32,000 bases of DNA from Ruminococcus albus 7 = DSM 20455 (GTDB taxonomy: Bacteria; Bacillota; Clostridia; Oscillospirales; Ruminococcaceae), in assembly GCF_000179635.2 (NCBI RefSeq), contig NC_014833.1, positions 2,970,001 through 3,002,000 on the forward strand. Reading direction: 5' to 3'. This document shows, piece by piece, positions 1-32,000 of the stretch (the first letter of the stretch is position 1; every line of letters begins with the position of its first letter). Both the position numbers and the translations under genes were made by a program. The notes under the pieces are model-generated. The model was given only the letters and a program-made list of their open reading frames with translations. It did not search any database and had not been told where the DNA came from.

Positions 1-751
1 GCTTCTGCTGAGTATTGCTGCTGCCGTTGGGTGCAGTGTAGGATATCCAGTCGTACTGTGCAGTAAGGGGCGCTCTGCCATTGTAATGGTTCAGCCATTC
101 ATCAACGCCCTTGCCGTTCCATACGTTCATCATTATCTTGCCGGGTGTCTGTGGGATATCCCTGTAAGCTGTGTATACAGGCTTCTTGTCAACATACCAG
201 GTTATACTGCTTTTGTCCCAGTAGAATCCGTACTGGTGGAAACTCTGCGAAGCATCGAATCCGAGATTGTATACATACTCGTGATTGCCCTGTCCCCTGG
301 TGTAATAGTTGAACTGTACCTGATTGGTGTTCTTTCCCAGGAATTCAATATCTATCTCGTCCCATACAGTGCCGTCCGAAGGTCCTGTGTAGGTGAAGAA
401 CGAGCTTACTACGCCGTCATTCTTGATAGGCTTCATGCTTACATCGTACATACCAAAACCAAAGGTCTTTGTGGTACGGTACTCAGCACCCTTGTAGCCC
501 TGCCAGCTGTTGCCCGTTATGGAAAGATTCATCTTTCCGCCCGAGAACTGTACATTGTTCCTGCTCCAGGTGCAGTCGAACATACCACCGTTTGACCAGC
601 CGTCAGAAGCTTCCATAGTGCCCCACTCGTAGCTGTCAAATCCCGTTCCGAAATAACTTCCGTTGAAACGTTCCGCTGCGCTTGCACTGAGCATCATGCT
701 CGCAGATATGGCTGCAGCTGTCAGAAAACTTACTATCCTCTTTACTTTCAT
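1..751 (-). CDS. Secreted GH16 beta-1,3-1,4-glucanase (lichenase), N-terminal part; the 3' end runs off the window
   Basis: Missing from the ORF track because it is open at the window edge. The reverse-strand ATG at 751-749 is preceded by GGAGGT. My translation reads [78 protein letters not shown].. It shows a signal peptide and the E-I-D-I-E catalytic motif typical of family-16 lichenases. Confidence 0.9.
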
Positions 752-1057
752 TTCAATTACCTCCATCTGTTAACTGTGCATTCAGCACATTTTTTTTAGT
801 TGATGTTCGGTTTTTCTGTCCCTTATGACAGCTACATTATATCATCGTATTTCTGAAAAATATATTAAAAACATATAAGTTTTTATCAAAAATCGAATAT
901 CCCACAAAAGTTACATTAAGTATTTGATATTTTTTCATTGTTATTTGATATTAAAAAACGAACAAATTCCTGTTAACTACAAATGAACCTCATATTTCCA
1001 AAGCATACATTTTAACTTTTGTAGTGCCATGTCAAACCGACTTTCCAGGTATTTTCA

Positions 1058-1086
1058 TTGACATATCATTCAGCAAATGATATAAT
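1058..1086 (+). promoter_or_regulatory. Sigma-A type promoter for the 1124 gene
   Basis: TTGACA (1058-1063), a 17-nt spacer, then TATAAT (1081-1086) preceded by TGA (extended -10). It lies about 40 nt upstream of the start codon. Confidence 0.5.
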
Positions 1087-1123
1087 ATAACAGTAACAGT
1101 TTATTCTGAAAGGTCGTTATCCG

Positions 1124-2284
1124 ATGCGTCATCATCTGTATAATCCGGATTTCAAATTCATCTCTCCCCCGGAGGATTTCAACAAGTATACCGACAGGGA
1201 GCTTTTGCAGTACTGCCTTGGTGCCACCATGTATATGCCCGGTACTAAGGACTTCACCCCGAAGATACTCAGCGGTGCTATGCCGGGGCTTACCACCGTG
1301 GTGCTGTGCTTTGAAGATGCCTGTCCCGAGGATAGTGTCGAGGCTGCCGAAAAAAATGTCTACCGACTGCTGGATACAGTCGCATTCGCTACCGAACAGG
1401 GCACGCTTTCTCCGGATAAAGTTCCGCTGATATTCGTCAGGATCAGGAATCTTGAACAGTTCAGCCACTTCGCTCAGGGTCTGAACAAGCGCAGATCAAA
1501 AGTGCTGTGCGGCATTAATTTCCCGAAATTCAATTCCGTTAACGGCGAAGGCTACTTCTCACTTCTCAGAGAGCTTAACGAAAAACTCGGTGATATCCTC
1601 TACGGTATGCCCATTATCGAAAGCCCCGAGGTAGCCTATAAGGAAAGCCGCATGACCGAACTGCTCGGTATAAAGAATATCCTCGACAAATACCGCGATC
1701 TGGTACTGCAGGTGCGCGTCGGCGGTACGGATTTTTCGTCGGTATTCGGCGTAAGACGCGGCGTTGACCATTCAATATACGATATACTCACCGTCCGCGA
1801 ATGCCTGTGCGATATAATCAATGTGTGCGGCAGAAATAATGACTACGTCATATCGGGCCCCGTGTGGGAATACTTCCGCGCCCCGAAAGAGCTTATGTTC
1901 GGTGAATTACCTACCCACAGCCTCGATGATTGCCTGCTCAAAAGACAGACTATCGTCAACAGCGAGATCGACGGCCTTCTCCGCGAAGTCATACTCGATA
2001 AAGCCAACGGCTTCATCGGCAGAACAGTCATACACCCCTCCCACGTCAGGTTCGTAAATGCCCTCATGGCTGTCACCAAAGAGGAATACGACGATGCCTG
2101 TATGATACTCGGCAATAAGGCCGGCGGAGTTGTCAAAGGCTCGGGCAGTAATAAAATGAACGAGATCCGCCCCCACACAAACTGGGCAGTAAAAATATAT
2201 ATGAGAGCCCGCGCCTTCGGCGTTATCGAAAATCAACGCGCCTACGTAAAACTCTTCTCCACAACCGACATCGGTCACGTATAA
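1124..2284 (+). CDS. HpcH/HpaI aldolase / citrate lyase beta-subunit (CitE)-like family protein
   Basis: 386-aa ORF with CitE-like fold signatures: LIFVRIRN, PIIESPE, VRVGGTDFS and GFIGRTVIHPSHV (the IHPxQ/H-type motif). The family assignment comes from remembered motifs, not from a search. Confidence 0.6.
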   Translation: MRHHLYNPDFKFISPPEDFNKYTDRELLQYCLGATMYMPGTKDFTPKILSGAMPGLTTVVLCFEDACPEDSVEAAEKNVYRLLDTVAFATEQGTLSPDKVPLIFVRIRNLEQFSHFAQGLNKRRSKVLCGINFPKFNSVNGEGYFSLLRELNEKLGDILYGMPIIESPEVAYKESRMTELLGIKNILDKYRDLVLQVRVGGTDFSSVFGVRRGVDHSIYDILTVRECLCDIINVCGRNNDYVISGPVWEYFRAPKELMFGELPTHSLDDCLLKRQTIVNSEIDGLLREVILDKANGFIGRTVIHPSHVRFVNALMAVTKEEYDDACMILGNKAGGVVKGSGSNKMNEIRPHTNWAVKIYMRARAFGVIENQRAYVKLFSTTDIGHV

Positions 2285-2294
2285 CATACAATAG

Positions 2295-2600
2295 TCACTC
2301 CCGCAGAGGGTGGGTGTCCATATAGAACGTTTGTGATAATTATTGAGGGAAACCCTTTTGAAAAAGGGTTTCCCTCAAACTCCTTTCCGAAAACTTTTAA
2401 CTCTATTTGGCAGGGGCAGCTATACTATTATAGCACAACAAAAAGCAGACATTCTCTGTTCTTTGAGAGAATGTCTGCCCCTGCCAAATAGAAATAGAAG
2501 TCTTTGGAAAGAGGTCTGGAGGATAACCTTTCTTCAGAAAGGTTTCCTCCAGTAGTTACCACAAATATTCTGTATAAGCACCCACCCTCTGCGGGAGTGA
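2295..2600. repeat. 306-bp near-symmetric compound palindrome, acting as a MITE-like or bidirectional-terminator module
   Basis: Perfect 22-bp outer inverted repeat: TCACTCCCGCAGAGGGTGGGTG (2295-2316) pairs with 2579-2600. Perfect 18-bp inner inverted repeat: 2402-2419 pairs with 2475-2492. The arms are about 75% complementary in between. Local hairpins sit at 2343-2378, 2445-2478 and 2516-2552. The element fills almost the whole gap between two convergent genes. Confidence 0.75.
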
Positions 2601-2611
2601 TCATTTATAAG

Positions 2612-3295
2612 TTACACCTGCGAGCCGGACATACCGCTGCCGCTTGCGAAAAGCTGCACCCAGTAGAGAGTACCGTTGCCGTCGCGGTAAACGCCTACGC
2701 CAAGATACTTCTTATTGGCATCAAGTATACTTGAACGGTGGGGAGCGGAATTCATGAAGCCGTTGAAAGCGCTTTTTGGCGAATCCTGACCATAGGCTAT
2801 GTTCTCACCTGCTGAAGTAATACTTATACCGTATTCGGGCAGCACCGTGAAGCAATCCCTGCCGTCGGGTCTTTTGTGGTCAAACACCTTTGAGATCTCC
2901 TGTGCTCTCTTTGAGGCAGCAGCGCTCAGCTCGGATGAATAAACATAAGCAGTCAATCCGCGTGATCTGCGCTCATTGTTCACAAGCACAGCCAGTTCTT
3001 TAGCAAGCTGACTCATAGTGGTCTCACGGGCTTTTGTACCGCCCTTGACGTATGAAGCCAGCATGGATATATCCGTGACATTCACTCTGCCGTCGCGATT
3101 AAGATCGGCTGAGGAAACAACACTTGTATATATCGCCTTTTTGCCCTTGATATAGGCTGAAAGCATCGACAGATCCGTTACATTTACTTTTCCGTCCAGA
3201 TTGATATCTACCTTGCCGTATGTCGCAGCGCTCGCCGAAATGCACCCGACACTCATAACTGCCGCAGCAGCTAATGCGATGATCTTCTTTACCAT
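2612..3295 (-). CDS. Secreted dockerin-containing CAP/SCP (PR-1-like) domain protein
   Basis: Signal peptide MVKKIIALAAAAVMSVGCISASA. Two dockerin Ca-binding repeats: DINLDGKVNVTDLSMLSAYIKG and DLNRDGRVNVTDISMLASYVKG. The C-terminal half resembles CAP/YkwD (..AENIAYG..GFMNSAPHRSSIL..YLGVGVY..). RBS AGGAGG upstream. Confidence 0.85.
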   Translation of the reverse strand: MVKKIIALAAAAVMSVGCISASAATYGKVDINLDGKVNVTDLSMLSAYIKGKKAIYTSVVSSADLNRDGRVNVTDISMLASYVKGGTKARETTMSQLAKELAVLVNNERRSRGLTAYVYSSELSAAASKRAQEISKVFDHKRPDGRDCFTVLPEYGISITSAGENIAYGQDSPKSAFNGFMNSAPHRSSILDANKKYLGVGVYRDGNGTLYWVQLFASGSGMSGSQV

Positions 3296-4029
3296 TACTA
3301 TCCTCCTGTCAGATCTTCTCTGTTCATAATTGCGGCTGTTTTCTGTATAAATTTATACATAATTAACAGCATCGCATTCCCTTTCATGCGGATATTATAC
3401 CATATTACACAACATATATAAACAAATGTAAATGAATCAACTGTTAATATATGTAATTTAACTTTTAGTACACCCTTTATTACACTGTCATCGTTTTCGC
3501 ATCCAAATTCTTTGTCAGAACATACATATTACGTGCCTCATCATTGTGCAAACAAATGATTTTATTTTTAACTCGGACATATTTCTGCAAAAGTTGTACA
3601 AAAACGTACAACTTTTCGACCAAAATCGCTGATAGTAGAAAGGCATAAATTTTTAATGCCCGACAAACAGAACGAAGCCACCGCCGACACTACGATGCCC
3701 GACCGAGATACTGACCGAGTTTGCGAAGCGTGAAACGATGTAAACGCAGCCGACACTATCGCCATCGGGGTACGTGAGTGCGGATGTTGGATAAAGCTTC
3801 GTTACCTGATATTTCTACCGCTTATGCGCACGATGGCAGGCAGCGCCGAATATGACTACGGGATATGAGGTGCGTGTCATACTGTATAACCGGAGAAAGT
3901 CCTCAGCATCTTGACAATACTCGCGGTATCGACCCGATCATCCGCGAGCCCATATATATTTTTACGCCATAACGATAACTGCTTATTTATTGTGTTGAAC
4001 AGCCGTCATTCAGGAAAACAAAAATATTT

Positions 4030-4188
4030 ATGGCTATCCCTTTAACACACCACCACAAAATGCTATATAACAATGGATCAACTTGTTTATGTTATCCTTC
4101 CCCCGCCTGCGGCGGGGGAAGGATAACCGCCGTGTATGTCCGTTTCAGTATTACACGGATCAAGTTGGTGTGTCAGCAGGATAACCGA
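4030..4188. mobile_element. MITE-like non-autonomous element, copy 1 (inverted relative to copy 2)
   Basis: The left end ATGGCTATCCCTTTAACACACCACCACAAAATGCTATATAA matches both ends of the 12304-12514 element. It has a degenerate right inverted repeat (..GGTGTGTCAGCAGGATAACCG) and an internal perfect palindrome TTATCCTTCCCCCGCC-TGC-GGCGGGGGAAGGATAA (4092-4126). It is flanked by the direct repeat AAAAATATTT (4020-4029 and 4189-4198). Confidence 0.6.
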
Positions 4189-4209
4189 AAAAATATTTTT
4201 ATCCCCCCC

Positions 4210-4238
4210 TTGACAAGCGAATGGAAAAGTGCTATAAT
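4210..4238 (+). promoter_or_regulatory. Consensus sigma-A promoter of the T-box/asnS transcription unit
   Basis: TTGACA (4210-4215), a 17-nt spacer, then TATAAT (4233-4238). Confidence 0.6.
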
Positions 4239-4244
4239 GTACAC

Positions 4245-4523
4245 AATATTTTTGAAACGCTATGACCGGGAGAAGTAACTCTGGTATTCACTCACAGAGA
4301 GCGCGGGAGAGGTGTGAGCCGCGCAGCAGAGCCTTTGTGAATAACACCCGTGAGCGGCAGACCCAACGGCATTCTGCCAAGTAGGAAAGACGTGTTCCTC
4401 ACGTTATGAGGATAAGAGTGACAACGCTCGGATACTTTTTTTAAGCTTTTGAGCGCTTGTAAATTCAGGTGGTACCGCGAAGTCTATGGCTTTCGTCCTG
4501 TTATCGGGACGGGAGCCTTTTTT
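4245..4523 (+). promoter_or_regulatory. T-box riboswitch leader, asparagine specifier
   Basis: Conserved T-box sequence GGTGGTACCGCG at 4468-4479. It is followed by an intrinsic terminator (GGCTTTCGTCC 4488-4498 pairing with GGACGGGAGCC 4507-4517, then TTTTTT). An AGAGAG/GGTGTGA-type stem I region lies at about 4296-4320. The candidate specifier loop GAAUAACA (4339-4346) offers AAU or AAC, both Asn codons, which fits the downstream asnS. Confidence 0.8.
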
Positions 4524-4671
4524 AATTCATAATTCATAACACTAAAAGCGAAGCGTTAGTGTGTTCATTAATTGTGTTGACAGGGTCGCGGAGCGTCAAG
4601 GCTTCCCGAGCGTGAGGGTTTTGGTGTGCACAACATCAGCAAAGCTGACGTTTGGGGTATGGGGGTTTTAT

Positions 4672-4908
4672 ATGAACGATACCGATAATAACAATAATAT
4701 AAAGTGCCTGCGGTGCGGTACAGAGATGATAGAAGCAATTTTTGAAACATATACATATATGGGATCGCAGCCCATAGTTAAGCGCACGCGAAAAGGCATT
4801 CTTTCAGCACCTGTGCAATCGGGAGTGAATTGTCTGGTCTGCCGTAAATGCGGCTATATAGAACTCCGCGCAGCTGAACCACATAAACTAAAATTCCGAA
4901 CGGAATGA
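4672..4908 (+). CDS. Small zinc-ribbon protein (78 aa) with an Asn-rich N-terminus
   Basis: ATG at 4672 preceded by GGGGG. Two CxxC pairs: CLRCG and CRKCG. The N-terminus is MNDTDNNNNIK. The ORF lies between the T-box terminator and asnS. The longer GTG-initiated version in the ORF track has no RBS. Confidence 0.55.
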   Translation: MNDTDNNNNIKCLRCGTEMIEAIFETYTYMGSQPIVKRTRKGILSAPVQSGVNCLVCRKCGYIELRAAEPHKLKFRTE

Positions 4909-4950
4909 TCTAAAAGAATTTAATTTTCATAGAGAAAGGAAAAGATCATC

Positions 4951-6324
4951 ATGAAACATATCGACATTAAGGAAGTACTTACAAACAAGGAACTTATCGG
5001 ACAGCAGGTAACAGTCTGCGGTTGGGTAAGAACATCAAGAAATTCTAAGAACGTGGCTTTCGTTGAACTCAACGACGGCACATCACTGAAAAATATCCAG
5101 ATAGTTATCGACAAGGCTGACGACCCCGATTATAAGGATATCCCCCGTGTGGGCTGTTCCCTGAAAGTTACGGGCGCACTTGTTGAAGGCAGAAACGCTG
5201 CCGAGATAAATGTTACCCCCGCAGATATCACTCTGCTGGGCGACTGCCCTCAGGATTATCCTCTGCAGAAGAAGGGTCACACCCTTGAATTTCTGCGTAC
5301 AATGCCCCACCTCCGCGGCAGAACAAACACCTTCAACGCAGTTATGAGGATACGTTCCGTACTGGCACAGGCTATACATCAGTATTATCAGGAAAGAAAC
5401 TTCGTTTACGTCAACACTCCTCTGATAACAGGTTCTGACTGTGAGGGCGCAGGCGAGATGTTCCGCGTAACAACCATAGGTTACTCCACCGAGTACAAGA
5501 CCGAGGACGATTACGATGCAGCTGATTTCTTCGGCAGAAGAGCAGGACTTTCCGTTTCCGGTCAGCTTGAGGGCGAAATGGCTGCTACCGCTATGGGTAA
5601 GATATACACCTTCGGACCCTCTTTCAGAGCAGAGAACTCCAACACCCCCAAGCACCTTGCTGAGTTCTGGCACGTTGAGCCCGAGATAGCTTTCGCTGAA
5701 CTGGAAGACGTTATCGAGGTAGCCGAGGATATGGTAAAGCACGTTATCGGTACCGTACTTGAAAAGTGCCCCGATGAGATAGCTTTCTTTGACGCACACT
5801 TTGAAAAGGGTCTGAAAGCAAGACTTGAAGAACTCATCAGCCACGAATTCGGCAGAGTTACTTATACTGAGGCTATCGAACTGCTGAAAAAGTCTGGCGA
5901 GAAGTTCGTATATCCCGTTGACTGGGGCTGCGACCTCCAGACCGAGCACGAGAGATACCTCTCCGAAAAGGTATTCAAGAAGGCTGTATTCGTTACCGAT
6001 TACCCCAAGGATATCAAGAGCTTCTACATGAAGCAGAACCCCGACGGCAAGACCGTTGCAGCAGTTGACCTTCTTGTTCCCGGCGTCGGCGAGATAATCG
6101 GCGGCAGCGAGAGAGAGGCTGATTACGATAAGCTCATCGCCGCTATGAAGGAGAGAAATATGAACCTCGACCTGTACAGCGATTACCTCGACCTGAGAAA
6201 GTTCGGTACCGTTCCCCACGGCGGCTTCGGTCTGGGCTTTGAAAGACTTATCATGTACGTAACAGGCGTACAGAACATCAGAGACGTAATTATGTTCCCC
6301 AGAACTGTTGGTTCTATCAGATAA
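4951..6324 (+). CDS. asnS: Asparagine--tRNA ligase
   Basis: 457 aa with an N-terminal OB anticodon-binding domain (VCGWVRTSR) and class IIb motifs (FRAENSNTPKHLAEFWHVEPE, GGFGLGFERL). RBS AAAGGAAAAG upstream. Confidence 0.97.
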   Translation: MKHIDIKEVLTNKELIGQQVTVCGWVRTSRNSKNVAFVELNDGTSLKNIQIVIDKADDPDYKDIPRVGCSLKVTGALVEGRNAAEINVTPADITLLGDCPQDYPLQKKGHTLEFLRTMPHLRGRTNTFNAVMRIRSVLAQAIHQYYQERNFVYVNTPLITGSDCEGAGEMFRVTTIGYSTEYKTEDDYDAADFFGRRAGLSVSGQLEGEMAATAMGKIYTFGPSFRAENSNTPKHLAEFWHVEPEIAFAELEDVIEVAEDMVKHVIGTVLEKCPDEIAFFDAHFEKGLKARLEELISHEFGRVTYTEAIELLKKSGEKFVYPVDWGCDLQTEHERYLSEKVFKKAVFVTDYPKDIKSFYMKQNPDGKTVAAVDLLVPGVGEIIGGSEREADYDKLIAAMKERNMNLDLYSDYLDLRKFGTVPHGGFGLGFERLIMYVTGVQNIRDVIMFPRTVGSIR

Positions 6325-6327
6325 TAA

Positions 6328-6888
6328 ATGGAACGTATCATGCCTGTTCTGCTTGGGCTGATAATATTTGTGCTGCCCTTTGCAATTATGAGATATCACC
6401 GTTACAGTGCTGACAAAAAATGCCTGCGAAAGCTGGATATGCGCATCAAAGACGAACTTATATCCTCGGAGAACAGAGGTGCGATAGACCCGCCCGTCAT
6501 GGCGATGATAAAGGGGCATATCGTGAAAATCAGATTGCTGTGGTGCGGGATAGCGCTGGCAATATTCGGTTTTTCCGCAATTATGTGGGATCTCCTTCTT
6601 GTATTTGGCGCTTTACCGATCTGTGCCGCAGCGATAGCTGATATGCTCTGCCGCCTGTTCAGGCTGAGAGATGTATCAAGTCTTATGAAAGTAAAAGCCT
6701 TTGTTTTCAGGAGCAGGAGCACCGATGCCGCCGCAGTTTATTACGATATGCAAAGGCTGGGATACTTCATTTTTGCTCAGAACACAACATTCGTCAGCGG
6801 AACTAAAGCTGAAGCAGGAAGATATGTGAATCTTATAGTCAGGCGGAGCAAGAAAAGATATCATCCCGTGATGATACTTGATTTTTAA
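6328..6888 (+). CDS. Hypothetical membrane protein
   Basis: 186-aa ORF starting 4 nt after the asnS stop. It has about three hydrophobic helices (PVLLGLIIFVLPFAI, LLWCGIALAIFGFSAIMWDLLLVFGALPICAAAIA). I recognise no family and see no clear SD, so the start is uncertain. Confidence 0.55.
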   Translation: MERIMPVLLGLIIFVLPFAIMRYHRYSADKKCLRKLDMRIKDELISSENRGAIDPPVMAMIKGHIVKIRLLWCGIALAIFGFSAIMWDLLLVFGALPICAAAIADMLCRLFRLRDVSSLMKVKAFVFRSRSTDAAAVYYDMQRLGYFIFAQNTTFVSGTKAEAGRYVNLIVRRSKKRYHPVMILDF

Positions 6889-6976
6889 AATGAATGAGGA
6901 TATGATATATCCTGCAAAAGATATCCGCGATTATACATTAAAAATAAGATAAGACGGAAAAATCGAGCAAAACCTC

Positions 6977-7005
6977 TTGACATTTATGCAGTTTTAGTGT
7001 ATACT
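6977..7005 (+). promoter_or_regulatory. Candidate promoter of asnA
   Basis: TTGACA (6977-6982), a 17-nt spacer, then TATACT (7000-7005). Confidence 0.45.
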
Positions 7006-7027
7006 TAATGCATAGTTTAGGAACAAG

Positions 7028-7070
7028 GACGTTCCGGTCGCTGAGGCGGTCGGAGCGTCTTTTCGTTTTT
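7028..7070 (+). terminator. Intrinsic terminator-like hairpin in the asnA 5' leader (candidate attenuator)
   Basis: A 14-bp stem including G-U pairs: GACGTTCCGGTCGC (7028-7041), loop TGAG, GCGGTCGGAGCGTC (7046-7059), then TTTTCGTTTTT. It lies between the candidate promoter and the asnA RBS. Confidence 0.5.
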
Positions 7071-7095
7071 GTAAGTTTTGAAAGGTAGTGAACTT

Positions 7096-8106
7096 ATGTC
7101 AAAATCACTTTATCTGCCTGAGGGCTATACCTCGGCACTGTCGCTGAGAGAAACTCAGCACGCTATCAAGTACATAAAAGATGTATTCCAGCAGGCACTT
7201 TCCATACAGCTTATGCTGGACAGAGTATCCGCACCCCTTATTGTAAGACAAGGCAGCGGTATAAACGACGACCTCAACGGCGTTGAGCGCAAGGTTGATT
7301 TCGATATCAAGGAGATCGAAGGCAAGGCTGAGGTAGTACAGTCACTGGCTAAGTGGAAGAGAATGGCTCTCTACCGCTACGGATATCAGGCAGGCGAGGG
7401 CATATACACCGATATGAACGCTATCCGCCGCGATGACGATACCGACAACCTCCACTCCATTTTCGTTGACCAGTGGGACTGGGAAAAGGTCATCAGACGT
7501 GACCAGCGCACCGAGGATTTCCTGAAAGATACCGTTAAGTGCGTAGTCAAGGCGATAGTATACACCAAGAGAAAGGTCAGCCTGAGATATCCCCAGCTGA
7601 AAAACACAGTAAGCGAAGACGTATTCTTTGTGACCACACAGGAACTTGAAGATATGTACCCCGACAAGACCTCCAAGGAGAGAGAAAGACTCATCACCAA
7701 GGAGCATGGTACAGTATTCATAATGAAGATAGGCGGCAAGCTGAAGAGCGGAGAAAAGCACGACGGCAGAGCCCCCGACTACGATGACTGGTCACTGAAC
7801 GGCGATATCTTCTTCTGGAACGAGGTACTTGACAACGCTATCGAGATATCCTCTATGGGTATCCGTGTTGATGAAAAGTCACTGGCTTCACAGCTGAAAG
7901 AAGCAGGCGCTGAGGACAGGATGCAGTATGACTATCACAAGATGATAGCAAACGGCACACTTCCCCTGACCATAGGCGGCGGTATCGGTCAGTCCAGACT
8001 TTGTATGCTTCTGCTTGAAAAGGCACACATCGGTGAGGTACAGTCCAGCATCTGGCCTGAGGATATGATAGAAAAGTGCGCAGAAAAAGGCATAACCCTC
8101 CTCTAG
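7096..8106 (+). CDS. asnA: Aspartate--ammonia ligase (asparagine synthetase A)
   Basis: 336 aa counted from the ATG at 7096 (RBS AAAGG). It resembles AsnA end to end: ..LSLRETQHAIKYIKD..SAPLIV..GINDDLNG..QWDWEKVI..GGGIGQSRLCMLLL.. Confidence 0.93.
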   Translation: MSKSLYLPEGYTSALSLRETQHAIKYIKDVFQQALSIQLMLDRVSAPLIVRQGSGINDDLNGVERKVDFDIKEIEGKAEVVQSLAKWKRMALYRYGYQAGEGIYTDMNAIRRDDDTDNLHSIFVDQWDWEKVIRRDQRTEDFLKDTVKCVVKAIVYTKRKVSLRYPQLKNTVSEDVFFVTTQELEDMYPDKTSKERERLITKEHGTVFIMKIGGKLKSGEKHDGRAPDYDDWSLNGDIFFWNEVLDNAIEISSMGIRVDEKSLASQLKEAGAEDRMQYDYHKMIANGTLPLTIGGGIGQSRLCMLLLEKAHIGEVQSSIWPEDMIEKCAEKGITLL

Positions 8107-8458
8107 CCCTCGCGCGGGTTCGCAACACGTCACTTACATAGTGATGTCGGGAAGTATGTTTCTCGGTAGCCATTGTTAGCTATAACGGAAAAGTCCTCGG
8201 GCGGACGGCTCGACACGTCACTTACATGGTAAGTTCGGTCAGTATGTTTCTCGGTAGCCATTGTTAGCTATAACGGAAAAATCCCTCGCGCGGGTTCGCA
8301 ACTCGTCACTTATATGGTTAGTTCGGTCAGTATGTTTCTCGGTAGCCATTGTCAGCTATAACGGAAAAGTCCTCGGGCGGACGGCTCGACACGTCACTGA
8401 CATTGTGATGTCGGGAAATTTGCCACTCGGCAGCTGTTTGTATGAAAATCAAAAAAGT
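8107..8458 (+). repeat. Left tandem-repeat array, four ~88-bp units
   Basis: Units at 8107-8194, 8195-8282, 8283-8370 and 8371 to about 8458 (the last is diverged). Each holds a GC-rich head, then ACGTCACT, then TTCTCGGTAGCCATTGT.AGCTATAACGGAAAA. The heads alternate between CCCTCGCGCGGGTTCGCAAC and CCTCGGGCGGACGGCTCGAC. Confidence 0.85.
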
Positions 8459-8466
8459 ACAATTAT

Positions 8467-8499
8467 GAGCGTGAGCAACAATATGCCCACGCTCTTTTT
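8467..8499 (+). terminator. Terminator-like hairpin in the unique core between the two repeat arrays
   Basis: GAGCGTG (8467-8473) pairs with CACGCTC (8488-8494) and is followed by TTTTT. Confidence 0.45.
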
Positions 8500-8506
8500 G
8501 TGTCAT

Positions 8507-8916
8507 CCGACGCGAGGAAACCCTATCCTCCACCATAACCCACATCGGATACCGAGAAGCCAACTTCCCTTACTATCCATGTACGTGACGTACTGCGTAC
8601 CCGCGCGAGGGACACCATATCCTCCACCATAAACCACATCGGATACCGAGAAGCAAACTCCCTTTACTAGCCATGTACGTAACGTACTGCGTACCCGCGC
8701 GAGGGACACCTTGTCCTCCACCATAACCCACATCGGATACCGAGAAACCAGCTCACCTTTACTAGCCATGTACGTGACGTATTGCGTACCCGCGCGAGGG
8801 ACACCCTATCCTCCACCATAGCCTACATCGGATACCGAGCAACCAACTCCCCTTTACTAGCCATGTACGTGACGTACTGCGTACCCGCGCGAGGGGTGCG
8901 TAACCGCGCGAGGGGG
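8507..8916 (-). repeat. Right tandem-repeat array: four 94-95-bp units plus partial units, same family as the left array but inverted
   Basis: On the + strand the units end in CCCGCGCGAGGG at 8600-8611, 8694-8705, 8789-8800 and 8884-8895. Each contains CCTCCACCATAA.CCACATCGGATACCGAGAA and GTACGT.ACGTAC. The reverse complement of a left unit aligns to a right unit at roughly two-thirds identity by eye. Confidence 0.85.
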
Positions 8917-9084
8917 GACTTTACTTTTTTGGGGAAGTATGGTAATATGATTGTATATGTATCGCACTGTGTTGTCCTTTTTCGATTTAAAGACTATTTA
9001 AGAATTGATGTGCTATCATATACACACAGATAAAACACAGCCCGTGTCACTGTGGGCAGAACAAAAGAAAAGGGGCAATACATC

Positions 9085-11451
9085 ATGTTTTTCAGAATAA
9101 TGAAAAAAGACCTGAAACGCAAAAAAACTATGAATATCATACTGTTTCTGTTCGTGATACTCAGTTCGCTGTTCGCAGCAGCCAGCATGAACAATATCGC
9201 AGCGGTAACAGGAGGTATCGACCACTATTTCGAGATCTCGGATATGCCGGATGCCATAGTAAGCATTCCTGCTGAAACAGATGCAGAAGAAAAGATCAAG
9301 GCACTGCCGTCTGTGCATGAAACGAAGACCGAGCACCTGATAAGCATAATGGAATCGAAGATGTTGTTGTACAAGGGTAAAAAAATGGATAATTTCATCA
9401 ATCCGCCCCTTGTTCATTCCGATAAGGAAATGGGCATAAACTACTTCGATGAAGACAATAACGTGATAGAGAGCGTTGACAAGGGCTGGTTTTATGCTTC
9501 ATCTCAGTTTACAAAAGGTCTTGACAAGGAGATCGGGATAGGTGATGAGGTAATACTTGATACAGGCAGCACAAAACTCTCACTGAGGTATGCAGGCGCA
9601 GCCAAGGGCGTTATATTTGACACTCAGAGCAACGCATCCCCACATTTGATAGTAAACAGTGCAGATCACGAGATCATCAGTAACGATCCCGAGATCAGGA
9701 AGTTCAACAAAATGGTCAACGTTACGATCATGTACGTCAAGACCGATGATGTGCAGGCGATAAAGGATCTGGACTATCCGACAATGCGCGTAAACACCGG
9801 AGATGATATGAAGGGTTCGTTCCTTTACGATATGCTGGCTGCATACGCACTGCTTATGGTGAGTGCAGTGCTGATGCTGACTGCTTTTATAGTCCTGAGA
9901 TTCACCATAGGTTTCACAATAAGCGAAGAATTCCGTGAGATAGGTGTTATGAAGGCGGTCGGTATCAATAACGGCAGTATACGCTTTTTGTATATGATAA
10001 AGTATCTTGCGATATCGGTCGCAGGTGCAGCAGCAGGCTTCTTCGGATCTATACCGCTTTCGGCATATATGATGAAAACCGTATCCCGTGACATAGTGCT
10101 TGAAAGCAACAATAATATCACTATCGGTATACTCAGTTCGATCGGGGTAGTATTGCTGATAATGCTGTTCTGCTACATCAGCACCCGCAGGATAAAGAAG
10201 TTCTCTCCCATAGACGCAGTAAGAAACGGTCAGACAGGTGAGCGTTTCAAAAAGAAGAGTATCATACATCTGGGAAGTTCAAAACTGCCTGCAACGGGAT
10301 TTATGGCGATAAACGATGTACTCAGCGCACCTAAGCAGTTCAGCATAATAACTGTGGTATTCACTCTTTGCATACTGCTTACAACATTGATGTCAACATT
10401 CGCCCTGACGCTTAAAAGCGATAAGCTGCTGTGGCTTTTCGGTGTACCTTCAAGTGATATACATATAATGGATACATCATATTTCGGAGAATACTTCGTA
10501 GATTTCAATGAGTACAAAAACGTCATGAATAAGACAGAAAAGATCCTGGAAGAAAACGGCATAGAGGGCGAATGCAGCATTACCGCAGGCTTCGGATATG
10601 AGGTAAGCCTTGGAGATAAGACTGAAACAGAGATGTGCATGGTGACCAAGGGCAGCGAGAATGATCTGTTGAAATGCAGTGAAGGATATCTGCCTGAAAA
10701 GACAGATGAGATAGCGATGACGGGTTACGCCATGGATGACATCGGTGCAGGGATAGGTGACCGTGTAAAGATAAAGATAGGTGATACCACAAAGGAGTTT
10801 ATAATATCAGGAAAATACTCAACGTTCATGGGCGGCGGACACTGCTGCCTTATGCACCCTGATACGGAACTTGTCACATCCAGCATTATGACCGGATCAG
10901 GCTTGCAGATACGCCTGACGGGTGACAATGACAAGGATGATATAGATGCTGCCATAGCAAAGATAAAGAAAGCCATAAACAGCGAGAAGGTATACAACAC
11001 CAGCGATATGATAAAAGAAGCAACAGGTCTTTCTGACACGCTGAACATGATAAAGAAAATGATGATGTTACTGACTGTGATAGTTACTGCTATGATAGTT
11101 ATACTGATGGAACGCAGCTTCATATCAAAGGAAAAGAGCGAGATAGCACTGATGAAGGCTGTGGGCATATCCGACAGGAGCATAATCGCACAGCACACAC
11201 TGCGCTTTGTGATAGTTGCACTGGCAGCCTGCGGTATCGCATCGGGAGTACTGCTGCCCATAAGTAACGTGATGATGGACTATATATGCTCAATGGTAGG
11301 CGATGTATCCGGGGTCAGGTGTGATCTCAATGCATTCGAGGTATTCGCGGTATGCCCTGCGATAGTTGTAGTCATAACCGTTTTGGGAGCCATGCTCACA
11401 TCACTTTACACCAGAACGATCCGTGCGGCTGACACAGCAAGCATCGAATAA
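9085..11451 (+). CDS. ABC transporter permease, internally duplicated MacB/FtsX type
   Basis: 788 aa from the ATG at 9085 (RBS AAAGGGG). The layout is TM, a ~210-aa extracytoplasmic domain, then three TMs, and this pattern occurs twice. This is typical of the FtsX-like permease family. Confidence 0.85.
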   Translation: MFFRIMKKDLKRKKTMNIILFLFVILSSLFAAASMNNIAAVTGGIDHYFEISDMPDAIVSIPAETDAEEKIKALPSVHETKTEHLISIMESKMLLYKGKKMDNFINPPLVHSDKEMGINYFDEDNNVIESVDKGWFYASSQFTKGLDKEIGIGDEVILDTGSTKLSLRYAGAAKGVIFDTQSNASPHLIVNSADHEIISNDPEIRKFNKMVNVTIMYVKTDDVQAIKDLDYPTMRVNTGDDMKGSFLYDMLAAYALLMVSAVLMLTAFIVLRFTIGFTISEEFREIGVMKAVGINNGSIRFLYMIKYLAISVAGAAAGFFGSIPLSAYMMKTVSRDIVLESNNNITIGILSSIGVVLLIMLFCYISTRRIKKFSPIDAVRNGQTGERFKKKSIIHLGSSKLPATGFMAINDVLSAPKQFSIITVVFTLCILLTTLMSTFALTLKSDKLLWLFGVPSSDIHIMDTSYFGEYFVDFNEYKNVMNKTEKILEENGIEGECSITAGFGYEVSLGDKTETEMCMVTKGSENDLLKCSEGYLPEKTDEIAMTGYAMDDIGAGIGDRVKIKIGDTTKEFIISGKYSTFMGGGHCCLMHPDTELVTSSIMTGSGLQIRLTGDNDKDDIDAAIAKIKKAINSEKVYNTSDMIKEATGLSDTLNMIKKMMMLLTVIVTAMIVILMERSFISKEKSEIALMKAVGISDRSIIAQHTLRFVIVALAACGIASGVLLPISNVMMDYICSMVGDVSGVRCDLNAFEVFAVCPAIVVVITVLGAMLTSLYTRTIRAADTASIE

Positions 11452-11465
11452 CGGGAGATGATATA

Positions 11466-12236
11466 ATGGCTGCAGTATTACAGGCAAGGGGTCTTTGCAA
11501 GACTTACATAGTGAACAAGCGTCAGAACAACGTACTTAAAAATATCGACCTTACCATAAATGAGGGTGAGATGACGGCTGTAATGGGGCCATCGGGCTCG
11601 GGCAAAAGTACGCTGCTGTACTGTCTTTCCGGCATGGACAGAGTTACTTCGGGAAAGGTGAACTTCTGCGGCAGGGAGATAACAGGACTCGGTGAAAAAG
11701 AGCTTGCCGAGCTCAGGCTTGACGAAATGGGATTCATATTCCAGCAGATGTACATGATGAAGAACCTTTCGGTGCTTGACAATATTATACTGCCTGCGGT
11801 AAGCTCCAAGAAGCTCCGCGAGAGCAGAAAGCAGACTGAGGAGCGCGGCAGAACGCTGATGCGTAAGCTGGGCATAGCGGAGATAGAAAACAACGACATC
11901 AACGAAGTATCCGGAGGACAGCTGCAGAGAGCCTGTATATGCAGGAGCATTATAAATACCCCGAAGATGATATTTGCTGACGAACCCACAGGCGCCCTCA
12001 ACCGCGCAAGCTCAGACGAGGTAATGGATGAGCTTACCACGCTGAACCGCAGCGGTACTACTATCATGTGTGTTACACACGATCCTAAGGTGGCTGCTAA
12101 GTGCAGCAGGGTACTGTTCATTGTGGACGGCGGCATCATGGGTGAGAAGATGCTCGGCAGTTTCGACAGTGAGAAGGAAGACATTCGGGACAGGGAAAGA
12201 GATCTGAACAACTGGCTGATGGAACTGGGCTGGTAA
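11466..12236 (+). CDS. ABC transporter ATP-binding protein (MacB/LolD-like)
   Basis: Walker A GPSGSGKST, Q-loop, signature VSGGQLQR and Walker B MIFADEPTGALN. Confidence 0.93.
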   Translation: MAAVLQARGLCKTYIVNKRQNNVLKNIDLTINEGEMTAVMGPSGSGKSTLLYCLSGMDRVTSGKVNFCGREITGLGEKELAELRLDEMGFIFQQMYMMKNLSVLDNIILPAVSSKKLRESRKQTEERGRTLMRKLGIAEIENNDINEVSGGQLQRACICRSIINTPKMIFADEPTGALNRASSDEVMDELTTLNRSGTTIMCVTHDPKVAAKCSRVLFIVDGGIMGEKMLGSFDSEKEDIRDRERDLNNWLMELGW

Positions 12237-12250
12237 AGAAACGTAAATGT

Positions 12251-12290
12251 AAGAGGTAAGAGATATCCTGCTTGCCTCTTGCTTTGCGTT
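12251..12290 (+). terminator. Weak terminator-like hairpin after the ABC ATPase gene
   Basis: AAGAGGTAAG (12251-12260) pairs with CTTGCCTCTT (12271-12280) and is followed by GCTTTGCGTT. The T-tract is poor. Confidence 0.35.
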
Positions 12291-12303
12291 GTGATATAGA
12301 TAT

Positions 12304-12514
12304 ATGGCTGTCCCTTTAGCACACCACTACAAAGCGCTGTATAAAATACAGGTATTTCCAGTTCTGATATTTCACCAATTAATTTGGTGTAATATCAGAA
12401 CCAGAAACACTCGGCGTTTATCCTTCCCCCGCCGCAGGCGGAGTAAGGATAACATCAACACGATGATTCATTGTTATATTGCACTATGTAATGGTGTGTT
12501 AAAGGAATAACCAT
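12304..12514. mobile_element. MITE-like non-autonomous element, copy 2
   Basis: ~41-nt imperfect terminal inverted repeats with 32/41 matching: ATGGCTGTCCCTTTAGCACACCACTACAAAGCGCTGTATAA (12304-12344) against the reverse complement of 12474-12514. The internal palindrome TTATCCTTCCCCCGCC..GGCGGAGTAAGGATAA lies at 12418-12452. ATAGATAT occurs on both flanks (12296-12303 and 12516-12523). Confidence 0.65.
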
Positions 12515-12536
12515 GATAGATATTACGGAGGAGAAT

Positions 12537-13199
12537 ATGACGGATATACTTATTGTAGAAGATGATATTGAGCTTTCCTCTTTGCTGACGGATTTTCTTC
12601 GTGCGGAGGGATACACGGTCTCAGCTGTGGAAAGCGGTGACAGGGCTTTACAGCTTTTTGAGAGATACGGTGCAAGGCTGGTGGTACTGGATATAAATCT
12701 GCCTGATGTGAACGGGTTCGCGGTATGTTCAAAACTCAGGGAGCAGGCTGATACGCCCATACTCATCGTAAGCTGCCGTACAGACAAGGATGACAAGCTG
12801 AACGGCTTCGGTCTCGGGGCGGATGACTATATCGAAAAGCCCTACGATATCGACATACTTATAGCAAAGATCAAGGGCATATTCAAGCGAAGATATCAGC
12901 TGGATACCATATCTGCCGACGGCGTGAAGCTTAACCTGGCTGACAGAACCGCCGAGATAGACGGTGAGGCAGTTGAGCTGACGGTAAAGGAGTTCGACCT
13001 GCTGACACTGCTGGTACAGAACAAGGACAAGGTACTGAAAAAGGAATATCTGTTCAATAATGTATGGGGCAGCGACAGCGATTCGGAGATGCAGACACTT
13101 CATGTGCATATCAACCGTCTGCGGCAGAAGCTGGGTGATGACCCGAAGAGCGCAAAGCGTCTGCTGACAGTATGGGGCGTGGGGTACAAGTTCGTATGA
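12537..13199 (+). CDS. OmpR/PhoB-family response regulator
   Basis: 220 aa from the ATG at 12537 (RBS GGAGGAG). It has a receiver domain (ILIVEDD..VVLDINLPDVNG) and a winged-helix output domain (..LTVKEFDLL..VWG..VHINRLRQKL..VWGVGYKF). Confidence 0.93.
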   Translation: MTDILIVEDDIELSSLLTDFLRAEGYTVSAVESGDRALQLFERYGARLVVLDINLPDVNGFAVCSKLREQADTPILIVSCRTDKDDKLNGFGLGADDYIEKPYDIDILIAKIKGIFKRRYQLDTISADGVKLNLADRTAEIDGEAVELTVKEFDLLTLLVQNKDKVLKKEYLFNNVWGSDSDSEMQTLHVHINRLRQKLGDDPKSAKRLLTVWGVGYKFV

Positions 13200-14413
13200 G
13201 TGCATTCAAAAAGCTTTCAGCGGTAGTAGTGGTACTGTTCATAGCGCTGGCAGTATTCCTGAACCATGAGATATCAAGGCAGAGCACCGTTACAAACGGC
13301 ATATACCGACTGGAAGCAAAGCGGCTGGCAGACGATATTGAAGATACGGGAAGCTATGATATTTCTGAGTATCCACATATAACAGGGGTATTCACCGAGG
13401 ATGACGGGGATCTGTACTCATCTAACAACAGCTATGTTATAGTGGAAGCAGACGGAAGACTCTACCGCGTTGAATACGATATGTACAACAGCTCACAGAT
13501 ACTGCTGATAACGGATATAGTACTTGTCGGGATGATCGCAGTGCTGGCGGTACTGCTTTTATACATCCACAGGAATATAATAAAGCCCTTCGGCAGGCTC
13601 AACGATGTACCCAAGGAGCTTGCAAAAGGAAATCTGGCAGTGCCCCTGCCTGAAGAAAAGAGCAGGTTCTTCGGGCAGTTCACATGGGGAGTAAATCTGC
13701 TGAGGGAGAGCATTGAGGATAAGCGAAACAAAGAACTTACTATGCAGAAGGACAAAAAGCTCCTGCTGCTGTCACTTTCACACGATATCAAAACTCCCCT
13801 TTCGGCTATCAAGCTGAATGCAAAGGCTCTGTCGAGAGGATTATACAAGGACGCGGAAAAACAGCGTGAGGCTGCTGAACATATCAACGCACGTGCAGAC
13901 GAGATAGAAAACTTCGTTAGCAGGATAACCAAGGCATCCAGCGAGGACTTTATGGAATTTGAGGTGAGCATGGGTGAGGAATTCCTGAGCAGCATACTAT
14001 CAAGGATAGAGGCAAGATACAAGCCGCAGCTGGAACTTACACATACTGAATTTGTGATAAACGAGTATGACGACTGCATACTCAGCTGCGACGGTGACAG
14101 GATAGCGGAATGTTTGCAGAACCTAATAGAAAATGCCATAAAATACGGTGACGGCAAACGGATAGAGATATGCTTCGACACCATGGACGGCTGTGAACTT
14201 GTAACAGTAAAAAACACAGGCTGTGCTATTGAAGCTAAAGAACTGCCGCAGATATTTGAAAGCTTTCACCGCGGCAGCAACGCAGGCAATATACGCGGCA
14301 ACGGTCTGGGGCTGTTTATATGCCGCAAGCTTATGGCACTTATGGGGGGCGAGGTATATGCGGATATCAAGGACGAATGCTTTCTTGTGACGCTGGTGGT
14401 CAGGCTTGCATAA
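13196..14413 (+). CDS. Sensor histidine kinase (HisKA/HATPase_c)
   Basis: The start ATG overlaps the regulator's stop codon (ATGA). It has two TM segments, the H-box SHDIKTPLSAI, the N-box LIENAIKYG and the G-boxes NTGCAI and GNGLGL. Confidence 0.9.
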   Translation: MSAFKKLSAVVVVLFIALAVFLNHEISRQSTVTNGIYRLEAKRLADDIEDTGSYDISEYPHITGVFTEDDGDLYSSNNSYVIVEADGRLYRVEYDMYNSSQILLITDIVLVGMIAVLAVLLLYIHRNIIKPFGRLNDVPKELAKGNLAVPLPEEKSRFFGQFTWGVNLLRESIEDKRNKELTMQKDKKLLLLSLSHDIKTPLSAIKLNAKALSRGLYKDAEKQREAAEHINARADEIENFVSRITKASSEDFMEFEVSMGEEFLSSILSRIEARYKPQLELTHTEFVINEYDDCILSCDGDRIAECLQNLIENAIKYGDGKRIEICFDTMDGCELVTVKNTGCAIEAKELPQIFESFHRGSNAGNIRGNGLGLFICRKLMALMGGEVYADIKDECFLVTLVVRLA

Positions 14414-14439
14414 AAATAATCGAAACAGGAGAAAATATC

Positions 14440-14973
14440 ATGATCGAAGATTTTGTAAAAGTAAAAGACGTAGACAAAGAGACCATAGAGAAGTACCGCG
14501 GCAAACTGCCCGATGAATATCTGGAGATATGGCAGGAACATGGCTACTGCACATTCTATAACGGCTATCTGAAGATAATTGACCCGGAAGAATATCAGGC
14601 ACTGCTTGAAAGATCTTATTTTCTTGGGAACGTTTCGATACCTATAATGGCGACTGCTTTCGGTGATATTATAACATGGGAGAAAGACGAATTTCTTGGT
14701 ATCGTCAAATACAGATACGGTGACAATGATGTTATCCAGGCGAGATTCAAGTATTTTATGATGGACGTTGAGTTCGGTGAACTTGATGAAGAATTTTTCA
14801 CTATTGAACAATACGATGAAGCTGTAGAAAAATACGGCGAACTTGAATACGATGAATGTTTCGGTTATGTTCCTCTGCTTGCACTGGGCGGAAATGAATC
14901 TGTAAACAACCTGAAAAAAGTGAAGATGAAAGAACATATAGCACTCATCTATAACATGGTCGGTGAGATATAA
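14440..14973 (+). CDS. GAD-like / DUF1851 (Tdi1-type immunity protein-like) family protein
   Basis: 177 aa from the ATG at 14440 (RBS AGGAG). KLPDEYLEIWQEHGYCTFYNGYLKIIDPEEY and PIMATAFGDIITWE match my memory of the GAD-like plus DUF1851 pairing. This was not verified by a search. Confidence 0.5.
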   Translation: MIEDFVKVKDVDKETIEKYRGKLPDEYLEIWQEHGYCTFYNGYLKIIDPEEYQALLERSYFLGNVSIPIMATAFGDIITWEKDEFLGIVKYRYGDNDVIQARFKYFMMDVEFGELDEEFFTIEQYDEAVEKYGELEYDECFGYVPLLALGGNESVNNLKKVKMKEHIALIYNMVGEI

Positions 14974-15005
14974 GATATCTGCCGATGTCAGCAAGAAAAA
15001 ATTCT

Positions 15006-15042
15006 GAGGGAGATCCTTGTCAAAAGGGTCTCCCTCGGTTTT
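15006..15042. terminator. Bidirectional intrinsic terminator between convergent genes
   Basis: GAGGGAGATCC (15006-15016) pairs with GGGTCTCCCTC (15026-15036). It has GGTTTT on the + side and an A-run (AGAAAAAATT) on the other side. Confidence 0.7.
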
Positions 15043-15056
15043 ACATATAGTTTGTA

Positions 15057-16547
15057 TCAGTGGAAAGATAATACCTTGTCGTAGTCGTAACCGCGGTCAG
15101 GGGTGAAGGTGCGGGGAGTGAGTTCAAAGTAAACTACACCGTTTCTTTTTGCTGTCAGTGAGATATCAGCACTTCCCTTTTCAGCGGAGATAACAACGCT
15201 GCCGAAAAGCGGCTTTGCGCAATCACGGAGAAGTTCTGTCTGTGCTTTGGTGAGGTATGAGGGTTCGCCCATATCGTGCCACAGTTTCAGGGGATTGCAG
15301 GTATCTTCATCAACTGTTTTGGTGATGAGGGTATATTCGCCGCTGACAGGCAAAGTGAATGTACGGGTGAAATCATCACTGTCAATATTCCACAAAATGC
15401 CTGCAAAGCCTTTGTCAGACTTGACGATAACTGCGGTATCATCACGGAAGATGCAATCTGTACCGAAGTTTTTCAGCTGCTTGAAGAAAGCAAAGGTATA
15501 GAAAGTGGGCTTGGGTATACAGCCGTTTGCCACCAGACCGAATCCGCCGTGGAAAGGTGTGAAGGGCACGCCCTGTTCTTCAAAGACATCACCGAATGTC
15601 CAGTAGGAATAGGAAGTGTTCATATCCCCCAGATGAGAAAGCTGACCTGCAAGATACGCCGCATTCAGGTTGGTATCGTGGATAACGCCCTTGGGTGTAT
15701 AGGATGTGCTGAATTCGGTTATATGTATAGGCAGACCCTTGAACTCATCGAAGCTTTCAACGATATCGCGGGTGGACTGCAGGTTTGCAAGTCTTGCCAC
15801 AGGGTCTTCAAGCTTTGAATAGTCGTAGTGACCAATGCGCTCGGGAAATTCAACGGTATAGTGATGACGGGTAACGGAATCGGGCATTATGCCCTCGGCT
15901 TTACAGAATTCAAGGAACTTCTGTATCCACTCAGCATCGTTGACACCGCAGATAGCAGGTCCGCCTACCTGAAAACGTTCGTCGTAAGCCTTGATAGCTG
16001 TGAAAGTCTCCTTGAATAGTCTGAAATACTCTTCCATATCAGCCTTGTACCAGAATCCCGGGAGATTGGGTTCGTTCCAGACCTCGATATTCCAGTCGAG
16101 TACTTCCTCGCCGTAGCGTGAGCGCAGATGTTTCAGCAGAGCGATGACCATATCTGTCCAGAGTTTATAGTCCTTGGGGGGAGTGGTATTGCCTTTCCAG
16201 TAGAAAATGGTCTGGGTGCCGCTTGCCATTTTTTCGGGCATGAAGCCAAGTTCGATAAACGGGCGTATACCAAGTTCAAGGTAGCTGTCAAAGATGCGGT
16301 CGATATAGGTGTAGTTATACTCAACCTTTGTGACACCGTCCTCCTCGTACTCCTGATAGATAGCAACGTCATCGCAGAACAGACCGTGTCCGCGGATATT
16401 TTTGAAGCCTATCTCCTGCTGTACGAATTTCAGCTGTTCAAGATATTCAGCAGTCAACGCAAGACCCAGTCTGCCTGTACCGACACAGTAATCAACATTG
16501 TTGTTGAAGGGGATGCTGTTATTTATATCAATGACTGTTTTTTCCAT
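15057..16547 (-). CDS. xynB: GH39 beta-xylosidase
   Basis: 496 aa resembling XynB-type family-39 xylosidases over the full length (..CVGTGRLGLAL..GFKNIRGHGLF..WNIEVWNEPN..ITEFSTSY..). RBS AGGAGGAA. Confidence 0.88.
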   Translation of the reverse strand: MEKTVIDINNSIPFNNNVDYCVGTGRLGLALTAEYLEQLKFVQQEIGFKNIRGHGLFCDDVAIYQEYEEDGVTKVEYNYTYIDRIFDSYLELGIRPFIELGFMPEKMASGTQTIFYWKGNTTPPKDYKLWTDMVIALLKHLRSRYGEEVLDWNIEVWNEPNLPGFWYKADMEEYFRLFKETFTAIKAYDERFQVGGPAICGVNDAEWIQKFLEFCKAEGIMPDSVTRHHYTVEFPERIGHYDYSKLEDPVARLANLQSTRDIVESFDEFKGLPIHITEFSTSYTPKGVIHDTNLNAAYLAGQLSHLGDMNTSYSYWTFGDVFEEQGVPFTPFHGGFGLVANGCIPKPTFYTFAFFKQLKNFGTDCIFRDDTAVIVKSDKGFAGILWNIDSDDFTRTFTLPVSGEYTLITKTVDEDTCNPLKLWHDMGEPSYLTKAQTELLRDCAKPLFGSVVISAEKGSADISLTAKRNGVVYFELTPRTFTPDRGYDYDKVLSFH

Positions 16548-16561
16548 AGGATATTCCTCCT

Positions 16562-16596
16562 AAAAAAACACCGCCTGCGTCCTGCAGACGGTGTTT
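16562..16596 (-). terminator. Intra-locus intrinsic terminator between the ABC permease gene and the GH39 gene
   Basis: On the minus strand, AAACACCGTCTGCAGGACGCAGGCGGTGTTT is followed by a T-run. It lies 22 nt upstream of the GH39 start codon. Confidence 0.6.
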
Positions 16597-16637
16597 CAAA
16601 CTGCAATTTCTGATATTGTTTACAATAAGATCTGAAA

Positions 16638-17630
16638 TTATTCCTTTACGCCGCCGATAGTAAGACCTGCAACGAAGTATCTCTGTAAGAAAGGATACAG
16701 GATAACGATAGGAAGTGCTGTAACAACAGTAGCTGCTGCTCTGACTGAGGTAGGAGTAACTGTTGCAGAAGCGTTCTTCATGCTCTCGGCTGTTGTCTTC
16801 TTGCTGGTAACAGAAGCCAGAGTCTTCATCAGCTCATACTGAAGAGTTGACAGACCATCGTTCATTCTGTTATACAGCATAGCATCGAACCAGGAGTTCC
16901 ACTGACCTACTGCAGTGAACAGAGCAACTGTTGCGATAACGGGCATACACAGGGGGAAGATTATCTTGATGAAGATAGTCAGGTGACCTGCGCCGTCCAT
17001 CATAGCGGATTCAGCAAGGCTGTCAGGGAGACCGTTCATGTAAGTACGCAGAACCAGCATACTGAATGCAGGTACCATACCGGGCAGTATATATACCATG
17101 AAGCTGTTGACCAGACCCAGTGCCTTGTATACAAGGAATATCGGGATAAGACCGCCTGATACGTACATTGTTACAACGTACAGAAGTGAAAGCTGCTTTT
17201 TGAACAGGAATTCCTTACGGCTGAGCACATAAGCCAGCAGTGCGGTTATCAGTGTTGAGGAAACAGTACCGATAACGGTTCTGAGTACGCTGATCTTGGC
17301 AGCGGTGAGCATATTCTGCTGTGAGAGAACGTGCTGGTAGTTCTTGAGTGTAAATACTCTTGGGAACAATGTGATGCCGCCCTTGAGTGCATCAAGACCA
17401 TCATTGAATGATACTGCTATCATATTCAGCAGAGGATACATGATAACTATTGTGAATACTATCATAAAGAGAGTATTCAGTACATCGAACACATTATCGC
17501 CTTTGGTGCGGCGGCTTACGATGCTGTGCTTGGTTTTTGAACCGATGTCCTTCGCATCACGCTTGGGCTTTTCTGCCTGCGGGATAGGTGCGGACGGAGT
17601 CGAAACGATTTTTTTAGTTAATTCTGCCAT
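16638..17630 (-). CDS. Carbohydrate ABC transporter permease (LplC/MalG-like)
   Basis: 330 aa, multi-TM, with an EAA-like loop (..DSLAESAMMDGAGHLTIFIKIIFP..). RBS AAGGAGGG. Confidence 0.9.
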   Translation of the reverse strand: MAELTKKIVSTPSAPIPQAEKPKRDAKDIGSKTKHSIVSRRTKGDNVFDVLNTLFMIVFTIVIMYPLLNMIAVSFNDGLDALKGGITLFPRVFTLKNYQHVLSQQNMLTAAKISVLRTVIGTVSSTLITALLAYVLSRKEFLFKKQLSLLYVVTMYVSGGLIPIFLVYKALGLVNSFMVYILPGMVPAFSMLVLRTYMNGLPDSLAESAMMDGAGHLTIFIKIIFPLCMPVIATVALFTAVGQWNSWFDAMLYNRMNDGLSTLQYELMKTLASVTSKKTTAESMKNASATVTPTSVRAAATVVTALPIVILYPFLQRYFVAGLTIGGVKE

Positions 17631-17642
17631 TTTGCGCCCTCC

Positions 17643-18563
17643 TTAATACAGACTTTCTTCGCCCATCAACTTAGCTGATGTATTGGCTACTATTACGAGT
17701 ATGATACTTACAAGGCTCTTGAATATACCAGCTGCGATACCGATAGAGTAGTTACCCTTACTGATACCGTAGTTAAGTACGTAGATGTCGATAGTTTCAG
17801 CTACAGACTTTACAAGGTCATTACCCAGCAGATACTGGAGCTCGAAACCAACGTTAAGAACGTTGCCGACGTTCATTATCAGGAGTATGAGTATGGTAGG
17901 CTTCAGACCGGGGAGAGTGATGTGCCAGATGCGCTTCATTCTGCCTGCGCCGTCTATTGAAGCTGCTTCGTAAAGGTCGGGGTTGATAGATGTTATAGCT
18001 GCCAGATAGATAATGGAATCCCATCCTGTTTCTTTCCACCTGTTAGCAAAACCGACTATCCACCAGAAGTACTTAGGATCAGCCAGCCACTGTATCGGCT
18101 TATCTATCGCACCGATAGCTATAAGGAACTTGTTCAGTGTGCCGTTCTCCATAGAGAGGACATCGAATACGATACCTGTCAGGATTATCATGGAGAGGAA
18201 GTGGGGCAGATAGGAAATGGTCTGAACAACATTTTTGCCTATCTTAAATCTTAACTCACTAAGGAGTATAGCAAATACTATAGGGCATATCGTACCGAGC
18301 ACCAGGTTTATCAAACCCATAGCCAGGGTATTTCTTACACATAAGAGGAAATCTTCGTTTCTGAAGAGGAACTTGAAGTTATCAAGTCCTACAAACTGGG
18401 AATGAAGGAAACCGTCTCTGGGCTTATACTTCTGAAATGCCATTATCCATCCGAAAAGCGGAGTATAAAAGAATATCAGGGCATAGATCACAAAGGGTAT
18501 GGACAGCAGCAGCAGAGATTTCTGATTTCTCAGCTTTTTGCCGAAGTCCGGGTCTTTAAACAT
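17643..18563 (-). CDS. Carbohydrate ABC transporter permease (LplB/MalF-like)
   Basis: 306 aa from the internal ATG at 18563, which is preceded by GGAGG. It contains ..YEAASIDGAGRMKRIWHITLPGL.. Confidence 0.9.
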   Translation of the reverse strand: MFKDPDFGKKLRNQKSLLLLSIPFVIYALIFFYTPLFGWIMAFQKYKPRDGFLHSQFVGLDNFKFLFRNEDFLLCVRNTLAMGLINLVLGTICPIVFAILLSELRFKIGKNVVQTISYLPHFLSMIILTGIVFDVLSMENGTLNKFLIAIGAIDKPIQWLADPKYFWWIVGFANRWKETGWDSIIYLAAITSINPDLYEAASIDGAGRMKRIWHITLPGLKPTILILLIMNVGNVLNVGFELQYLLGNDLVKSVAETIDIYVLNYGISKGNYSIGIAAGIFKSLVSIILVIVANTSAKLMGEESLY

Positions 18564-18737
18564 TATTGCGCACCTCCGAGATGTGGACATCCCCTGCGCC
18601 TTGCCCGAAGGCTGCCGGCAGCAAGAGGTTAGAAAAAGTGTCCGAACGGCGAACCCCTTTTCTAACCTCTGACATCATGATACAGATATCAGGGGATAGA
18701 AATCATATTGCTTATCATTATTCCGAAATATCCCGCA

Positions 18738-18762
18738 CAAGTCCCCGACAAGCGGGGACTTG
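18738..18762 (-). other. Intercistronic stem-loop between the solute-binding-protein and permease genes
   Basis: CAAGTCCCC (18738-18746) pairs with GGGGACTTG (18754-18762). There is no strong T-tract. The position fits a partial terminator or mRNA stabiliser, as is common after SBP genes. Confidence 0.35.
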
Positions 18763-18813
18763 ATGCAGTATATATTTCATAAAAAAGTTCAGTCAGTAAC
18801 TGTTAAAGTATAA

Positions 18814-20511
18814 TTATTTACCGGATGCAACGTCGATACGTCTCTGGATCTCCTTATCGAATGCAGGAAGCAGAACGCCGTCAACATCGCACTTTTCCTT
18901 GTACTTATCCAGATACTCGTTCCAAGCTGTATCGAAATCTTCAGCGATACAAACCTGAGGCAGATACTCGTGCTTAACTTCAGCCATTGTAGTCCATACC
19001 AGACCCTCATCGGTATCTGTTGTCAGGGCATTGGAGTAAGACCACATGGGGAACCAAGCCTCGTTATCGGGAGCTTCGTTCAGCATCTCAACATAGGTCT
19101 TAACGCCGTAAGCATCGAAGCATTCCTTAACATCATCGGACAGTGACTCATAGAACTCAGTTGCCTGGTGGTTAGCGTCACAGCCGTTGACACCGTCGTG
19201 ATCCATACCGTTTGAATAGTTGGGGAAATAAGCGTAAGGACAGAGGTTAGCATTGATGTACTTCTGATCATCAGCATTCTTTCTCATTTCATCGGTACGA
19301 GTGAATACGCCGTCTTCGCCCTTATTGTAGTTAACGCCTTCGATACCCCAGTTTCTCAGAGTGAGGATCTCGGGATCGAGCAGGTCGTTCATGAACTTCA
19401 TAGCGCCCTTGGGATCCTTACAGGACTTGGTGATACCTACACCGTTGGAAACGTCCAGAGCGGGCTTGGTATGCCAGTGCTCCTCAACACCCTTATCCAT
19501 TGTGATACCAACAGGTACGTATGTGCAGTCATCAAGAGTGCCTGCAGCCTTGATAGCCAGCTCGGCGTCATTGAAATCCCAGTGCTGGTCAACCATACCG
19601 CAAACACGGCCGGTGGACAGCTTGGAGATGTAAGCGTCATACTTCATTGTGAAGGTCTCGGGGTCAACGATGCCCTTCTTGTACTCTTCATTCAGCTTCT
19701 TGAAGTATCTCTTTGCTGTATCGGTGGTATTATAGTCGATAGCCTTGTGTGTTTCTCTGTCAACTATGCAGCATCCGTCATTGGGATAACCGTCAAGGAA
19801 GAAGGGAGCATTCTCAAGGCAGAAGTATCTCCAGTCATCGCAGAGTATCTCATAACCGATGTTGGGAGTACCGTCGGGCATTGTAGGATTAGCCTCGATG
19901 TATCTCTCGATAAGGTCGAAGTACTCGTCAAGTGTCTCGATCTTGGGATAGCCTGCCCACTTCAGAACTCTTGTCTGGATCCAGAAAGCTTCGTCATTGT
20001 GTACGCAAGTTGTATCGTGATCCCAGGTCTTGCCGAACTGAGGAATGATGTAAACGTGACCATCTTCAGCTCTTATAGAGTTCCACTCAGCCTCGGTGTA
20101 GAAGTTCTTGATGTTGGGAAACTCGTCCCAGTAATCATCAATAGCGATAAATGCACCTGCATCTACCATGCTCTTCATACCGGAAGATGCATCAACGAAG
20201 TCAGGATACTCATCGCCTGCGATCATAACGCCGATAGCTTCTTCAGCGGTCTGACCTACCAGCCACTCCATATCGCACTTAGCGCCGATCTTTTCAGCGA
20301 TCTTGTCCTGTACAACATTGCCCTTATCGACCTTGTTGCCGGGAACTGCGAAGAAAGCGGAGAATACCTTTACTTCAACTTTCTTGCCATCTTTGGTCTC
20401 GATCGTCTGGGTCTCCTGCTTTTCATCCTTGCTTGCAGGGCCGCAGGCTGCCATTCCGACTACCATTGCTATAGCCATAAGGCCTGCAAATGCTCTCTTG
20501 AGTCTTTTCAT
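18814..20511 (-). CDS. Extracellular solute-binding lipoprotein of the sugar ABC transporter (LplA-like)
   Basis: 565 aa from the ATG at 20511 (RBS GGAGG). The lipoprotein signal is MKRLKRAFAGLMAIAMVVGMAAC-G. The size is typical of a family-1 extended SBP. Confidence 0.9.
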   Translation of the reverse strand: MKRLKRAFAGLMAIAMVVGMAACGPASKDEKQETQTIETKDGKKVEVKVFSAFFAVPGNKVDKGNVVQDKIAEKIGAKCDMEWLVGQTAEEAIGVMIAGDEYPDFVDASSGMKSMVDAGAFIAIDDYWDEFPNIKNFYTEAEWNSIRAEDGHVYIIPQFGKTWDHDTTCVHNDEAFWIQTRVLKWAGYPKIETLDEYFDLIERYIEANPTMPDGTPNIGYEILCDDWRYFCLENAPFFLDGYPNDGCCIVDRETHKAIDYNTTDTAKRYFKKLNEEYKKGIVDPETFTMKYDAYISKLSTGRVCGMVDQHWDFNDAELAIKAAGTLDDCTYVPVGITMDKGVEEHWHTKPALDVSNGVGITKSCKDPKGAMKFMNDLLDPEILTLRNWGIEGVNYNKGEDGVFTRTDEMRKNADDQKYINANLCPYAYFPNYSNGMDHDGVNGCDANHQATEFYESLSDDVKECFDAYGVKTYVEMLNEAPDNEAWFPMWSYSNALTTDTDEGLVWTTMAEVKHEYLPQVCIAEDFDTAWNEYLDKYKEKCDVDGVLLPAFDKEIQRRIDVASGK

Positions 20512-20587
20512 AAATATCAACCTCCAAAAAACGACTAATTTAGCTTTGAACATATTAGCTAAATTTTGTTTTATTTTTCTTGAGTTT

Positions 20588-20616
20588 ATTATACCAAATA
20601 AATCTTGCTTTGTGAA
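20588..20616 (-). promoter_or_regulatory. Candidate promoter of the sugar ABC/GH39 locus
   Basis: On the minus strand: TTCACA (20616-20611), a 17-nt spacer, then TGG-TATAAT (20593-20588). Confidence 0.5.
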
Positions 20617-20903
20617 TAGTTATCAGGAAACTAAGCAATAATTGCAAATATTTTTTATCAATTGAGCAAAATTTGTATACTCACCTTTTTTGGGTACATT
20701 CAAATCGCAAAAAATGTATTGAAAATCGCAATTTTTGAGTTGTATATAATTGCGCAATGTAGTAATATATAAAGATTTGTATCAAAACAACCTAGATTTC
20801 AATACAGATTTTTTCCTTTTTTAGAGAATATGTACGTACTTTTGTTATTGTGATATCAAACAATTGTATTTATGGGTGCATCCATAAACTAAACTTGTTC
20901 ACA

Positions 20904-20932
20904 TTGACAAGAGGCATAGAATATGTTATAAT
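20904..20932 (+). promoter_or_regulatory. Consensus promoter of the metallophosphoesterase gene
   Basis: TTGACA (20904-20909), a 17-nt spacer, then TGT-TATAAT (20927-20932). Confidence 0.55.
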
Positions 20933-21010
20933 ATATTAAGGGATGAATTCATTGCCCTTAATTAATAATGTATACAAAAGAAGATTTTTCACGATGATCA
21001 AGGAGATACC

Positions 21011-21712
21011 ATGGCTGTCTATGTAATGAGCGATATACACGGTGAATATGACAAATACCGTGAGATGCTTGATAAAATAGACCTCAGACCCGAGGACACG
21101 CTGTACATCCTCGGCGATGTCGTTGACAGGGGTCCCAGACCCGTCGATATACTTCAGGATATGATGAAGCGCCCGAACGTTTATCCGCTTATGGGCAATC
21201 ACGATCTGCTGGCACTGGATATACTGAAAAAGCTGAATGTTGAGATAACAGAAGAAAACTATGCCGTTCATCTGGATGCGGACACGATGGATGAAATGGC
21301 TTGCTGGCTGCATGACGGCGGTCAGACAACTCTGGCTCAATTCAGGGATCTGACAAAGGAAGAAAAGGCTGACGTACTGGACTATATGGAAGATTTCTCG
21401 GTATGCGAATCTGCAGAAGCCGGAGGAAAGATATTCGTGCTTGTCCATGCGGGACTGGGTAATTTCCGCAAAGGCAAAAAGCTGCGTGAATACACCTTTC
21501 AGGAGCTTCTTATGGACAGGATAGACCCTGAGAAGGACTATTTTGAAGACGATGATATATACGTGATCACAGGACATACGCCCACGATACTGATATGGGG
21601 CAAGGCAGAGATATACCACAGTCATCACAATATCTGTATAGACTGCGGTGCCTGCATGGGAGGACGGCTCGCCTGCCTTTGTCTGGATACAATGGAAGAA
21701 TACTATGTCTGA
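21011..21712 (+). CDS. Metallophosphoesterase (PPP-family Ser/Thr phosphatase / ApaH-like)
   Basis: Motifs SDIHGE, GDVVDRGP and GNHD, then HAGL and GHTP. RBS AAGGAG. Confidence 0.85.
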   Translation: MAVYVMSDIHGEYDKYREMLDKIDLRPEDTLYILGDVVDRGPRPVDILQDMMKRPNVYPLMGNHDLLALDILKKLNVEITEENYAVHLDADTMDEMACWLHDGGQTTLAQFRDLTKEEKADVLDYMEDFSVCESAEAGGKIFVLVHAGLGNFRKGKKLREYTFQELLMDRIDPEKDYFEDDDIYVITGHTPTILIWGKAEIYHSHHNICIDCGACMGGRLACLCLDTMEEYYV

Positions 21713-22122
21713 ATAACATTACGGGGAGTATGGGAGAGAAGTCTGCCATGCTCCTTTATTTTAGCTTCTTCAACTTCGTCGCAGCCCCGGGGAACAAGAA
21801 CGAATCTCCCGTTCAGCCGGTATATCCTTGTATCCGTACAGGTATCGGCAAGGTATCCGATGACTTCCGCGGGATCGGATATGAACTGTGCATGGAGCGA
21901 AACCGTGAGAGCAAGTCTGACTCCGTCGGTGCATTTTGATATCCTGATATCCCCATGGGAACTGCAGCCCAGATCATTCATAATATGAGCCCTGACCGCT
22001 GCCAAGAATATCCTGCTGCTTATATCACGCTCCCTGAGTGTTTCAAAACTCAGCCCCATATCGGAAAGCTCATCACTGCCTATAAATGCGTATACCTGTG
22101 TGCCGTCGCGCTGTATATCCAT
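21703..22122 (-). CDS. Short MecA-like adaptor protein (tentative)
   Basis: 139 aa from the internal ATG at 22122 (RBS AGGGGTG). The N-terminus MDIQRDGTQVYAFIGSDELSDMGLSF and the C-terminal ..IYRLNGRFVL..EVEE..EHGRLL resemble the ends of MecA. The longer track ORF overlaps the divergent promoter region. Confidence 0.45.
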   Translation of the reverse strand: MDIQRDGTQVYAFIGSDELSDMGLSFETLRERDISSRIFLAAVRAHIMNDLGCSSHGDIRISKCTDGVRLALTVSLHAQFISDPAEVIGYLADTCTDTRIYRLNGRFVLVPRGCDEVEEAKIKEHGRLLSHTPRNVIQT

Positions 22123-22273
22123 AAAAACACCCCTGAGTATACTATGCAGCAAGGAGGGTCGCTGACACATCACGGGATAATTCAACATGACCGCGGAAAA
22201 ATCCACCCACAGATGCATGATATCGTGATATAATATATGCAGAAAAATATAACAATGACGGAGGCGTATAGAT

Positions 22274-24082
22274 ATGCTGAAAACACCGAACCACACTAAT
22301 TGCAGAGTAACAGGCGGAGTGTTCCGCGACAGAATGGAGCTTAACAAAAGGTATCTCAAAGAGCTTGATACTGTATGTCTGATGCAGAACCACTATCTGG
22401 AGGCAGGTATCATTCTCCCTGACAGGCAAGTGATATCAGAGCCCGAAAAGGCTGAACTGCACTGGGGGTGGGAATCTCCTGCCTGTCAGCTGAGAGGACA
22501 TTTCCTCGGGCACTGGATGTCGGCAGCAGCCATGCTTTCAGCTTCGGACGGAGATGCTGAGCTCAGGGCAAAGCTTGTAAAAATCGTAGATGAGCTGGAG
22601 CGCTGTCAGCAGAGGAACGGCGGAAAATGGGTGGGCTCCATACCCGAAAAATATTTCAAGCTCATGGAGAGCGAGGAATATATCTGGTCGCCGCAGTACA
22701 CCATGCACAAAACGCTGATGGGTCTGGTGGATGCTTACCGATTTGCAGGTATACAAAAAGCGCTGGACATCGCGGACAGGCTTGCTGACTGGTACATCGA
22801 ATGGGCGGCATCTGTTGAAAAGACAGCACCATTCACTGTATTCAAGGGGGAACAGGGCGGTATGCTTGAGGAATGGTGCATACTTTATGAGCTGACAAAT
22901 GACCCGAAATACCGCAAGCTTATGGATATATACCGTGAAAACGGACTGTACCACAAGCTGGAACAGCACAGAGAGGCACTCACCGATGACCATGCCAACG
23001 CAAGCATACCACTTTCTCATGGGGCGGCAAGGATGTATGATATAACGGGTGAAGAACGCTGGAAGATCATAACCGACGAATTCTGGAGACAGGCTGTGAC
23101 AGAGCGAGGTATGTTCGCCACAACAGGTGCTAATTCAGGGGAATTCTGGGTACCGCCGCACAGCATGGGCAGTTATCTCGGGGATACAGATCAGGAGTTC
23201 TGTACGGTATACAACATGGTGCGGCTGGCTGACTTTTTGTACAGAAGAACAGGCGATACGGTATACGCTGACTATATTGAGCGTGCATTGTACAACGGTT
23301 TTCTTGCACAGCAAAATATGCACAGCGGTATGCCTGCATATTTTCTGCCGTTATCCTCGGGAAGCCGCAAGAAATGGGGCAGTAAAAGACATGATTTCTG
23401 GTGCTGTCACGGTACTATGGTGCAGGCGCAGACCCTATATCCGCAGCTGATATGGTACACTGAAGACAGCACTTTGACAGTCGCACAGTACATACCCTCA
23501 GAGGCTGAACTTGATATAGGCGGCAAGAAAATAAAGGTATCACAATGTACGGAGCTTAAAAACCTTAATAATCAGGTGTTTTTCGATGAGGACGAAGGCG
23601 GTGAGAAAAGCAGATGGTCGATAAGGTTCGATATCAAGTGCGATGAACCGACGTTTTTCACGCTGTGGCTTCGTATGCCGAAGTGGCTGAATGGCAGACC
23701 GCAGCTTATCATTGACGGCGGATCGGTACAGGCAGATATTGCGGATAATTATCTTACGATCAGCAGAACATGGCATAATGATACCATACAATTATTGCTC
23801 ATACCGACGCTATACACCGAACCTCTGGCTGATATGCCCGAAACTGCGGCACTGCTGGACGGTCCTATCGTGCTGGCAGGTATGACCGACAAGGATGCAG
23901 GTATTACAGGGGACTTTTCAGCACCTGAGAGTTTTCTGCACCGCCGCACCACACATGAGTACAAGACCTACGTATGGAAGCAGAACACCTATGTGACACG
24001 GAATCAGCCTGTGAATATTGAGTTCAAGCCGCTGTATGAGGTGACTGATGAGGTTTACACGGTTTATTTCAGCAAAAAATAA
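22274..24082 (+). CDS. GH127-like beta-L-arabinofuranosidase (DUF1680 family)
   Basis: 602 aa with ..LRGHFLGHWMSAAAML.. and ..FWCCHGT.. (the Cys-rich Zn/catalytic region typical of GH127). RBS GGAGG. Confidence 0.82.
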   Translation: MLKTPNHTNCRVTGGVFRDRMELNKRYLKELDTVCLMQNHYLEAGIILPDRQVISEPEKAELHWGWESPACQLRGHFLGHWMSAAAMLSASDGDAELRAKLVKIVDELERCQQRNGGKWVGSIPEKYFKLMESEEYIWSPQYTMHKTLMGLVDAYRFAGIQKALDIADRLADWYIEWAASVEKTAPFTVFKGEQGGMLEEWCILYELTNDPKYRKLMDIYRENGLYHKLEQHREALTDDHANASIPLSHGAARMYDITGEERWKIITDEFWRQAVTERGMFATTGANSGEFWVPPHSMGSYLGDTDQEFCTVYNMVRLADFLYRRTGDTVYADYIERALYNGFLAQQNMHSGMPAYFLPLSSGSRKKWGSKRHDFWCCHGTMVQAQTLYPQLIWYTEDSTLTVAQYIPSEAELDIGGKKIKVSQCTELKNLNNQVFFDEDEGGEKSRWSIRFDIKCDEPTFFTLWLRMPKWLNGRPQLIIDGGSVQADIADNYLTISRTWHNDTIQLLLIPTLYTEPLADMPETAALLDGPIVLAGMTDKDAGITGDFSAPESFLHRRTTHEYKTYVWKQNTYVTRNQPVNIEFKPLYEVTDEVYTVYFSKK

Positions 24083-24094
24083 TAGGATAAACAA

Positions 24095-24134
24095 AAAGCA
24101 GCAGTACATTTTTTAGTACTGCTGCTTTGCTTTT
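24095..24134. terminator. Bidirectional intrinsic terminator
   Basis: AAAGCAGCAGTAC (24095-24107) pairs with GTACTGCTGCTTT (24116-24128). It is flanked by A-rich sequence upstream and T-rich sequence downstream. Confidence 0.75.
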
Positions 24135-24141
24135 GATATAT

Positions 24142-25188
24142 TCAGTTCTGTCCCAGAAGTGTCTGATCGAACCTGAACAGGGCTTCGTTTATCTCAAAGA
24201 TATCGTATATACCATGTGTGATATGATACTTCACGATGAGGTCGAAGTCCAGAGAATTGGACAGCGCATATCCTGCTCTTGAAAGCAGTTCTTCTGTCTC
24301 GCGGATATCGAGTTTAAGTGCAACGGCAAATGCTACCGCTGTCTGCTTTTTAGGCTTATAGTGAACATCGCTTCGTATCTTTGAGAACAGCTTGCGGTCG
24401 ATATTGGCGCGTTTATAGGCTTCAACATCAGTCATTCCACGCTCGTCTATAAGGCGGAGTAATGCCTGTGAGAAGGATTCATCGCGCATGGAGAAATAAT
24501 CCTCTGCCGATGCTTCCTCTGCAATTTCGCAGGGTACTGAACCTGCGGCTTCGGAACTTTTTTGTCTGCCGAATATACTTTTCTTTTTTGGCTTGACGGA
24601 TGCTTCATCACGCATGACCGCCGCACCCATAAGAGGTCTGCGCTCGCTGTCGTCATGGAGTTTTGCATAGGCATCGTCGATATACTGCCGTATGCGGTCG
24701 AATCGTTCCGCACTTATATCGAAGCTGTCCTTATCAAATATCACAAGAGTGATATCCATATCGTGTTCTGCCAGGAATTTACGGGCTTCGTCCTCGGCTA
24801 TCCGTATCGCTTCACGCTTGGGATATCCGTAGACACCTGCCGATATCAGAGGGAAGGCTATGCTTGTACATCCAAGTTTTTCGGCAAGGGCAAGAGAATT
24901 TCTGTAACAGCTGCGAAGCTGTTCGCTCTCGCCGTTTTCGCCTCCATGCCACACAGGACCTACGGTATGTATTATGTACCTGCAATCAAGGCGGTAGCCC
25001 TTTGTAGCCTTGGCCTGACCTGTTTCACAGCCGCCGAGAAGCCTGCATTCCTCCAGAAGTTCAGCGCCTGCCGCGCGGTGTATGGCACCGTCAACTCCAC
25101 CGCCGCCCAGCAGTGAGCTGTTTGCGGCATTAACTATCGCATCGGCAGAAAGCTTGGTTATGTCTGCACGTATCAGACTGAATGGCAT
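24142..25188 (-). CDS. MacroD/YmdB-type macro domain protein fused to a C-terminal helix-turn-helix-like domain
   Basis: The N-terminus [57 protein letters not shown] is a macro domain. The C-terminal ~110 aa (..[32 protein letters not shown]..) look HTH-like. RBS GGAGGGG. Confidence 0.85.
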
Positions 25189-25208
25189 ACTATCCCCTCC
25201 GTTATCTT

Positions 25209-27467
25209 TTATTGTCCGTTCAGATCTTCAAGCTGAAGCTGACCCATATCATCACCGCTGACAGCCTGCATGAGCATCGTCCGCAGGGCTGTACATCTGC
25301 GGTTCTTGCCGTTATTCATTATCATGAAGCCCACTCTCTGAGCAGTGCCGAGTATAACTAACAGCTTTTTCGCCCTTGTTACCGCGGTATACAACAGGTT
25401 TCGGTAGTAGAGATTATCCATGCCGTCATAGAGGGTAAGTATGACCGCATCATACTCAGAGCCCTGACTTTTATGTACGGTGACGGCGTATGCAAGTTCA
25501 AGGTCATCCAGAATCTCACCGCTGTAATCAGCTATCCTGCCGTCAAAATCTATGGTGACTATCTTCAGTGAAGTCCTCACAGCTGTGACTATACCGATAT
25601 CACCGTTATACACACCTTTGCCGTTTTCCTCTTTTCCGCCGTCTGTGCGAGTCCAGCTTATCTCGTAATTATTGCGGGTCTGCATGACCTTATCTCCCAC
25701 ACGGTATATACCATAGGCAGTTTTCAGCTCAGCCTTTTTCTTATCAGGAGGATTAAGCTCCGCCTGAAGTATCTTATTGAGCTCGGGAGTGCCTATGCGC
25801 CCCTGTCTTGTGGGTGATAGCACCTGAATATCCCTTATCGGAGAGAAACCGTACTTCTTGGGAAGTCTGTCGCTGCAGAGTTCAACCAGTGTGGTATATA
25901 TATCCTCGGCTTCGGGGCGGCGGAGGTAGACAAAATCCCTGTCACGCTTTTTAAGGTCTATCATTTCTCCCGAAACTATCCTGTGGGCATTCATGACTAT
26001 GTCGGATTCCTGCGCCTGACGGAAGACCTCGGTCAGCCTTACTACGGACATTACACCGCTGTCAATGATATCCCGAAGTACATTACCCGGACCTACGGGC
26101 GGCAGCTGGTCACTGTCACCCACAAGTATCAGCTTGCAGGTAACGCTCAGCGCCCTCAGCAGGGCTTCAAACAGCACGCTGTCCACCATGGACATCTCGT
26201 CAACCACCATTACCTCACAGTCAAGCAGGTCATCCTCATCGTGTACGAACAGCATCCTGTCACCGTCAGAGGGTATGACTTCAAGAAGGCGGTGGATAGT
26301 TTTGGCTTCACAGCCTGTCATATCGCTTATACGCTTTGCCGCACGACCTGTGGGAGCGGCTATCATAACATCAAGACCCTGCTGTTCAAACAGGGAGATT
26401 ATGGCATTCAGAGTGGTGGTCTTGCCTGTACCGGGACCGCCGGTCAGGACAAGAAAGCCCTCGGATATTGCGAGGTTTATGGCTTTGCGCTGTTTCTCCT
26501 CATACTTTATGCCGCTCTCCTGCTCCTCCATATCGATTATCTCGGAGTAGTCGATCTTGTTATCATAGGTGATACTTCGCATGACATCAAGTCTTCTGGA
26601 AATATATTCCTCTGCCTTATAATAACAATGCAGCATGGCATATTTGACACCGCTTATATCCAGTTCAAAAATGTCCTGTTCCTCAAGAGCGATCTCTTTG
26701 ACTTTATCAAACAATTCTGCATTTATATCCAGCAGACGGACTGTATCACGTTTCAGTGTTTCTACAGGTATACAGGTATGTCCGCCCTCTCGCGCTGCAT
26801 TTCTCAGCACAAAAGCCATGCCCGCCCTTATCCGCTGCTCACTGTCACGGGGGATAAACTCTGCCTCGGCTATCTCATCTGCCTTTGAAAAGCCAAGCTC
26901 GATACCATCAGTACACAGAAGATATGGATTTGACTTTATCAGTTCTTCTGCCGAATTGCCCAGCTTTCTCCATGCGCGGACACCGTACTTTGTGGCTACA
27001 CCGTTCTTGCTCATATACACAAGCAGTGCCCTGGCGGCGAAGGTCTTTTTGAAATCCTCATGTATAGCATCGGCTTTTTTAGCGTCGATGCCGTTGACCT
27101 CGGTGAGACGTTCGGGCTCGTTTTCAATTATCTCAAGAGTATCACTGCCGAATGCAGCTACCAGACGCTTGGCGGTCACAGGCTTCACCGAATCCAGTGC
27201 TCCGCTGACCAGATAGCGAAGTATCGAAGCTTCTCCCGTCGGCAGACTTCTCTCAAACATCTGCACGCGGAACTGTTTACCGAAGGTACGGTGCTTTACA
27301 TACTCACCTGTAAGTATAACGCTCTCGCCTTCTTCGATATTGCCAAGTTCTCCCACAGCCTTGATAAGGTCATCACCGGTGTTGACATCTATGACACAGA
27401 AGCTGCCGTCATCGCTCTTGAACTGAACGCGGTCTACCTCGCCTTCTATTTTTTCCGCTTCACTCAT
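25209..27467 (-). CDS. recD2: RecD2-type SF1B ATP-dependent DNA helicase
   Basis: 752 aa from the ATG at 27467 (RBS GGGAGG). Walker A is GGPGTGKTT, motif II is VVDEMSMVD, and the C-terminal region reads ..[25 protein letters not shown].. Confidence 0.92.
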
Positions 27468-27795
27468 TTTTGACCTCCCATGTGTCCTTACCAAGTCTGC
27501 TTACTGTATCTGACAGTTCATCTGCCGACACCAGCCTGATGCCGTACTTTTCCGCAAGTTTGCATATACCCTGACCGAATCTGCCGTCAGCGCTTACGAC
27601 TATGACCTGTCTGCCGCAGACGCCCGATGCTTCTTCCTCCCTGATACAGCCGAGTACCGTCCTTTCGATATCTTTATCTTCCTCACGGTACCATATCACC
27701 ACAGCTGCAACATTGTTTCTGCTTTCCTCAGAAAGCATTAGCAATACCAGTACTGTCACAGTCAGCAGGAATATCACCGATGCCAATACTCCCAT
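27460..27795 (-). CDS. Small N-terminally membrane-anchored protein of unknown function
   Basis: 111 aa with one TM (VLASVIFLLTVTVLVLLML) and RBS GGGGTGA. Its 3' end overlaps the recD2 start by 8 nt, which suggests translational coupling. Confidence 0.55.
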   Translation of the reverse strand: MGVLASVIFLLTVTVLVLLMLSEESRNNVAAVVIWYREEDKDIERTVLGCIREEEASGVCGRQVIVVSADGRFGQGICKLAEKYGIRLVSADELSDTVSRLGKDTWEVKNE

Positions 27796-27900
27796 ACTCT
27801 CACCCCCGTCATTACAGTTTACAGATATGCTATGCTGTACGGGGCTGAAACGTTACGCCCCCGGGACCGGCTTGATGCGGTCCGGGGGGCATTAAAACGA

Positions 27901-28683
27901 TTACTTATCGAGTTTCAAAGACTTATATATCTCAGAAAACGTCTTATCCAGTTTCTCTCTGCGGCCATCCGAACAGAGGACACTGAACTGATATACCTTT
28001 TCTCCTACCACCTCTATATGCATCTCGACATAATTCTCGGTCATAGTAGTATCCTTATAACGGAACTTCAGCAAACCGCTGTCTTTTTCGACCAGATCAT
28101 AATCCTTGAGCTGATCGCTGAAAGCTTCGTTGAGTTCATCTGTAAAATCCGATTCAAGCGTTGCCAGCTTATCCTTGCCTTCGTAGTATTCCATAAGTGC
28201 ATCTACATTATTGGTTGCAGGCTGATTACTCAGTTCGGGGATAATGGTTTCCACATCATAAATAACGTATGTAAACTCCAGTTCGGTATTTGCATACGAC
28301 TTACATTCGTCGGAGTCCATGACCTCAAAGGATTGATCATCCACCGATCTCATAGATGCCGGAAGGGTGACCTCAAAACCTTTGAGTTTAACGGTGGTGC
28401 GCTTACGGTCATAAACGAAGAACACCAGTACAAAAGCCGCAAATATCAGCGCCACGAGAACTATGCTCATCATCTTGGGATCTACGCCCGAAAGGAAACG
28501 GCTGCGTCTCTCCTTTACGATCACTCCGCCGAACTTTTCTGCCTGTCGGCTGAATCCGTTATCGGCTGAACTGTCCTTACCCAGTGATACTTTTTTATCA
28601 GCAGCGACCTTGACGATATCTCCGCAGTTTTTGCAAATCGTATCGCCATCATTGATGATCGCTCCGCAGGTCTTACAAACCAT
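27901..28683 (-). CDS. Zinc-ribbon / single-TM / extracytoplasmic-domain protein (paralog B)
   Basis: N-terminal CKTCG..CKNCG, a TM at ~res 71-92 (MMSIVLVALIFAAFVLVFFVY), then a ~165-aa C-terminal domain. RBS AAGGGGG. Confidence 0.7.
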   Translation of the reverse strand: MVCKTCGAIINDGDTICKNCGDIVKVAADKKVSLGKDSSADNGFSRQAEKFGGVIVKERRSRFLSGVDPKMMSIVLVALIFAAFVLVFFVYDRKRTTVKLKGFEVTLPASMRSVDDQSFEVMDSDECKSYANTELEFTYVIYDVETIIPELSNQPATNNVDALMEYYEGKDKLATLESDFTDELNEAFSDQLKDYDLVEKDSGLLKFRYKDTTMTENYVEMHIEVVGEKVYQFSVLCSDGRREKLDKTFSEIYKSLKLDK

Positions 28684-28695
28684 ACTTCCGCCCCC

Positions 28696-29514
28696 TTATT
28701 TATCATACTCTATCGAATCATACATTTTCCTGAATTTGCTTATAAACTTGTTCTCTTTTTTCTTATTGCAGTATGCATAATACATATAACAGGAATCACC
28801 CTCGAAATCGATCATCATATCACAGAACCAATCTGTATCGTCTTCTGTAAAATAAAATCTCATGTGATTGCCAAGCTGATCTTTTTTCTCATAGCCTTTG
28901 ATCTCACTATCACTGCTCATAGCTGCATCCATGAACGGGAACATAAAGTTGAGGTATGTTTCCTCATCTCCGTCACCAAGTTCAAGATCTGACATATCAT
29001 ACTTGGAATATACGAAACCCATATCCCTGTTAGCATACGCAGTAACATCCTCTGCATCTACATCGCCGAATATCGTACTGCTCTTTTTTTCCACTTTCTG
29101 CGGAAAAGTTACTGTGATATCGCCTAAGCTTACTGTCTGCGGAGAATTATACTTTATCTGATAACCCAGAATGGATACCAATATAATAATGACAGTAATG
29201 AGAATACTTATCAGCTTGGTGGTCGGTATAGAAGCCGAGCGTTTTCTTGTATAACTGCCGCTGTCAAAAGACGAGTTCATGCCATAGTTACCGTAACCCT
29301 GACCGCCGCCATTCATACCGTAGTTTCCGTAACCCTGACCACCGCCGTTCATACCGTAATTGCCATAGCCCTGATTTCCGCCGTAGCCATAGCTGCTCTG
29401 CTGACCGTATCCTGTGTTGTTATACGCAGGACCCATTTCTGCTCTTCTTGTACCGCAGTTTTTACATTCGTTGTCTGTTGCGCCCAAAGGGGCACCGCAA
29501 ATAGGACAATTCAT
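28696..29514 (-). CDS. Zinc-ribbon / Gly-Tyr-Asn-rich linker / single-TM / extracytoplasmic-domain protein (paralog A)
   Basis: N-terminal CPICG..CKNCG, then a G/Y/N low-complexity region, a TM (LISILITVIIILVSILGY), and a C-terminal domain resembling the one in the downstream gene. RBS AAGGAG. Confidence 0.7.
   Translation of the reverse strand: MNCPICGAPLGATDNECKNCGTRRAEMGPAYNNTGYGQQSSYGYGGNQGYGNYGMNGGGQGYGNYGMNGGGQGYGNYGMNSSFDSGSYTRKRSASIPTTKLISILITVIIILVSILGYQIKYNSPQTVSLGDITVTFPQKVEKKSSTIFGDVDAEDVTAYANRDMGFVYSKYDMSDLELGDGDEETYLNFMFPFMDAAMSSDSEIKGYEKKDQLGNHMRFYFTEDDTDWFCDMMIDFEGDSCYMYYAYCNKKKENKFISKFRKMYDSIEYDK
29276..29383 (-). repeat. Three in-frame 36-nt tandem repeats inside the 28696-29514 CDS
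   Basis: On the + strand, repeat copies begin with TTCAT at 29276, 29312 and 29348. They encode about three copies of a GGGQGYGNYGMN-type dodecapeptide. Confidence 0.8.
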
Positions 29515-29604
29515 ATTCTGTTACTCCTTTGCTTTTTTCTTTTGTGTTACGCATTTATGTATATTCTATTATGTGAATATTCCGTAACCCGACTCAATTT
29601 CATA

Positions 29605-29638
29605 TAATTACAGCTATGCAGGGCGCACCCGTAGACAC
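29605..29638 (-). terminator. Stem-loop downstream of pnp (weak terminator)
   Basis: TATGCAGG (29605-29612) pairs with CCTGCATA (29631-29638). There is no clear T-tract on the minus strand. Confidence 0.35.
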
Positions 29639-29667
29639 GTCCTGCATAAAGCAATTATTTTTAAAAA

Positions 29668-31785
29668 TTATTCCTTGTTGGCAGCTCTCTTTGCAAGGTC
29701 AGCGAGAGCGTCCTTTCTTGACAGATTGATCCTGCCCTGATCGTCGATCTCCATTACCTTTACAACGATCTCGTCGCCAATGGAAACAACATCCTCAACC
29801 TTCTCGACTCTCTGATTGTCCAGCTTGGAGATATGTACCAGACCATCCTTGCCGGGAGCGATCTCAACAAATGCGCCGAAGTTCATTATACGAACTACCT
29901 TGCCCTTGTATATAGCACCGATCTCGGGATCGTTTGCGATAGTATTGATGATATTGATAGCCTGCTGTGCCTTCTCCTTATCAAGACCTGAAACGAATAC
30001 ACTTCCGTCCTCGGAGATATCGATCTTGACATCACACTCAGCGGAGATCTTCTGGATGACCTTTCCGCCTGAACCGATAACTTCTCTGATCTTATCAACA
30101 GGAACCTTGGTGGAGAGCATCTTGGGTGCCCACTTGCTGACCTCGGGTCTAACCTCGGGGATAGCCTTGAGCATGATCTCATCAAGGATATACATTCTTG
30201 CTTTTCTGGTCTTCTCGAATGCGCTTGCGATGATATCCATAGTCAGACCGTCTACCTTGATATCTACCTGTATAGCGGTGATACCGTTCTTGGTACCGCC
30301 TACCTTGAAGTCCATATCGCCGTAGAAGTCTTCAAGACCCTGGATATCTACCATTGTCATCCAGCTGCCGTCTTCCTTGGTGATAAGGCCGCAGGAGATA
30401 CCTGCAACGGGTTCCTTTATTGGAACACCTGCGTCCATCAGAGCGAGGGTAGAACCGCAGATAGAGCCCTGAGAAGTAGAACCGTTGGAAGAAAGGACCT
30501 CAGATACGCATCTGATAGCGTAGGGGAATTCATCAACGCTGGGCAGTACGGGAACGAGAGCTCTCTCAGCCAGTGCGCCGTGACCGATCTCACGTCTTCC
30601 GGGGCCTCTTGAAGGTCTAGTTTCACCAACAGAGTAGCTGGGGAAGTTGTACTGGTGCATATATCTCTTGCTGGTCTCTTCGTCAAGACCGTCAAGCTTC
30701 TGTGCATCGGAAACAGGGCCGAGAGTACAGATAGTCATTACCTGTGTCTGACCTCTGGTGAAGATACCGGAACCGTGAACTCTGGGCAGTACGCCTACTT
30801 CAGCAGCGAGAGGTCTGATCTCGTCGATGCCTCTGCCGTCAACACGCTTGCCCTCATAGAGCCAGTTTCTAACGATCTTCTTCTGCAGCTTGTAGAGAAC
30901 TTCCTCGAGCATAGCGCCCTGATCGGGATACTGCTCGTCATACTTCTCGTGAACTGCATCATATATAGGCTGCATTCTTGCATCTCTTATGTTCTTGTCA
31001 TCGGTATCGAGAGCCTTCTTAACGTCCTCGCCTACCATAGCCTCGATCTCGTCGAAGAGGTCGTGATCAACTTCCATAGACTCGAACTCGAACTTAGGCT
31101 TGCCGATCTCCTTCTGGATGCCCTTGATGAACTCTACCATCTTCTTGATCTCGGTATGGCCTGTTTCGATAGCCTTGAGCATCAGATCATCGGGTATCTC
31201 ATTAGCGCCTGCCTCGATCATAACGATCTTATCTGCAGAACCTGCAACTGTCAGGTTCAGTTCATTCTTAGCTCTCTGCTCCAGAGTGGGGTTCAGCACC
31301 AGCTCGCCGTCAACGTAGCCTACGTTGATAGAAGCAACGGGTCCGTTCCACGGGATATCGGAGATAGAGATAGCGATAGCAGCAGCGATCATACCTGTGA
31401 TCTCAGGTGAGTTATCGGGATCAACAGCCAGTACTGTCATAACAACAGTAACATCGTTTCTCATATCCTTGGGGAACAGAGGTCTGATAGGTCTGTCAAC
31501 ACATCTTGAAGTCAGTATAGCCTTATCACTTGCCTTGCCCTCACGCTTGGTGAAAGAACCGGGGATACGGCCTACTGCATACATCTTCTCCTCGAAGTCA
31601 ACGGAAAGAGGGAAGAAATCAACACCCTCTCTGGGCTTCTTGGAAGCTGTAACGTTAGCCATTACAACGGTCTCGCCGTATCTTACCCAGCATGAGCCGT
31701 TTGCAAGTCCGCAGGTCTTGCCTGTTTCTACAACTACAGGTCTGCCTGCATAAGTGGTCTCAAAAGTCCTTGCGTTCTCAAACAT
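29668..31785 (-). CDS. pnp: Polyribonucleotide nucleotidyltransferase (PNPase)
   Basis: 705 aa from the ATG at 31785 (RBS AGGAGG). It has two RNase PH domains plus KH and S1 domains (..YKGKVVRIMNFGAFVEI..GLVHISKL..). Confidence 0.97.
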   Translation of the reverse strand: MFENARTFETTYAGRPVVVETGKTCGLANGSCWVRYGETVVMANVTASKKPREGVDFFPLSVDFEEKMYAVGRIPGSFTKREGKASDKAILTSRCVDRPIRPLFPKDMRNDVTVVMTVLAVDPDNSPEITGMIAAAIAISISDIPWNGPVASINVGYVDGELVLNPTLEQRAKNELNLTVAGSADKIVMIEAGANEIPDDLMLKAIETGHTEIKKMVEFIKGIQKEIGKPKFEFESMEVDHDLFDEIEAMVGEDVKKALDTDDKNIRDARMQPIYDAVHEKYDEQYPDQGAMLEEVLYKLQKKIVRNWLYEGKRVDGRGIDEIRPLAAEVGVLPRVHGSGIFTRGQTQVMTICTLGPVSDAQKLDGLDEETSKRYMHQYNFPSYSVGETRPSRGPGRREIGHGALAERALVPVLPSVDEFPYAIRCVSEVLSSNGSTSQGSICGSTLALMDAGVPIKEPVAGISCGLITKEDGSWMTMVDIQGLEDFYGDMDFKVGGTKNGITAIQVDIKVDGLTMDIIASAFEKTRKARMYILDEIMLKAIPEVRPEVSKWAPKMLSTKVPVDKIREVIGSGGKVIQKISAECDVKIDISEDGSVFVSGLDKEKAQQAINIINTIANDPEIGAIYKGKVVRIMNFGAFVEIAPGKDGLVHISKLDNQRVEKVEDVVSIGDEIVVKVMEIDDQGRINLSRKDALADLAKRAANKE

Positions 31786-31910
31786 TAAATAAATCCTCCT
31801 GTCACTGTCCGGCAAAGGCTTTAGCATAAAGCGCAGAGTGCAGATTTTCCCGACTTTTACACTCTCCGTTCAATGCTAAAAAACCATCACGCGAACATAA
31901 TTTTACTGTT

Positions 31911-31954
31911 TTTAAAAACACCAAAAGGCAGTGGCGGTAGTCCGCCTCTGCCTT
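31911..31954 (-). terminator. Terminator/attenuator hairpin between rpsO and pnp
   Basis: On the minus strand, AAGGCAGAGGCGG-ACTA-CCGCCACTGCCTT is followed by TTGGTGTTTTT. Confidence 0.6.
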
Positions 31955-31970
31955 GATGATCTTAACTTGA

Positions 31971-32000
31971 TTACTTACGGATACCCAGCTTATCGATAAC
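31971..32000 (-). CDS. rpsO: 30S ribosomal protein S15, last 9 codons only
   Basis: The reverse strand reads ..VIDKLGIRK-stop. The conserved position immediately upstream of pnp supports the call. Confidence 0.6.
   Translation of the reverse strand, partial: VIDKLGIRK

Follow-up and report, generated by a model that had tools for sequence, protein, structure and literature searches.

An apparent pair of inverted non-coding minisatellites downstream of asnA in the Ruminococcus albus 7 lineage

Here we describe a repeat module that lies directly 3' of asnA in Ruminococcus albus 7 and that is probably a locus- and lineage-specific pair of inverted, non-coding minisatellites, i.e. VNTR-like arrays. 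The window, by which we mean the whole stretch of 32,000 nucleotides that was analysed, holds the module in its four-plus-four form, and assemblies of the same species hold shorter forms of it at the same place.

Organization of the module

The left boundary of the module falls exactly at the TAG stop codon of asnA (8104-8106, + strand), after which four units of 88 bp occupy positions 8107-8458 on the + strand (L1, 8107-8194; L2, 8195-8282; L3, 8283-8370; L4, 8371-8458), as delineated by TRF (period 88, score 416), repeat families, unit alignment and an identity matrix. A unique core of 59 bp (8459-8517) separates this arm from the right array (8518-8895, - strand), which consists of R4 (8518-8611) and R3 (8612-8705), of 94 bp each, and R2 (8706-8800) and R1 (8801-8895), of 95 bp each. 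The right array was recovered by TRF (period 94, 4.1 copies, 90% matches, score 626), as repeat families, by unit identities and by nhmmer, with E-values of 1e-22 to 1e-23 for its units, and the sequence CCCGCGCGAGGG ends in this array at 8611, 8705, 8800 and 8895. The array coordinates proposed earlier in a sequence-only reading of this DNA all agree with the sequence. That reading had also noticed a terminator-like hairpin in the core (8467-8499, + strand), and this indeed folds as a 7+3 bp stem (GAGCGTG..CACGCTC, 8467-8494) followed by a run of five Ts (8495-8499); a simple terminator scan missed it because the loop limit of the scan was 8. The degenerate partial unit described between the hairpin and the right array exists, but it is merely an 18-nt head-like piece fused to the core (8500-8517, - strand, CCTCGCGTCGGATGACAC), which makes up the partial unit at the inner side of the right arm.

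At the outer right end, an additional copy of the unit head forms a stub (8896-8916, - strand), and this stub and the R1 head together form a 19-bp tandem (8878-8915; TRF period 19, 2 copies). The module is bounded by terminal inverted repeats of 18 nt, located at 8107-8124 (+) and 8897-8914 (-), which are complementary at 16/18 positions (89%), and all 826 nt, taken as a single strand, fold back upon themselves (z = -10). Outside the repeats, the flank at 8917-9084 (+ strand) contains the putative promoter and 5'-leader region of an FtsX-type ABC operon.

Relations among the units and between the arms

The right units share 88-92% mutual identity and the left units L1-L3 share 78-90%, while the innermost left unit, L4, reaches only 56-72% because its tail differs. 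Between the arms identity is 62-66%, and lower for L2 and L4, in line with the two-thirds match that had been estimated by eye. In inverted orientation, L1 and R1 align with a Smith-Waterman score of 55 (null, 13.5 +/- 2.1; z ~20), whereas the same-strand control gave z = 0.4, which means that the arms are related solely in inverted orientation and bears out the proposal that both arrays belong to one family; over up to 78 nt, the inverted arms are 74% complementary. The head pattern CCCTCGCGCGGGTNCGCA is found at 7 places in the window, each of them within the arrays (0.02 expected). The left heads alternate in the order A/B/A/B (type A, CCCTCGCGCGGGTTCGCAAC; type B, CCTCGGGCGGACGGCTCGAC), so that the true super-period of the left array is 176 bp. 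Each left unit is a mosaic of a head (A or B), a middle segment with two alleles and a tail with two alleles, and the register of the hairpins in the middle segment varies by unit type. As had been recognized earlier, this is not a CRISPR array: repetition extends over the entire unit (78-92% identity) and leaves no unique segment, and the scanned open reading frames (ORFs) include no cas genes.

Copy number and distribution

At least 10 independent assemblies have the opposed layout at this locus, in four copy-number states, (left, right) being (1,1), (2,1), (2,2) or (4,4) among assemblies of the same species, which agrees with the earlier view that the layout is not a mirror artefact of assembly. 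The (1,1) form, identical in 6 assemblies, is the smallest module seen and consists of one left unit, the terminator hairpin, one right unit and the head stub, which together make an imperfect palindrome of ~250 bp. Strains that differ in copy number also differ by 0.6-1.9% in asnA and ftsX, and the haplotypes, when ordered by copy number, follow the divergence of the flanks. Units are positionally orthologous across strains and of mosaic composition, and copy number changes in whole units, that is, by 88 or 176 bp in the left array and by 94/95 bp in the right one. The core has the same orientation in every assembly examined.

In two array-less relatives, the sister lineage L022 and the more distant L048, whose AsnA proteins are 99% and 88% identical to that of the window, a PAS-GGDEF-EAL gene takes the place of the arrays, and the order is asnA, terminator, GGDEF-EAL gene on the opposite strand, MITE-like element and FtsX gene. 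In R. albus 8 and in three more relatives asnA is followed by an ordinary terminator, without any units. When the 3' ends of asnA are aligned across lineages, homology stops at the stop codon, which is TAG in array-bearing strains and TAA or TGA in array-less relatives. Judging from these loci, the module is specific to the R. albus 7 lineage. The resident MITE-like family, the palindrome at 2290-2605 and the ancestral GGDEF-EAL gene were each considered as the source of the units and rejected, since no significant similarity was found, and a weak match (score 27) of the right flank to the asnA terminator of L022 is better explained by orthology of the region upstream of FtsX. By eye, the B-type head and the terminator of the GGDEF-EAL gene in L022 have a two-block match of 8 + 6 nt, which is suggestive but not significant.

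Searches for further copies and coding content

The unit was not found again by nhmmer, either in the remainder of the window or across ~300 kb of related loci. A pattern scan of the GTDB representative genomes gave one chance match only, inside a coding gene of Rhodoferax, and did not return even the copies of the window itself, so that R. albus 7 must be absent from or masked in that collection. A scan of JGI metagenomes returned nothing beyond the same locus, three scans of IMG/VR and viral sequences returned single chance matches only, a blastn search of plasmids and phages in distant mode gave no match, and literature searches on intergenic or inverted tandem repeats of Ruminococcus gave nothing relevant. 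The suggestion of a BOX-like dispersed element is thus not upheld, as no second locus was detected in the window, the related loci or the collections searched, nor do these searches show the common dispersed repeat that the sequence-only reading had named as the outcome that would refute it. Its statement that no described class fits still stands after searches of Rfam, plasmids, phages and large collections.

With respect to coding content, a repeat-derived ORF of 123 aa had no match in the protein databases, and another of 88 aa matched a single variant of the same locus, P0121; two further matches of the latter were to eukaryote-like satellite DNA without nucleotide similarity and were dismissed as chance. 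The earlier reading, in which no ORF of the repeats is preceded by an SD and the ORFs slide through the units in changing frames, is largely sustained in that no ORF spanning the repeats is called as a gene again and again in most of the variant loci, with the qualification that P0121, one database gene call, reads through the 2+2 variant. Scans of the long ORFs of the window against Pfam and NCBIfam revealed no recombinase, transposase, toxin, processing nuclease or cas genes within 32 kb, and no candidate for a binding protein or other partner gene; a tRNA/tmRNA scan was also negative.

Transcriptional context

The gene upstream of the module was identified as asnA by a match to Pfam PF03590 (1.4e-105), and a T-box at 4253-4503 is the sole match in the window that reaches the Rfam gathering score. 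The core is identical at 58/59 positions between strains, and its hairpin and U-run are likely to constitute the terminator of the asnA operon. On the - strand this terminator is weaker, with the U-run 10 nt away. No terminator was found upstream of the core in the left array by terminator scan or folding, so that the left arm must be co-transcribed with asnA and would form part of its 3'UTR.

On the other side, the promoter scan gave promoter-like sites at 8921-8949 (+) and 8978-8950 (-), and by eye an extended -10 (TGCTATCAT) accompanied by a direct repeat (TTAAAGA..TTAAGAA) was recognized at ~8984-9014; alignment to L022 showed that both are conserved in the array-less lineage as well. The entire flank (8917-9084) is identical to those of strains L001 and L002 (168/168 positions), and by eye the same holds for L050. 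Two other interpretations of the region were discarded: a replication terminus, dif site or fork trap, because GC skew tracks gene orientation with no switch at 8.5 kb, and the use of Logan contig ends as transcript ends, because those at 4089 and 12474 fall in MITE-like repeat copies.

Structure and drift of the repeat units

No consensus RNA structure was found for either strand, whether units were phased on the unit or on the junction (RNAalifold, 0 to -2.3 kcal/mol), and no covariation among units was detected in any of these arrangements. The fold z-scores of individual units scatter around zero (-2.5 to +1.6), those of whole arms are -1 to -3 on both strands, and the promoter and terminator scan revealed no promoter or terminator per unit. 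A search of positions 7000-10000 against Rfam at E <= 10 gave matches of the chance or terminator type alone; within the arrays these were just two sub-threshold chance matches, which extend there from the core terminator. Between the window and L001 the arrays diverge by 5.9% (25/425), compared with 4.9% (38/782) at four-fold sites (p = 0.26), while the adjacent promoter region has 0/168 differences (p = 8e-4 versus four-fold sites). The units look like unconstrained DNA that drifts at a neutral-like rate, as far as this comparison of strains can tell.

Interpretation and alternatives

According to the minisatellite interpretation, the ancestral ~2.1 kb that separated asnA from the FtsX-type ABC operon, with the asnA terminator, the convergent PAS-GGDEF-EAL gene and the MITE-like element, would have given way to a module of ~0.8 kb. 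Copy number would subsequently have changed by replication slippage or unequal exchange between units, a process that the GC-rich, near-palindromic heads at the unit boundaries may promote. The left array would be mere 3'UTR of the T-box-controlled asnS-asnA operon, which the core hairpin would terminate, the right array would be a spacer upstream of the promoter of the ABC operon, and the units, which drift neutrally, encode no protein and have no shared RNA fold, would be devoid of sequence-specific function. It should be noted that three observations speak against this interpretation. The head (the first 35 nt of the unit) is more conserved between the arms than the remainder (29/35 versus 33/60; Fisher p = 0.007), which uniform neutral decay does not predict; the outer-right head-only copy, directly upstream of the promoter region, is retained in all strain haplotypes; and the copy numbers of the two arms go up together over the four haplotypes (n = 4), which independent evolution of the arms leaves unexplained.

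The first two of these observations would fit a different reading, to which we assign a low probability, in which the heads are operators of an unknown dimeric DNA-binding protein and the arrays, repeating them on both sides of the terminator, act between the asnA operon and the ABC promoter as a roadblock, an insulator or a nucleoprotein platform. The head is GC-rich and near-palindromic (CCCTCGCG[A/C]GGG plus T.CGCA..ACGTCAC; duplex sequence CCCTCGCGCGGGTACGCAGTACGTCAC), the leftmost head contains a perfect 12-bp palindrome in strains L001-L006 (CCCTCGCGAGGG), and the period of the right arm, 94-95 bp, is close to 9 helical turns. Yet half of the left heads are of the divergent B type, a third head type, which is not palindromic (CCCCCTAGCCCGGG), is found in the (1,1) haplotype, interstrain substitutions strike the head too, and with two mismatches allowed no other head site exists in the window, nor is there one outside the arrays in the related loci; moreover, no candidate gene for a binding protein is nearby, and the elements of the ABC promoter that are common to the array-less lineage sit outside the arrays. 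The earlier proposal of protein-binding sites thus finds backing in the conservation of the head between arms and meets an obstacle in the neutral-like behaviour of the units as a whole; the extra conservation, restricted as it is to the GC-rich head, would be compatible with such a role. The centromere- or iteron-like variant of the proposal fails, as iterons and par sites are arrays of 7-22 bp repeats beside rep or par genes on a replicon, whereas the units here are 88-95 bp in a chromosomal housekeeping context with no rep or par genes. Less probable still is a functional module of a kind not described before. It could be a bacterial foldback-type element whose sub-repeated arms expand in step, or else the head palindromes could make up a platform, tunable by copy number, to which an unknown protein binds or from which read-through yields a long hairpin RNA, so as to insulate or tune the asnA and the ABC/two-component operons; if this were true, the coordinated copy number of the arms, from (1,1) to (4,4), would be selected. 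Even less do we expect the arms to be RNA modules transcribed towards the core that act as small RNAs, as a sponge for protein or RNA, or as an antitoxin-like RNA of type III. The units would be in the sense orientation in convergent transcription, with the left arm transcribed as the 3'UTR of asnA and the right arm starting at the promoter-like site at 8978-8950 (-), the shared hairpin could terminate in both directions, and GGA-containing tails can be seen by eye. However, the small-RNA array envisaged in the sequence-only reading is argued against by the lack of a consensus fold, covariation or Rfam family match, by per-unit fold z-scores around zero, by the absence of a promoter or terminator per unit and of a toxin or processing-nuclease gene after the terminator, by the neutral-like drift and by the poor terminator on the - strand.

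The remaining alternatives concern the origin or the reality of the structure. The module could be a non-autonomous element of the foldback type, a MITE with sub-repeated long terminal inverted repeats that inserted once downstream of asnA, which we consider about as unlikely as the operator reading. Terminal inverted repeats at the exact ends of the module, its small size and non-coding nature, its ability to fold back as a whole, and its status as an insertion or replacement when the sister lineages are compared, sharply delimited on the left by the stop codon, would all agree with this, and the neighbourhood can receive such elements, since a true MITE with a target-site duplication is inserted just downstream of asnA in L047. 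On the other hand, the flanks (..CTCTAG to the left and GGGACTTT.. to the right) show no target-site duplication, no second copy turned up in the collections searched, there is neither similarity to the resident MITE-like family nor a transposase nearby, and the sister lineages carry a different gene at this position, so that no empty site is available for comparison. As this reading bears on origin, it is compatible with the minisatellite account of present behaviour. Very improbable is a phase-variable switch in which recombination between the arms flips the core terminator: inverted repeats do flank a short segment with a directional terminator, but the core has a single orientation in the assemblies examined, the arms are only ~65% identical and no recombinase is encoded within 32 kb. 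An assembly or sequencing artefact, for which it could be argued that short-read assemblies frequently break or gap at the locus (L004, L007 and L026), is effectively refuted by the recurrence of the layout with different assemblers and samples, by the consistent orthology of the units, and by AsnA and FtsX proteins that match R. albus 7 accessions exactly.

If the ordinary, minisatellite interpretation holds, the value of the locus would be largely practical and descriptive. It would serve in rumen metagenomes, where it also repeatedly causes contigs to break, as a clean VNTR marker by which strains of the R. albus 7 lineage can be told apart, and it would document a case in which a PAS-GGDEF-EAL gene gave way to a palindromic repeat module that expands by itself and brought its own terminator. 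If instead the head is a protein-binding site or the arms expand in concert, the locus would point to a mechanism or a selection that keeps long imperfect palindromes symmetric in bacteria.

Comparison with known systems

Foldback (FB) elements and MITEs resemble the module in having inverted arms of variable-number tandem sub-repeats, a short unique centre, terminal inverted repeats and no coding content. Foldback elements with sub-repeated terminal inverted repeats are mainly eukaryotic, and the module differs from FB elements and MITEs in that no target-site duplication, other copies or transposase were seen, and in that its arms are only ~65% identical. The arrays of type III toxin-antitoxin systems (ToxI, CptI and TenpI) likewise consist of tandem non-coding repeats followed by an intrinsic terminator, but their ToxI-type units are 34-45 nt long, have a conserved RNA fold and precede the gene of a toxin endoribonuclease, features that are absent here, where the core terminator is followed by the inverted array and then by the FtsX permease, with no toxin ORF. 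The BOX elements of Streptococcus pneumoniae (boxA-boxB(n)-boxC), REP/BIME and NIME share with the module a modular build with a tandem inner module, an intergenic position near gene ends and GC-rich palindromic sub-motifs. Those elements, however, number tens to hundreds of dispersed copies and fold into strong, conserved hairpins of RNA or DNA, in contrast to the single locus found in our searches and to units that lack a conserved stem-loop.

The mycobacterial interspersed repetitive units (MIRUs) have units of tens of bp up to ~100 bp. MIRU-type VNTRs are spread over dozens of loci in a genome, are oriented one way with respect to the operon and frequently carry small overlapping ORFs, whereas the repeats of R. 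albus 7 form two opposed arrays around a terminator, with no second locus in the searches. What the two have in common are head-to-tail non-coding units of ~40-100 bp, with periods of 88 and 94/95 bp and no conserved ORF in the present case, a copy number that is polymorphic among strains of one species, an intergenic position abutting a stop codon, and units that exchange segments.

Results

Organization of the opposed arrays

The sequence-only reading had placed opposed repeat arrays directly behind asnA, and this layout agrees with the window sequence. The asnA stop codon (TAG, 8104-8106, + strand) is immediately followed by a left array of four 88-bp units (L1-L4; 8107-8458, +), a unique 59-bp core between the arms (8459-8517), a right array of four units of 94, 94, 95 and 95 bp (R4 to R1 in window order; 8518-8895, -) and, at the outer right end, a stub containing only the GC-rich, near-palindromic head of the unit (8896-8916). 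Tandem Repeats Finder scored the left and right arrays at 416 and 626, respectively, and the window contains 7 occurrences of the head pattern versus 0.02 expected. The arms are related in inverted orientation only (Smith-Waterman score 55 versus a null of 13.5 +/- 2.1); the same-strand comparison, which served as control, revealed no relationship between the arms (z = 0.4). The right-array units are 88-92% identical to one another and L1-L3 show pairwise identities of 78-90%, the innermost left unit, L4, being divergent (56-72%); identity between the arms is 62-66%, and lower for L2 and L4. The earlier picture is refined in three respects: the left heads are of two alternating types, which makes the actual super-period of the left array 176 bp, the extreme ends of the module form 18-bp terminal inverted repeats, and the whole module, as 826 nt of single strand, folds back on itself (z = -10). 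The core hairpin with its T5 tract (8467-8499) adopts, in folding predictions, the shape of a good intrinsic terminator.

Genomic context

The locus lies in an ordinary chromosomal setting, and no recombinase, transposase, cas, toxin, rep or par genes were found within the 32 kb. The gene order is T-box leader (4253-4503; Rfam RF00230, 102.8 bits), small ORF, asnS, a hypothetical gene without Pfam or NCBIfam match (6328-6888), asnA, the arrays, an FtsX-type ABC permease, an ATPase, an OmpR-type response regulator and a histidine kinase. AsnA (Pfam PF03590, 1.4e-105) and the FtsX-like permease 3' of the arrays match ADU23118.1 and ADU23119.1 exactly, which assigns the window to Ruminococcus albus 7 = DSM 20455, and asnA appears, from the T-box layout, to be part of a tRNA-sensing operon. 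The 168-bp promoter/leader of the ABC operon (8917-9084) is identical at 168/168 positions in the window and the array-bearing loci L001 and L002, and by eye also in L050, among strains that differ at 2-10% of four-fold sites. It holds a direct repeat, TTAAAGA-N4-TTAAGAA, beside an extended -10 (TGCTATCAT), as well as a hairpin at ~9036-9054, and may be the region bound by the response regulator encoded downstream.

Other elements were noticed in passing. A palindromic MITE-like family of ~160 bp, unrelated to the arrays and with ends resembling ATGGCTATCCCTTTAACACACCAC, is present at 4030-4186 and 12296-12513 of the window, at 1215-1372 and 2667-2827 of the related locus L047, and at ~5190-5290 and ~3470-3590 of the array-less sister lineages L022 and L048, respectively. 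In the window, its 117-nt inverted arms (4030-4146 and 12398-12514, 84% complementary) bracket the asnS-asnA-arrays-ABC segment, with about 8.25 kb between them, and the Logan contig termini at window positions 4089 and 12474 lie within these copies. In comparison with R. albus 8, the L047 copy that inserted just after asnA seems to be flanked by a target-site duplication of ~10 bp (AAATGAATAT). Another large intergenic palindrome, a composite of about 315 bp (2290-2605), sits between convergent C-C bond lyase and CAP/dockerin genes; its inverted arms measure 87-93 nt, and it forms three separate hairpins that are terminator-like in both directions. The ORF at 28696-29514 (-), which has only a weak zinc-ribbon match, contains about 3 copies of a 36-bp tandem repeat (29276-29383, 72-86% identical); as this period is in frame, it probably encodes a repeat-containing protein. 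The ORF at 14320-14973, just after the two-component system, carries GAD-like and T6SS Tdi1 C-terminal (immunity protein) domains; the host is a Firmicute, in which no type VI secretion system would be expected.

Distribution of the units and strain variation

Within R. albus 7, the direct unit searches covered the 32-kb window; beyond it they took in related loci and sequence collections. Searched with an nhmmer unit profile, neither the window nor the other related Ruminococcus loci retrieved contained a further copy. A pattern scan over GTDB, with each species represented by one genome, gave nothing beyond a chance match within a gene of Rhodoferax; the window's own copies were missing, so that R. 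albus 7 must be absent from, or masked in, that collection. Scanning 241 million metagenome records returned the same locus only, and IMG/VR, plasmids and phages yielded nothing. Protein databases searched with spurious repeat ORFs provided one same-locus variant; two further matches were chance ones to eukaryote-like satellites.

Contigs encoding an identical AsnA or a near-identical FtsX, from many independent samples and assemblers, share the opposed layout at this locus and vary in copy number. Given as left and right unit copies, the haplotypes are (4,4) in the window, (2,2) in L001, L003 and L005, (2,1) in L002 and L006, and (1,1) in L050-L055, where it is identical in six assemblies. 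The opposed arrays are therefore real and polymorphic; many short-read assemblies are broken or gapped at them. Units are positionally orthologous across strains (94-96% identity) and are mosaics of two head, two middle and two tail alleles, the mark left by units that exchange unequally or convert one another. The order (1,1), (2,1), (2,2), (4,4) tracks asnA and ftsX divergence, with the (1,1) strain nearest to the array-less outgroup, an order compatible with either gain or loss of units. The lone left unit of (1,1) resembles a fusion of an A-type head and the innermost tail, and could equally stem from an 88-bp deletion.

The AsnA of L022 is 99% identical to that of the window, and that of the more distant L048 88%. 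Both have the order asnA with a terminator of its own, a PAS-GGDEF-EAL gene for c-di-GMP turnover in convergent orientation (L022 3257-4933, -; L048 1489-3222, -), a MITE-like element and the FtsX operon, and this shared layout is probably ancestral. In the R. albus 7 lineage, ~2.1 kb has probably been exchanged for the repeat module, with loss of the PAS-GGDEF-EAL gene from the asnA-FtsX site; no remnant of it is detectable in the window. Homology to the array-less lineages stops exactly at the asnA stop codon and resumes at ~8945-8975. Units are absent from R. albus 8 and from three other relatives, whose asnA terminators are ordinary and whose downstream genes differ. Since window and L022 DNA are 95-98% identical on the asnS/asnA side and BLAST gives no alignment on the FtsX side at E <= 1e-20, the asnA 3' end appears to mark a junction of core with variable DNA that arose by recombination or replacement; the FtsX-upstream region aligns to L022 at about 75% column identity.

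Sequence constraint, coding and folding

The arrays of the window and of L001 differ from each other at 25/425 sites (5.9%), close to the 38/782 (4.9%) seen at four-fold degenerate sites of the flanking genes (p = 0.26), whereas the adjoining promoter/leader shows no differences (0/168; p = 8e-4 versus four-fold sites), nor does a further intergenic region (0/207). The units thus drift as unconstrained DNA beside clearly constrained DNA. No unit period is divisible by three, and in most variant loci automatic gene calling put no gene over the arrays. Rfam gave no match for the arrays, the predicted folds of single units are no more stable than those of shuffled sequences, and whole arms reach z = -1 to -3 on both strands. 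RNAalifold, in both orientations and phasings, found essentially no consensus structure (0 to -2.3 kcal/mol), and the register of the small middle-segment hairpins differs among unit types.

Discussion

We consider it rather probable that the feature is a pair of inverted minisatellites at a single locus. The module is an insertion or replacement relative to the sister lineages, its copy number changes by whole units, the units are mosaic and diverge in a neutral-like manner, and its core terminator is conserved. Slippage or unequal exchange would change the copy number, and the GC-rich, near-palindromic heads may favour such events; the left arm would serve the T-box-controlled asnS-asnA operon as a passive 3'UTR that ends at the core terminator, and the right arm would be spacer DNA upstream of the ABC-operon promoter.

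One signal does not fit neutral drift: the head (first 35 nt) matches better between the arms than does the remainder of the unit (29/35 versus 33/60, p = 0.007), and the outer-right head-only copy is kept in every haplotype. Both observations would suit a protein-binding platform of head palindromes, but no further occurrence of this palindrome was found in the window, even at two mismatches, and such a platform is unlikely. An origin as a foldback-type MITE, which is compatible with the minisatellite reading, is about equally doubtful, as the module shows no target-site duplication and has no further copy in the collections searched. RNA modules, with neither an Rfam match nor a consensus structure to speak for them, are improbable, and an invertible switch is highly improbable, a defining feature of invertons being absent from the assemblies examined. 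An assembly artefact, given the recurrence across samples and assemblers, is barely credible. The feature is real and curious but probably functionless, with a slim chance that it is a binding platform tunable by copy number, or else a bacterial foldback element whose arms expand in co-ordination.

The arrays were compared with known families (VNTR/MIRU, foldback, BOX/REP, CRISPR, antitoxin, iteron, inverton). They lack a defining feature of CRISPR, which the sequence-only reading had also set aside, and likewise one each of BOX/REP elements, of iteron or centromere arrays and of type III antitoxin arrays. Foldback transposons have inverted arms composed of tandem sub-repeats, an architecture that the arrays share, although no target-site duplication, other copies or transposase turned up in the sequences searched. 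MIRU-type VNTRs are similar in unit size, in the intergenic site abutting a stop codon and in strain polymorphism, but are interspersed, whereas the searches turned up no second locus of the arrays. The feature is most likely an intergenic minisatellite in an opposed-array configuration, and having two opposed arrays around a terminator makes it unusual compared with MIRU-type VNTRs.
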